Assembly: GCA_026396425.1 (NCBI GenBank)
Contig: JAPLWU010000068.1
Location: 1 to 29,735 of the forward strand
Reading direction: 5' to 3'
Length of the DNA stretch: 29,735 bases
Source of the DNA: Candidatus Micrarchaeota archaeon
Lineage (GTDB): Archaea; Micrarchaeota; Micrarchaeia; Burarchaeales; JAKAKT01
Under the pieces are notes generated by a model that saw nothing but the letters and a program-made list of their open reading frames with translations, had not been told where the DNA came from and did not search any database. The translations under genes were made by a program, and so were the position numbers. This document shows positions 1 through 29,735 of the stretch, one piece after another. Positions within the stretch are counted from its first letter, which is position 1. Each line of letters begins with the position of its first letter.

Positions 1-126
1 ACGCAGGACGAGAAGGTGAAGCGCGACCTCGGAACGATGAGGGCATGCCCCAACTCGGCGTGCGGCAAGATGATAGCGGCCGGCCTCTCGACCTGCCCGC
101 ACTGCAACAGGAGCGTAGGTGCTTGA
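1..126 (+). CDS. 3' end of a gene entering from the left edge; C-terminal zinc-ribbon (CPNSAC...CPHC)
   Basis: Frame +1 is open from base 1: TQDEKVKRDLGTMRACPNSACGKMIAAGLSTCPHCNRSVGA*, stop TGA 124-126, immediately before ATG 128. Not in the ORF track because it has no start in the window. Confidence 0.75.
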   Translation, partial: TQDEKVKRDLGTMRACPNSACGKMIAAGLSTCPHCNRSVGA

Positions 127-127
127 T

Positions 128-3100
128 ATGGAACCAAAAACAATCGTGCTGCTCGTGCTGGCGGTTTCGCTTTTCGGCTGCCTTCTCGCGCCAACCGCAT
201 CCGTGCCATACCGCGTGGTTTCGAACACCTCCGGCGACGACAGGTGCCTCCAGGAGGGCGGGGCTTGCCTTTGCATGATGTGCAAAAAGGGCGGTATCGA
301 ACTGCTTTTCGGTATTAAGATTCACGAAACAAACCTCTATAAGGGAAAATGCTGGTTCGGCGGAAAAGATACCTACGACCCCGACAACCCGCTGCTGCCC
401 GATGGCGTTTGCAGCAAGGAGATGATTGACGAAATAATGGATTACGACCCCGACAACCCGTCCAGCGCGCCGTGGGACAGCGACCCGTACATACGGTATT
501 TCATGTACGGCTTCGGCCCGACTTTCGGCGACTTCGAGGCCGCGAACCAGTACTGCGCCAACAACCTCACAATCATTATGGCTATCCTCAAGAGGACCGA
601 CGGAAAGGCGCCAAACCCCCCGCCTCCAGAGGTAACCAAGTGCTACCTGACGGCAGGGGTCATCCCCGTCTACGTCTACTACACGCAGGGACTGCAGACG
701 ACGCCGATTGCCATGACCAACTTCATACGCAGAATGCAGGGAATGCCCACGACGTATGAGGACCCGGGCTTTTTGCCCGATGAAGCCGATGAACTGGGGC
801 CGGTCATTGTCACACCGGAATTCAGGTATAATGACCAGCTCCCAGCCGCAGTTGACGCGGTGAAGGGCCAGCTCGATGCCATATTCCTCGACTGCAAGAA
901 ATGCATGGTCGCCCTTGCCCCAAGAAAATACGGCACCGTGCAGGAGGACATAAAGGCGGTGGATGCGGTGCTTCTTGACAGCAACGGCCTGCTCAACGGC
1001 TACGAGAGGAAGGTCCACATAATCGGGCAGGAGATGCTCTTCAGCCCCGAGAAGGACTGCGACTTCTACAAGCAGTTCAACGATGGCCTCAACTTCTCGC
1101 TCGAAATGCTGAAGAAGTACGACAAGCCCGTGCTGTGGCTTTCGTTCGGGATAGCCGACACGGAACGCTCGGACGGGACGTGCGAGTGGACGAGGAAGGA
1201 AGTGGCCGACTATTACGAATACGTTTTCATGAACACGCCCGCGATGGTGGCCTCGGGCATAATCGGCGTTGTGCAGGCAGGAATAATGGACGATGGCAGC
1301 GCGGGCACTTCTCAATCCGTTTGCCCGAATGGCAGGTGCGAACAAGGCGAAACCAATCTTGGATGCCCGCAGGACTGCACAATCGCTACCTGCGGGAACA
1401 CGGTCTGCGACTTGGCCTTGGGAGAAACGACTTCCAACTGCCCGACCGACTGCTCGGTCCGGGTCTGCTCCGAATCAAGCAGCGAGAGCTGCGGCTACGG
1501 GCTGATGGAAACCTCGGAGGAGAAGAAGCAGCCGGTTTTCGACGCCTGGTTCAGCGCATGCCGCTTTTACTACGGCAGGAGCTCGTTCGTCGAGGAGGGG
1601 CCATTCCCATCTGACTGCGGGAATGGCAAGTGCGAGCTAGGGGAAACTTCAGCCTGTTCCGGTTGCTTTGCAACCTGCGGGAACGGCGCCTGCGATTCGG
1701 CTTCTGGAGAAACGAATTCGAACTGCCCGACCGACTGCCCGCCCCAGCTCTTCAACGTGGTTCCAGCCATATTCTCAGTTGATGCCGACCCGACGGACAA
1801 CATCCCGAACGAGGTCAACCCGAACAAGGCGTATTGCAATTACGCAATGAACCTGGGCGTCTACGGGCTCTACGACACGAGCACGCGCTCGGCAGAGCGC
1901 CAGTTGGAAGCCATTCCCAAATGCTACTACTGCGACGAGTGCCTCGGCCCGCTCACCGCCCAGCGGCTCCTTGCTTACCCGGACCTCAACAAAATCAACG
2001 ATGCCCTCCTGCCTTTCAGGCAAAACATAAACGACGAGCATCCGACCGGCCCGGGCAACCCGACCGGGATTGAGCCCGAATACTGCACGCACCTGGAGAT
2101 AACCATGGTCTCGCAGGCCGCCTCGAAGTGCAACGTCGACCCGATGATTCTCAGGGCCATGGCATGGAACAACACGTGGGAGGAGCTCATGCTCAATCCG
2201 CCAGGATACTGGGCCGAAGATGTTTTCAACTGCTACGAGAACTTCACCGCCTATTACACTACAATTGCGGATACGACTTGCAACCCTGACGACCTGACGC
2301 TGGTGACCAACCCCGCTTACCAGCCGAAAACCGAACCGGGTTATCCCACGCCAGTTTTTACCGACTTATGCATCAATCCTGCTCCTGCTTACATACCGAG
2401 CCTCCCGCCCGCGCAGGGATTGAAGCCGTGCGAGTTCGGCCTCATCTCCTCCTCATATCTCCCCTACGACCAGGTGAGCGCGCAACTCCCGTACACGAGC
2501 CAATACGCGGGGCAGGAACCCCTCCTGTGCGGGCCCGACTTCAACCCGCTCTCTGCAAGCGGGAGCATATGCCTCGCCTCCGCGCGCCTCTGCTCCTACC
2601 TCAGCGGCTATAACGCCACCCCGGAGTTCGGGGATTTCAGGGGCACGGGAGTCCGCGCTGCAGGTTATGAAAACGAGCTGACCGCGTTGAAATGGCTCTC
2701 GGACCCGGCGGCCCCTGACCCGAACGGCAGGACGCGCGCGCAGAACCTCGGCGCCCTCCTTCCCGATGGCGTCACCCTCGAACCGCAATACGCGACCGCC
2801 AAGTGGGCGCTCGCCTTTGTTTCCCTGGCCCAATACGAACTCGGAACCGACGGGCTCACCCAGCTCTACAACCGCTGGGCTTCGACGCTGGGATGCAGGG
2901 ACCCGGAAATCCTAGGGGAGATAAACGGGCTAGGCGCCGGCTCCTACTGCCGCTGGTTAAAGGGAATACAGTCGTACGATACCTTGGCTAATTGTCTGGC
3001 GGCTCCTCCGGGACTCGGGTCTTGCACGATAAATTGCTGTAATGCGTTGGGAGCACAGAACCCGTCGCTCAACCTCCAACGCTGCTGGGATAATCCGGAT

Positions 3101-3421
3101 TGCTGCACTAGTAATGCATGTAATCCCAATAATCTAGTCCCGCCCGCGGGAACCTGCTGCAGCCATGTGCTTCCTGCTCCTGCCGCTTGTAAGGTTGGCC
3201 CATTGTTCTACGACCCCCTCATCTGCCCCGGAACCGCCTGCGGAACCAACAAATGTTGCGGCAACCCCAACTTCTACGACTTCGCTTGCAACTGCAGGTC
3301 CGACCAGAACGACGACGGCCTGCCCGACCCGCCGCCCCTCGCCTGCGACGTTCTCGCCAGGTATCTTTACCTGATAGAGAACTGCAATACGCTGTGCTAC
3401 CAGTACAACCAGGGAGCGTAA
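128..3421 (+). CDS. Large Cys-rich secreted protein / putative lipoprotein (~1097 aa) with GH-A-like barrel motifs, CGNGxC...GET..NCPxDC repeats and SLT-like motifs
   Basis: ORF 119..3421, ATG at 128. N-terminal hydrophobic signal KTIVLLVLAVSLFGC ending in a lipobox-like LFGC. Four Cys-rich repeats at 1318-1460 and 1615-1740. DxNxDG-type motif DQNDDGLP near the C-terminus. Confidence 0.85.
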   Translation: MEPKTIVLLVLAVSLFGCLLAPTASVPYRVVSNTSGDDRCLQEGGACLCMMCKKGGIELLFGIKIHETNLYKGKCWFGGKDTYDPDNPLLPDGVCSKEMIDEIMDYDPDNPSSAPWDSDPYIRYFMYGFGPTFGDFEAANQYCANNLTIIMAILKRTDGKAPNPPPPEVTKCYLTAGVIPVYVYYTQGLQTTPIAMTNFIRRMQGMPTTYEDPGFLPDEADELGPVIVTPEFRYNDQLPAAVDAVKGQLDAIFLDCKKCMVALAPRKYGTVQEDIKAVDAVLLDSNGLLNGYERKVHIIGQEMLFSPEKDCDFYKQFNDGLNFSLEMLKKYDKPVLWLSFGIADTERSDGTCEWTRKEVADYYEYVFMNTPAMVASGIIGVVQAGIMDDGSAGTSQSVCPNGRCEQGETNLGCPQDCTIATCGNTVCDLALGETTSNCPTDCSVRVCSESSSESCGYGLMETSEEKKQPVFDAWFSACRFYYGRSSFVEEGPFPSDCGNGKCELGETSACSGCFATCGNGACDSASGETNSNCPTDCPPQLFNVVPAIFSVDADPTDNIPNEVNPNKAYCNYAMNLGVYGLYDTSTRSAERQLEAIPKCYYCDECLGPLTAQRLLAYPDLNKINDALLPFRQNINDEHPTGPGNPTGIEPEYCTHLEITMVSQAASKCNVDPMILRAMAWNNTWEELMLNPPGYWAEDVFNCYENFTAYYTTIADTTCNPDDLTLVTNPAYQPKTEPGYPTPVFTDLCINPAPAYIPSLPPAQGLKPCEFGLISSSYLPYDQVSAQLPYTSQYAGQEPLLCGPDFNPLSASGSICLASARLCSYLSGYNATPEFGDFRGTGVRAAGYENELTALKWLSDPAAPDPNGRTRAQNLGALLPDGVTLEPQYATAKWALAFVSLAQYELGTDGLTQLYNRWASTLGCRDPEILGEINGLGAGSYCRWLKGIQSYDTLANCLAAPPGLGSCTINCCNALGAQNPSLNLQRCWDNPDCCTSNACNPNNLVPPAGTCCSHVLPAPAACKVGPLFYDPLICPGTACGTNKCCGNPNFYDFACNCRSDQNDDGLPDPPPLACDVLARYLYLIENCNTLCYQYNQGA

Positions 3422-3501
3422 ACCTACTCTCGCCCAAAAGGAAAAAAACCAATAAAAGAAAATCAATAAAAAAAGAATGCCTCCCTTCTCTTCTTCTTTC
3501 C

Positions 3502-4110
3502 CTACTTCTCCCCTCTCTCGTAGACCGCCATCACCGAGTTATCGAGCTCATCGAGTCTCGCAGGATTGAACTTGCGGAAGAACCTGATGAGCTCCTCCCG
3601 GTTCTCCCACTCCCCGGAATCGTTCAGCCCGTCGTTGTCGAGAATCCGAATCATCTTTTCCACGATCGGATGCCTCCCCGAAACCACGTAGGGCTCGCAG
3701 ACGATGACGCGCTTCCTGGTCCCGGAAACCGCCTTCTTCATAAACTCCTCGTGCTTCGGGTTCAGATGGTGGAGAAGATCCATGGCAACGCACACATCAA
3801 ACTCGCCGTAGCGGTCAAAAGTCATGGCGTCCTGCTTTATCACGTTCCTTTTCTTGTTCCTCGCGTAGCTTATGAACTGTTCGTTGAGTTCGAGCCCCAG
3901 GTAATAATTGCCGTTAAGATGGGACTGGAGCGTCCCCGTTCCGCAGCCCACGTCAAGAACGCGGTCGCCGGGCATTACGAGCCGTCTCACGTAATCGTAG
4001 CGCCTCCCAAGGTTTCTCCAATGCATCGCATGCATGGCGGCGCGGTATATCTCCCCTCTCCAATAAATCGGCGATTGCATCCTTTCACTTTTTTTGATTC
4101 TTGTCGGCAT
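3502..4110 (-). CDS. Class I SAM-dependent methyltransferase
   Basis: Motif I VLDVGCGTG, then GLELN, QDA and DLLHH. The longer track ORF (to 4245) overlaps the tRNA, so the start is placed at ATG 4110 (alternative ATG 4080). Confidence 0.85.
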   Translation of the reverse strand: MPTRIKKSERMQSPIYWRGEIYRAAMHAMHWRNLGRRYDYVRRLVMPGDRVLDVGCGTGTLQSHLNGNYYLGLELNEQFISYARNKKRNVIKQDAMTFDRYGEFDVCVAMDLLHHLNPKHEEFMKKAVSGTRKRVIVCEPYVVSGRHPIVEKMIRILDNDGLNDSGEWENREELIRFFRKFNPARLDELDNSVMAVYERGEK

Positions 4111-4140
4111 TTGTTTATCTGTCTTTTGGAGGATGATGAG

Positions 4141-4283
4141 CGCCAGGGACGAGATTTGAACTCGCACTCCCCGCAAGGGGAACCAGATTTCTTGTCCGTT
4201 TAACGGATGCTGGAAGGTATCAGGAACCCGCAGTAGGTTCCTCATCTCAAGTCTGGCGCGTTACCGGATTCCGCCACCCTGGC
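4141..4283 (-). tRNA. tRNA-Ser(UGA) with 57-nt intron at canonical position 37/38 (intron 4189..4245)
   Basis: Acceptor GCCAGGG/CCCTGGC plus discriminator G73. Anticodon stem CCAGA/TCTGG, anticodon TGA at 4247-4249. Long variable arm TCCCC-TTGC-GGGGA, T-loop TTCAAAT. BHB central helix CTTG/CAAG with 3-nt bulges. Sits after tuf-rpsJ as in many archaea. Confidence 0.9.
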
Positions 4284-4309
4284 ACACCCTAAACTATTCG
4301 GCGAAGTGA

Positions 4310-4317
4310 TTAATAAA
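4310..4317 (-). promoter_or_regulatory. TATA box of tRNA-Ser
   Basis: TTTATTAA on the minus strand, 27-34 nt upstream of the tRNA 5' end. Confidence 0.55.
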
Positions 4318-4414
4318 ACTAACCACAAACACCAAAACCCAAAAAAAGTAAAAACCCAAAGCAAAAACTCGAGCGCAAAATCAGTCCTTAATTTTCGATA
4401 TCCTGGCCGTCCCT

Positions 4415-4720
4415 TCATTCGAGGCTTATCTCGATGTGCACGGTATCGGGCACTCTCACGCGCATAATCTGCCTGAGCGTCCTCTCGTCACCGGCGACAT
4501 CAATGATGCGCTTGAATATGCGCATCTCCCACCTCTCGTAGGTGTCGGTGCCGTCCCCGCAGGGCGTCCTCCTCGGACATATCTTGAGCCGCTTGGTGGG
4601 CAGAGGTATCGGGCCCCTCATCTCCACGCCCGTGGCCTTCGTAATCTCCCGTATCTGGTTGCACACTTCCTCGAGTTCCTTGGGGCTCTTGCCCACGAGC
4701 TTTATTCTTGCTTTGCCCAT
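4415..4720 (-). CDS. rpsJ: 30S ribosomal protein S10 (uS10)
   Basis: MGKARIKLVG...GPIPLPTKRLKI...RRTPCGDGTDTYERWEMRIFKRIID, a typical archaeal S10. Start at ATG 4720. Confidence 0.97.
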   Translation of the reverse strand: MGKARIKLVGKSPKELEEVCNQIREITKATGVEMRGPIPLPTKRLKICPRRTPCGDGTDTYERWEMRIFKRIIDVAGDERTLRQIMRVRVPDTVHIEISLE

Positions 4721-4816
4721 ACTTGCACCCTTTTCGGCTCCCATCGCAAACGGGTGGGACGCCACGATTCACAAAATGTCCAATAAAATCAAAACATAAA
4801 ATAAAAAAATCAAAAA

Positions 4817-6091
4817 CTACATCTGCTTCTTCGTGATTTCCAGAATGACGCCAGCCGCCACAGTCTGGCCCATGTCCCTCACCGCGAACCTCCCGAGCTG
4901 CGGGAATTCCGAGAACTTCTCGGCCACTATGGCTTTGAGCGGCCTTATCTTCATGATTGCCACGTCGCCCGTCTTGACAAAGTCGGGGTTCTTCTGCTGC
5001 GTCTGGCCGGTCTTGGGGTCCTTCTTCTCGAGAATCTCCTCGATCCTGCAGGCCACCTGGGTAGTGTGTATGTGGAATACCGGCGTGTAGCCCTTGGCGA
5101 TTGCGGTCGGGTGCTCGAGCACAACGACCTGAGCCGTGAAGTCCTGCACAACAGTTGGCGGGTTCGAGGCGGTCCCAACGACCTCGCCTCTCCTCACGTC
5201 CTTCTTGTCGACGCCCTTCACGTTGAAGCCGACGTTATCGCCAGGCCCTGCCTGCGTGAGGGGCTGGTGGTGCATCTCGATGCTTTTCACCTCGCCCTTC
5301 GCTCCCGATGGCATGAAGACGACGTTGTCGCCGACCTTCATAATCCCGGTTTCAATCCTTCCAACCGGCACCGTTCCGTGTCCGGTGATTGTAAAAACGT
5401 CCTGTATGGGCATCCTGAGCGGCTTGTCAATCGGCTTCGGAGGCACCTTGAACATGTCGAGCACCTCAACAAGGCACGGGCCCGTGTACCACGGGGTCTT
5501 GTCCGGTGTCTTCTTCGAGACGTTCGCGCCGTCGTATGCCGAAGTGGGCACGAAGTGTATGTCGGCGACCTTGTAGCCGATGTTCTTGAGCAGCGTCGTG
5601 AGCTGCGCCTTCAAATCGTCGTATTTCACGCGGTCGTACTTGACCTCGTCCATCTTGTTGATTGCAATGGCTATCTGCTGTATGCCGAGCACCTTCGCGA
5701 GGAAGGCGTGCTCCTTTGTCTGGGGCTGGATGCCGTCCTTGCACGACACGACGATCACTGCGGCATCGGCCTGGCTCGCCCCGGTAATCATGTTCTTGAT
5801 GAAGTCCCTGTGACCCGGCGCGTCGATGATGGTGAAGTAGTACTTCGGGCTCTGGAAGTCCCTGTGCGCAACGTCAATGGTGACCCCCCTCTCCCTCTCC
5901 TCCTTCAACTCGTCCATGACGAAGGCGAACTCGAAAGTCGGCTTGCCGACCTTTTCCGCCTCCTCCTTCAGCTTCCTGAGCTGCTGCTCGCTGATTGCCC
6001 CTGTCTCGTACAGGATTCTCCCGACCATGGTGCTCTTACCGTGGTCGACGTGACCGATGAAGACCAGATTCATATGTTCTTTTGCAGCCAT
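4817..6091 (-). CDS. tuf: Translation elongation factor aEF-1alpha
   Basis: [40 protein letters not shown]. Shine-Dalgarno GGAGGTG at 6097-6103 supports ATG 6091. Confidence 0.99.
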
Positions 6092-6141
6092 AAGCACACC
6101 TCCACTATCGTTACCACATATGTTCAAGATGCACCCGCAGA

Positions 6142-6149
6142 ATTATAAA
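6142..6149 (-). promoter_or_regulatory. TATA box upstream of tuf
   Basis: TTTATAAT on the minus strand ~50 nt upstream of the tuf start. Confidence 0.5.
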
Positions 6150-6384
6150 CCATTCTTCCATTCGCGGAACCTTAAACAGGCACATCTATTTGCCTCAGCA
6201 TTCTTTTAAACCTATCGTCAATATGCGAGGTGGAAAAACCGAACACGAGATGAAAAAATAAAACAATTGGGAAAAATAAACTCGAGTTAAAAAAATAAAA
6301 AAAACAAAACTCGAACTTTCGTCTCGAATCGCGCGTTTTTTCGGGATTTTCGCCTCGAACTGCGCAGTTTTCTCGGTTCATAAC

Positions 6385-6660
6385 CTACCATCTTATCCCG
6401 AATTCCTTGAATTCGCCCGTCGCATTCCCCCACGTCTCCTCAATCCGTTGGACATTCGCGGCAGGCGAGCCCACCGAGCACCACATGAGGAGAGTCTGCA
6501 ATTTCTCCCTCTCGCCCTCGGCCATTATCTCCACGGTCCCCTCGGGCGCGTTCCTCACCCAGCCGACCAATCCGAGCGAGCGGGCTTTCTCCATGGCGTG
6601 CGCCCTGAAGAAAACGCCCTGAACCCGGCCATGAACAACGATGCGAAGGCGCTCTGCCAT
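6385..6660 (-). CDS. acyP: Acylphosphatase
   Basis: Signature VHGRVQGVFFR and GWVRN..EGTVE. Start at ATG 6660. Confidence 0.95.
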   Translation of the reverse strand: MAERLRIVVHGRVQGVFFRAHAMEKARSLGLVGWVRNAPEGTVEIMAEGEREKLQTLLMWCSVGSPAANVQRIEETWGNATGEFKEFGIRW

Positions 6661-6816
6661 TCCCAAACCCCGCTCGCGGACCCCTGCCCCAACCACAAAA
6701 ACGAAGGGCTCGCTCGCCGTTCGCCAACACGTGCCTCGGACCCGTGCCCGAACCCGAAAACACGAATGAGCAGTCCGCTCTGCCCTTCTGCCTCGCTAAT
6801 GATTAGGGCTTTTAAT

Positions 6817-8082
6817 TTAAACTATTTTGGTTCGGTGCGAATATTGCTTCCCCAAGCTCCACTTCGCAGGCGAGAGCCGCAGCTCCTCGTGCGTTTTCGC
6901 GTATTTGTCGAGCGGAATCCCCCTCACGGCCGCCTCGACCGCCTGAAGGAGCGCGGTTGCCCCGGCCCTCGTTCCGTTCGGATGGCCGTGCACCCCGCCG
7001 CCGGCCTGTATGACGATGTCATTTCCGAAAATTCTCACCAAATCAGGAACGTTTTCAGGCGCGAGCCCCCCGCTGCATACGGAGAAGACGGGCTTAAGCC
7101 CGGCCCACTTCCCGTTAATGGTTTTGTGAATCCCCAAAACCTCCCCTCTTCCGCCCTCCATCTTTCCCACGACCGCGCCGATGTGGAGCTGGTCGACGCC
7201 GGCCATTCGCGCAAGCTTCGCGAGCGGTAGCATGGCGATTCCGTGCCTTTTATTTCTTGCGAATGCGGCATACATGGCCCTGTGCCCGTGAATTACCATG
7301 CCCAGCTTCTGGTTGCGTATGAACTGGAGGCCCGAGAAGCCGGCCGTTATTATGTCGACCATTATGCAGTTTCCGCCGTGCGCCTTCACGAACTCGGCCC
7401 GCCCGAGCATTACCTCACTGCTCGCGGTTATGTTTGCCGCGTACATTTTTTTCTTCCCGGTCTCGCTCTCCGCCTTTTCCTTCGCCTCGAGAACCCGCGC
7501 AATCCGTTCCTCAAACTTACAAAAGGTTTGGCTCGTGAGGTTCTCATCGTCTTTGACGAAGTCGATTCCGCCGGCCCACGCGTCGTAGGCGACTTTCGCG
7601 GTCTCCTTCGGGTTGAGGCCGACCTTCGGCTTCACAATCGTCCCGATGTGCGGCCTCCTGTTTTTCGAAGTCCCCATGATTCGCCTGACTCCTTCCATCC
7701 CGAATTCCGGTCCTTTGAAGCTTCGGGCATATTTGTCAGGAATTTCGAAATCCAGCAGCCTCAGATTATCGACTCCCTTCATCCCGAATATGTTCCCCGC
7801 TATGTCGGAAAGAATCTGCGGAACGTTCCCGTCCTCGAAAAGCTCGACCGGGTAGGCGATTTTCATCACCGCCCCGCCTCCTTCCTTCCTTATGCTGAAA
7901 ACCCTTGCCGCGAGATTTCGCATCACGCGCTCCTTCATCGTCGAGATTTTCGTCCACGTTCCGACAGAACTTTCGGCGGCAATCTCGTTCGCGGCTTTCT
8001 TCAGGTCCTTCGATTCCACGTAGACGGTCGTTACGACGTCGCCATTCTTTTCCGGCTTGTAACGCAAATCAACAAAATCCAT
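6817..8082 (-). CDS. rbcL: Ribulose-1,5-bisphosphate carboxylase, archaeal form III(-like)
   Basis: AAESSVGTW, GNIFGMK, GTIVKPKVGL, DFVKDDENL (carbamylated Lys motif), HGHRAM, QLHIG..VGKMEG, SGG, QAGGGVHGHP. All canonical active-site positions are recognisable. Confidence 0.95.
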   Translation of the reverse strand: MDFVDLRYKPEKNGDVVTTVYVESKDLKKAANEIAAESSVGTWTKISTMKERVMRNLAARVFSIRKEGGGAVMKIAYPVELFEDGNVPQILSDIAGNIFGMKGVDNLRLLDFEIPDKYARSFKGPEFGMEGVRRIMGTSKNRRPHIGTIVKPKVGLNPKETAKVAYDAWAGGIDFVKDDENLTSQTFCKFEERIARVLEAKEKAESETGKKKMYAANITASSEVMLGRAEFVKAHGGNCIMVDIITAGFSGLQFIRNQKLGMVIHGHRAMYAAFARNKRHGIAMLPLAKLARMAGVDQLHIGAVVGKMEGGRGEVLGIHKTINGKWAGLKPVFSVCSGGLAPENVPDLVRIFGNDIVIQAGGGVHGHPNGTRAGATALLQAVEAAVRGIPLDKYAKTHEELRLSPAKWSLGKQYSHRTKIV

Positions 8083-8126
8083 CTAACCACCTTCGCTTAC
8101 ACCAACCAAACAATTGCCGCAATATG

Positions 8127-8134
8127 TTTATAAT
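8127..8134. promoter_or_regulatory. TATA-like box in divergent rbcL / membrane-gene spacer
   Basis: TTTATAAT within the 72-nt spacer between two divergent genes. Confidence 0.45.
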
Positions 8135-8154
8135 CTGTCGAGTGAAACTTTAAC

Positions 8155-8982
8155 TTGGTGGTCGTAGTCCCGATGGTCCTGCTGTTCGGTTCCCTTTTCC
8201 TGATGCTTTCCTCGCCCGGCCTCGGCCTCGCCTCTTTTGTTTTTTTGATTCTCGCGATATTCCTGCTAATGCTCGTCCTCTCGTATTTCTCCCTCGGCAT
8301 ATACCCCGTCGCCCTCAGGCGCAGGGGCCTTAAGACGATTCCCTGGGGAGTCGGCGCTTTCGCCCGCATTATAGTCGGGGGGATAGCGGTTTTCCTGGCC
8401 GCGATTTTCGGCCTCATGGACAGGAAATTGTTCGCGGCCTCTGTCCTGCTCCTCGCGGGCCTGCTGCTCACGGTTGCCGCAATGTACTTCGGCTTCGCCG
8501 GTTCCGCAGGGGCCGGGGGAAAGCTCGTTTACGGCCTCGCTGGCATCGCGTTCATAGCCCTTCTTGCGGTTATTTACGCAGTACTGGTCGCGTACAGCTC
8601 AGTCAGACTCGTGCTGTGGCCCTACCGGTTCGTTTCCAGGGGCGAGCCAATAATCGAAGGGATAAAAAACACGTGGAAGATGACCGAGGGGAAGGCCGCG
8701 AGGATATTCGTCGCCAATTTTGGGATAATGCTCGCCATCGCCTTCGCTTCTTTCGTCCTCATGATACCCATATTCATCCTGCGGGTTGTCGAAACAATCG
8801 CGCTGGCCCTCGTCCTGGGTTTCCCGTTTCCGGTCGTTTCGATGATACTGCAGCTCGCGGTCAGCACGCTGATGACTTTCCCGATGATTTACGCGCTTTC
8901 CGCGCTCTATTCGAGAATAAGCGCCGATAAGGCCATGATAAGCACTGAGAAGGCTCTCAGGATAAGCACTGAAAAGGCCTAG
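8155..8982 (+). CDS. Polytopic membrane protein of unknown function
   Basis: About 6 hydrophobic segments and an amphipathic 'IIEGIKNTWKMTEGK' segment typical of uncharacterised multi-pass proteins. Start uncertain (TTG 8155, GTG 8158 or ATG 8173). Confidence 0.75.
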   Translation: MVVVVPMVLLFGSLFLMLSSPGLGLASFVFLILAIFLLMLVLSYFSLGIYPVALRRRGLKTIPWGVGAFARIIVGGIAVFLAAIFGLMDRKLFAASVLLLAGLLLTVAAMYFGFAGSAGAGGKLVYGLAGIAFIALLAVIYAVLVAYSSVRLVLWPYRFVSRGEPIIEGIKNTWKMTEGKAARIFVANFGIMLAIAFASFVLMIPIFILRVVETIALALVLGFPFPVVSMILQLAVSTLMTFPMIYALSALYSRISADKAMISTEKALRISTEKA

Positions 8983-9782
8983 GCCCCGCGGCCAATCTCG
9001 TCGTCAGTGGGGCCTGCGAATATCCGCAGTCCCGTCTTCCCGCCCTCCTCGTACTCCTCGACAAAAAGCTCCGAGTCGGTGCTGAGCTGGATGCGGGCGC
9101 CTATTATGGCTTTCAGCTCTTCCTGCCCCAGCCCGCTTATGAAAATCTCGTCGCCGGGCTTCATTGTCCGGACTGCCGAGGACAATATCAGCTTTATCTC
9201 CTCGCCCACCCGGCTCTTTTCAATAGTGTCCTCGCGCAGGAGCCCGAACCAGCTGTAGAGGCCCACCTTGATTCCTCCGCACTCCTCGGTCAATCTTATC
9301 TCCCTCAGCCCGCCCGCCATGTCCGGCCCGGGCTTCCCGGGTTTTTTCACGGCCTTCTTCTCAGGCCCGGTTGCCGCCTCCTTCGGAACGCTCTCGCCCG
9401 CCCTCGGCATGGCGTGCGAAACGGAAACATATCCCTTCTCCATCCCGACGGATTTTGTTTTCGCCTTTCCCTGCGGTTTCGCAATTTTTTTCTTTTTTCC
9501 GGGTTTTGCGGCCAACCTCTTCTTTTCGACTTTCGCGGCCGCTTTCGCGAGCTTCTGGATTTTTGTTTTTTGCTTCGCGAGCTTCGACTGAACTGATTTC
9601 TTCTTTTCGATTTTCGCGAGCGGTTTCGAGTTTTTTGTTTTTTGCTTCGCGGGTTTTGCTTTCGGCTTTGCCTCCCTTTCATTTTTCTTTTTTTCAAATT
9701 TGGCTTTTTTCGCCTTTGGCTTAGCTCCCGCTGGCAGCTTGCTTTTCGTTTTCCCTTTCATCTTGGCCGCCTTCTTCGCCAT
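8979..9782 (-). CDS. Protein with Lys/Ala/Pro-rich (histone H1-like) N-terminus and acidic globular C-terminal domain
   Basis: 40 of the first 100 residues are Lys (counted). C-terminal ~110 aa is globular and Glu-rich. Confidence 0.75.
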   Translation of the reverse strand: MAKKAAKMKGKTKSKLPAGAKPKAKKAKFEKKKNEREAKPKAKPAKQKTKNSKPLAKIEKKKSVQSKLAKQKTKIQKLAKAAAKVEKKRLAAKPGKKKKIAKPQGKAKTKSVGMEKGYVSVSHAMPRAGESVPKEAATGPEKKAVKKPGKPGPDMAGGLREIRLTEECGGIKVGLYSWFGLLREDTIEKSRVGEEIKLILSSAVRTMKPGDEIFISGLGQEELKAIIGARIQLSTDSELFVEEYEEGGKTGLRIFAGPTDDEIGRGA

Positions 9783-9893
9783 ATGGAAAGAGCTTTCGTC
9801 CCGCGCCTTATAAACCTATCCGCACTGCCCATACCGAAAAACATTATAAGCACTGATACGCCAAACCATACGCACTAATCCCTAGGTGGTTTT

Positions 9894-10787
9894 ATGGTCA
9901 AAAAAATGATTGGTACTACAAGGCTCAAGGAGGGCTTCGCCAAGATGCAGAAGGGCGGGGTCATAATGGACGTCGTGAATCCGCAGCAGGCGAAGCTGGC
10001 CGAGAAGGCCGGCGCTGTTGCAGTAATGTCGCTGCACCGCGTGCCTGCGGACATAAGGGCGGAGGGAGGAATCGCGAGAATGGCCGACCCGCTGGTTACC
10101 GGGAAGATAATGGAAGCCGTAACTATTCCGGTGATGGCAAAGTGCAGGATTGGGCATTTCGCCGAGGCGCAGGTGCTCGAGGCCCTCGGGGTGGACATGG
10201 TCGACGAGAGCGAGGTCCTGACCCCAGCCGACGAGGAAAACCACATTGACAAGAAAAAATTCACCGTCCCGTTCGTTTGCGGCGCAAGGAATTTGGGCGA
10301 GGCCCTGAGACGCATACACGAGGGCGCGGCAATGATTCGAACGAAGGGCGAGCCCGGCACGGGCAACGTCGTCGAGGCGGTCAGGCACATGAACGTGATG
10401 AATTCCGAAATAAGGGATTTGGCGCGGAACAAGCACAACAACACTTTCCTCGAAAGGAAGGCGCACGAATACCGCGTGCCGCTCCAGCTCGTGCAAAAAA
10501 CCGCGGAGATGGGCCGCCTGCCGGTCGTTAATTTCGCGGCTGGGGGGATAGCGACTCCTGCCGACGCCGCGCTCATGATGCAGCTTGGCGCCGACGGCAT
10601 TTTCGTCGGCTCAGGCATATTCAAGGCGGGCAACCCCGAGAAATTCGCCCGCGCAATCGTCGAGGCCACGCGCAACTACGACAAGCCGGAAATCCTCCTC
10701 AGGGTTTCGAAGGGGCTCGGCGAGCCCATGAAAGGCACGCTCCTGGAAAGCGACCGCGAGAAGATGCAGCTGCGCGGCACGGGCTGA
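9894..10787 (+). CDS. pdxS: Pyridoxal 5'-phosphate synthase lyase subunit
   Basis: [71 protein letters not shown]. Confidence 0.98.
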
Positions 10788-10791
10788 TTCT

Positions 10792-11361
10792 TTGAAAATA
10801 GGCGTTTTGGGGATGCAGGGCGCCGTGAGCGAGCACATGCACGTAGTTGAAAAACTGGGCCACTCGCCGGTATGGGTCAGAAACAAAGGCGACCTCGAAG
10901 CCATACGCGCGCTCATAATCCCGGGCGGAGAATCCACGACAATATCAAAACTGGTCGAACTCAACGACCTTTACGGGCAAATCAGGCGCATGGGCCAATC
11001 AGGATTCCCCATTTTCGGAACCTGTGCCGGCCTAATTTTGCTTGCGAAAAAAGGCGATGGGGAAGTGAAGCGGACAGGGCAGAAACTGCTCGGGCTCATG
11101 GACACGCAGATTACGAGGAACGCGTTCGGGAGGCAGAGAGAATCATTCGAAATCGAGCTGGATGTTGGAAAAATGAAAAATTTCCCGTGCGTGTTCATCC
11201 GTGCGCCCGCCATCACGAAAACTTTCGGGAAGTGCAAACCACTTGCGAAATTCGAAAAATTCGTAGTTGCCGCCGAGCAGGGCAATCTTCTAGCAACCTC
11301 CTTCCACCCGGAGCTGACCGAAGATACGCGAGTTCACGAATATTTTATAGAAAAAATTTAA
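10792..11361 (+). CDS. pdxT: PLP synthase glutaminase subunit
   Basis: IGVLGMQGAVSEH, IPGGESTT, GTCAGLILL, RNAFGRQRESF, FHPE triad. Directly follows pdxS. Confidence 0.98.
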   Translation: MKIGVLGMQGAVSEHMHVVEKLGHSPVWVRNKGDLEAIRALIIPGGESTTISKLVELNDLYGQIRRMGQSGFPIFGTCAGLILLAKKGDGEVKRTGQKLLGLMDTQITRNAFGRQRESFEIELDVGKMKNFPCVFIRAPAITKTFGKCKPLAKFEKFVVAAEQGNLLATSFHPELTEDTRVHEYFIEKI

Positions 11362-11411
11362 TTCGAGCCTGGACTTTCTCCTTTTCTCGCCTTATTTTTT
11401 ATTTATTTTTA

Positions 11412-12140
11412 TTACTTCAGAATGGAGTATTTGCTGATGTAGCTGTGCGTCTGCAGGATTATCAGGAAGGGCATGACGACGAGCGAGTTTATCACGAGCA
11501 CGGCGTAGCGCGAGTAGGGGAAGAAGCCCTTGATTAGAATGAAGAGCACGTCGAGAGCCGACAAGGCGAGTATGGCAATCGCGAGCCAGAGGACGAAGTA
11601 GTCGAACCTCCTCCTTATCTGCGTGAGGCTCGCCTCGATTGCCCGCACCGGCCTCAGGTCGTCAATCACCATCGCCGCGGGCGCGTAGAATATGCAGGTG
11701 GATATGAACAGCGCCACGAGCGGGCCCACGACTTCCTGCACCGCGTATTCGTATGCGATGAGATTGACCACGAGCAGGAGAATCTCTGCGGTGAGGAAGA
11801 GCCAGAACACGCCCAGCGTGTACCTCTCGAGCCCGCCGACCATCTCCCTGCTCACCTTGGTCATCGTCCTCCTCGACTTTATTATCATGTTGATTGCCAC
11901 TATGGCGATTGAGACGAGGAACATCGAGAGGAGGAACGAGATTATGGCGAGCGCCGCGTCGAGCTCGCTCATGGCGGGTATGCTGCCGGTCCTCAGGAAA
12001 GTGCCGCCGAGGGAAACGTAACTTGGCGCAGGCGAAAACAACGGGACGAGGAAGGCCAGCAGCGAGGGAATGGAGAAAAACAGTATCCACTTTATGTTCA
12101 GCTCGAAAGTCTGGATTGTGTGGTCTATCAGCCCTGCCAT
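11412..12140 (-). CDS. Polytopic membrane protein of unknown function
   Basis: About 6 hydrophobic segments and an 'APAAMVIDDLRPVRAIEASL' amphipathic segment. Confidence 0.8.
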   Translation of the reverse strand: MAGLIDHTIQTFELNIKWILFFSIPSLLAFLVPLFSPAPSYVSLGGTFLRTGSIPAMSELDAALAIISFLLSMFLVSIAIVAINMIIKSRRTMTKVSREMVGGLERYTLGVFWLFLTAEILLLVVNLIAYEYAVQEVVGPLVALFISTCIFYAPAAMVIDDLRPVRAIEASLTQIRRRFDYFVLWLAIAILALSALDVLFILIKGFFPYSRYAVLVINSLVVMPFLIILQTHSYISKYSILK

Positions 12141-12180
12141 CGCTAACCTATTACATTCGTTCTTTTAACACTTTCTTAGG

Positions 12181-13446
12181 CTAGACAAGGCGCTCGGCCT
12201 TGAGGTGGCTCGGCCCGGCCCCGACTATCCTGACCCAGGTCTTCTTGCCGATGTGCCCGTCCTCGACCACGACGGGCTTGTAGTTTATGTTCCTGCCAAC
12301 GGCGCCCCCGCTCGTCAGCTCTGTTATCCTGACCTCATATTCCCTGCCGACAAGCGCCCTGTTCCTCCCGAGCGCAATCCGCCTGCAGACCTCGCTCATC
12401 CTCCCGCTCCTCTCGTTCACAATCCCCCTCGCAACCCCGCCAGTCTTGGCCATAAGGGCCGCCCCGGTCCCTGGCCTCGCGGAATATTTCGAGACGTTGA
12501 CGATGTCCGGCTTCACTTTCTCAATAAGCGTGACCGTCCTCTCGAAATCCTCCTCCTTCTCGCCCGGAAATCCAACAATTACATCTGTGGCAATCGTAAT
12601 CTCCGGAATTTTCGCCCTCAGCCTGCCAACTAACCCTGCAAAATCTGCGGCCGAATGCCCCCTTTTCATCGATTTGAGAATCCCGTCGCTACCGCTCTGC
12701 ACCGGAATGTGGGCGAACTTGTAGAATTTCGGGAGTTTGAAGGCTTCGGCCAACTCCCGATCCCGTAGCGCGTGCTCGGGGTTCATCATTCCCACGCGCA
12801 CGAGGAAATCGCCGCCCACCCCGTTCACCTTTGCCATCAGTTCGCTGAGCATCGGCTTTCCGCAAAGGTCAATCCCATAGGCCGCCGAATCCTGCGCGGT
12901 CATCTGCACCTCGCCGGCCCCCCTTCCGACGGCCTCCCTCACCATCCCAACCACGTCTTCCGCCGGATAGCTGACGAGCCTGCCCCTGGCGAGCCTCGTC
13001 TGGCAGAACGAGCACGAGCCGACGCATCCCTCGGCTATCGGAACGCGCGCAACGTGGCCCTCGCCGCACCGCGGGAGCTTCGATTTTTCGTTTTTATCGT
13101 TTGTGTATTCCCTTCTCTTTCCCTCGATTGCGGATTTCACGGCGTCGTATATCTTCGAAACCGATGAAGGGTCCACCATGCAGGCATGGGGCGCGGCGGC
13201 CCTCACTAATTTCGGGTTTGCCGCGCCGAGGCAGCCCGCAACAACGAGGGGCTTGCCGATTCGCTTGATTCTGTTGACGATTCTCTTCTCCGTCGCATCC
13301 TTCACCGTGCACGTGTTGATTATTATAACGTCGGCCTCCCCCTCCTCCCGGACTTCCTCGGCCCCCTCCCCTTTCATGACCGCCCTTATCGCATCCGAAT
13401 CCGCCCTGTTGAGCGTGCAGCCGTATGTTTCGAGATAATAGCGCAT
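12181..13446 (-). CDS. tRNA methylthiotransferase, archaeal MiaB-like (MtaB/CDKAL1-type, probably ms2t6A37)
   Basis: UPF0004 domain ETYGCTLN...NTCTV...GCL, radical-SAM CVGSCSFC, HIPVQSGS, DVIVGFPGE, YSARPGT, C-terminal TRAM domain. Start at ATG 13446. Confidence 0.93.
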   Translation of the reverse strand: MRYYLETYGCTLNRADSDAIRAVMKGEGAEEVREEGEADVIIINTCTVKDATEKRIVNRIKRIGKPLVVAGCLGAANPKLVRAAAPHACMVDPSSVSKIYDAVKSAIEGKRREYTNDKNEKSKLPRCGEGHVARVPIAEGCVGSCSFCQTRLARGRLVSYPAEDVVGMVREAVGRGAGEVQMTAQDSAAYGIDLCGKPMLSELMAKVNGVGGDFLVRVGMMNPEHALRDRELAEAFKLPKFYKFAHIPVQSGSDGILKSMKRGHSAADFAGLVGRLRAKIPEITIATDVIVGFPGEKEEDFERTVTLIEKVKPDIVNVSKYSARPGTGAALMAKTGGVARGIVNERSGRMSEVCRRIALGRNRALVGREYEVRITELTSGGAVGRNINYKPVVVEDGHIGKKTWVRIVGAGPSHLKAERLV

Positions 13447-13471
13447 TTTTCCCCCCCAACTTGGCCGACGC

Positions 13472-13924
13472 TCAATCCACTTTGACAAATTCGGTTTTCA
13501 GTTGCCGCAGCGAACTCAGAGACTTCGTCTTTACAATGCCTTTTTTTGACAGGGCTTTTTTGACGAATTCGTAATACTCCTCGATGTCTTTAGTCCTGAC
13601 TTTCAGTAACATCTCCCAGTCCCCGGTGATTATGTCGATGCTCTCTATCTGCGGGAATCTGACAAGCTCGCGGCCAACCCTTTCGGGATTGCCGTATTCG
13701 TCAGGCGAGAGGCTGATGAGCACATAAGTGCAGAACCCTTCGCCTATTTTTTTGTAATCGAAAACGGCCTTGTAGGCCTTGGTTAAGCCCTCGATTTCCA
13801 TGCGTTTTATGTTGTAGTGTATCGTGGTGGACGGCTCTTGAAGCTCACGCGCAATACGCGCTATCCGCGGAGTGCAGTATCCATTCTTGAAAAGCTCTAT
13901 GAGCCTCCTGCGTATATCCTTCAT
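13472..13924 (-). CDS. Lrp/AsnC family transcriptional regulator
   Basis: N-terminal HTH (IARIARELQEPSTTIHYNIKRMEIEGL) and C-terminal RAM domain with ITGDWEMLLKV. Confidence 0.93.
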   Translation of the reverse strand: MKDIRRRLIELFKNGYCTPRIARIARELQEPSTTIHYNIKRMEIEGLTKAYKAVFDYKKIGEGFCTYVLISLSPDEYGNPERVGRELVRFPQIESIDIITGDWEMLLKVRTKDIEEYYEFVKKALSKKGIVKTKSLSSLRQLKTEFVKVD

Positions 13925-13926
13925 GA

Positions 13927-13941
13927 TTGAATATTATTCAA
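13927..13941. promoter_or_regulatory. Putative Lrp operator (perfect 15-bp palindrome TTGAAT-TAT-ATTCAA)
   Basis: 6-bp arms with a 3-nt AT spacer, 3 nt upstream of the Lrp start codon. This geometry matches archaeal Lrp-family sites. Confidence 0.6.
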
Positions 13942-14018
13942 GAAATATATAAATATTTGCATATTTTTCGTATTTTATTCAGGACATTATATATCCGCCG
14001 ACGCGCGCAATACTTCCC

Positions 14019-15914
14019 ATGCCAAGTCAAGCGATAATGCAAAAGGTACTGAGGGGGTTTCCTCCCCACATGCGGGCCGAAGGGCTGATAGACGAGCGGC
14101 GCAACTCGCCGACGTTCCTCTCGGTTCACATGCGCCCAGTATGCAACTTCCGCTGCCAGAAATGCTTCATGGGCGATATGCGGGACATACGGACCGGGAA
14201 TAGGCCCCTTGACTTCAGGGAAGTTGAAAAAATAGCAAAAAACGGCCGCGCAGCCGGCGTACGGGTGTTTGGCATCACCGGAGCCGGAGAGCCTCTTGTC
14301 GACAGACTGACTCCGGACGCGGTATCAATCGCTAGCGACATGGGGTTTATCACGCATCTGGCCACCAATGCGGCGCTCCTTGACGAACGAAAGCTGAAGT
14401 TTCTCAGGGACAAGGACGTTACTCTCGTTGTCAGCCTCGACACAACGGACCCAAAGGAGTTTGCGCGAAAATCCGGTACGGATACGCGCACTTTCAGGCG
14501 CGTTGTCCGGAACCTCCGCCTTGCGCAAGAGGTTTTCGCCGGAACAAGCGAGGTAAAGGAGGTCGATGGAAAAAGAGTCCAGGTTTTCCGCCTCGCCGTC
14601 CACTCAACCGCAAGCGGCGAAAAGACTGACGAAGTCGAGAGGATCAGGGAACTCATCGACGATAGGACAACGCTTTTCAGCACTTCTCCGATAGCAACTG
14701 TAAAATCGGCGAAGGCCAATGCCCTGGGCATCGGACAGGAGAGGACCACGACGCTGAGCGAACAGCACATTGTCGTTACGGCCCACCCGGCGACTGGCAA
14801 GCAGGTTTGCGGCTTCTTCCTGTTCGGGATCGACATTAACTTCGATGGAGAACTCCTCCTTGACGCCCATGCAATCGATTCGAGGAACCTGATTTCAAAC
14901 ATCCGGGATTTCAATTTCGATGTGGGAAGGGCGTTTTCAGAATTGTCGAAAATCAAGGACGGGTTCGTCGCGCGGTTCCTCGAGGGATTTTGCCCGGTTC
15001 GCACACCGAAATTAGATAACTGGCTTGCGAGCCAAAAGCGGGATAAACTGAACAGGGAAATCGCCGGGCACATAAAAAACGGCCAGAGCCTTGTCAAGTT
15101 TGCATACCTCGGCCAGGGCGCGGAGAGGTTCTTGAAAATAACCGAAAGCCCGCAATACCCCAGTGCGGGGGCCGAGAGGGGGATCCTAGCCGCAAACGAG
15201 CGGGATATCAGAGGTTTCATGGGCGAAAATAGGGCCGTAGTGCTCGGTGCAGGGGACAGAACAAAGCTTCAGCACGTGCTAGGGCGCAATACCTCCGCGG
15301 TCTTTGTCGATATAAGCAGGAAGATGCTTGAGGTTTCCAAGGCCGTGGTCGATTCTCCCGAGCTTATGGAAGCGGATTTCGAGCGGATAGACCCTGCCAA
15401 CTTCGGGCCGAACTGCACGTTCGTGATACTCGGGAACACGCTTGGAAACATCGACGACATGGGCGGCTTTCTTAAGCGAATCGCCACGGTGCCGAACGCG
15501 CGGGTAGTGGTCGGGATGGAACTTGTACCGGATTGCAACCCGTCGTCCATAGCCCGCGTCATGGACGAATACAACAACGAGGACGGCTTTCAGTTTGTCT
15601 TTACCCCGCTCGAACGCTTTGGCGTGAAGCGAAGCGACGGCGAGATCACCGTTCGTTTCAACCAAGAAAAAATGCGGATTGAGGAATTCTTCGAGTTCAG
15701 AAATGACGAGGCACGCGGAAAATTCGCCAAAGAGATGGGCCTGGACGCGGATAAGGTACAAAAAATACCGCTTTCAATCTCATCGAAATTGGGTGAACGG
15801 CAGTTCTTGGAATTGATGGGCGCAAGCGGTTTTGTCGTGGAGAAATCGTTCCGGCAGGGCACGAACTTCGTTTTCCTGCTAAGCGCTGATGCTGCGAGGA
15901 ACACGAAAAAATGA
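14019..15914 (+). CDS. Fusion: radical SAM domain plus EgtD-like (Methyltransf_33-type) SAM methyltransferase
   Basis: CNFRCQKC (14142-14165), GAGEPL, ATNA, VSLD. C-terminal half has KFAYLGQGAERFLKITESPQY..AE..IL, VLGAG...K, VDIS, LGNTLGN, VVGMEL, EYN, RIE, SISSK, collinear with EgtD-family motifs. Confidence 0.85.
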   Translation: MPSQAIMQKVLRGFPPHMRAEGLIDERRNSPTFLSVHMRPVCNFRCQKCFMGDMRDIRTGNRPLDFREVEKIAKNGRAAGVRVFGITGAGEPLVDRLTPDAVSIASDMGFITHLATNAALLDERKLKFLRDKDVTLVVSLDTTDPKEFARKSGTDTRTFRRVVRNLRLAQEVFAGTSEVKEVDGKRVQVFRLAVHSTASGEKTDEVERIRELIDDRTTLFSTSPIATVKSAKANALGIGQERTTTLSEQHIVVTAHPATGKQVCGFFLFGIDINFDGELLLDAHAIDSRNLISNIRDFNFDVGRAFSELSKIKDGFVARFLEGFCPVRTPKLDNWLASQKRDKLNREIAGHIKNGQSLVKFAYLGQGAERFLKITESPQYPSAGAERGILAANERDIRGFMGENRAVVLGAGDRTKLQHVLGRNTSAVFVDISRKMLEVSKAVVDSPELMEADFERIDPANFGPNCTFVILGNTLGNIDDMGGFLKRIATVPNARVVVGMELVPDCNPSSIARVMDEYNNEDGFQFVFTPLERFGVKRSDGEITVRFNQEKMRIEEFFEFRNDEARGKFAKEMGLDADKVQKIPLSISSKLGERQFLELMGASGFVVEKSFRQGTNFVFLLSADAARNTKK

Positions 15915-15925
15915 AGAGAACAATG

Positions 15926-15949
15926 CCGGTCGACTGCGGCCGGGTTTTT
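15926..15949 (+). terminator. Hairpin plus T-tract after the radical SAM-methyltransferase gene
   Basis: CCGGTCG-ACTG-CGGCCGG (7 bp with one G-T) followed by GTTTTT. Confidence 0.45.
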
Positions 15950-16062
15950 CGCATTTGCCTACTCCGCGCAGGAATGGCGCTTCCTGAAGGTCAACTACAT
16001 TTATAAAACTTGCAAGTTATAAAGGCAGTCCGTAATTTGAGTTCGTAATTTGCGGTGATTTG

Positions 16063-16242
16063 ATGATTTGCGAGAGATGCGGCAACAGCACACATTCGCT
16101 CGAGCCATGCACCTACTGCGGAAAGAACGTGTGCCGCCTGTGCGAGAATTCCTCTAAGAGAATCGACAAGATTAAGCGCTATTTCATCTGCAAGTCCTGC
16201 TGGTCGGTCAGCGAGAGCAAAAAGGCGTTCAAAAGGGTTTGA
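16063..16242 (+). CDS. Small 8-Cys zinc-finger protein (59 aa)
   Basis: Four CxxC pairs (CERC, CTYC, CRLC, CKSC). GGTGA Shine-Dalgarno at 16054-16058 and TATA-like TTTATAAA upstream. Confidence 0.8.
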   Translation: MICERCGNSTHSLEPCTYCGKNVCRLCENSSKRIDKIKRYFICKSCWSVSESKKAFKRV

Positions 16243-16272
16243 GCCCAGCCATTTGGGGGGGGGGTGGTTTGG

Positions 16273-16761
16273 ATGATTCAGAGGCAAAGAACGAAACTGC
16301 CAGCCCAAGCTCCATCGAATACAGAGAAAACCAATCCTTTTTGGAGACGTCATCTTGACGTTCACAAGATTTTGGCCACCAGTGGTCTCGTCTTTTTGGC
16401 AGCGTTTTCATATCAACTCGCAAAACACGAGATTATTGACATGCCTAATGCAAAACGTGCAGCGCCTGTTATAGCTAAAACTGAAATCGAACCAATGACA
16501 ATGCTGCCCGGCGAACGCGGAAATGCTGCAGCATGGCTAAAAGTCCGAGTTCCCGCAACCTCGGAAGCCAAAGGCCGCGAATTCAAAATCGGCGTTACGT
16601 ATTTGAGCAACATTTCATTTGTTATTCAACAAATAGAAGCAACTGGCGCCAAGGTAATAGAAGTTAAACCAGTCAAAGCCAAAGAGCTGAAGCCGGGCAA
16701 CAGCGTAATGGAGCAACCTGCGCCAGGGGGCGTCGGAAGTGGCATCATATCGCAGATATAG
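16273..16761 (+). CDS. Hypothetical single-pass membrane protein
   Basis: One hydrophobic segment ILATSGLVFLAAFSY. Codon usage is A/T-richer than neighbours. Start at ATG 16273 or GTG 16264. Confidence 0.65.
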   Translation: MIQRQRTKLPAQAPSNTEKTNPFWRRHLDVHKILATSGLVFLAAFSYQLAKHEIIDMPNAKRAAPVIAKTEIEPMTMLPGERGNAAAWLKVRVPATSEAKGREFKIGVTYLSNISFVIQQIEATGAKVIEVKPVKAKELKPGNSVMEQPAPGGVGSGIISQI

Positions 16762-19596
16762 TTAAGCTTTCTCGACGTTTATTTTCACTTTTTCTCCTTC
16801 AATCTCCCATTCCTTGCCCTTGCCCGAATCTTTTACAACAAGTTCTTTCGCCTTTACGGAATCGGCCAGCTGCTTTTTGTTCCTCGTTACCGCCTCGCCA
16901 ATCGTTCCTGAAGCGGCGATGCTCACATTTATGTGGTCCGTTTCAACAAGGCCCAATTCCTTCCTGGCCATCTGGATTCTCCGCCTTACCTCGCTCACCA
17001 TGGCCTCATCGTAGAGCGCCTCGCTCATCTTGGTTTTGACGAATACGACTCCTCCCTCGAATTCGGATTTCTCGTAGCCGGAACTCTCGCCCGGGTCGGC
17101 GCCCAATCTTACCGCCTTCACGTTCGCGATTGCGGCTATCACTCCTGACAATTTTTCAACCGCCTGCTTTACTTCGGTTGACTCCGTCTGAACGATTGCT
17201 TCCTCGAGCGGCCATCTCAATTTGACGTTCGCCTTCTGCCTCGCGTTCGAGGCCGCGCTCCCGGCATTCTTGCAGATACCCATCTGCTTCTCAAGCAAAA
17301 CGTCGATTTCCTTTGCATTGGGCTGGGGCCAGGCCAGCATGCTTATGCTCGCCTCGCCGCCCTTCATGTCTTTCGCGTATAACCTTCCGTAAATCTCCTC
17401 GCATATGAATGGTATTGCGGGCGAGAGCAGCCTTATCGAGGTGAGAAGCGCGTGATAAATGGCCCTCTGGGCGCCTTGCCAGCTCTTCCCGCCCTGCCTC
17501 CTCTTGGCGAGCTTGAGGTAGAACCTGCTCAAATCCTCAACTACGAATTCCTTGCACGCCCGCACGCCATCGTGAATCCTGTAACTTTCGTAATCCTCGG
17601 TAACCTCCTTGACCAGCGAATTCGCCCTCGAAATGAGCCAGGCATCCTCGTTCTCGAGACTGGCCTTCTCCTCCTCTTTTATTTCGAATCTTTCAACGAA
17701 AACGGAAATGTTCCAGAGAATCGAAAGAGTCCTCTCAGCCTCGCCCAGCTCGTTCCAGTTGAACTTCAAATCGTCCCAAACCGTGTTGCTCAGGCTCCAC
17801 AGCCTGAAGGCGTCGGCGCCGTGCTTCTTGGAAATCTCCTCGAGCGGGACGAAATTCCCGAGCGACTTGCTCATCTTCTCGCCCTTCTCGTCGACGAAGT
17901 GGCCGTGCATGAGCAGACTCTTGTAAGGGATTTGGTCGTTCATCACAATCCCTGAGCCGAGGAGCGAGTAGAACCAGCCCCTTATCTGGTCCTTGCCCTC
18001 TACTATGAAGTCCGCTTGAGTATAATTTTCGCCTTCCGCAAGCGAAGCCCACACTGCGTTGCCCGAATCAAACCAAACATCCAAAACATCGGAAACTCGC
18101 CGCATCTTTCCGCCGCATTTGCAATCGAACTCGACCTCGTCAACGAACGGCTTGTGGAGCTCCTGCACCTCTCTCCCGAGCTCTGCCCGCGAGCCGATGA
18201 CTTTCATCTCCTTGCATTTTCCGCACTCCCATATGGGCAGCGGGATTCCCCAGTACCTCTGGCGCGAGATGCACCAGTCCGGGGCCGCGCCGACGAAATC
18301 CCTGAGCCAGCCGCCGGCAAAGGCGGGCTGCCACGTGACTTTGTCCATCTCCTGGAACATGCGCTCCTTGTTCTTGGTTATGTTGATGAACCACTGGTCA
18401 GTGGTTATGAAAATGAGCGGCGTTTTGCAGCGCCAGCAGTGCGGATATCGGTGTTTTATCCTCCCCTCGTGTATGAGCGTTCCAACCTCGGCAAGGTAAT
18501 CGACTATCGGCTTGTTCGCATCCTTTACGTTCATTCCCGCGTATTCGCCCGCCTCGCTGGTGTAATTGCCCCTCTCGTCAACCGGGCAGAACGCCTCGAT
18601 TCCGTATTGCTTGCCGACCGCGAAGTCCTGCGGCCCGTGGCCCGGCGCGGTGTGAACCAACCCTGTTCCTTCCTCGAGCGTTACGAACATGTCGTTGAGC
18701 ACGACTTTGCGGGCGTATTCCTTCGGGACTTTCCCCTCGAGAGGAGCGTGATATTCGATTCCGCTCAGCTTCCTTCCCGGCATTTCCTCCAAAACAGTGG
18801 CGCTCGCCCCGCCCGCCGCCTTCAAAACTTCCTCGAGCCTCTCCTTTGCAACAATCCAAACCTCTTCGCCCACCTTAACCTTCACGTACTTGTATGTCGG
18901 GTGAACCATCACGGCCATGTTGGCCACGAGCGTCCACGGGGTAGTGGTCCATATTATCAGGTATTCGTTCTCGTTCTCCTTCCCCTTTATTTTGAATTTA
19001 ACGTAAATTGAATAGTCCTCGCGGTCGTCATACTCCAACTCGTAGTTGGCAATGGTCGTCTCGCACCTCGGGCATTGCGGGAGCACGTAGATTCCCCTCT
19101 GGAGAAGCCCCTTCTCGTGCGCCTTCTTTATCGTTGCCCACGATTTTTCGATATACGAATCCTTGTAGGTGATGTACGGGTCGTTCCAGTCCATCCACAC
19201 GCCGAGGCTCGCGAATTGCGCGCCCATCACGCCTATGTATTTGCTCGCGAACTCCTTGCATTTCCTTATGAATTCCGGAACGCCGACTTTCTCAATGTCC
19301 TTTTTGCTCTTGAGCTTGAGCTCCTGCTCAACCTTTACCTCGATGGGCAGGCCGTGCGTGTCGTAGCCCGGCTTCGCCCGAACGTTAAGCCCCCTCGCCC
19401 TCTTGTACCTGCAGACCGCGTCCTTTATGCACTTGTTCCAGGCGGTTCCAGGATGAATCTGCCCGGTGGCGTAAGGCGGTCCGTCGCAGAAGTAGAAGAA
19501 CTCGCCCTTGGCGTTCCTCTCCTTTATCCTTTCGTATATTTTCTCCTTTTCCCAGAAGGCGGCTATGCGCTTTTCCGTTTTCCCTGCCTCGTACAT
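16762..19596 (-). CDS. ileS: Isoleucine--tRNA ligase (archaeal type)
   Basis: DGPPYATGQIHPGTAWNK (HIGH), GYDTHGLPIE, WTTTPWTL, GTGLVHTAPGHG, WCISRQRYWG, DVWFDSG, KMSKS. Start at ATG 19596. Confidence 0.97.
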   Translation of the reverse strand: MYEAGKTEKRIAAFWEKEKIYERIKERNAKGEFFYFCDGPPYATGQIHPGTAWNKCIKDAVCRYKRARGLNVRAKPGYDTHGLPIEVKVEQELKLKSKKDIEKVGVPEFIRKCKEFASKYIGVMGAQFASLGVWMDWNDPYITYKDSYIEKSWATIKKAHEKGLLQRGIYVLPQCPRCETTIANYELEYDDREDYSIYVKFKIKGKENENEYLIIWTTTPWTLVANMAVMVHPTYKYVKVKVGEEVWIVAKERLEEVLKAAGGASATVLEEMPGRKLSGIEYHAPLEGKVPKEYARKVVLNDMFVTLEEGTGLVHTAPGHGPQDFAVGKQYGIEAFCPVDERGNYTSEAGEYAGMNVKDANKPIVDYLAEVGTLIHEGRIKHRYPHCWRCKTPLIFITTDQWFINITKNKERMFQEMDKVTWQPAFAGGWLRDFVGAAPDWCISRQRYWGIPLPIWECGKCKEMKVIGSRAELGREVQELHKPFVDEVEFDCKCGGKMRRVSDVLDVWFDSGNAVWASLAEGENYTQADFIVEGKDQIRGWFYSLLGSGIVMNDQIPYKSLLMHGHFVDEKGEKMSKSLGNFVPLEEISKKHGADAFRLWSLSNTVWDDLKFNWNELGEAERTLSILWNISVFVERFEIKEEEKASLENEDAWLISRANSLVKEVTEDYESYRIHDGVRACKEFVVEDLSRFYLKLAKRRQGGKSWQGAQRAIYHALLTSIRLLSPAIPFICEEIYGRLYAKDMKGGEASISMLAWPQPNAKEIDVLLEKQMGICKNAGSAASNARQKANVKLRWPLEEAIVQTESTEVKQAVEKLSGVIAAIANVKAVRLGADPGESSGYEKSEFEGGVVFVKTKMSEALYDEAMVSEVRRRIQMARKELGLVETDHINVSIAASGTIGEAVTRNKKQLADSVKAKELVVKDSGKGKEWEIEGEKVKINVEKA

Positions 19597-19598
19597 CG

Positions 19599-19883
19599 TC
19601 AACCGCCCCTGCTGGCCCATGCCTGCGCATAGTAGAAGGCGAACGGCATCGCCCCCATGAATGCGGCGGGAAACACTGCCGTTCCCAGCACCGTGGCATC
19701 AGTTATGTAATAAAACACGAGCGAAACTGCCGACGCGAGCGCAACCCCGCCAATCGCATGGACCTCGGCAAGCCCCATCCTAACCCCTGCCTCTGCCAGC
19801 AGAAGCGCGATGGCGAAAACGGCGGCAAGAAGGCCTGCAAGGGCGAGGTTCCCCTGCACGCCGAAAAGGTTCGCACCCCACAT
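19599..19883 (-). CDS. Small membrane protein upstream of ileS (5' end uncertain)
   Basis: Three hydrophobic segments. Stop lies 2 nt before the ileS start. The frame continues upstream with hydrophobic KFEIIGGAVLLAG but has no ATG/GTG/TTG. Confidence 0.6.
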   Translation of the reverse strand: MWGANLFGVQGNLALAGLLAAVFAIALLLAEAGVRMGLAEVHAIGGVALASAVSLVFYYITDATVLGTAVFPAAFMGAMPFAFYYAQAWASRGG

Positions 19884-19933
19884 CCCGGCGAGCAGGACCG
19901 CGCCTCCGATTATCTCGAATTTTAGAATTTCGA

Positions 19934-20134
19934 CGCAAAGCGTCGCTTCTTCACAAATCGCTGCACGAGACGCTGCCGCCTCAAGCGACGCTTTGCGAAG
20001 CCCGCGGCTTCATCCGCGGGTAAAGGCGCCACGTCTTACCACGCCATATCCGCCACAAACCTATGCCTTCCCTATTTGGGCGACAGCCCAAATGGGACAC
20101 ATTTGCGCCACAGCGCAAATCGTGTTAGGCGTGG
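19934..20134. other. Structured intergenic element (multiple hairpins; candidate ncRNA, leader or REP-like element)
   Basis: 15-bp perfect inverted repeat 19934-19948/19983-19997, 7-bp hairpin 20001-20020, twin 8-bp hairpins 20074-20093 and 20101-20120, closing helix 20039-20045/20128-20134. Confidence 0.65.
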
Positions 20135-20208
20135 GTGTGTGACTCCCTATGGTTTATGGAGCCAACTTTAATATCTTTTTGCGTGCCTATCCGTAGCGAG
20201 GGAATACG

Positions 20209-21174
20209 ATGGCGGACGAAATCGAATTGCCATGGACGGAAAAATACAGGCCATCTAGCCTTGCCGATGTCGCGGGCCAGACCGAAATAATCGAGCGGCT
20301 CGCGGCCTTCGTAAAGGGCAGGAGCATGCCCAATCTGCTTTTCGCGGGAGGGCCCGGAGTGGGAAAAACAACCGCAACCCTCGCCCTCGCGCAGGATTTG
20401 TTCGGAAAAGACTACCGCGGGAGCCTGCTCGAATTGAACGCGAGCGATGAGCGGGGGATAGACGTTGTCCGCGGGAAGATTAAGGACTTTGCTCGCACCA
20501 TTCCGCTGAGCGCGGTTCCGTTCAAGCTCATCTTCCTGGATGAAGCGGATGCGCTCACTTCCGATGCGCAGCAGGCCCTCAGGCGCACCATGGAGATGTA
20601 TTCGTCGGCAACGCGCTTCATCCTCTCGTGCAACTACTCCTCGAAAATAATCGAGCCCATACAGAGCAGGTGCGCGGTCTTCAGGTTCAGGCCCCTCGCC
20701 GAAGAGGACGTTATGAAGATGCTCGGGCGGATTGCGCAAGCCGAGCAGCTGCACGTCGACCCAAAGGCCTACAAAGCCATAATCTACATTTCTGAAGGCG
20801 ATATGCGCAGGGCCATCAACTCGCTGCAGGGCGCCTCAATGATGTCGAAGAACATAAAAGAAGAAACAATTTTCAAGGCTTCCTCGCGCGCCAAGCCCGA
20901 GGAGATTTTGCAGATGCTCGACCTCGCGCTGAAGGGAAAGTTCACCGAGGCCCGCGAGAAGCTCGACAAGGTGATGGTGGATTACGGCATGGGCGGGGAG
21001 GAAATAATGCTCCAGATGTACCGGGAAATAACGAGCTTGGACATTCCCGATAGGAAGAAAGTGGAACTGGTCGATAAGATTGGCGAGTATAACTTCAGAT
21101 TGACGGAAGGGGCGAACGAGCGAATCCAGTTGGAAGCTTTGCTCGCGAGAATAATGCTTATTGGGAAGGAGTAG
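20209..21174 (+). CDS. rfcS: Replication factor C small subunit
   Basis: PWTEKYRP, GGPGVGKTT, ELNASDERG, DEAD, IIEPIQSRC, EGDMRRAIN. No intein. Confidence 0.98.
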   Translation: MADEIELPWTEKYRPSSLADVAGQTEIIERLAAFVKGRSMPNLLFAGGPGVGKTTATLALAQDLFGKDYRGSLLELNASDERGIDVVRGKIKDFARTIPLSAVPFKLIFLDEADALTSDAQQALRRTMEMYSSATRFILSCNYSSKIIEPIQSRCAVFRFRPLAEEDVMKMLGRIAQAEQLHVDPKAYKAIIYISEGDMRRAINSLQGASMMSKNIKEETIFKASSRAKPEEILQMLDLALKGKFTEAREKLDKVMVDYGMGGEEIMLQMYREITSLDIPDRKKVELVDKIGEYNFRLTEGANERIQLEALLARIMLIGKE

Positions 21175-21669
21175 GTGGTATTAACGCTTCCAATGTTAGA
21201 CCTTTACCCTTCTTCTCTTGCCCAGGGTCCTTACATACTCCTTCTTTTCTATACCGTACCTTTTTTTGCGCCTATCGTTTCCATCATCGGCGTAGTCTAC
21301 TCATTCTGGTCCTACTTCAAATTCAAGAATTACGACAAAGGCGAGACAAAGTGGCTTGCGTATTGTGGAGTTTTATTTTTGTTCGGTATTGCTTCTGCAT
21401 GGATAATCCCAAGAATCGCAATCCCAAGCATCGGATTCATAAATATATTTATTGCGCCACTCGTTGACATAGCCATAGTTGCCATTTTTATTTACTACCG
21501 GAACAATTTCTTAAGAGGAAAGGCCTTGCCAGAGACAAGGAAGAGCGTCTACAACTCGTTAAAAATTCTTGCAGTCCTGGCCATTATTCGAATATTCCTC
21601 TCGCTCCTCCTTTTGGGTTTGTTTATCATAATCGCTCTGACAAACCAGCAATTCTCGCACTACGGATGA
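21175..21669 (+). CDS. Hypothetical membrane protein (AT-rich)
   Basis: About 4 hydrophobic segments. Visibly lower GC than flanking genes. Start at GTG 21175 or ATG 21193. Confidence 0.7.
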   Translation: MVLTLPMLDLYPSSLAQGPYILLLFYTVPFFAPIVSIIGVVYSFWSYFKFKNYDKGETKWLAYCGVLFLFGIASAWIIPRIAIPSIGFINIFIAPLVDIAIVAIFIYYRNNFLRGKALPETRKSVYNSLKILAVLAIIRIFLSLLLLGLFIIIALTNQQFSHYG

Positions 21670-21773
21670 CAAACCTGCAATTCTCGCACTAAGGGGGTTG
21701 TTTCTAGCTGATTCTGAACCTCAGCAGCGCAACGAAAGCCAACCGAAAGCATTATATCCGCTTATATGCATAC

Positions 21774-21798
21774 TATAGTCAACCAATAGGTGACTATA
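21774..21798. promoter_or_regulatory. Putative TA autoregulatory operator (TATAGTCA-N9-TGACTATA)
   Basis: Perfect 8-bp inverted repeat overlapping the GGTGA ribosome-binding site of the antitoxin gene. Confidence 0.55.
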
Positions 21799-22041
21799 AT
21801 GGCATACACGACGATACAAATAACCCCTCGCACGAGGAACCGTCTCGAAACCCTGAAGGGCTTCAGGCGCGAGACTTACGAGGAGGTTGTAAGCAGGCTT
21901 TTGGACTTGGTCCCGGAAGGCGACGAAGAGGGTGCTTACCGGCCCGAATTCAGGGCGAGTGTTCTGCGCGGAATGCTTGATATCAAGAATGGAAGGGTCA
22001 CCCCGCATGCACAATTGAAGAAAAGGCTCGGCCTGAAGTGA
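21799..22041 (+). CDS. Putative antitoxin (ribbon-helix-helix-like N-terminus)
   Basis: TTIQITPRTRNRLETLK...ETYEEVVSRLL, an acidic middle part, 80 aa, directly upstream of the RelE gene. Confidence 0.8.
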   Translation: MAYTTIQITPRTRNRLETLKGFRRETYEEVVSRLLDLVPEGDEEGAYRPEFRASVLRGMLDIKNGRVTPHAQLKKRLGLK

Positions 22042-22047
22042 TGGCAA

Positions 22048-22299
22048 ATGGCTTTTTCGATAGCCTACTCGGAGGAGTCGGTAGCAATACTGGAGCGGTT
22101 CGACCCCGCAGTTGCCAAGCGGATAGTTTCGAAGTTGCAGCAGGCGGCAAAGGACCCCATGCATTATTTCAAGCGGCTGAAAGACAGCGAATTATACAAG
22201 CTAAGAGTAGGCGACTACAGAGTAATGGCCAGACTAGACTTCGCGCAAGAAACCCTATTTATTGCCACTATCGGGCATAGAAGAAACATATACGACTAA
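22048..22299 (+). CDS. relE: RelE/ParE-family mRNA interferase toxin
   Basis: 83 aa. YKLRVGDYRV and IGHRRNIY motifs are intact. Confidence 0.92.
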   Translation: MAFSIAYSEESVAILERFDPAVAKRIVSKLQQAAKDPMHYFKRLKDSELYKLRVGDYRVMARLDFAQETLFIATIGHRRNIYD

Positions 22300-22301
22300 A
22301 T

Positions 22302-23296
22302 TCAACTTATCCTGAACCTCAGCAGCGCCGCAATTCCCCCAAATCCCGAAAGCTGGTCTGCCGGAGAATTTTCAGAACTGAAAATAGTGGTTTTTACCTT
22401 CGTTTTCTCCGCCTTCTCCAGCAATTCCTCAATTTTTTTGTCCTTTCTCAGTAACTCATCCACAACCAGCAACTCATCCACCGCGCCGTAATCGAGCGCT
22501 TTTGCAACCTCCTCTTTTCCATAGGCGACAAGACCGGCCTTCGCAATTTCGGCAATGAGTTTCTCAATCAGGACAAATTCCTTCTCGGCGCGCTGCTCGC
22601 CCGCAACTTTCTCGACCGCACCTCGCTTCAGGAGTTCGTAAACGCCGCTTTTCTCAGCGCTCGAGCAAGAATCGAATGCAATGCGCTTGAGCAGCTCGCC
22701 ATCCCTCTCTCCGATGAATTTCTTCAGATTGTCTTTCGCAAAGCCGGGGCCGGCAATCAATATTTTCTCGACCTTCATCCCCCCGATGACTTTCATTATC
22801 TCCCCGAAATAGCCCCGCTGTTTCTCATCGTGCTTTTCCTCCCCTTTCCTCGCCTCATTATTTATCTCAAACTCGAACTCAACCCCGTAGCCCCTCAAAG
22901 TGGCAAATGTTGCCTTCCTCTCGTCCATTGCCACTATCCCGACTTGAGCTGGTATTCCTTCCAGTCCTTCTGGATTGCAATCCTTCCGTCAATCTCCAAA
23001 TCGAGCGTGTGGTGGCTCCCAATCTGCACGTATTCCTCCGGCGTGCCGGACTTTATCACGCCCGTAACCCTCAAAATATTGGCGTGCTTGTGGAACTCGA
23101 TTTTTTTGGCTTCCAGCTCGATAGTGACCGCCTTCCTCTCGCCGCTGTCGCCCTCGTCCAATTTGAACCTGCGAAAACTTTTCCCCTTTACCAAATCGCC
23201 CTGCTCCAGCACCCGCTCGAGGTGCCAGAGGTCCTCCAGCGATTCGGGCACGACTTTCAGCTCCCCGCTCTTCTTATCAAAATGGACTATGCGCAT
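22302..23296 (-). pseudogene. pelA: Pelota (mRNA surveillance / ribosome rescue), split into 22934..23296 and 22302..22934 by an out-of-frame deletion
   Basis: N-part has PESLEDLWHL and GSHHTLDLE. C-part has AGPGFAK, YGKEEVAKALDYGAV..LLVVD and GFGGIAALLRF. Frame switch at 22943/22944, with the linker helix missing. Confidence 0.85.
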
Positions 23297-23378
23297 GCAA
23301 ACCCCTAGTGATACAAAACATTATATCCCCTCTTCCCTATATATGTTGTCTAATTCTTCAGGGTTGGAGTGAAGTTGC

Positions 23379-23783
23379 ATGACCGAAAAAGCGCAATCGG
23401 AAATAGGTCGGCTGGCGAATATTCTCAATACCGTCGGGGCAGTCGAGCCGCAGGATGTCGTAAAGCGAGTCTCCCATCTCGAACCGGCAGATCTTCTGAA
23501 GCTTTTTGCGGACACAAGGCCCCCGGCCGCAAGGGAGGCAATACTCGAGGTCGCAAAGAGAAAACTGGAGAACGAGAAAACACTTTCCCCTTTCGCCCAT
23601 ACGATGCTTCTCGTGATTTCTGGCGTCAAAGGAAGGGAGGGCGAGCTTGCAAGCGAGATGCTCAAACTCCATGCCTCGCGCGATGCGCCTTCCTGGGGGG
23701 ACGCCGGTCCTGCAAATACATTCTTGCGTGGCTCGGGGGGAGCGCCCCTGCCGAATGGCGTGAAAGGCAAACTCAAGTCATAA
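23379..23783 (+). CDS. Hypothetical alpha-helical protein
   Basis: 134-aa ORF divergent from pelota with helical periodicity. No recognisable motif. Confidence 0.6.
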   Translation: MTEKAQSEIGRLANILNTVGAVEPQDVVKRVSHLEPADLLKLFADTRPPAAREAILEVAKRKLENEKTLSPFAHTMLLVISGVKGREGELASEMLKLHASRDAPSWGDAGPANTFLRGSGGAPLPNGVKGKLKS

Positions 23784-23902
23784 GCTGGGAGATTGGGGCT
23801 TCGCCCTCGCGTAAACGAAGCAAAAGGCGGGATGAGAAGCTTTATATAAAACCTGGCGCATATAATTATGCTTATTCTGGCCTTTAGCTGGAGGGGGAGA
23901 TT

Positions 23903-24697
23903 ATGGTGAAAAACGCAACTGCAGGTGCTAACGTTGATAGTCCGGGTGATGCTCTTTTAAAATACGCGGAAGAACTCAGCGGGGCGACTGCCGACGGAAC
24001 CGTCGGCATGCTAAGGGCTACGCGCGATACGGCAGCCAGGTTCATGGCCCTTTCCAAACTCGAGAAAATGGTGAACGAGAACCAGATTTTATCCATGAGG
24101 TCTTTGGAGGCAATTGAAGAATTGGCGACTAGCACGAACAAGGTCGAGAATATATCCGCAAACAGGATACTCGACACTTACCTGCAGAAAATACATCTTA
24201 ACCACGGGGCGACAGTGGCCGACCAGCTTAATGCATTCGAGTTCGCATTAAAGGACGAGGGCAAGGTCGCGGTTCTGTTAAGGGTTCGTGAAATCTTAAC
24301 CTACGAGCGGGTGTCCCTTTCGCCAGAAACGGAAAAGAAATTAAGGATAATACGAAGGTCAAACGAAAGCTCAAACCAGGTTTCCAAGCTTGCCAGAACC
24401 ATACTCCTGACCGACCGGAGAAACAAAAGCGCCGGGAAAAACGCCCTGCTTGCGCATCTTGCAATCACAAGTCCAGATCCGACAATGCAGGCGGCCAACC
24501 TGCGGCGCCTTGCGGGGAATGCATCCTCAGGTTCGCCGTTCTTGCAGTCAACAGTCGAACTTGTTACCCGGCAGGCCCGCGACGACAAGGCGTTCGCGCA
24601 TCCCGCAAAGGCCATCCTCGATGGCTTGACGAGACACGATTCGGTACTGCGCGACAGGCGTCCGAGAACACAGCCCCCGCAAAAGGCCCGCCTCTAG
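23903..24697 (+). CDS. Hypothetical alpha-helical (HEAT-like?) protein
   Basis: 264 aa. GGAGGGGGAG ribosome-binding site and upstream TTTATATAAA. Basic Pro-rich C-terminal tail. Confidence 0.7.
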   Translation: MVKNATAGANVDSPGDALLKYAEELSGATADGTVGMLRATRDTAARFMALSKLEKMVNENQILSMRSLEAIEELATSTNKVENISANRILDTYLQKIHLNHGATVADQLNAFEFALKDEGKVAVLLRVREILTYERVSLSPETEKKLRIIRRSNESSNQVSKLARTILLTDRRNKSAGKNALLAHLAITSPDPTMQAANLRRLAGNASSGSPFLQSTVELVTRQARDDKAFAHPAKAILDGLTRHDSVLRDRRPRTQPPQKARL

Positions 24698-24746
24698 CTC
24701 CTATTTTAATTCTTTATTTTCAATTCCTTAGTGGTAAGTGGTTAAA

Positions 24747-26501
24747 ATGCGAATAGCCGTGATTGACAGGGACAAGTGCACGAAGGAGCAGTGCGGCTAC
24801 CTCTGCCAGAAGATATGCCCCGGAGTGCGGATGGGCGACGAAACCATTACGTTGGACGAGGAAGGGTTCCCGGTGATTTCCGAGGACCTGTGCACGGGAT
24901 GCGGCATATGCCCCAAAAGATGCCCGGTGGGCGCGATAAAAATCATCAACCTGCCTTCCGAAGTAGGTTTACTGGTTTTCCAGTACGGGGTGAATGCCTT
25001 CAGGCTGTTCAATCTGCCACTGCCGAAGAAAAACGCAGTTGTAGGGCTCGTTGGCGCGAACGGAATAGGGAAAACCACGGCGCTTCAGTTGCTCTCGAAA
25101 AAACTCGCGCCGAATTTTGGGGAATATGCGAGGAAGGAAAGCGAGAAGGAACTCTTACTCCATTTCTCCAGGCATCCGGAACTGCAGAATTATTTCCGTT
25201 CAATGGGCGGGGGAGTGAAATTGTCCTACAAGCCGCAGAACGTGGAGAAAGTGGCGGAAAAAATAAAAGGAAAAGTCGGCCCGATTCTGAAGAAGGCGGA
25301 CGAGCGAAAGGTGCTTGACGAGGTTGTGAAATCTTTCGAGCTGGAAAACATACTCGACAGGGAGATTTCGCATCTGAGTGGCGGGGAACTGCAGCGCCTG
25401 TCCATCGCAATCGCATACATGCGAAAGGCAGACTTCTATTATTTCGACGAGCCGTCGAGCTACCTCGACATAGCCCAGCGCCTGAAAATGGCGGCGAAAA
25501 TAAAGGAGCTTGCCGGGCATGCCAACGTCATGGTCGTTGAGCACGATTTGGCGGTTCTCGATTACCTGAGCGACTACGTGCACGTTTTCTACGGCGAGGA
25601 GGGCGCCTACGGGGTCGTCTCGCATTCAAAGAGTTCGCGCTCCGGAATAAACGAATACCTCGCGGGCTACATAAAGGGGGAGAACGTCAGGTTCAGGACT
25701 TACGAGATAAAATTCGAAAAATCCTCGCCGCAGGAGCGCTCCAAATCCAAAATCGCGTTCGAATACCCCGCAATGGGGAAGAACTACGGCTCCTTCTCCA
25801 TGCACTGCGAGAATGGCGAAGTCCGCAAAGGCGAGACAATCGGAATCCTCGGCCCGAACGCAATCGGCAAGACGACTTTCATCAAAATGCTCGCGGGCGT
25901 GGAAGAGCCCGACGCGGGAAAGAGGATGAAAGGGCTGAAAGTCTCCTACAAGCCGCAGTACCTGGAAAGCGATTTCGAGGGAACGGTTGCGGAATTAATC
26001 GCCAATTCGGGAATCAACGCGCCTATTTTTGATTCCGAAATAAGGAGAAGATTGAACATTGACCCGCTGATGCTGAAGCAGGTGAAAAACCTGAGCGGCG
26101 GGGAACTGCAGCGCCTCTCAATCGCCATATGCCTCGCGACTGACGCCGACCTTTACCTGCTGGACGAGCCCTCGGCATTCCTCGACATCGAGCAGCGACT
26201 CATCTTTGCGTCGGTTCTCAAGAACGTCATGGGAAAACGCGAGTCGCCCGCCTTTGTCGTCGACCATGACATCGTGCTCATAGACTCCGTGGCCGACGCG
26301 CTCATGGTTTTCGAGGGCGAGTCCGGGAAATCGGGAAAGGCGGGCAAGCCAATGGGCAAGCGCGAGGGAATGAACGCGTTCCTAAAGGAGGTGGGCGTCA
26401 CCCTGCGAAGGGACAAGGACTCGCACAGGCCGCGCATCAACAAGCAGGGCTCGCAGATGGACTCGGAGCAGAAGAAGAAGGGCGAATATTATTATACGTA
26501 A
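24747..26501 (+). CDS. Ribosome recycling ATPase ABCE1 (RLI)
   Basis: Two 4Fe-4S motifs (CTKEQCGYLCQKICP, CTGCGICPKRCP). Two NBDs with GANGIGKTT/LSGGELQR and GPNAIGKTT/LSGGELQR. Start at ATG 24747. Confidence 0.98.
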   Translation: MRIAVIDRDKCTKEQCGYLCQKICPGVRMGDETITLDEEGFPVISEDLCTGCGICPKRCPVGAIKIINLPSEVGLLVFQYGVNAFRLFNLPLPKKNAVVGLVGANGIGKTTALQLLSKKLAPNFGEYARKESEKELLLHFSRHPELQNYFRSMGGGVKLSYKPQNVEKVAEKIKGKVGPILKKADERKVLDEVVKSFELENILDREISHLSGGELQRLSIAIAYMRKADFYYFDEPSSYLDIAQRLKMAAKIKELAGHANVMVVEHDLAVLDYLSDYVHVFYGEEGAYGVVSHSKSSRSGINEYLAGYIKGENVRFRTYEIKFEKSSPQERSKSKIAFEYPAMGKNYGSFSMHCENGEVRKGETIGILGPNAIGKTTFIKMLAGVEEPDAGKRMKGLKVSYKPQYLESDFEGTVAELIANSGINAPIFDSEIRRRLNIDPLMLKQVKNLSGGELQRLSIAICLATDADLYLLDEPSAFLDIEQRLIFASVLKNVMGKRESPAFVVDHDIVLIDSVADALMVFEGESGKSGKAGKPMGKREGMNAFLKEVGVTLRRDKDSHRPRINKQGSQMDSEQKKKGEYYYT

Positions 26502-26502
26502 A

Positions 26503-27699
26503 ATGGAAATCGATTTTAGGAGATTGATTTTATTGCGCGTCTCTTACTACGTGAAAAGGCATCCGCTGATTTCCAACGACGCCGGAGGGGCGGAGATGCA
26601 GCTCTACCTGATTGGGAGAGGGCTGGCGAAGCGCGGCTGGCATGCCTCCTACCTTGTCGATGACGTCGGGCAAAAGGAGAGGGAGGAGAGGGAGGGCCAG
26701 GCGCTGTACAGGGTCGATAACTTCAGGGACTCGCGGCTCCATCTCGCCAAGTCGCTCCATCATCTCGCGCTCAACACTTTCGCAACTTACGGCCACCCGT
26801 CCTTCGAGCGCGCCCTCTCGCTCTCGAATCCCGACGTCGTTCATCAGCGGGGCTCGAGCCTCGCCACCGGCTACATGGCGCACGGCGCAGCGGGAATGAA
26901 AAAACCCTTCGTCTTCTCCATTGCCCACATCAACGACTGCACGCTTTCCGGGGAATACTGGAAGGGGCTGCTGCGCAAGACGCTGAAGAGGCGGCTTTAC
27001 CTCTACGGGGTGGAAAAAGCCGAAATCGTGATTGCGACCGCCAATTACCTGAAGGAGGCTTTCCTGCGCACTTTTCCCGGAAAGGACGTGCGCACCGTGC
27101 CTTCCGGCTACCCGGTTCCTGATGCGAAACGCCAGAAAACGAAAAGGGGGAGAACCAAAACCCACGAAAGTTCCTCGCAAAAAACCGCCGTTTGGGTGGG
27201 AAGGTTCACGGCTGACAAGTTCCCGGAAGTATTCCTGCGCCTCGCGAAGGCAATGCCGGAATACAGGTTCGTGATGGTCGGCGGCGTGCCCTCGCACTCG
27301 GAATACGAAATCACGAGGCGCGAAGCCGCGAAACTTGCGAACGTGGAGCTTACGGGCGCAGTTTCACTTGCGAAGGTCAATGAACTCATTTCCGAATCAA
27401 CTCTTCTCGTTGACACCTCGAGGGAGGCCGGCTTCCCGAATACCTTCATACAGGCATGGCTCCGCTCCACCCCAACCGTTTCGCTCGCAGTCGACCCGGA
27501 CGGGATAATAAAAAGGGAGAAGCTGGGATTCGTGTCGGGCTCTGAGAAAAAGCTCGCCGAGCAGGTGGGGAGCCTGCTGGAGGACGGGAAGCTCGCGCGC
27601 TCTCTCGGCAGGAACGCGTTCAAATACGCCAGGCGCAACCACGATATTGAAAATACGGCACGCATGCACGATGAAATCTACAGGGAGCTGATTGAATGA
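26503..27699 (+). CDS. Glycosyltransferase family 4 (GT-B)
   Basis: N-terminal GGAEMQ, WVGRFTADKFPE, and EAGFPNTFIQAW in place of the ExFGxxxxE motif. Confidence 0.9.
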   Translation: MEIDFRRLILLRVSYYVKRHPLISNDAGGAEMQLYLIGRGLAKRGWHASYLVDDVGQKEREEREGQALYRVDNFRDSRLHLAKSLHHLALNTFATYGHPSFERALSLSNPDVVHQRGSSLATGYMAHGAAGMKKPFVFSIAHINDCTLSGEYWKGLLRKTLKRRLYLYGVEKAEIVIATANYLKEAFLRTFPGKDVRTVPSGYPVPDAKRQKTKRGRTKTHESSSQKTAVWVGRFTADKFPEVFLRLAKAMPEYRFVMVGGVPSHSEYEITRREAAKLANVELTGAVSLAKVNELISESTLLVDTSREAGFPNTFIQAWLRSTPTVSLAVDPDGIIKREKLGFVSGSEKKLAEQVGSLLEDGKLARSLGRNAFKYARRNHDIENTARMHDEIYRELIE

Positions 27700-27782
27700 T
27701 GGTTCCGAGTTTCGAGGCGGGAACGCGAGGAAACGGGAGTCATGACATACGAGTCGTTCCGGATGCATTGGGGGATGATTGA

Positions 27783-28739
27783 ATGAAAATTCTTGTTACA
27801 GGCGGCGCCGGGTTCATCGGCTCGCACCTTTGCGAGCGCCTCCTCTCGCTCGGCCACAAGGTCTCGGCAATCGACAACTTCGACCCCTTCTACCCGAAAG
27901 AAGTGAAGCTGAGGAACATTGAAAAGGTGAAGGCGAACGCGAATTTCAGGTTTTTCGAGGCCGACATACGGGATGCGAAAGAAATATCCGCAATCTTCAG
28001 GTCTTCTAAGCCGGAAGCCGTAATCCATCTCGCCGCAAAGGCAGGAGTCAGGCCGTCGCTCGCCGACCCGGCCGGCTACCAGCGCACGAACGTGCTTGGG
28101 ACGATTAACATGCTCGAGGCGTCCCGCGCCTCCAACATCTCAAATTTCATATTCGGCTCGTCCTCGAGCGTCTACGGCGACAATAAAAAAGTGCCGTTCT
28201 CCGAGGCCGACCGCGTGGACGGCCAGATTTCGCCCTACGCGCAGACCAAGCGCTCCGCGGAATTATACTGCAAATTCTACGCGCGAAATTACGGAATGCC
28301 AATAACGTGCCTGCGCTTTTTCACGGTCTACGGCCCGCGCCAGAGGCCCGATTTGGCCATACACAAGTTCACGAAAAACATGCTGCTCGGCAAGCCCGTG
28401 GAACTTTTCGGCGATGTTTCGAGCAGCCGCGACTACACGTACGTTGGGGACATAGTGGACGGCATAACGGCATGCCTCGACAGGAAATCCCAATTCGAGA
28501 TATTCAACCTCGGTAATTCCTCGCCCATAGCTCTTTCCGAACTCGTTTCGCGCATCGAGAAAGCGACCGGGAAAAAGGCGAAAATAAGGCGGCTCCCCAG
28601 CCAGCCGGGCGACGTCCGGATTACCTATGCGGACATCTCAAAGGCGAAAAAGATGCTGGGCTACTCGCCCAAATTCGACTTCGACAGGGGCCTCTCAATC
28701 TTTGTTGACTGGATGAAAAACGAGCTCGCCAAATCCTGA
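27783..28739 (+). CDS. NAD-dependent nucleotide-sugar epimerase (UDP-glucuronate 4-epimerase-like SDR)
   Basis: TGGAGFIGS, HLAAKAGVRPS, SSSSVYG, YAQTK (YxxxK), RFFTVYGPRQRPD. Confidence 0.93.
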   Translation: MKILVTGGAGFIGSHLCERLLSLGHKVSAIDNFDPFYPKEVKLRNIEKVKANANFRFFEADIRDAKEISAIFRSSKPEAVIHLAAKAGVRPSLADPAGYQRTNVLGTINMLEASRASNISNFIFGSSSSVYGDNKKVPFSEADRVDGQISPYAQTKRSAELYCKFYARNYGMPITCLRFFTVYGPRQRPDLAIHKFTKNMLLGKPVELFGDVSSSRDYTYVGDIVDGITACLDRKSQFEIFNLGNSSPIALSELVSRIEKATGKKAKIRRLPSQPGDVRITYADISKAKKMLGYSPKFDFDRGLSIFVDWMKNELAKS

Positions 28740-28812
28740 CTAATCGACTAATGCCCCCTAACGCGACTACTCTACGGCTTTTCAAATATCCATTCCGCAG
28801 AACTCGGCTACT

Positions 28813-29735
28813 CTACACTCCTTTCAAATATTCCCTGAATTCCGGGCCGAACTCCTTCCTTCTCAGTGCGAACTCCACTATGGTCTTGAGGTATTCCAGC
28901 TTATCGCCCACGTCGTATCTCCTTCCCGAAAAGCGCTTCCCGTAAACTTCCCCGCCTTTCAGGAGAAGCCCGTTTATGGCGTCGGTGAGCTGCACCTCGC
29001 CCCGCGAATCCTTTTCCGTTTCCCCCAGGCAGTCAAATATTTCAGGCGAAAGCGCATACCTGCCTATGAGCGCCATCCTTGATGGTGCCCTTTCTTTCGC
29101 CGGCTTTTCCACGAGCCCCCTTATCTTTATGAGCGATTCGGAAATCTTTGCGCCCGGCTCTATGATGCCGTATCTGTTCACGAACTCGGCCGCAACCTCC
29201 TGGAAAGCTATCACCGAGCTTTTGCTTCCGAACTTTCTCATCTCCTCCATGAGCCCGGTGATGCACGGCGTTTCCGGGTCGATTATGTCGTCCCCGAGGA
29301 GAACGAGGAACGGCTCGCCATCCACGTGGCGCTTGGCGCAGTAAACGGCATCCCCGAGGCCGAGCGGCTCCTTCTGCCTCACGTAGTGGATTTCGGCGAT
29401 GTTGGAAATCCCCTCGAGCATTTCGACGAGCTCCTTCCTGCCCCTCGCCTTCAGGTAGCTCTCCAGCTCCGCGGACTTGGCCGAAGGTTCTTCTTCGAGC
29501 TCCCCGGTAACAAAAACGGGGCGCTTTTCCCTGGATTCGGATCGTTTTTCCGCGAGTTCGTCGAGATCTCCCGTTAAGAAAACGGGGCGCTTTTCCTCGG
29601 TTTCAGGTTCGTGTTCCCCCATCGGTAAATCGGATTCTTTTTTTTCAGATTCCCGGTTTTCTTCCGGGCTTTCTAGCGAATCGCTTTTCAGAGCGCCGGC
29701 TTCCTTTTCCAATTCCTCCGACGGCGGATCCTTCC
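28813..29735 (-). CDS. galU: UTP--glucose-1-phosphate uridylyltransferase, 3' part, with acidic repeat insertion (5' end beyond window)
   Basis: YVRQKEPLGLGDAV, LLGDDII, VEKP, IGRYAL, GEVQLTDAI, RYDVGDKLEY. The frame is open to the window edge. Confidence 0.9.
   Translation of the reverse strand, partial: KDPPSEELEKEAGALKSDSLESPEENRESEKKESDLPMGEHEPETEEKRPVFLTGDLDELAEKRSESREKRPVFVTGELEEEPSAKSAELESYLKARGRKELVEMLEGISNIAEIHYVRQKEPLGLGDAVYCAKRHVDGEPFLVLLGDDIIDPETPCITGLMEEMRKFGSKSSVIAFQEVAAEFVNRYGIIEPGAKISESLIKIRGLVEKPAKERAPSRMALIGRYALSPEIFDCLGETEKDSRGEVQLTDAINGLLLKGGEVYGKRFSGRRYDVGDKLEYLKTIVEFALRRKEFGPEFREYLKGV

What the first reader, a model, noticed from the sequence alone, without database searches (positions are those of the whole stretch)
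128..3421. Giant Cys-rich lipoprotein carrying apparently catalytically altered glycoside-hydrolase-like and lytic-transglycosylase-like modules
Seen in the sequence: after the lipobox comes a series resembling a clan GH-A (beta/alpha)8 barrel: PVIVTPEFRYN (acid/base-like Glu), KPVLWLSFG at 1124-1150, and GYGL...KKQPVFDAW. The usual nucleophile motif is KPxxxxEFG, and here it has Ser in place of Glu. Two Cys repeats are inserted inside the barrel. Further on, four motifs appear in SLT/lysozyme-like order: QAASKCNVDPMILRAMAWNN (~2110-2172, lacking the catalytic ES), EFGLI (~2430), DFNPLSASGSICLASARL (~2535-2590) and LAQYELG (~2825-2845, compare AYNAG). Established: SLT domains need that Glu and GH-A enzymes need two Glu. 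Inference: a glycan-binding or attachment protein, or an unusual wall-lysing one, that a small-genome archaeon could use on a host surface.
Basis: partly seen in the sequence, partly recalled or inferred. Interest (0 to 1): 0.75.

Follow-up and report, generated by a model that had tools for sequence, protein, structure and literature searches.

The report
Degenerate archaeal cell-wall hydrolase-like surface protein
A tiny symbiotic archaeon (Micrarchaeota) encodes a 1097-residue secreted, cysteine-rich protein built from a sugar-cleaving-type barrel and a bacterial-wall-cutting (lytic transglycosylase) domain. Its relatives keep the key catalytic residues, but this copy has lost most of them, so it probably binds a cell surface rather than cuts it.

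Summary
Window 128-3421(+) is one intact 1097-aa ORF with a signal peptide ending in a lipobox Cys, 67 cysteines, and every quoted motif at the stated coordinates.

- **N-terminal module:** AlphaFold2 with a 98-sequence family alignment folds residues ~120-485 as an eight-stranded beta/alpha barrel. All top 50 structural matches are clan GH-A hydrolases (Z 17-20).
- **C-terminal module:** The C-half's best structural matches are lytic transglycosylases (Z 8-9).
- **Relatives:** Canonical relatives in Candidatus Micrarchaeota pass Pfam SLT, and some carry a C-terminal M23 peptidase.
- **SLT residues:** At the SLT catalytic column, 85/98 members have Glu. This protein has Asn-Thr, and the GLMQ Gln is Ser.
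- **Barrel residues:** The family's invariant Glu after strand 4 (E231) is kept. The supposed nucleophile position is Tyr in the family, never Glu. This copy has lost that Tyr plus W153, D297 and Y384.
- **Inserts:** The two Cys-rich inserts are 77-79% DNA duplicates of each other.

The most likely reading is a surface-anchored, largely non-catalytic glycan-binding descendant of a wall-hydrolase family. This scan met the intact form of the family before on other DNA (e1-1238701). SLT and M23 proteins in DPANN are already published. The degenerate lineage and the unannotated barrel are the modest novelty.

The parts
1..126 (+). 3' end (41 codons plus TGA) of an upstream same-strand ORF cut by the contig start. 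It ends in CPNSAC...CPHC. Its stop lies one base before ATG 128.
   Evidence: Relatives of the same taxonomic family have a giant 1603-1717 aa signal-peptide ORF with no Pfam match directly upstream of their homologue. Orthology of the 41-aa fragment could not be tested.
128..3421 (+). Whole gene: 1097 codons plus stop (alternative GTG start at 119).
128..181 (+). Signal peptide ending in the lipobox-like LFGC (Cys18).
   Evidence: Read directly from the sequence. G17 and C18 are >=90% conserved in 98 members. A weak DUF6726 hit covers aa 4-32.
245..487 (+). N-terminal Cys-bearing cap (aa 40-120) with family-conserved C47, C52 and C75 (CxCMxC ... LYxGxCxF).
488..1282 (+). Strands 1-8 of the GH-A-like (beta/alpha)8 barrel (aa 121-385). 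E231 (nt 818-820) follows strand 4. S339 (nt 1142-1144) lies on strand 7, where the family has Tyr.
   Evidence: AF2 model pLDDT >90 over this stretch. VIA Z 17-20 to GH26/39/10/2/53. Foldseek E 1e-8. Column statistics.
1298..1492 (+). Insert 1: two ~20-aa four-Cys modules (CxNGxC..GET..CPxDC) between strand 8 and helix 8.
   Evidence: Absent in P0002. Low pLDDT. DNA repeat 1315-1466 versus 1609-1751 at 77-79%. The same module recurs in many other proteins.
1493..1582 (+). Conserved GYGL...KKQPVFDAWFSACRFYY segment, which forms barrel helix 8.
   Evidence: Helix at model 441-453, i.e. aa 470-482. W474, C478 and Y481 are conserved.
1610..1747 (+). Insert 2: a duplicate of insert 1, placed after helix 8.
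1763..2107 (+). Linker region (aa 546-660) with conserved C570, CxxC (C602, C605) and C653.
   Evidence: Modelled with low confidence.
2108..2932 (+). SLT/GH23-like domain (aa 661-935). Motif I is WNNT (N682-T683, nt 2171-2176) instead of xES. Motif II is GLIS (nt 2438-2449) instead of GLMQ. Motif III is QYELG (Y903, G906) instead of AYNxG.
   Evidence: An HMM built without the query hits it at E 1.3e-17. Column counts. VIA top hits are MltF/Slt70/MltC/MltE at Z 8-9. DNA read.
2933..3262 (+). C-terminal Cys-rich stretch within aa 936-1045; the whole C-terminal region aa 936-1097 carries 21 Cys. It is mostly low-confidence loops.
3263..3418 (+). Conserved C-terminal helices (Y1079, C1086, C1090) that structural alignments place in the lysozyme-like fold.
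   Evidence: model range reaches residue ~518 of 523.

Best explanation
The gene encodes a Sec-exported, probably lipid-anchored, disulfide-rich surface protein of a Micrarchaeota (DPANN) archaeon. It belongs to a phylum-wide family whose canonical members join three parts:
1. a sequence-orphan clan-GH-A-like TIM barrel with one invariant Glu after strand 4 and Tyr on strands 7 and 8;
2. a bacterial-type SLT/GH23 lytic transglycosylase domain (ES, GLMQ, AYNxG);
3. in some members, an M23 peptidase.

That architecture is a peptidoglycan-attacking toolkit. In this lineage it has been disarmed:
- The M23 domain is absent.
- The SLT Glu-Ser became Asn-Thr and the GLMQ Gln became Ser.
- The barrel lost four of its conserved cleft residues (W153I, D297H, Y339S, Y384A) but kept E231 and D274.
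- The fold-determining Gly, Cys and Tyr residues are kept, and a duplicated pair of small four-Cys modules was added.

The protein therefore most likely works as a non-lytic, or at most weakly lytic, glycan-binding or adhesion module held on the archaeal surface for contact with another cell's wall.

Shown: the domain folds, the homology, the residue states and the family distribution. Inferred: export and lipidation, loss of activity, the binding role and the target.
For: - **Intact ORF:**
- **Barrel fold:** AF2 model pTM 0.83 with eight beta/alpha units. All 50 best VIA hits are clan GH-A, Z 17-20. Foldseek and AFDB agree.
- **SLT homology:** 16/57 relatives hit Pfam SLT and 4 hit M23. P0022 and P0029 are above the gathering cut-offs. 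The family profile hits MltC motif I. The query matches an HMM built without it at E 1.3e-17, with WNNT opposite wqES. VIA top hits are MltF, Slt70, MltC and MltE.
- **Residue states:** catalytic column E 85/98, S 80/98, Q 81/98, against query N, T, S. Barrel columns.
- **Not a decaying gene:** root-to-tip length is 1.82 against a median of 1.85. The query groups with P0002 as sister to a clade that carries Asp-Ser.
- **No other wall hydrolase found:** no PF01464, PF01551, PF01510, PF00877 or PF01183 match in the 87%-complete genome.
- **Taxon names:**
- **Literature:** PMC8204110, PMC5864196, PMC9723730, PMC8561730.
Against: - No activity or binding data exist for any member of the family.
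- E231, the family's best catalytic candidate, is retained.
- A query-specific insertion puts Glu685 and Glu686 one helical turn after the lost Glu. These could in principle substitute for it.
- The C-half model is mediocre (pLDDT 62.5) and Foldseek alone found nothing significant.
- The substrate of the barrel is unknown. The known hosts of cultivated Micrarchaeota are wall-less archaea, so peptidoglycan may not be the target.
Confidence: 0.6

Rival explanations
1. It is still an active wall or glycan hydrolase. The barrel would work through the retained E231 (single-acid, substrate-assisted or lytic chemistry), and/or the SLT module would use the nearby Glu685/Glu686 as a migrated catalytic acid.
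For: E231 and D274 are kept, and E231 is E in 93/98 members. The predicted helix 672-688 carries both N682 and E685/E686. The sister clade conserves Asp-Ser, which suggests selection on that site.
Against: Four other conserved cleft residues of the barrel are lost. Ser683 and Gln774 of the SLT motifs are lost too. The WEEL insertion is unique to this sequence (96-97 of 98 have a gap).
Confidence: 0.2
2. It is an enzyme or binder retargeted to a non-murein glycan, such as an archaeal host's S-layer glycans or exopolysaccharide. On this reading the residue changes reflect new specificity rather than loss of function.
For: The barrel is a sequence orphan with no Pfam family. The cleft residues changed together in the query/P0002 clade. 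Lineage-specific Cys modules were gained.
Against: No positive evidence exists for any alternative substrate. The replaced residues are mostly aromatic to small (W to I, Y to S, Y to A), which usually weakens sugar stacking rather than redirecting it.
Confidence: 0.13
3. It is a gene under relaxed selection on its way to becoming a pseudogene, with no remaining function.
For: Catalytic and conserved residues are lost in both modules. The M23 domain is lost.
Against: A 3.3-kb frame stays open in a ~1.2-Mb reduced genome. The Cys pattern and fold-determining residues are conserved. The branch length is average. The N-half is 55% identical to P0002.
Confidence: 0.07

Closest known systems
Family-1 lytic transglycosylases (Pfam SLT PF01464, CAZy GH23): E. 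coli Slt70, MltC, MltE; P. aeruginosa MltF
   Same: Lysozyme-like fold by structural search (Z 8-9). The motifs appear in the same order. Canonical relatives pass the Pfam SLT threshold, and the family profile aligns to MltC motif I.
   Different: The query has Asn-Thr for the catalytic Glu-Ser, GLIS for GLMQ and QYELG for AYNxG. It gets no Pfam hit itself. The domain is interrupted by long Cys-rich loops.
Clan GH-A (4/7 superfamily) glycoside hydrolases: GH26 lichenase/mannanase, GH5, GH10, GH53, GH2 catalytic domains
   Same: Predicted (beta/alpha)8 barrel, Z 17-20 over 245-290 residues. A conserved Glu directly follows strand 4, the position of the GH-A acid/base.
   Different: There is no carboxylate on strand 7: Tyr in the family, Ser here. 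There is no Asn before the strand-4 Glu. No sequence similarity to any Pfam GH family was found. Six barrel Cys residues and an N-terminal Cys cap are present.
[quoted passage not shown] 2021, PMC8204110; Chen et al. 2018, PMC5864196; Vigneron et al. 2022, PMC9723730; Vazquez-Campos et al. 2021, PMC8561730)
   Same: A secreted, large, SLT-bearing (plus or minus M23) protein of a small-genome archaeon, proposed to act on bacterial walls. Named relatives are from Ca. Micrarchaeota, Ca. Gugararchaeum and Ca. Burarchaeum.
   Different: Those reports concern apparently intact enzymes, and the passages I read do not describe the N-terminal barrel. This copy lacks the catalytic residues and the M23 domain.
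Catalytically dead glycosidase-fold binders such as chitinase-like lectins (GH18 fold) and Klotho (GH1 fold). This comparison is from general knowledge, not tested here.
   Same: A hydrolase fold is kept while catalytic residues are replaced, and the inferred role shifts to binding.
   Different: The folds and families differ, and no binding has been shown here.

Membership tests
SLT / GH23 lytic transglycosylase (PF01464) | Match to the family HMM above the gathering score | tested here: not met
   The query has no SLT hit even at E<=10. Relatives P0022 (32.9 bits) and P0029 (35.6 bits) exceed the 21.3-bit cut-off.
SLT / GH23 lytic transglycosylase (PF01464) | Catalytic Glu-Ser of motif I | tested here: not met
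   The query has N682-T683. The column is E in 85/98 members and the next column is S in 80/98.
SLT / GH23 lytic transglycosylase (PF01464) | GLMQ and AYNxG motifs | tested here: inconclusive
   G771, L772, Y903 and G906 are kept. Gln774 is Ser, and the Asn of AYN is Glu.
SLT / GH23 lytic transglycosylase (PF01464) | Lysozyme-like alpha-helical fold | tested here: met
   The ten best VIA hits are lytic transglycosylases, a wall-targeting T6SS effector (Tse3) and g-type lysozyme, Z 7.2-9.2. The model has moderate confidence, pLDDT 62.5.
Clan GH-A glycoside hydrolases | (beta/alpha)8 barrel | tested here: met
   Eight strand-helix units with pLDDT >90. All top 50 PDB matches are GH-A.
Clan GH-A glycoside hydrolases | Acid/base Glu at the C-terminal end of strand 4 | tested here: met
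   E231 lies two residues after strand 226-229 and is E in 93/98 members. The equivalence rests on strand order, not on a residue-level superposition.
Clan GH-A glycoside hydrolases | Nucleophile Glu at the C-terminal end of strand 7 | tested here: not met
   On strand 335-342, position 339 is Ser here and Tyr in 76/98 members. No column between 333 and 345 is acidic in >=60% of members.
Peptidase M23 (PF01551) | C-terminal M23 domain with HxxxD ... HxH | tested here: not met
   Absent from the query. Present in P0022, P0029 and other relatives. None was found in the own genome.
Prokaryotic lipoprotein | Signal peptide ending in a lipobox with an invariant Cys | tested here: met
   The N-terminus reads MEPK / TIVLLVLAVSLF / GC. 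G17 and C18 are >=90% conserved in the family. SignalP/LipoP were not available, and lipidation is not testable here.

The most novel reading that the evidence does not exclude
The N-terminal barrel would define a new glycoside-hydrolase-like family, with a GH-A fold, one Glu on strand 4 and Tyr instead of a nucleophile Glu. That arrangement would suggest substrate-assisted or lytic chemistry on N-acetylated wall glycans, and the family would be specific to Micrarchaeota wall-attack proteins. Within one taxonomic family, this three-enzyme lysin would then have been converted step by step (Glu to Asp to Asn, M23 lost, cleft aromatics lost, Cys modules gained) into a non-catalytic adhesin used for host attachment.
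Probability: 0.3. Interest if true: 0.65.

Novelty: new variant of a known kind. Interest (0 to 1): 0.45.

Why it matters
How DPANN archaea recognise and hold on to partner cells is largely unknown. Their secreted SLT and M23 proteins are the main genomic argument that some of them attack bacteria. This locus adds three points:
- The Micrarchaeota version of that protein carries an unannotated GH-A-like barrel as its most conserved part.
- One lineage has lost the catalytic residues of both glycan-active modules while keeping the fold. Counting SLT genes therefore overstates lytic capacity.
- The family offers a natural series from enzyme to probable binder that could be tested biochemically.

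Tried and rejected
- **Sequence searches on the query alone:** Pfam, NCBIfam and PDB sequence searches gave nothing useful. The word-indexed homologue search found only two proteins.
- **Barrel versus Pfam:** scanning the barrel of ten members at E<=10 gave no GH family.
- **Barrel profile versus PDB sequences:** nothing.
- **Foldseek on the C-half:** not significant. Only the exhaustive VIA search showed the lysozyme-like fold.
- **The search for related loci:** failed with alignments and found nothing with the single protein.
- **ESM Atlas feature search:** gave only weak GH26 leads.
- **Rejected, Ser339 as a lost nucleophile Glu:** the family has Tyr there.
- **Rejected, a pseudogene:** the frame is open, the branch length is average and the Cys scaffold is conserved.
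- **Rejected, a mobile-element or viral lysin:** the gene sits beside S10 and EF-1alpha, and the family is clade-structured across the phylum. However, the closest homologue P0002 does lie 1.1 kb from an integrase.
- **Not possible, residue-level superposition on a GH-A structure:** model coordinates are not exposed to scripts.
Full report
**Observation**

Window 119/128..3421 (+) is a single open frame of 1097 codons from ATG 128. It contains 67 cysteines. The N-terminus (MEPK, then a hydrophobic run, then LFGC) has the form of a signal peptide ending in a lipobox. Gly17 and Cys18 are at least 90% conserved across 98 family members. On its own, the query matches no Pfam or NCBIfam family and no PDB sequence.

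**Family**

A word-indexed search found only one close homologue, P0002 (42% identity, 751 aa). P0002 lacks both Cys-rich inserts.

An exhaustive HMMER search found 274 representative clusters, about 100 of them at E<=1e-10. Most are 700-1000 aa long and align over residues ~118-390.

Whole-genome searches gave the following:
- The protein occurs in 21 of 29 genera sampled around the window's genome.
- The N-domain profile occurs in 78 of 201 genomes of the phylum, or 41 of 102 genera. Presence is strongly clade-structured.

Named members come from Candidatus Micrarchaeota, including Ca. Gugararchaeum and Ca. Burarchaeum. There they are annotated only as "Peptidase family M23" or hypothetical.

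**C-terminal module**

In alignments of full-length members, most relatives carry textbook lytic-transglycosylase motifs...DPLxxRAxxxxES-F..., CAxGLMQ, FNPFN, AxxxYxG.

- Sixteen of 57 members hit Pfam SLT and four hit Peptidase_M23.
- P0022 and P0029 exceed both curated thresholds.
- The family profile aligns its ES motif to the catalytic ES of MltC.
- An HMM of this region, built without the query and P0002, recovers the query at E 1.3e-17. It places WNNT opposite wqES.

Column counts:

| Column | Family (of 98) | Query |
|---|---|---|
| Catalytic residue | Glu 85, Asp 6, Asn 3 | Asn682 |
| Next residue | Ser 80 | Thr683 |
| Gln of GLMQ | Gln 81 | Ser774 |

Gly771, Tyr903 and Gly906 are kept. 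The DNA reads GCA TGG AAC AAC ACG TGG GAG GAG.

The AlphaFold2 model of residues 575-1097 is only moderate (pLDDT 62.5), and Foldseek found nothing significant. The exhaustive VIA search ranked MltF, a "lytic transglycosylase in action" entry, MltC, Slt70, Tse3, MltE, Slt, g-type lysozyme, Cj0843c and MltD as the top ten, at Z 7.2-9.2. Homology and fold therefore agree: this is an SLT/GH23-type domain that has lost its catalytic dyad.

A query-specific insertion (WEEL) puts Glu685 and Glu686 one helical turn downstream. I record this as a possible, unproven rescue of the lost acid.

**N-terminal module**

With the 98-sequence alignment, AlphaFold2 gives pTM 0.83 and pLDDT above 90 for residues ~120-385. 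Eight strand-helix units are regularly spaced.

- Foldseek's best PDB hits are GH2, GH5 and GH53 enzymes, at E down to 1e-8.
- All 50 best VIA hits are clan GH-A families (GH26, 39, 10, 2, 53, 1, 51, 72, 79, 5, 158), at Z 16.6-19.7.
- AFDB and ESM Atlas searches agree.
- No Pfam family matches this domain in any of ten members, even at E<=10.

Glu231 lies two residues after strand 4, the position of the GH-A acid/base. It is Glu in 93/98 members.

No column near strand 7 is acidic. The family as a whole is therefore a one-carboxylate barrel, not a degraded two-Glu GH-A enzyme.

Conserved aromatic and polar residues cluster at the C-terminal ends of the strands: W153, Y185, E231, Y339, W354, E356, Y384. 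That is the usual catalytic face of a TIM barrel. This placement is inferred from the predicted secondary structure.

The canonical state WEDDYY | ESGQYG holds in about 70 of 98 members. This protein reads IEDHSA | NTGSYG.

**Inserts**

Insert 1 (aa ~391-455) lies between strand 8 and helix 8. Insert 2 (aa ~495-540) lies after helix 8. Each consists of two ~20-residue four-Cys modules of the type CGNGxC..GET..CPxDC.

Nucleotides 1315-1466 and 1609-1751 are 77-79% identical, so the two inserts arose by duplication. The same module occurs, often many times, in unrelated large proteins.

**Evolution**

In a FastTree of the 98 members, the query and P0002 form a clade with support 1.0. That clade is sister (support 0.997) to the four relatives that carry Asp-Ser. 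The next relatives out include Glu-Ser proteins with M23 domains. The simplest order of events is loss of M23 and Glu to Asp at the base of this taxonomic family, then Asp to Asn or Lys.

The query's root-to-tip distance is 1.82, against a median of 1.85. This argues against free decay.

The own genome is 87% complete. It shows no PF01464, PF01551, PF01510, PF00877 or PF01183 match. This degenerate protein is therefore the only recognisable trace of a wall-lytic kit in the genome.

**Context**

Downstream lie a methyltransferase, ribosomal protein S10, EF-1alpha and a form III-type RuBisCO, which is chromosomal housekeeping DNA.

Upstream, window 1-126 holds the last 41 codons of a same-strand ORF cut by the contig start. 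In relatives of the same taxonomic family, the gene directly upstream is a 1603-1717 aa protein with a signal peptide and no Pfam match. An earlier report of this scan on another genome (e1-1238701) described the same pairing and the same two-module build, but with an apparently intact SLT domain. My independent results agree with it.

**Literature**

Secreted lytic murein transglycosylases have been noted in three Micrarchaeota genomes (PMC5864196). An extracellular M23B peptidase was reported in a related archaeon (PMC8561730). Large extracellular murein-like transglycosylase proteins in Pacearchaeota and Woesearchaeota were proposed to bind or degrade bacterial walls (PMC8204110, PMC9723730). 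The passages I read mention neither the N-terminal barrel nor degenerate members.

**Verdict**

The protein is best described as a catalytically disarmed member of a known kind of DPANN wall-targeting surface protein. The most likely mechanism is glycan binding or adhesion rather than lysis (confidence about 0.6). Residual or retargeted activity through Glu231, or through Glu685/686, is the main rival. Novelty is moderate: a new variant of a known kind.

Noticed in passing
window 1-126 (+); L033:1687-6498; L034:7356-12509: The contig begins inside a same-strand ORF that stops one base before the gene's ATG. In same-family relatives, the gene directly upstream is a 1603-1717 aa protein with a signal peptide and no Pfam match, so this may be a conserved partner. 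A 474-aa homologue of its C-terminal part lies on own-genome contig C140 (L025:13-1437, minus strand).
   Followed up: partly
L031:838-2394 (G000:C91) and L029:2-664 (G000:C15): A second, divergent paralogue of the barrel domain exists in the same genome. It appears to be split across two contig ends, has a long Cys-rich insertion and carries no SLT part. On C15 it is followed by a very Cys-rich ORF of at least 482 aa (L029:726-2171).
   Followed up: partly
L032:3668-4870 and 6001-8256: The closest homologue, P0002, is not syntenic with the window. A phage-type integrase lies 1.1 kb upstream of it, so that copy may sit on an integrated element.
   Followed up: no
window 1315-1466 and 1609-1751: The two Cys-module cassettes are 77-79% identical at the DNA level. 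The same ~20-aa CGNGxC..GET..CPxDC module recurs up to 13 times in unrelated large proteins of public metagenomes and has no Pfam model.
   Followed up: partly
relatives G036:C1, G188:C4, G033:C1, G015:C62: Several relatives also have 1100-3200 aa proteins with partial matches to the barrel profile. The barrel may therefore be reused in giant surface proteins.
   Followed up: no
window 6817-8082 (-), 9894-10787 (+): A form III-type RuBisCO large subunit and PdxS lie near the gene. Both are ordinary for DPANN nucleotide-salvage metabolism.
   Followed up: no

What the first reader, a model, noticed from the sequence alone, without database searches (positions are those of the whole stretch)
13472..15914. 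Candidate novel biosynthetic module: Lrp-controlled radical SAM / EgtD-like methyltransferase fusion
Seen: one 631-aa protein joins a radical-SAM core (CxxxCxxC, GAGEP, TNA, SLD) and a truncated twitch/SPASM-like segment (CGFFLFGIDINFDGELLLD...GFCPVR, only two Cys) to a full EgtD-type methyltransferase. Established: EgtD N-trimethylates histidine for ergothioneine, and family members such as EasF and aromatic-amino-acid betaine synthases methylate other amino acids. The carboxylate/amine-binding positions look retained (TLGN Asn, EYN Tyr, final SxK). The imidazole-binding Glu of the TExSxK motif (Glu282 in M. smegmatis EgtD) is replaced (LSISSK), and IEM became IEE. I know of no characterised fusion of these two families. 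Inference: a one-gene pathway that N-methylates a non-His amino acid or amine and radically modifies it (e.g. C-S, C-C or decarboxylation chemistry), under an amino-acid-sensing Lrp regulator. An anaerobic ergothioneine-like route is a less likely alternative.
Basis: partly seen in the sequence, partly recalled or inferred. Interest (0 to 1): 0.85.

Follow-up and report, generated by a model that had tools for sequence, protein, structure and literature searches.

The report
Radical-SAM/EgtD-like methyltransferase fusion with Lrp
A tiny freshwater-sediment archaeon carries a real but rare single gene that joins a radical-SAM enzyme to an amino-acid N-methyltransferase, beside its own Lrp regulator; it most likely makes an unknown modified amino acid, and no enzyme of this build has been studied.

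Summary
Its N-terminal half is a radical-SAM domain with a twitch-type extension. Its C-terminal half is a Methyltransf_33 (EgtD-fold) domain. An Lrp/AsnC gene (13472-13924, -) lies divergently upstream.

- **Not a chimera.** The same two halves are fused in frame, or are adjacent genes, in all 13 independent related loci. These come from DPANN archaea and a few low-GC bacteria.
- **Methyltransferase half.** Every EgtD residue that holds the alpha-amino and alpha-carboxylate groups of a free amino acid is kept. The two positions that set histidine specificity are changed (Met252 to Glu, Glu282 to Ser).
- **Radical-SAM half.** It belongs to an unnamed family of about 70 clusters. Members carry either three auxiliary cysteines or, as here, Cys-Asp/His-Cys.
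- **Regulator.** The Lrp is a dedicated orthologue, 54-58% identical in two other lineages against at most 30% for paralogues in its own genome. It shares an identical 15-nt palindrome next to its start codon. Other lineages lack it.
- **Other contexts.** Transporters, MetK and amino-acid enzymes point to a small-molecule amino-acid product.

The chemistry is untested and the substrate is unknown. The module is rare: about 3 of 360 related genomes. This scan had already flagged the family on other DNA, as a frameshifted version (e1-2518834). It is a new variant of known kinds, of moderate to high interest.

The parts
13472..13924 (-). Lrp/AsnC-family transcription regulator (150 aa, P0002). 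It is a dedicated orthologue that travels with the module in three lineages.
   Evidence: Pfam AsnC_trans_reg, E 8.6e-13. It is 58% and 54% identical to the Lrp genes lying divergently upstream of the split rSAM/MT pairs in L008 and L010. The best paralogue in its own genome is 30% identical.
13925..14018 (.). A 94-bp divergent intergenic control region with AT-rich TATA-like stretches. One of these lies about 25 nt before the ATG at 14019.
   Evidence: Sequence read directly. The region is alignable with the L008 intergenic region. No sigma-70-type promoter was found, as expected for an archaeon.
13927..13941 (.). Perfect 15-nt palindrome TTGAATATTATTCAA, 2 nt from the lrp start codon. Candidate Lrp operator.
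   Evidence: It occurs once in the window. The identical 15-mer sits at the same place relative to the lrp start in L008 (4801-4815), with a second TTGAA-N5-TTCAA copy at 4842-4856.
14019..15914 (+). Fusion gene: radical-SAM/twitch domain joined to an EgtD-like methyltransferase domain (631 aa, P0001).
   Evidence: Orthologues of 36-63% identity occur in 13 other lineages.
14142..14165 (+). CxxxCxxC motif (C42, C46, C49) that binds the radical-SAM [4Fe-4S] cluster.
   Evidence: Present in every one of the 68 family representatives that covers the site: 64 of 64, with 4 N-terminally truncated.
14802..15002 (+). Twitch-type extension (residues 262-328): a beta-hairpin plus a helix. The candidate auxiliary-site ligands are C264, D282/H284 and C325.
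   Evidence: DSSP on the model. C264 and C325 are invariant. Position 282 is Cys in 40 family members and Asp in 25, and it covaries with position 284 (Tyr with Cys, His with Asp).
15012..15077 (+). Linker helix between the two domains (residues 332-353).
   Evidence: Helix H332-353 in the model. Gene splits fall here, and so does a 2 x 17-aa repeat insertion in P0007.
15078..15911 (+). Methyltransf_33 (EgtD-fold) SAM-dependent amino-acid N-methyltransferase domain (residues 354-631).
   Evidence: Pfam E 2.3e-18. A family profile against EgtD PDB chains gives E 2e-20. Foldseek gives E 1e-15.
15926..15953 (+). Terminator-like GC hairpin and T-run directly after the stop codon. The gene appears to be monocistronic.
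   Evidence: This is a consensus match only, and termination signals in archaea are less well defined.

Best explanation
This is a self-contained, Lrp-regulated, two-activity enzyme that tailors a free L-amino acid, or a close amino-acid-like metabolite, into a small-molecule product.

**Shown.** The C-terminal domain has the EgtD fold. It keeps the SAM-binding motifs and every EgtD residue that clamps the alpha-amino and alpha-carboxylate groups. The two side-chain specificity positions differ from EgtD. The N-terminal domain is a complete radical-SAM core with a twitch extension, whose auxiliary site is Cys-Asp/His-Cys. The two activities are always fused or adjacent. In this lineage a dedicated Lrp orthologue with a conserved palindrome lies divergently upstream.

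**Inferred.**
1. The methyltransferase domain N-alpha-methylates, possibly up to the betaine, an amino acid that is not bound the way EgtD binds histidine.
2. The radical-SAM domain uses a 5'-deoxyadenosyl radical to abstract a hydrogen from the same molecule. This drives a second modification, such as C-C or C-heteroatom bond formation, dehydrogenation, decarboxylation or epimerisation. The order of the two steps is unknown.
3. The Lrp senses an amino acid or the product and controls both its own gene and the enzyme gene through the TTGAA-N5-TTCAA site.
4. The product is used or exported as an accessory metabolite (osmolyte, redox buffer or antimetabolite) and is not part of core metabolism.
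For: - **Domains and fold:**
- **Backbone-binding residues kept.** The equivalents of EgtD Tyr39, Phe47, Tyr56, Gly161, Thr163, Asn166, Tyr206, Ser284 and the following Lys are Y363, F371, Y380, G472, T474, N477, Y518, S588 and K590. These are conserved in 44-48 of 48 family representatives. Their roles in binding the histidine carboxylate and amine come from PMC8593015.
- **Numbering check.** The two engineered positions of PDB 4pip (M252V, E282A, the tryptophan-binding variant) align exactly with E556 and S586.
- **Obligate pairing.** The radical-SAM and methyltransferase halves are fused or adjacent in 14 of 14 loci. Fused and split forms are interleaved on the tree.
- **No other conserved neighbour** except Lrp.
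- **Lrp orthology and shared palindrome:**
- **Small-molecule, amino-acid contexts of the module and of radical-SAM relatives:**
  - EamA and MFS transporters flank it in L027, and MetK lies directly upstream in L028.
  - Two Orn/DAP/Arg decarboxylases lie upstream in L025.
  - A PALP enzyme overlaps a relative in L033.
  - An amino-acid ABC transporter follows a relative in L012.
- **Accessory role.** The module is rare and patchy: 2 of 60 relatives and 1 of 300 phylum genomes.
Against: - No substrate or product is known and nothing was assayed.
- The side-chain pocket positions vary even among orthologues. Position 252 is E/H/H/E/A/A, 282 is S/S/S/S/G/G and 213 is Q/R/Q/A/E/A. No single substrate can be read from the sequence.
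- The best structural matches of the radical-SAM half include peptide maturases (SkfB, SuiB, EpeE) and nucleotide or sugar enzymes (MoaA, viperin, BlsE, DesII). None of them is an enzyme of free amino acids.
- Lrp is missing next to most orthologues.
- I could not read the model coordinates, so the distance and orientation between the two active sites are unknown.
Confidence: 0.5

Rival explanations
1. Oxygen-independent ergothioneine-like route. The EgtD-like domain makes hercynine, or a related betaine. The radical-SAM domain then installs sulfur, or another heteroatom, on the side chain, using its auxiliary site as donor or anchor.
For: The closest characterised relative of the methyltransferase domain is EgtD. 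A Glu at the Met252 position (E556) could take over the imidazole contact of Glu282. A radical-SAM enzyme suits anoxic sediment. HisRS lies directly downstream in one clade (L017/L025/L029).
Against: - Both His-specificity positions differ from EgtD. The NCBIfam EgtD equivalog scores 42.5 bits against a cut-off of 290.9.
- The auxiliary site has only two Cys, whereas sulfur-inserting radical-SAM enzymes known to me carry a full sacrificial cluster (my recollection).
- No rhodanese or EanB-like gene and no histidinol dehydrogenase was found in the 87%-complete genome.
- The pocket residues vary among orthologues.
Confidence: 0.07
2. Peptide or protein maturase. The twitch radical-SAM domain cross-links or epimerises a ribosomal peptide, and the methyltransferase caps its N-terminus.
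For: The top structural matches of the radical-SAM half include the RiPP maturases SkfB, SuiB, CteB-like enzymes and EpeE. Several NCBIfam peptide-maturase models give weak hits.
Against: - Only 41 residues precede the CxxxCxxC motif, so there is no room for a peptide-recognition (RRE) domain.
- No conserved small ORF accompanies the module. In the window the upstream spacer is 94 bp and a terminator-like hairpin follows the gene.
- The methyltransferase keeps all three residues that bind a free alpha-carboxylate (Tyr56, Tyr206, Ser284 equivalents). A peptide N-terminus lacks that group.
Confidence: 0.1
3. Nucleotide- or sugar-nucleotide-modifying enzyme of the viperin, MoaA, BlsE or DesII type. 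It would serve, for example, as an antiviral or cofactor function, and the methyltransferase would act on that product.
For: The best NCBIfam and PADLOC hits of the radical-SAM core are MoaA and prokaryotic viperin. Viperin gives the highest target TM-scores among radical-SAM hits, about 0.65. The distribution is rare and patchy. A distant relative sits in a cluster with an adenosine-deaminase-family gene, Fic and DUF4365.
Against: - All these hits cover only the generic N-terminal half of the core and lie far below the curated cut-offs. MoaA scores 53 bits against 284. Viperin scores 41 bits against 180. The pVip profile is matched only at positions 3-116 of 257.
- The fused partner is built to bind an amino acid.
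- The neighbours are Lrp, an amino-acid transporter, a PALP enzyme and decarboxylases.
Confidence: 0.08
4. SAM-only pathway. The radical-SAM domain transfers or rearranges the 3-amino-3-carboxypropyl part of SAM onto a simple acceptor. The EgtD-like domain then methylates the alpha-amine of that new amino acid. The logic is that of Dph2/Dph5, BtaA/BtaB or ArsL/ArsM.
For: - The module needs no other biosynthetic gene in genomes that lack most amino-acid synthesis.
- MetK is adjacent in L028.
- The methyltransferase binds an alpha-amino-acid head group but has an altered, variable side-chain pocket.
- The precedents are from my own recollection and were not tested here.
Against: No sequence or structural similarity to Dph2, BtaA or ArsL was seen in any search. 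The genome has its own Dph2 and a Dph5-type TP_methylase, so this module is not a replacement for diphthamide synthesis.
Confidence: 0.08

Closest known systems
EgtD, L-histidine N-alpha-methyltransferase of ergothioneine biosynthesis (M. smegmatis / M. tuberculosis; PDB 4pim, 4pio, 4uy6, 7scf); Pfam Methyltransf_33
   Same: The fold is the same (Foldseek E 1e-15). The SAM motifs are kept. So are all residues that bind the amino-acid alpha-amine and alpha-carboxylate: the equivalents of Tyr39, Tyr56, Gly161, Thr163, Asn166, Tyr206 and Ser284.
   Different: - Sequence identity is only 17-21%.
- The domain is shorter, about 280 aa against 321.
- Met252 is replaced by Glu and Glu282 by Ser. These are the two positions whose mutation retargets EgtD to tryptophan in PDB 4pip.
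- It scores far below the EgtD and EasF NCBIfam cut-offs.
- It is fused to a radical-SAM domain. No EgtB, EgtE or EanB partner was found.
Twitch/SPASM-group radical-SAM enzymes (MoaA, SkfB, SuiB, EpeE, BlsE, DesII, viperin)
   Same: It has the CxxxCxxC motif, a GGE-like GAGEP motif and a partial (beta/alpha)6 barrel. A C-terminal beta-hairpin plus helix follows the barrel.
   Different: - No family model reaches its cut-off, and no SPASM Pfam hit was found.
- The auxiliary site is Cys264 / Asp282-His284 / Cys325, not 3-4 Cys. Sister members carry Cys at position 282.
- It belongs to an unnamed family of about 70 clusters at 50% identity.
EanA/EanB anaerobic ergothioneine pathway (Chlorobium limicola), from my own recollection
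   Same: An EgtD-type methyltransferase is paired with a single second enzyme that works without oxygen.
   Different: The partner here is a radical-SAM enzyme and not a rhodanese-like sulfur transferase. No rhodanese domain was found in this genome.
Archaeal Lrp/AsnC regulators (LysM, LrpA, Ss-LrpB type)
   Same: It has an HTH plus an AsnC ligand-binding (RAM) domain and is 150 aa long. Its gene lies divergently from the target gene, and a 15-bp palindromic site overlaps its own promoter.
   Different: All named NCBIfam equivalogs score far below their cut-offs (34 bits or less against 180 or more). The effector is unknown.

Membership tests
Radical SAM superfamily (PF04055) | CxxxCxxC motif for the [4Fe-4S] cluster, and a Pfam score above the gathering cut-off | tested here: met
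   C42/C46/C49 are present. The score is 55.1 bits against a cut-off of 29.5. The motif is invariant across the family.
Radical SAM superfamily (PF04055) | Partial TIM-barrel fold with SAM-binding motifs (GGE-like) | tested here: met
   The model shows six beta/alpha repeats, and GAGEP lies at residues 88-92. Foldseek matches to radical-SAM structures give E 1e-10 to 1e-8.
Twitch/SPASM subgroup of radical SAM enzymes | C-terminal beta-hairpin plus helix after the barrel | tested here: met
   Strands 262-264, 270-273 and 278-280 are followed by helix 302-319.
Twitch/SPASM subgroup of radical SAM enzymes | At least three Cys ligands for an auxiliary Fe-S cluster | tested here: not met
   Only C264 and C325 are present. 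Position 282 is Asp, whereas it is Cys in 40 of 68 relatives. Whether Asp282 or His284 binds a metal cannot be tested with these tools.
Methyltransf_33 (PF10017) | Pfam score above cut-off, and EgtD-type fold | tested here: met
   The score is 66.7 bits against a cut-off of 23. EgtD chains are the top 15 Foldseek hits.
EgtD (L-histidine N-alpha-methyltransferase, TIGR03438 equivalog) | Residues that bind the amino-acid backbone (Tyr56, Asn166, Tyr206, Ser284) | tested here: met
   The equivalents are Y380, N477, Y518 and S588.
EgtD (L-histidine N-alpha-methyltransferase, TIGR03438 equivalog) | Histidine-specific pocket residues (Glu282, Met252) and the equivalog score cut-off | tested here: not met
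   The equivalents are S586 and E556. The score is 42.5 bits against a cut-off of 290.9. The protein is therefore a Methyltransf_33 member but not an EgtD orthologue.
Prokaryotic viperin (pVip) / MoaA | Full-length match to the family model above its cut-off | tested here: not met
   viperin_w_prok scores 41 bits against 180. moaA scores 53 bits against 284. The pVip profile is matched only at positions 3-116 of 257.
Lrp/AsnC regulators | AsnC_trans_reg (RAM) domain with an N-terminal HTH | tested here: met
   PF01037 scores 48.4 bits against a cut-off of 25. The HTH region gives only weak hits, to HTH_27 and Terminase_5.

The most novel reading that the evidence does not exclude
The module is a self-sufficient synthase of a new class of radically modified amino-acid betaine. 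One example would be an oxygen-independent analogue of ergothioneine-type protective metabolites. Another would be an amino acid built from the aminocarboxypropyl part of SAM itself. Its radical-SAM half would then be the first radical-SAM enzyme shown to act on an N-methylated free amino acid, using an unusual Cys-Asp/His-Cys auxiliary site. The cassette would also be one that has moved between ultra-small archaea and anaerobic bacteria.
Probability: 0.15. Interest if true: 0.8.

Novelty: new variant of a known kind. Interest (0 to 1): 0.58.

Why it matters
If the inference holds, one polypeptide uses SAM in both of its chemistries, as a methyl donor and as a radical source, on a single amino-acid substrate. 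That would define a new radical-SAM reaction and a new specificity class inside the EgtD family. The Glu252/Ser282 signature is shared by about 30 of 48 related clusters, and none of them is characterised.

The module occurs in genome-reduced DPANN archaea that make few metabolites of their own. A dedicated small-molecule product there could bear on how these cells cope with stress or interact with hosts. The system is compact (one gene, one regulator, one operator), so it is easy to test in a heterologous host.

Tried and rejected
- **Assembly chimera: rejected.** In-frame fusions occur in 7 independent assemblies. A Logan contig covers 14725-16167 across the junction. That run may be the sample the window was assembled from, so it is not fully independent.
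- **Replacement for diphthamide methylase Dph5: rejected.** The genome has Dph2 and a TP_methylase, and the module is far too rare.
- **Viperin or defence system: rejected as membership.** Only generic half-profile hits were found.
- **Other conserved partner genes.** All-against-all comparison of the ORFs of 14 loci found only Lrp.
- **PdxS/PdxT and aminoacyl-tRNA synthetase neighbours.** They recur but differ from locus to locus, so I treat them as unproven.
- **Long antisense ORF 14126-15220(-), 364 aa.** It has no Pfam evidence. Its apparent 'conservation' is explained by the sense-strand gene.
- **Plasmid collection:** no match.
- **ESM Atlas:** only generic radical-SAM and Methyltransf_33 clusters.
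- **Literature:** five searches found no description.
- **TTGAA-N5-TTCAA upstream of the bacterial L026/L027/L031 copies.** These three loci are one 27%-GC lineage, so I do not count the match as independent support.
Full report
**1. The observation**

The window holds a 631-aa ORF at 14019-15914(+) and a divergent 150-aa ORF at 13472-13924(-). In the large protein, Pfam finds Radical_SAM at residues 40-172 (E 1.3e-14) and Methyltransf_33 at residues 360-614 (E 2.3e-18). Both are above their curated cut-offs. The small protein is an Lrp/AsnC regulator.

The public gene call starts at Met18 (614 aa). The motif LRGFPPH at residues 11-17 is conserved in homologues, so the start is 14019 or 14037.

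The surroundings are ordinary archaeal housekeeping genes. They include PdxS/PdxT, a MiaB-family methylthiotransferase, a class-I aminoacyl-tRNA synthetase and the RFC small subunit. The genome is 1.19 Mb, 87% complete and DPANN-like. The nearest named relatives are Micrarchaeota MAGs, and the source is freshwater sediment.

**2. The fusion is real**

Word-based and exhaustive protein searches, together with scans of genome and metagenome contigs, gave 13 further independent loci. A tblastn comparison of the two halves separately shows three arrangements.

| Arrangement | Loci |
|---|---|
| One frame, fused | window, L002, L005, L007, L014, L015, L025 |
| Two adjacent genes, broken at the linker | L008, L009, L010, L027, L028 |
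| +1 frameshift inside the radical-SAM half | L017/L029, L030 |

- The two halves are never found apart in this subfamily.
- On a tree of the concatenated halves, fused and split forms are interleaved. Fusion or fission therefore happened more than once.
- A Logan contig of the source run covers 14725-16167, across the domain junction.

**3. Structure**

AlphaFold2, run with a 136-sequence alignment, gives pLDDT 94.8 and pTM 0.91. The model has these parts:
- a (beta/alpha)6 radical-SAM core;
- a twitch-like beta-hairpin plus helix (residues 262-319);
- a linker helix (332-353);
- a Rossmann-type methyltransferase domain.

In Foldseek against the PDB, the top 15 hits are EgtD structures (E about 1e-15, target TM 0.66-0.73). 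They are followed by SkfB, MoaA, SuiB, BlsE, viperin, EpeE and DesII for the N-terminal half (E 1e-10 to 1e-8). I could not read the coordinates.

**4. The methyltransferase half**

A profile of 25 family members aligns with EgtD chains at E 2e-20. The alignment checks itself. The two substitutions of the engineered variant 4pip (M252V, E282A) fall on E556 and S586 of this protein.

The residue roles described for M. tuberculosis EgtD are as follows (PMC8593015). Tyr56, Tyr206 and Ser284 bind the carboxylate. Asn166 binds the alpha-amine. Tyr39 and Phe47 line the site.

| EgtD residue | Equivalent in P0001 |
|---|---|
| Tyr39 | Y363 |
| Phe47 | F371 |
| Tyr56 | Y380 |
| Gly161 | G472 |
| Thr163 | T474 |
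| Asn166 | N477 |
| Tyr206 | Y518 |
| Ser284 | S588 |
| following Lys | K590 |

These equivalents are conserved in 44-48 of 48 representatives. The domain is therefore built to hold a free alpha-amino acid head group.

The histidine-specific positions are not kept. Position 282 is Ser or Gly, and position 252 is Glu, His or Ala. The pair Glu252/Ser282 (RIEE ... LLSxS/TxK) is the commonest signature in the wider clade, including stand-alone proteins of about 310 aa. None of the 48 representatives has the EgtD pair.

The protein scores far below the EgtD and EasF equivalog cut-offs. It is a Methyltransf_33 member but not an EgtD orthologue.

**5. The radical-SAM half**

The exhaustive search found 71 representatives at E <= 1e-30, counting radical-SAM and methyltransferase matches together. 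About 70 radical-SAM clusters of some 330-350 aa match the whole N-terminal half. None carries a name, and no NCBIfam model reaches its cut-off.

A dedicated alignment shows C264 and C325 invariant. Position 282 is Cys in 40 members and Asp in 25. It covaries with position 284: 'C-x-Y' against 'D-A-H-A'. All methyltransferase-linked members are of the Asp/His type.

I infer an auxiliary metal site that exchanged a Cys ligand for Asp or His. I do not read it as a dead twitch domain. This is untested.

**6. Neighbourhood**

Only Lrp recurs next to the module. The window's Lrp is 58% identical to the divergent Lrp of L008 and 54% identical to that of L010. The enzymes of those loci are only 40-45% identical to this one. 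The best paralogue of this Lrp in its own genome is 30% identical.

The 94-bp spacer carries the perfect palindrome TTGAATATTATTCAA two bases from the lrp start. The identical 15-mer lies at the same place in L008, which has a second TTGAA-N5-TTCAA copy nearer the enzyme gene.

The two closest genomes with the fusion (G003, G017) have no orthologue of this Lrp; their best matches are 31-32% identical. The regulator belongs to the module in only some lineages.

Other contexts fit small-molecule amino-acid chemistry.

| Locus | Context |
|---|---|
| L027 (bacterial) | EamA and MFS transporters flank the pair |
| L028 (bacterial) | MetK directly upstream |
| L025 | two Orn/DAP/Arg decarboxylase genes upstream |
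| L033 | a Cys-type radical-SAM relative overlaps a PALP gene |
| L012 | another relative precedes an amino-acid ABC transporter |

**7. Distribution**

The full module was found in 2 of 60 close relatives and in 1 of 300 genomes sampled from the phylum. It is an accessory trait and not a core trait.

The own genome has Dph2 and a Dph5-type methylase. No rhodanese and no histidinol dehydrogenase were found, with the caveat that the genome is 87% complete. It also holds a second, much more divergent Methyltransf_33-like gene that is not linked to a radical-SAM gene.

**8. Interpretation**

The best-supported reading has two coupled steps on one free amino acid or amino-acid-like metabolite. One is N-alpha-methylation. 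The other is a modification initiated by a 5'-deoxyadenosyl radical. In this lineage the module is under a dedicated Lrp. I give this reading a confidence of about 0.5.

The rivals are listed with their evidence in the Rival explanations section:
- an ergothioneine-like thio-betaine route;
- a peptide maturase;
- a nucleotide-modifying enzyme of the viperin or MoaA type;
- a SAM-only aminocarboxypropyl route.

The peptide reading is weakened in three ways. There is no recognition domain, since only 41 residues precede the cluster motif. There is no conserved small ORF. The carboxylate-binding residues are intact.

**9. Novelty**

No paper in the held library links a radical-SAM enzyme with an EgtD-type methyltransferase. 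This scan had already noted the family on other DNA, as a frameshifted gene (e1-2518834). I saw that frameshift in L017, L029 and L030. I also saw that their close relative L025 reads through in frame.

Both domains belong to known superfamilies, so this is a new variant of known kinds and not a new kind. Its value lies in a compact, testable system with an unknown reaction.

Noticed in passing
L017:4025-4135, L029:8580-8690, L030:8580-8700 versus L025:8580-8680: Three related loci need a +1 shift inside the radical-SAM half, from one extra base at TTTCA[T]CC / TTTCT[C]CC. It falls just before the conserved S-P-I-A motif. The closely related L025 lacks the extra base and reads in frame. The in-frame relative is new information. 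It does not settle whether this is programmed frameshifting or decay.
   Followed up: partly
window:9894-11361; L014:7060-9423: The PLP-synthase genes pdxS and pdxT lie 3 kb upstream of the fusion in the window and directly downstream of it in L014, which belongs to a different clade of the enzyme tree. This could be residual synteny or a hint of PLP involvement.
   Followed up: no
window:16762-19620; L005:12025-13413; L007:8948-9862; L017:387-3080 and 5206-6543: An aminoacyl-tRNA synthetase, or a synthetase-like gene, lies within about two genes of the module in four lineages. They are a class I Ile/Leu/Val type, CysRS, a 304-aa class II core, and AlaRS plus HisRS. The enzyme differs each time. 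By a rough post-hoc estimate this is more often than expected.
   Followed up: no
G000:C16:14861-15796 (L022:1249-2184, minus strand): The genome holds a second, very divergent Methyltransf_33-like ORF (311 aa, 39 bits, core only). It sits next to an HTH_10 regulator and a ParE-like ORF and is not linked to a radical-SAM gene.
   Followed up: partly
L005:8900-9000 (P0007 linker): The inter-domain linker of this orthologue carries a tandem duplication of a 17-residue unit (GEKKSMAQDTPKLGAGI x 2). This shows the linker tolerates insertions.
   Followed up: no
L011:5001-9075: A distant Asp-type relative of the radical-SAM half heads a cluster with two radical-SAM/SPASM genes and an adenosine-deaminase-family gene. 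Fic and DUF4365 genes lie nearby. It is an uncharacterised cluster and looks related to nucleosides or to defence.
   Followed up: no
L027:2337-13792 and L028:75-7303: The split module also occurs in low-GC bacterial contigs. In L027 it sits beside an agr-type quorum-sensing locus (AgrB, a GHKL kinase, a LytTR regulator) and a Mutator-family transposase. In L028 it sits beside a two-component system, bacterial-type MetK and DUF3786. This suggests transfer between bacteria and DPANN archaea.
   Followed up: partly
window:12181-13488: The MiaB-family (UPF0004 + Radical_SAM + TRAM) ORF on the minus strand overlaps the 3' end of the lrp gene by 17 nt, if its TTG start is real. The two genes may therefore be co-transcribed. 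This arrangement is not conserved in L008 or L010.
   Followed up: no
L015 (CAZKIP010000003.1): One fused orthologue lies on a 140-kb contig of a MAG labelled 'uncultured Methanosarcinales archaeon', at 33% GC. This is either horizontal transfer into a euryarchaeon or a binning error.
   Followed up: no

What the first reader, a model, noticed from the sequence alone, without database searches (positions are those of the whole stretch)
19934..20134. Undescribed ~200-nt multi-hairpin element with covarying twin stems, upstream of the ileS unit
Seen: a perfect 15-bp stem (19934-48/19983-97) and a 7-bp hairpin CCCGCGG-N6-CCGCGGG. Two sibling hairpins ATTTGGGC-GACA-GCCCAAAT and ATTTGCGC-CACA-GCGCAAAT differ by a compensatory G-C to C-G swap and are enclosed by a 7-bp helix CCACGCC/GGCGTGG. 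A TATA-like TATTAAAG on the minus strand (~20166-20173) would make this the 5' leader of the membrane gene and ileS. It lacks RNase P, SRP and T-box consensus motifs. Inference: a novel cis-regulatory RNA of an aminoacyl-tRNA synthetase unit (rare in archaea), an independent ncRNA, a paired operator between divergent rfcS/ileS promoters, or a REP-like insertion.
Basis: partly seen in the sequence, partly recalled or inferred. Interest (0 to 1): 0.7.

Follow-up and report, generated by a model that had tools for sequence, protein, structure and literature searches.

The report
Nested mobile hairpin repeats, not ileS riboregulator
The 200-base "multi-hairpin RNA" upstream of ileS is one copy of a family of small mobile hairpin repeats; in this tiny archaeon (Micrarchaeota, going by an earlier scan note that I did not check) they sit just before the start codons of many unrelated genes, so it is not a dedicated regulator of ileS.

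Summary
They are not a dedicated ileS leader.

- **Composition.** The block 19932-20141 is a mosaic of three nested repeat families.
  - A MITE-like element with 14-15-nt terminal inverted repeats (CACAYAYCCACGCC). The own 1.19-Mb genome holds 56 repeat ends, about 59 units at 38 loci.
  - A twin-hairpin module set inside that element's first hairpin loop. The genome has at least 21 such twins.
  - A long-stem hairpin that replaces the gene-proximal repeat end.
- **Where the other copies sit.** They lie in one orientation directly before the start codons of unrelated genes (rpl2, GAPDH, rpoB', TFB, glycogen synthase and others), usually as ..GGT|element|GTGA-N4-5-ATG.
- **Comparison with relatives.** Relatives lack the element at these sites and at ileS. 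In two cases (possibly three), removing the element plus one GT restores the relatives' Shine-Dalgarno sequence.
- **Related strains.** Contigs from two other studies skip exactly 19932-20139/20142.
- **Negative results.** There is no Rfam match, no G.U-type covariation, and no transposase partner was found.
- **Reading.** This is a selfish, probably transcribed leader insertion with an unusual preference for the ribosome-binding site.

Earlier notes of this scan describe similar start-site hairpin repeats on other DPANN and Omnitrophota DNA. Caveat: the block's left junction is not confirmed by the source run's contigs.

The parts
19932..20141 (-). The whole repeat block. It is the segment that is absent, or replaced by about 44-68 other letters, in related strains.
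   Evidence: a contig of run X3 joins 19931 to 20140 with 44 other letters between, and a contig of run X4 joins 19931 to 20143. These come from two other studies.
19932..19997 (-). Module A: a long-stem hairpin (15-bp stem 19934-19948/19983-19997 with a 34-nt loop). It stands where the element's gene-proximal terminal repeat and GTGA should be.
   Evidence: One other copy in the genome, at C146:14643-14715, 77% identical. A similar hairpin is nested in a G003 copy. Comparison with the canonical copy on C110.
20001..20029 (-). CCCGCGG-N6-CCGCGGG hairpin plus the conserved TAAAGGCGC linker. This is the hallmark of the long ('B') form of the element.
   Evidence: Shared with C110, C83, C48, C133 and C139, and with copies in G003, G006 and G014.
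20030..20053 (-). Variable internal spacer of the B form.
   Evidence: Not conserved between copies.
20054..20067 (-). Degenerate internal inverted copy of the terminal repeat. Canonical copies read GGCGTGGGCTTGTG on the sense strand; here it is GGCATAGGTTTGTG.
   Evidence: Alignment A1 and the copy comparison.
20070..20124 (-). Twin-hairpin module: 20070-20096 and 20098-20124. Each hairpin has an 8-bp ATTTGSGC stem, a 3-bp base and one bulged base. The module is nested in the loop of the element's first hairpin.
   Evidence: Copies without the module read ..CACGCC-TAAA-GGCGTG.. (C83, C48, C139). At least 21 twins in the genome. Compensatory changes between copies.
20128..20141 (-). Promoter-side (distal) terminal inverted repeat, CACACACCCACGCC on the minus strand.
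   Evidence: 56 matches to the 15-mer CACATAYCCACGCCC (the repeat plus one base; at most 1 mismatch) in the genome against 0 for the reversed control pattern; this copy itself matched the 14-mer census (1 mismatch).
20142..20143 (-). GT dinucleotide flanking the element on the sense strand.
   Evidence: 65 of 76 repeat ends in the genome are flanked by GT on the sense strand.
20165..20173 (.). AT-rich TATA-like box about 25-30 nt upstream of the element on the minus strand. It is also about 40 nt upstream of the rfcS ATG on the plus strand.
   Evidence: TATA-like hexamers cluster 31-35 nt upstream of distal element ends across the family (examples).
19599..19931 (-). Small membrane-protein gene. 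The first ATG is at 19883, but the frame stays open with no start codon up to and into module A.
   Evidence: The first transmembrane helix aligns with relatives upstream of 19883. Pfam finds no family.
16762..19620 (-). ileS (isoleucyl-tRNA synthetase).
   Evidence: Pfam tRNA-synt_1 at 3.9e-111 and Anticodon_1 at 2.6e-33.
20209..21174 (+). rfcS (replication factor C small subunit), transcribed divergently.
Evidence: It is a 321-aa ORF found in all 12 relatives searched at 66-78% identity.

Best explanation
The region is a mosaic of nested, non-coding mobile repeats.

**Backbone.** The backbone is the long form of a MITE-like element with 14-15-nt terminal inverted repeats (CACAYAYCCACGCC ... 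GGCGTGGRTRTGTG). It lies on the minus strand between the AT-rich promoter region shared with rfcS and the small membrane gene that precedes ileS. Two other hairpin repeats are nested in it. A twin-hairpin module sits in the loop of its first hairpin. A long-stem hairpin (module A) stands where its gene-proximal repeat end should be.

**Shown.**
- The family is dispersed and lineage-restricted.
- It sits at non-orthologous sites in different genomes.
- This copy is absent from related strains.
- Most copies lie in one orientation immediately upstream of the start codons of unrelated genes, flanked ..GGT|element|GTGA-N4-5-ATG.

**Inferred.**
- The elements are moved in trans by an enzyme that was not identified.
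- They insert at or in the Shine-Dalgarno / short leader, probably duplicating GT. The last G of the element plus GTGA rebuilds a GGTGA ribosome-binding site, which would explain why even essential genes tolerate them.
- They are transcribed as structured 5' leaders.
- In this copy the insertion has disturbed the 5' end of the membrane gene.

Nothing links the element functionally to ileS.
For: **Copy number.** Parts of the block recur in 12 places in the own genome. The repeat-end pattern occurs 56 times against 0 for the reversed control. nhmmer finds 59 non-overlapping units at 38 loci.

**Twin hairpins.** There are 71 perfect ATT..AAT hairpins against 10-13 in Markov controls, and 21 of them form adjacent twins.

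**Nesting.** Copies without the twin module read CACGCC-TAAA-GGCGTG. Twin modules are also found inserted into other hairpins on C133, G006:C13, G014:C6 and G006:C9.

**Position.**
- 65 of 76 repeat ends carry GT on the sense-strand flank.
- 15 of 30 gene-side ends are followed within 14 nt by the start of an ORF of at least 60 aa, against 2 of 35 promoter-side ends and 18% of random positions.
- Orientation is consistent at 46 of 54 ends classified by type; the 26 ends I could not type are left out.

**Downstream genes are unrelated**. They include rpl2, GAPDH, desulfoferrodoxin, glycogen synthase, TFB, RNase HII, PRPP synthase and rpoB'.

**Empty orthologous sites**. For GAPDH and desulfoferrodoxin, removing the element plus one GT gives the GAGGTGA/GGTGA spacing seen in relatives. 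rpl2 is consistent with the same reading.

**ileS locus in relatives.** There is no element.

**Strain polymorphism.** Contigs from two other studies skip 19932-20139/20142.

**Distribution.** Within the order there are 56 ends in G000, 6-7 in G006 and G014, and at most 1 elsewhere. In a sample of 301 genomes of the phylum only 4 genomes match. Copies in relatives sit before genes whose G000 orthologs carry no element.

**Structure statistics.** Stems change only by double, fully compensatory substitutions, with no G.U intermediates. Mismatches in the terminal repeats show no strand bias, 11 G.U against 11 A.C. This is what a DNA palindrome would show rather than an RNA under selection on one strand.

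**Rfam.** No family matches any copy.
Against: - **No autonomous partner.** No element or transposase with matching ends was found. There is no Y1 transposase in G000, G003, G006 or G014. The two TnpB copies have unrelated ends. No multi-copy transposase-like ORF was found. The genome is only 87% complete.
- **The GT duplication is not settled.** The glgA site fits insertion without duplication better. Three target genes (prs, rnhB and the AIRS-like gene) are leaderless in relatives, so GTGA may be carried by the element rather than be part of the target.
- **The orientation bias is unexplained.** An oligo-T terminator in the antisense orientation is present in only 4 of 25 units.
- **The window copy is atypical.** It has lost its gene-proximal repeat end.
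- **The left junction is unverified.** Positions 19916-19930 are not covered by the source run's contigs. The contig holding 19931-20104 runs on into 52 letters unlike the window.
Confidence: 0.85

Rival explanations
1. A host-used family of leader RNAs. The repeats would have been recruited as a common post-transcriptional control element, for example a binding site for an RNA-binding protein or a translational gate that half-buries the Shine-Dalgarno sequence. They would act on many genes, including the membrane gene and ileS unit.
For: - The orientation bias is strong and the placement at the ribosome-binding site is exact.
- Essential genes carry it.
- Hairpins are kept by compensatory changes across genera.
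- The 3' repeat arm abuts GGTGA, so the terminal stem would pair part of the Shine-Dalgarno sequence.
Against: - The downstream genes share no function.
- Sites are not orthologous between genomes.
- Presence differs between close strains.
- Arrays, nesting and truncated copies are typical of selfish repeats.
- There are no G.U intermediates and no strand bias in mismatches.
Confidence: 0.08
2. REP/BIME/REPIN-type elements moved by a single-strand tyrosine (Y1, RAYT or IS200/IS605 TnpA) transposase. Such an enzyme inserts in one orientation 3' of a short target such as GGT. That would explain the orientation bias without invoking selection.
For: - The twin hairpins are inverted pairs of imperfect palindromes with one bulged base each, like REP doublets.
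- Orientation is fixed relative to an asymmetric flank.
- The glgA site fits insertion without duplication.
Against: - No Y1_Tnp match in G000, G003, G006 or G014. The three genomes of the order that do have one (G001, G007, G017) gave no match to the block and at most one, chance-level, hit to the repeat-end pattern.
- The backbone element has long terminal inverted repeats, which IS200/IS605-type elements lack.
- The GAPDH and dfx sites fit a 2-bp duplication.
Confidence: 0.07
3. One reading: a dedicated cis-regulatory leader RNA, or an independent small RNA gene, of the membrane-gene and ileS unit.
For: - The block lies downstream of a TATA-like box and upstream of the unit.
- It folds very stably.
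Against: - Every module recurs elsewhere in the genome.
- It is absent at ileS in relatives that share the gene order and in related strains.
- There is no Rfam match.
- The pairing statistics look like a DNA palindrome.
Confidence: 0.02
4. Part of the block's context is an assembly artefact at a repeat. The join between module A and the membrane gene (19916-19931) would be a mis-join or a collapse. In that case the true genome might still carry the ancestral 44-nt stretch holding the gene's start codon.
For: - Contigs of the likely source run leave 19916-19930 uncovered.
- The contig matching 19931-20104 exactly continues into 52 letters unlike the window.
- The related strain has 44 letters at the joint, so 44 + 8 = 52 would fit.
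- In the window the membrane ORF has no start codon upstream of 19883, although its first helix lies there.
Against: - The right junction (repeat end, promoter, rfcS) is contiguous in an independent contig covering 20107-21200.
- The repeat family itself does not depend on this junction.
- Source-run depth is low, about 6x, so a break in short contigs is unsurprising.
Confidence: 0.2

Closest known systems
Prokaryotic MITEs, for example the Correia/NEMIS elements of Neisseria and the SM-type MITEs of Sulfolobus (from my own knowledge; general review PMC3184786, listed, abstract only read)
   Same: - Short and non-coding.
- Terminal inverted repeats, with a short flanking direct repeat.
- Tens of dispersed copies, variable between strains.
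- Often co-transcribed with neighbouring genes and able to form long hairpins.
   Different: - No matching autonomous IS was found.
- The flanking repeat is GT, not TA.
- Insertion is almost always immediately before a start codon, in one orientation, and it rebuilds the ribosome-binding site.
- Other hairpin modules are nested inside it.
REP / BIME / REPIN elements of bacteria, mobilised by RAYT transposases (from my own knowledge)
   Same: - The twin-hairpin module is an inverted pair of 20-27-nt imperfect palindromes, each with a bulged base.
- Stems covary between copies.
- Modules form mosaics and clusters.
   Different: - No Y1/RAYT gene is present in any of the four genomes that carry the family.
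- There is no conserved GTAG-like head.
- The location is mostly 5' of genes rather than 3'.
- The hosts are archaeal.
Rickettsia palindromic elements (RPE) (from my own knowledge)
   Same: Small palindromic repeats in a reduced genome that can land in or at the edge of coding regions. Here the reading frame of the membrane gene runs open into module A.
   Different: RPEs are typically inserted in frame inside genes and are translated. Here nearly all copies lie just outside the ORF, in the leader.
Aminoacyl-tRNA-synthetase leaders (T-box riboswitches and similar)
   Same: A structured region upstream of an aaRS gene.
   Different: - No T-box or other Rfam match.
- Not conserved at ileS.
- Copies precede unrelated genes.

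Membership tests
MITE (miniature inverted-repeat transposable element) | Short (under about 500 bp) and non-coding | tested here: met
   Units are 67-73 nt and long forms 100-160 nt. They contain no ORF.
MITE (miniature inverted-repeat transposable element) | Terminal inverted repeats | tested here: met
   The 15-nt ends pair in 348 of 375 cells over 25 complete units. The window copy keeps only the distal end, at 20128-20141.
MITE (miniature inverted-repeat transposable element) | Many dispersed copies | tested here: met
   56 repeat ends against 0 for the control. 59 units at 38 loci.
MITE (miniature inverted-repeat transposable element) | Target-site duplication | tested here: inconclusive
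   GT flanks both sides at 65 of 76 ends. The GAPDH and dfx sites fit a 2-bp duplication and rpl2 is consistent with one. The glgA site fits none.
MITE (miniature inverted-repeat transposable element) | Presence/absence polymorphism and non-orthologous sites | tested here: met
   Related strains skip 19932-20139/20142. Relatives lack the element at eight sites where G000 carries it: seven other genes and the ileS locus. Genes with a copy in relatives have none in G000.
MITE (miniature inverted-repeat transposable element) | A related autonomous IS with the same ends | tested here: not met
   None was found in the 87%-complete genome. This does not show absence.
REP/BIME/REPIN | Imperfect palindromes in inverted pairs | tested here: met
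   In each twin, one hairpin has a 5'-arm bulge and the other a 3'-arm bulge.
REP/BIME/REPIN | A cognate RAYT / Y1 transposase in the genome | tested here: not met
   PF01797 is absent from G000, G003, G006 and G014, and the positive controls ring.
Dedicated cis-regulatory leader of ileS | Conserved at the orthologous position in relatives | tested here: not met
   G006, G007, G008 and G010 keep the gene order but have only an AT-rich spacer of about 110 nt.
Dedicated cis-regulatory leader of ileS | Restricted to functionally related genes | tested here: not met
   The downstream genes are unrelated.
Dedicated cis-regulatory leader of ileS | Match to a curated RNA family (T-box and others) | tested here: not met
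   No match.
Dedicated cis-regulatory leader of ileS | Transcribed, with ligand- or tRNA-dependent structure | not testable with these tools
   This needs RNA data or structure probing.

The most novel reading that the evidence does not exclude
The family is a previously undescribed kind of archaeal mini-element specialised for ribosome-binding sites. On this reading it inserts in one orientation into GGT^GA-type Shine-Dalgarno sequences or the short leader of leaderless genes, and it rebuilds the binding site with its own terminal G plus GTGA. Every copy ends in the mini reading frame ATG-TGG-TGA, which overlaps that site. It would be moved by an enzyme that is none of the usual MITE or REP partners. 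It may have become part of how this lineage starts translation on dozens of genes, ileS among them.
Probability: 0.3. Interest if true: 0.65.

Novelty: new variant of a known kind. Interest (0 to 1): 0.4.

Why it matters
For the original claim, it removes a false lead. There is no sign of a new aminoacyl-tRNA-synthetase riboregulator in archaea here.

The repeat family itself has some interest. A streamlined genome of roughly 1.2-1.4 Mb carries well over a hundred nested hairpin repeats. One family sits precisely at the translation start region of housekeeping genes such as rpl2, rpoB', TFB and GAPDH. If the site preference and the rebuilding of the ribosome-binding site hold up, this shows how selfish DNA can colonise the most sensitive few bases of a gene without killing it. 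It also turns short or absent leaders into 70-200-nt structured ones. That would make it a natural system for studying archaeal translation initiation and the mobilisation of small repeats with no known transposase.

There is also a practical point. Such repeats break assemblies and mimic structured RNAs in covariation scans.

Tried and rejected
- **RNA evidence.** No RNA holder was listed for the region, so transcription could not be examined.
- **Sequence of the empty allele.**
  - The 44 letters in X3 were not printed.
  - An exact-pattern scan of metagenome contigs with the left flank found nothing.
  - The RfcS cluster has only two members, both from this genome.
  - A protein search with the N-terminal part of the membrane ORF returned only the window's own protein.
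- **Transposase partner.**
  - Y1_Tnp is absent from the own genome and from the other carrier genomes.
  - The two TnpB copies share 1.25 kb, but their ends are unrelated to the repeats.
  - The multi-copy ORFs turned out to be an AAA_14/DUF4143 ATPase, GH57, a T2SSE ATPase and one protein with no Pfam family, not transposases.
  - A candidate composite on C16, with two elements 1.65 kb apart, simply brackets rpoB''.
- **A multi-hairpin repeat beside 409-aa ORFs.** I suspected an IS. One of the two ORFs carries Ig-like and CarboxypepD_reg surface-protein domains, and the other has no Pfam family.
- **Oligo-T explanation for the orientation bias.** The idea was an archaeal terminator in the antisense orientation. 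Only 4 of 25 units carry TTTT, so I dropped it as a sufficient explanation.
- **CRISPR repeat.** Only a 15-nt chance-level match, E = 9.8.
- **Literature.** No paper in the held library combines Micrarchaeota with MITEs, and none describes MITEs at archaeal Shine-Dalgarno sites. One query failed on syntax.
- **Earlier scan notes by sequence.** No look-alike was found.

Full report
**1. Observation**

- The perfect 15-bp stem 19934-19948/19983-19997.
- The CCCGCGG-N6-CCGCGGG hairpin at 20001-20020.
- The two sibling hairpins at 20074-20093 and 20101-20120, which differ by a G-C/C-G swap.
- CCACGCC (20039-20045) and GGCGTGG (20128-20134).
- An AT-rich TATA-like box at about 20165-20173.

The stretch 19920-20150 folds far better than shuffled controls on both strands, z = -7.3 and -5.9. 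Rfam finds nothing there, either at gathering thresholds or at E <= 10 with permissive filters. The only hit inside the block at that threshold is a 15-nt chance-level match to a CRISPR repeat model.

**2. The block is made of dispersed repeats**

The window is contig C61 of a 1.19-Mb, 151-contig, 87%-complete genome. Earlier notes of this scan call it a Micrarchaeota archaeon from freshwater sediment, and the run list agrees on the habitat.

BLAST of the block against its own genome gives 12 matches that split it into modules.
- **Module A**, 19932-19997: one other copy, on C146.
- **Module B**, 19996-20069, with the CCCGCGG hairpin: also on C110, C133, C83, C48 and C139.
- **Module C**, 20067-20143, with the twin hairpins: also on C110, C133, C5 and C144, plus fragments.

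Reading the copies side by side shows the canonical element. It has terminal inverted repeats CACAYAYCCACGCC ... GGCGTGGRTRTGTG.

The short form is about 70 nt. The long form is 100-160 nt and carries the CCCGCGG hairpin.

Counts in the own genome:
- A 14-mer search finds 92 repeat ends at up to 2 mismatches.
- The stricter 15-mer pattern gives 56 against 0 for the reversed control.
- An nhmmer profile of 15 units finds 59 non-overlapping units at 38 loci, several as head-to-tail arrays.

**3. Nesting**

Long-form copies without the twin hairpins read CACGCC-TAAA-GGCGTG (C83, C48, C139). In the window, C110, C133 and C144 the twin module sits in that TAAA loop.

Twin modules are a family of their own. 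The genome holds 71 perfect ATT..AAT hairpins against 10-13 in Markov controls, and 21 are adjacent twins.

Each twin is one hairpin with a bulge in its 5' arm and one with a bulge in its 3' arm, closed by a few base pairs. That makes it an inverted pair. Twins are also found inside other hairpins, on C133, G006:C13, G014:C6 and G006:C9.

In the window copy the gene-proximal repeat end and its GTGA are missing. Module A stands in their place. A similar long-stem hairpin is nested elsewhere in a copy in G003.

**4. Where the family sits**

On the strand of the downstream gene the layout is: TATA-like box, about 25-35 nt, xGT|CACA...TGTG|GTGA, 0-6 nt, start codon.
- 65 of 76 repeat ends have GT on the sense-strand flank.
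- 15 of 30 gene-side ends are followed within 14 nt by the start of an ORF of at least 60 aa. The figure is 2 of 35 for promoter-side ends and 18% for random positions.
- TATA-like hexamers cluster 31-35 nt upstream of the distal end.
- Orientation is the same at 46 of the 54 ends I could classify by type; 26 further ends could not be typed.

The spacing of GGTGA to the ATG is 4-5 nt, which matches the genome's own Shine-Dalgarno spacing. Many other genes look leaderless, with TATA-like boxes 27-31 nt before the ATG.

The genes behind the elements have nothing in common:
- ribosomal protein L2
- GAPDH
- desulfoferrodoxin
- glycogen synthase
- TFB
- an AIR-synthase-like protein
- RNase HII
- PRPP synthase
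- rpoB', where the element lies between rpoB'' and rpoB' inside the operon
- DUF2061
- several proteins with no Pfam family

The window copy follows the same plan on the minus strand: TATA-like box, GT, distal repeat end at 20141-20128, element, then the membrane gene and ileS.

**5. Mobility**

(a) *The ileS locus in relatives.* The closest genomes held are distant, with RfcS 66-78% identical. Four of them (G006, G007, G008, G010) clearly keep the arrangement ileS, small membrane gene, divergent rfcS. Between the membrane gene's start and rfcS they have only about 110 nt of AT-rich DNA and no hairpin block.

(b) *Other sites.* At seven other sites where G000 carries an element, the orthologous site in relatives has none.
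- GAPDH and desulfoferrodoxin: removing the element and one GT leaves GGTGA or GAGGTGA at exactly the relatives' spacing.
- rpl2: consistent with the same reading.
- glgA: fits insertion without duplication better.
- prs, rnhB and the AIRS-like gene: leaderless in relatives, and in G000 the element lies between the TATA box and the ATG.
- rpoB': the start positions in the relatives could not be placed well enough to compare the junctions.

(c) *Copies in relatives.* Copies in G003 and G014 precede genes whose G000 orthologs carry no element.

(d) *Related strains.* Contigs of two other studies that match the flanks join 19931 to 20140 (sediment; 44 other letters between) and 19931 to 20143 (groundwater; about 68 letters between).

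(e) *Distribution is patchy.* There are 56 ends in G000, 6-7 in G006 and G014, variant ends in G003, and at most 1 elsewhere in the 29 genomes of the order. Only four genomes of a 301-genome sample of the phylum match.

**6. RNA or DNA?**

I aligned ten copies of the twin module from five genomes (A1) and counted a three-helix structure on the alignment.
- 90.9% of cells pair, and no shuffle reaches that.
- Seven pairs show changes on both sides.
- The two hairpins have no single-sided (G.U-type) change at all.

The terminal repeats show 11 G.U-type and 11 A.C-type mismatches on the sense strand, so there is no strand preference.

The pattern is what one expects of palindromic DNA kept symmetrical on both strands, not of an RNA selected on one strand. 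No copy matches an Rfam family.

**7. What moves it**

Unknown.
- No Y1 transposase is present in any of the four carrier genomes. The three genomes of the order that have one gave no match to the block and at most one, chance-level, hit to the repeat-end pattern.
- The two TnpB copies are unrelated to the repeats.
- No multi-copy ORF is a transposase.

With an 87%-complete, repeat-fragmented assembly this does not show absence.

**8. Consequences at this locus, and a caveat**

The membrane gene's frame is open upstream of its first ATG (19883). It encodes the first transmembrane helix there, as seen in relatives, and it runs on into module A without any ATG, GTG or TTG.

Either the insertion has displaced the gene's true start, or the assembly has lost a short piece. 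The likely source run's contigs do not cover 19916-19930. The contig that matches 19931-20104 exactly continues into 52 letters unlike the window.

The right junction, from the repeat end to rfcS, is contiguous in an independent contig covering 20107-21200.

**9. Verdict**

The best-supported account is a mosaic of nested selfish hairpin repeats in the 5' leader. It belongs to a lineage-restricted MITE-like family with a striking preference for the ribosome-binding site.

The enzyme, the exact target chemistry, the cause of the orientation bias and any effect on expression remain inferred or open.

Earlier notes of this scan report comparable start-site hairpin repeats in other DPANN archaea and in Omnitrophota, on other DNA. 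I treated them only as leads. They prompted me to look for a mini reading frame, and every gene-side end does read ATG-TGG-TGA across the repeat end and the GTGA flank.

Noticed in passing
window 4141-4283 (-): A tRNA match that is 143 nt long against a 71-position model (45.8 bits). This implies a tRNA gene with a long intron.
   Followed up: no
window 19884-19931 (-): The membrane-protein frame stays open upstream of its first ATG. It encodes the first transmembrane helix seen in relatives but has no ATG, GTG or TTG. The two substitutions in the related strain here are synonymous or conservative in this frame.
   Followed up: partly
window 19916-19931: Contigs of the likely source run leave 19916-19930 uncovered. 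The contig matching 19931-20104 continues into 52 letters unlike the window, so a mis-join, a collapse or a strain mixture at the repeat is possible.
   Followed up: partly
G000 C5:6104-6144, C102:6556-6590, C71:5454-5475: At the gene-side end of some elements, the 10-nt unit of the terminal repeat (CACGCATATC and variants) is tandemly repeated 2-5 times.
   Followed up: no
all gene-side element ends, e.g. G000 C151:1160-1180, C36:6420-6440: The repeat end plus its flank always reads ATG-TGG-TGA, a two-codon mini reading frame whose stop overlaps the GGTGA site. In six copies the sequence is TGATG, with a start codon overlapping the stop.
   Followed up: partly
G000 C55:18470-18560, C151:2540-2630, C113:2770-2860: A different three-way multi-hairpin repeat (outer stem CCCTTTTCTTTC/GAAAGAAAAGG) that encloses an ATTTGGGC hairpin identical to the one in the window. 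Two copies overlap or abut the start of 409-aa ORFs; one of these ORFs has Ig-like and CarboxypepD_reg domains, the other has no Pfam family.
   Followed up: partly
G000 C1:7860-7925, C75:5860-5925, C101:14820-14885, C4, C11, C65, C89: Further composite families built from ATTTTTGCC and ATTTGCGC hairpins, some with a CTTCGGGC hairpin nested between them. The intergenic DNA of this genome is full of self-nesting palindromes.
   Followed up: partly
G000 C134:4901-6106 and C11:2774-3934: Two TnpB-like genes, 82% identical over 1.25 kb, with no Y1 transposase gene found anywhere in the genome.
   Followed up: partly
G000 C16:1164-4646: RNA polymerase subunit B is split into B'' and B', and a 70-nt element sits in the 100-nt gap directly before the B' start codon.
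   Followed up: partly
G000 genome-wide: TATA-like hexamers peak 27-31 nt before ATGs, and GGTGA peaks at -10/-9. This suggests a mix of leaderless first genes and Shine-Dalgarno-led genes.
   Followed up: partly

What the first reader, a model, noticed from the sequence alone, without database searches (positions are those of the whole stretch)
21704..22334. RelE toxin-antitoxin cassette integrated into the pelota 3' end, leaving a synonymous-variant duplicate
The functional end reads GCG CTG CTG AGG TTC AGG ATA AGT TGA (22302-22328). The orphan copy reads GCG CTG CTG AGG TTC AGA ATC AGC TAG (21704-21730). Both encode ALLRFRIS*, and every difference is synonymous or stop-to-stop, which a decaying local duplication would rarely give. 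Established: integrative elements using a gene's 3' end as att site carry a replacement end. Inference: a ~600-bp TA-only mini-island captured from a related lineage, using a protein-coding ribosome-rescue gene rather than a tRNA as its target, and mobilised in trans or by homologous replacement because no integrase is present.
Basis: partly seen in the sequence, partly recalled or inferred. Interest (0 to 1): 0.75.

Follow-up and report, generated by a model that had tools for sequence, protein, structure and literature searches.

The report
Toxin-antitoxin islet in pelota's end
A 0.6-kb toxin-antitoxin gene pair in a tiny freshwater archaeon sits between two differently spelled copies of the last codons of the ribosome-rescue gene pelota, and similar integrase-free toxin-antitoxin islets recur at pelota and tRNA gene ends in other archaea.

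Summary
A 17-nt exact repeat occurs only at 21714-21730 and 22312-22328, in the window and in the whole genome. Both 27-nt copies encode ALLRFRIS-stop. All 5 differences are synonymous or stop-to-stop (chance about 6e-4) and fall in the last 4 codons. Between them lies only a promoter, a DUF7557 antitoxin and a RelE/ParE toxin.

- Two other Micrarchaeia genomes carry an orphan pelota end with almost only synonymous changes. G016 has a different pair (HEPN/MNT) as cargo. G186 has 63 nt.
- Homologous DUF7557/RelE pairs elsewhere are the sole cargo between repeats of tRNA-Thr, tRNA-Leu and tRNA-Glu 3' parts, or of protein-gene ends.
- The pair also sits at pelota's end in at least four other lineages, but is missing in close relatives.
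- Its divergence does not follow host divergence.

Best reading: a Campbell-type insertion of a small cassette that carries its own pelota-like end. No integrase is inside or nearby.

Not shown: an empty site in the same species, a circular form, or the enzyme. Read depth is only about 5x. I class it as a new variant of a known kind (att-flanked, integrase-less islets) of moderate interest.

The parts
21704..21730 (-). Orphan pelota end, encoding ALLRFRIS-stop. In the Campbell reading, 21704-21713 is the native stop-proximal part and 21714-21730 is the shared 17-nt core.
21731..21798 (+). Cassette arm (21731-21750, no homologue in related cassettes), followed by a BRE/TATA-like promoter and CTATAG palindromes upstream of the antitoxin.
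   Evidence: The promoter part is alignable by eye with G001 and L068. The promoter role is inferred.
21799..22041 (+). Antitoxin, 80 aa, DUF7557 with a ribbon-helix-helix-like N-terminus.
   Evidence: PF24434, 5.7e-8; 20 invariant columns among 8 relatives
22048..22299 (+). Toxin, 83 aa, RelE/ParE superfamily.
   Evidence: PF05016, 6.5e-9. The nearest solved chains are RelE-type: 2khe, Rv2866, PHS013, RelE3.
22302..22328 (-). Pelota end now in use. 22302-22311 is the replacement end brought by the cassette and 22312-22328 is the 17-nt core. It lies 2 nt from the toxin stop.
22302..23296 (-). Pelota, in two ORFs: 22934-23296 (domain 1) and 22302-22934 (domains 2 and 3). About 17 linker residues are missing.
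   Evidence: Logan contigs leave 22922-22943 uncovered.
21175..21669 (+). Membrane ORFan between RFC and the islet. It is convergent with the orphan pelota end and is probably the native neighbour of pelota before the insertion.
   Evidence: No Pfam or NCBIfam hit. No homologue beyond weak partial matches (best E-value 1.4e-5) in the 200 other class genomes searched. GC is 0.40-0.44 against 0.50-0.60 in the flanks.
21638..21694 (+). A 29-nt tandem duplication of the membrane ORF's 3' end (2 differences over the 28 aligned nt), 9 nt from the orphan pelota end. Probably an unrelated local duplication.
   Evidence: D1. Short-range repeats of this kind are common throughout the genome.

Best explanation
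The 598-nt unit (core, short arm, promoter, DUF7557 antitoxin, RelE-type toxin, 10-nt replacement end) is an integrase-less, att-flanked islet. A small circular DNA carried the TA pair next to a pelota-like segment. A single crossover joined it to the chromosome inside the conserved A-L-L-R-F codons of pelota (Campbell-type insertion). The gene now ends with the cassette's own spelling of RIS-stop. The original end is left 0.6 kb away, abutting the old convergent neighbour, the membrane ORF. What is shown: the anatomy, the coding-type divergence of the two ends, and the recurrence of the same structure elsewhere. What is inferred: the circular intermediate and the direction of the event. What is open: the catalyst, which could be a tyrosine recombinase acting in trans or host homologous recombination on the conserved motif. 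The TA pair presumably acts as an addiction module that keeps the islet in place.
For: (a) The repeats bracket only promoter, antitoxin and toxin, within 20 nt upstream of the TATA region and 2 nt of the toxin stop. (b) All 5 differences are silent and clustered beyond a 17-nt identical core. That is the pattern of two coding alleles joined at a crossover, not of a decaying copy. (c) G016:C5 (L021) is an independent replicate. The last 36 nt of pelota recur 1.06 kb downstream with 8 differences, 6 of them synonymous, and an 11-nt core on the same A-A-L-L codons. The cargo is an MNT (NTP_transf_2) plus HEPN pair, and the orphan abuts a convergent EamA gene. (d) In G186:C59 (L205) a second copy of the last 36 nt of pelota starts 99 nt downstream (63 nt lie between the two), with 4 differences, all synonymous. 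(e) Homologues of this TA pair are the sole cargo between repeats at other sites. L105/L112 sit at a tRNA-Thr-like gene; its orphan is a 49-nt copy that lacks the gene's 22-nt intron. L116/L117 sit at tRNA-Leu(CAG). L142/L143 sit at tRNA-Glu, with a 69-nt diverged tRNA-Glu-like orphan. L041 sits at a TPR gene end (16 nt) and L037 at the end of a 51-aa ORF (39 nt, 1 mismatch). Start-to-start spacing is 556-783 nt, and the flanks hold housekeeping genes and no integrase. (f) TA divergence does not track host divergence. The hosts of L068 and G001 have RFC 88% identical but toxins only 58% identical. G000 and G001 have RFC 74% and pelota 61% identical but toxins 65% identical. (g) Presence and absence vary among close hosts. 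P0002's pelota is 84% identical to G001's but has no TA downstream.
Against: No empty site, attP junction or circular form was seen. The organism occurs only in its own sample at about 5x depth, and not all laid contigs were listed. There is no integrase in the window. The genome has only one tyrosine recombinase (C8, 423 aa), with no pelota-like sequence next to it. No full-size element carrying this att was found in relatives within 19 kb of pelota, in viral contigs or in plasmids. The nearest TA relatives (G001, L068, the 4124-nt contig) sit at the same place with no orphan, which vertical inheritance would also give. The membrane ORF, not the TA pair, is the compositionally odd, lineage-specific piece.
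Confidence: 0.55

Rival explanations
1. The islet is the last remnant of a larger integrase-bearing element (a true CIME). A full-size element once integrated at pelota's end, and internal deletions removed everything except the TA pair, which resists loss.
For: Att-type repeats with element-borne replacement ends are the hallmark of tyrosine-integrase elements. CIMEs are defined as elements that kept attL and attR but lost their integration genes (PMC5704250). Archaeal elements do integrate in the 3'-distal parts of protein genes and supply a new stop (PMC6563490). TA modules are the part expected to survive decay.
Against: In at least 7 independent places the repeats hug the TA pair closely. 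The gaps are 0-60 nt on both sides in most of them, about 140 nt at most, and there is no other leftover. Random deletions should leave varied debris. No parent element with the same att was found near pelota in 36 genomes, or as a second same-contig copy of the motif in 400.
Confidence: 0.2
2. The TA-pelota linkage is ancestral and vertical. The orphan arose when DNA from a relative was imported by homologous recombination in pelota plus an illegitimate join, or when the membrane ORF with an adjoining pelota end was inserted between RFC and the TA pair.
For: RFC-TA-pelota is the order in L068 and in the 4124-nt contig, and TA-pelota in G001 and L113, all without orphans. The membrane ORF is an ORFan with low GC found only here. 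The RFC-to-pelota interval holds different cargo in different families.
Against: This reading does not explain why the join falls exactly at the edge of a 17-nt identity. It does not explain why the same geometry recurs at pelota in G016 and G186, and at tRNA ends for homologous pairs. TA and host divergences are incongruent.
Confidence: 0.2
3. The two copies come from a local duplication followed by drift, or from an assembly artefact that joined two strain variants.
For: The genome is rich in short local duplications, including one 9 nt away. Coverage is low.
Against: Silent-only, clustered differences have a probability of about 6e-4 under drift. A separate k=31 contig spans the whole structure without a mismatch. 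A 17-nt identity cannot mislead assemblers that use k of 21 or more.
Confidence: 0.03

Closest known systems
CIMEs (cis-mobilizable elements) derived from ICEs such as ICESt1/ICESt3, which integrate at the 3' end of fda in Streptococcus (definition in PMC5704250; the fda example is from my own knowledge)
   Same: They are flanked by attL and attR, which are direct repeats containing the 3' end of a protein-coding gene. They carry no integrase or transfer genes. Movement is thought to depend on a recombinase supplied in trans.
   Different: CIMEs are bacterial, several kb long, and have recognisable parent ICEs with the same att. Here the unit is 0.6 kb with a TA pair as sole cargo, lies in a DPANN archaeon, and has no parent element in sight.
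[quoted passage not shown] 2019, PMC6563490)
   Same: They are archaeal and target the 3' end of a protein gene. The element supplies a new stop codon and short att repeats.
   Different: Integrases mark the site-specific elements described there. The smallest cryptic element reported is 2.6 kb and includes an integrase. None is TA-only and none is reported at pelota.
Integron gene cassettes that carry TA pairs (Vibrio superintegron) and pdif modules of Acinetobacter plasmids (from my own knowledge)
   Same: They are very small promoter-plus-gene modules, often TA pairs, moved by a recombinase encoded elsewhere.
   Different: Those use attC or dif-like sites of fixed structure. Here each cassette carries a copy of its target's own 3' end (pelota, tRNA or another gene). 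No attC or dif-like site was looked for or seen.
Type II RelE/ParE toxin-antitoxin systems
   Same: The toxin matches PF05016 and the nearest solved chains are RelE-type. A small DNA-binding antitoxin gene lies immediately upstream in the same operon.
   Different: The antitoxin belongs to the uncharacterised family DUF7557. No activity has been tested.

Membership tests
Site-specific integrative element (tyrosine-recombinase type) | Direct repeats (attL/attR) bracket the element, with an identical core | tested here: met
   A 17-nt exact core flanks the TA pair and is unique in the genome
Site-specific integrative element (tyrosine-recombinase type) | The element carries a homologue of the target's 3' end that restores the gene | tested here: met
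   Both ends encode ALLRFRIS-stop and differ only silently. The same holds in G016 and G186.
Site-specific integrative element (tyrosine-recombinase type) | An integrase gene lies inside the element | tested here: not met
   Only two ORFs lie between the repeats. The single PF00589 gene of the genome is on contig C8.
Site-specific integrative element (tyrosine-recombinase type) | An empty site (attB) exists in related genomes | tested here: inconclusive
   No species-level relative exists. More distant relatives lack the pair at pelota's end (P0002's genome, G002, G004), but their neighbouring genes differ.
Site-specific integrative element (tyrosine-recombinase type) | An excised circular form (attP junction) exists | tested here: inconclusive
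   No joint was seen in contigs of three runs at about 5x depth. Contigs drop rare variants.
CIME (decayed element that kept its att sites) | It keeps attL and attR and lacks integration and transfer genes | tested here: met
CIME (decayed element that kept its att sites) | A parent or helper element with the same att specificity exists | tested here: not met
   None was found within 19 kb of pelota in 36 genomes, in 400 class genomes by motif, in viral contigs or in plasmids.
Transposon or casposon with target-site duplication | The flanking repeats are identical copies of one target sequence, and the element has terminal inverted repeats | tested here: not met
   The copies differ at 5 of 27 nt in a coding-type pattern. 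The L105 orphan lacks the intron of the tRNA it copies. No terminal inverted repeats were found.
Type II toxin-antitoxin, RelE/ParE superfamily | Toxin fold family, with an adjacent upstream antitoxin in one operon | tested here: met
   PF05016 and PF24434, with a 6-nt gap between the genes
Type II toxin-antitoxin, RelE/ParE superfamily | Toxicity that the antitoxin neutralises | not testable with these tools
   This needs expression in a laboratory host

The most novel reading that the evidence does not exclude
Micrarchaeia and other archaea harbour a class of integrase-free mini-cassettes. Each consists of a promoter, a TA pair and a recoded copy of the target's last codons or of a tRNA 3' half. 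Each homes to that target, pelota's conserved C-terminal motif being one recurrent site. They move as circles of about 0.6-1 kb, using either a recombinase encoded elsewhere or host homologous recombination alone. The repeated pairing of RNA-cleaving toxins (RelE-type, HEPN) with the ribosome-rescue gene pelota may also be functional, for instance through convergent or read-through transcription that couples toxin and rescue-factor levels.
Probability: 0.25. Interest if true: 0.75.

Novelty: new variant of a known kind. Interest (0 to 1): 0.55.

Why it matters
Chromosomal TA pairs are usually assumed to be mobile, but how they move has rarely been seen. Here the insertion scars are legible. 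The cassette brings its own, differently spelled end of the target gene, the cargo is the TA pair alone, and the same design recurs at pelota and at tRNA genes across archaeal lineages. If these units move without their own integrase, they would be among the smallest integrative elements known. They would also give a concrete route for TA spread in the reduced genomes of DPANN archaea. The recurrent choice of the ribosome-rescue gene as landing site by RNA-cleaving toxins is a testable hint of a functional link.

Tried and rejected
1. Empty-site or circle reads. The one read-laying run gave only low-depth contigs. The structure is confirmed but no alternative junction was listed.
2. G001's contig ends 79 nt upstream of its antitoxin, and its Logan contigs break inside the toxin, so its orphan region cannot be seen. 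G001's RFC contig does not lead into the TA pair.
3. The 4124-nt and 1087-nt contigs with the closest antitoxins have no DNA on file.
4. Sister species G014 has the 51-aa target ORF of L037 with one repeat copy and no TA, but a different downstream gene, so it is not a clean empty site.
5. A 23-nt degenerate end-plus-core pattern gave 0 hits in genome contigs. The 4 viral hits of the 17-mer have unrelated flanks and fit chance.
6. The antitoxin family has no convincing hit in IMG/VR or PLSDB.
7. An 8-mer (GCTGAGGT) is shared by the G000 and L041 repeats, but the cassettes lie in opposite orientation to it, so I treat it as chance.
8. Possible extension of homology beyond the core (an 8-mer GCTTTCGG, 13-20 nt away) is too weak to use.
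9. Gene-end short duplications as 'scars': 3' ends are only about 1.5-2x enriched over internal windows, so I did not pursue this.
10. FastTree and treekit were unavailable. Only an NJ tree was made, and I lean on it lightly.
11. G232 has two pelota ends on two contigs. They look like strain duplicates, not an orphan.

Full report
**What is there.** The window comes from a 1.19-Mb, 87%-complete MAG, and source names on the nearest pelota homologues place it in Micrarchaeota. It occurs at about 5x depth in one freshwater-sediment sample. The gene order is:
- RFC small subunit (20209-21174, + strand)
- a 164-aa membrane ORFan (21175-21669, +)
- a 29-nt tandem duplication of that ORF's end (21638-21694)
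- the orphan pelota end (21704-21730, read on the - strand)
- a promoter-like region, then a DUF7557 antitoxin (21799-22041, +) and a RelE/ParE toxin (22048-22299, +)
- pelota (22302-23296, -), 2 nt after the toxin stop
- ABCE1 further on

The shared 17-mer occurs twice in the window, against none in 100 shuffles, and only twice in the whole genome. All five differences are silent or stop-to-stop. Five random substitutions would keep the peptide and stop in only 5.8e-4 of trials. All four changed codons are the last four of nine, which has a chance of 0.008.

Two conclusions follow. Both copies were under coding constraint while they diverged, and there is a sharp breakpoint between an identical block and a diverged block. 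A k=31 contig from the public run spans 21646-22673 without a mismatch, so the arrangement is real.

**Who has the TA pair at pelota.** No genome or contig closer than about 62% pelota identity exists in the collections searched. The nearest antitoxins are 70-77% identical, depending on the alignment method. Those whose downstream gene could be identified lie at pelota's 3' end:
- G001
- a JGI contig, L068, with the order RFC, TA, then convergent pelota
- a 4124-nt contig with the same order
- probably a 1087-nt contig
- L113, a more distant pair, is also convergent with pelota

None of these shows an orphan. The pair is absent from pelota's end in P0002's genome, whose pelota is 84% identical to G001's. 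It is also absent there in G002, G004 and the rest of the order.

TA divergence does not follow host divergence. The hosts of L068 and G001 have RFC 88% identical but toxins only 58% identical. G000 and G001 have RFC 74% and pelota 61% identical but toxins 65% identical. This fits turnover of cassettes at one site better than strict vertical descent. The sequences are short and the taxa few, so the point is suggestive only.

**Independent replicates at pelota.** I scanned up to 19 kb downstream of pelota in 36 genomes for in-frame peptides resembling the gene's own last 11 residues. I found the window's orphan and one more, in G016 (family f7).

In G016 the last 36 nt of pelota recur 1.06 kb downstream. 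There are 8 differences, 6 of them synonymous, and an 11-nt identical core on the same A-A-L-L codons. The orphan touches the stop of a convergent EamA gene. The cargo is a promoter plus a wHTH-nucleotidyltransferase and a HEPN protein, which is a different TA family.

A motif scan of 400 class genomes found a third case, G186. A second copy of the last 36 nt of pelota starts 99 nt downstream, with 63 nt between the two copies. It has four differences, all synonymous and all in the last five codons. The 63 nt between the copies contain a hairpin.

**Homologous cassettes at other sites.** I compared flank against flank in 93 DUF7557/RelE pairs, taken from the order and from 80 metagenome loci. 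Significant repeats hug the pair in seven independent places, counting the window's own. Besides the window's, they are:
- L105/L112: a tRNA that ARAGORN calls Gly but whose anticodon loop reads Thr-GGT, with a 22-nt intron. The orphan is a 49-nt copy without the intron.
- L116/L117: tRNA-Leu(CAG).
- L142/L143: tRNA-Glu(CTC), with a 69-nt diverged tRNA-Glu-like orphan.
- L041: the last codons and stop of a TPR gene (16 nt).
- L037: the end of a 51-aa ORF (39 nt, 1 mismatch).
- L085: an intergenic repeat of 49 nt at 80% identity.

Start-to-start spacing is 556-783 nt. The TA pair is the only cargo, and the surrounding genes are housekeeping genes with no integrase. The intron-less and diverged orphans rule out a target-site duplication. 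They match what integrative elements do, which is to carry their own version of the target's end.

**Mechanism.** The simplest reading that fits all cases is Campbell-type insertion of a small circle that carries a TA pair and a homologue of the target's 3' end. The crossover falls in the most conserved stretch. This is established behaviour for archaeal and bacterial integrative elements, including at protein-gene 3' ends (PMC6563490). Integrase-less derivatives that keep their att sites are known as CIMEs (PMC5704250).

Three things differ here: the minimal size, the TA-only cargo repeated in many places, and the absence of any visible parent element. G000 has a single tyrosine recombinase on another contig, with a zinc ribbon and next to an HNH gene. 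No copy of the core lies beside it.

I cannot tell whether a recombinase acts in trans, or whether host homologous recombination on 11-36-nt identities is enough. I also cannot exclude that these islets are the addiction-protected last remnants of larger elements. The tight boundaries argue against that last reading.

**Alternative for this locus.** The membrane ORF is the lineage-specific, low-GC piece, and relatives have RFC directly followed by the TA pair. The orphan could therefore have come in with the membrane ORF. That reading does not explain the breakpoint geometry or its recurrence, so I give it about 0.2.

**Limits.** No empty site or circle was seen at 5x coverage. Only an NJ tree was possible. 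Pelota itself is split in this assembly, at a place that the public contigs leave uncovered.

**Verdict.** It is a new variant of a known kind, of moderate interest.

Noticed in passing
window 22900-22960: Pelota is split. The TAG stop of the domain-1 ORF overlaps the GTG of the domain-2/3 ORF, and 17 conserved linker residues (37 nt net) are missing compared with relatives. Public Logan contigs leave 22922-22943 uncovered, so an assembly fault at 5x depth cannot be excluded.
   Followed up: partly
L021 (G016:C5:66526-68644), 432-1497: A second TA-only islet at pelota's 3' end, in another family. The cargo is an MNT (wHTH-nucleotidyltransferase, 890-1444) plus HEPN (468-893) pair. It lies between the pelota end in use and a 36-nt orphan copy that carries mostly synonymous changes.
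   Followed up: yes
L205 (G186:C59), 3569-3703: The last 36 nt of pelota are duplicated 99 nt downstream, with 4 differences, all synonymous. The 63 nt in between hold a GGGGAACC/GGTTCCCC hairpin. This may be a cargo-less or emptied islet.
   Followed up: partly
L105 2852-3575; L116 2334-3182; L142 2848-3708: TA-only islets of the same DUF7557/RelE family lie next to tRNA genes in GC-rich archaeal metagenome contigs. Each is closed by a partial, diverged copy of the tRNA. The L105 copy lacks the 22-nt intron of the intact gene. ARAGORN labels that intron-bearing tRNA Gly(acc), but the anticodon loop reads GGT (Thr).
   Followed up: partly
window 21638-21694: A 29-nt tandem duplication covers the membrane ORF's last codons. 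The first copy reads through a former stop (TAA to TAC) into the TGA that begins the second copy. Similar short duplications near gene ends occur on contigs C36, C148, C52, C1 and C90.
   Followed up: partly
window 21175-21669: A 164-aa multi-pass membrane ORF with no family hit. Only weak partial matches (best E-value 1.4e-5) turned up in the 200 other class genomes searched. GC is about 0.41 against 0.54 for the genome. It starts right at the RFC stop.
   Followed up: partly
window 20209-26501 and relatives' loci L005-L033: RFC, a variable interval, pelota and ABCE1 form a frame found in several families of the order. The interval between RFC and pelota holds different cargo in each lineage: the TA pair, a 288-aa enzyme, EamA-type transporters, or secreted proteins.
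   Followed up: partly
L051 (G024:C9:43183-46425): A distant member of the same TA family lies immediately upstream of pelota and is co-oriented with it (antitoxin, toxin, pelota). This is a third, phylogenetically separate association of this TA family with pelota.
   Followed up: no
G000:C8:12294-13565 (L074 1018-2289): The only tyrosine recombinase of the genome. It is 423 aa with a C-terminal zinc ribbon and sits beside an HNH endonuclease gene. Whether it is XerA or part of a mobile element is undetermined.
   Followed up: partly
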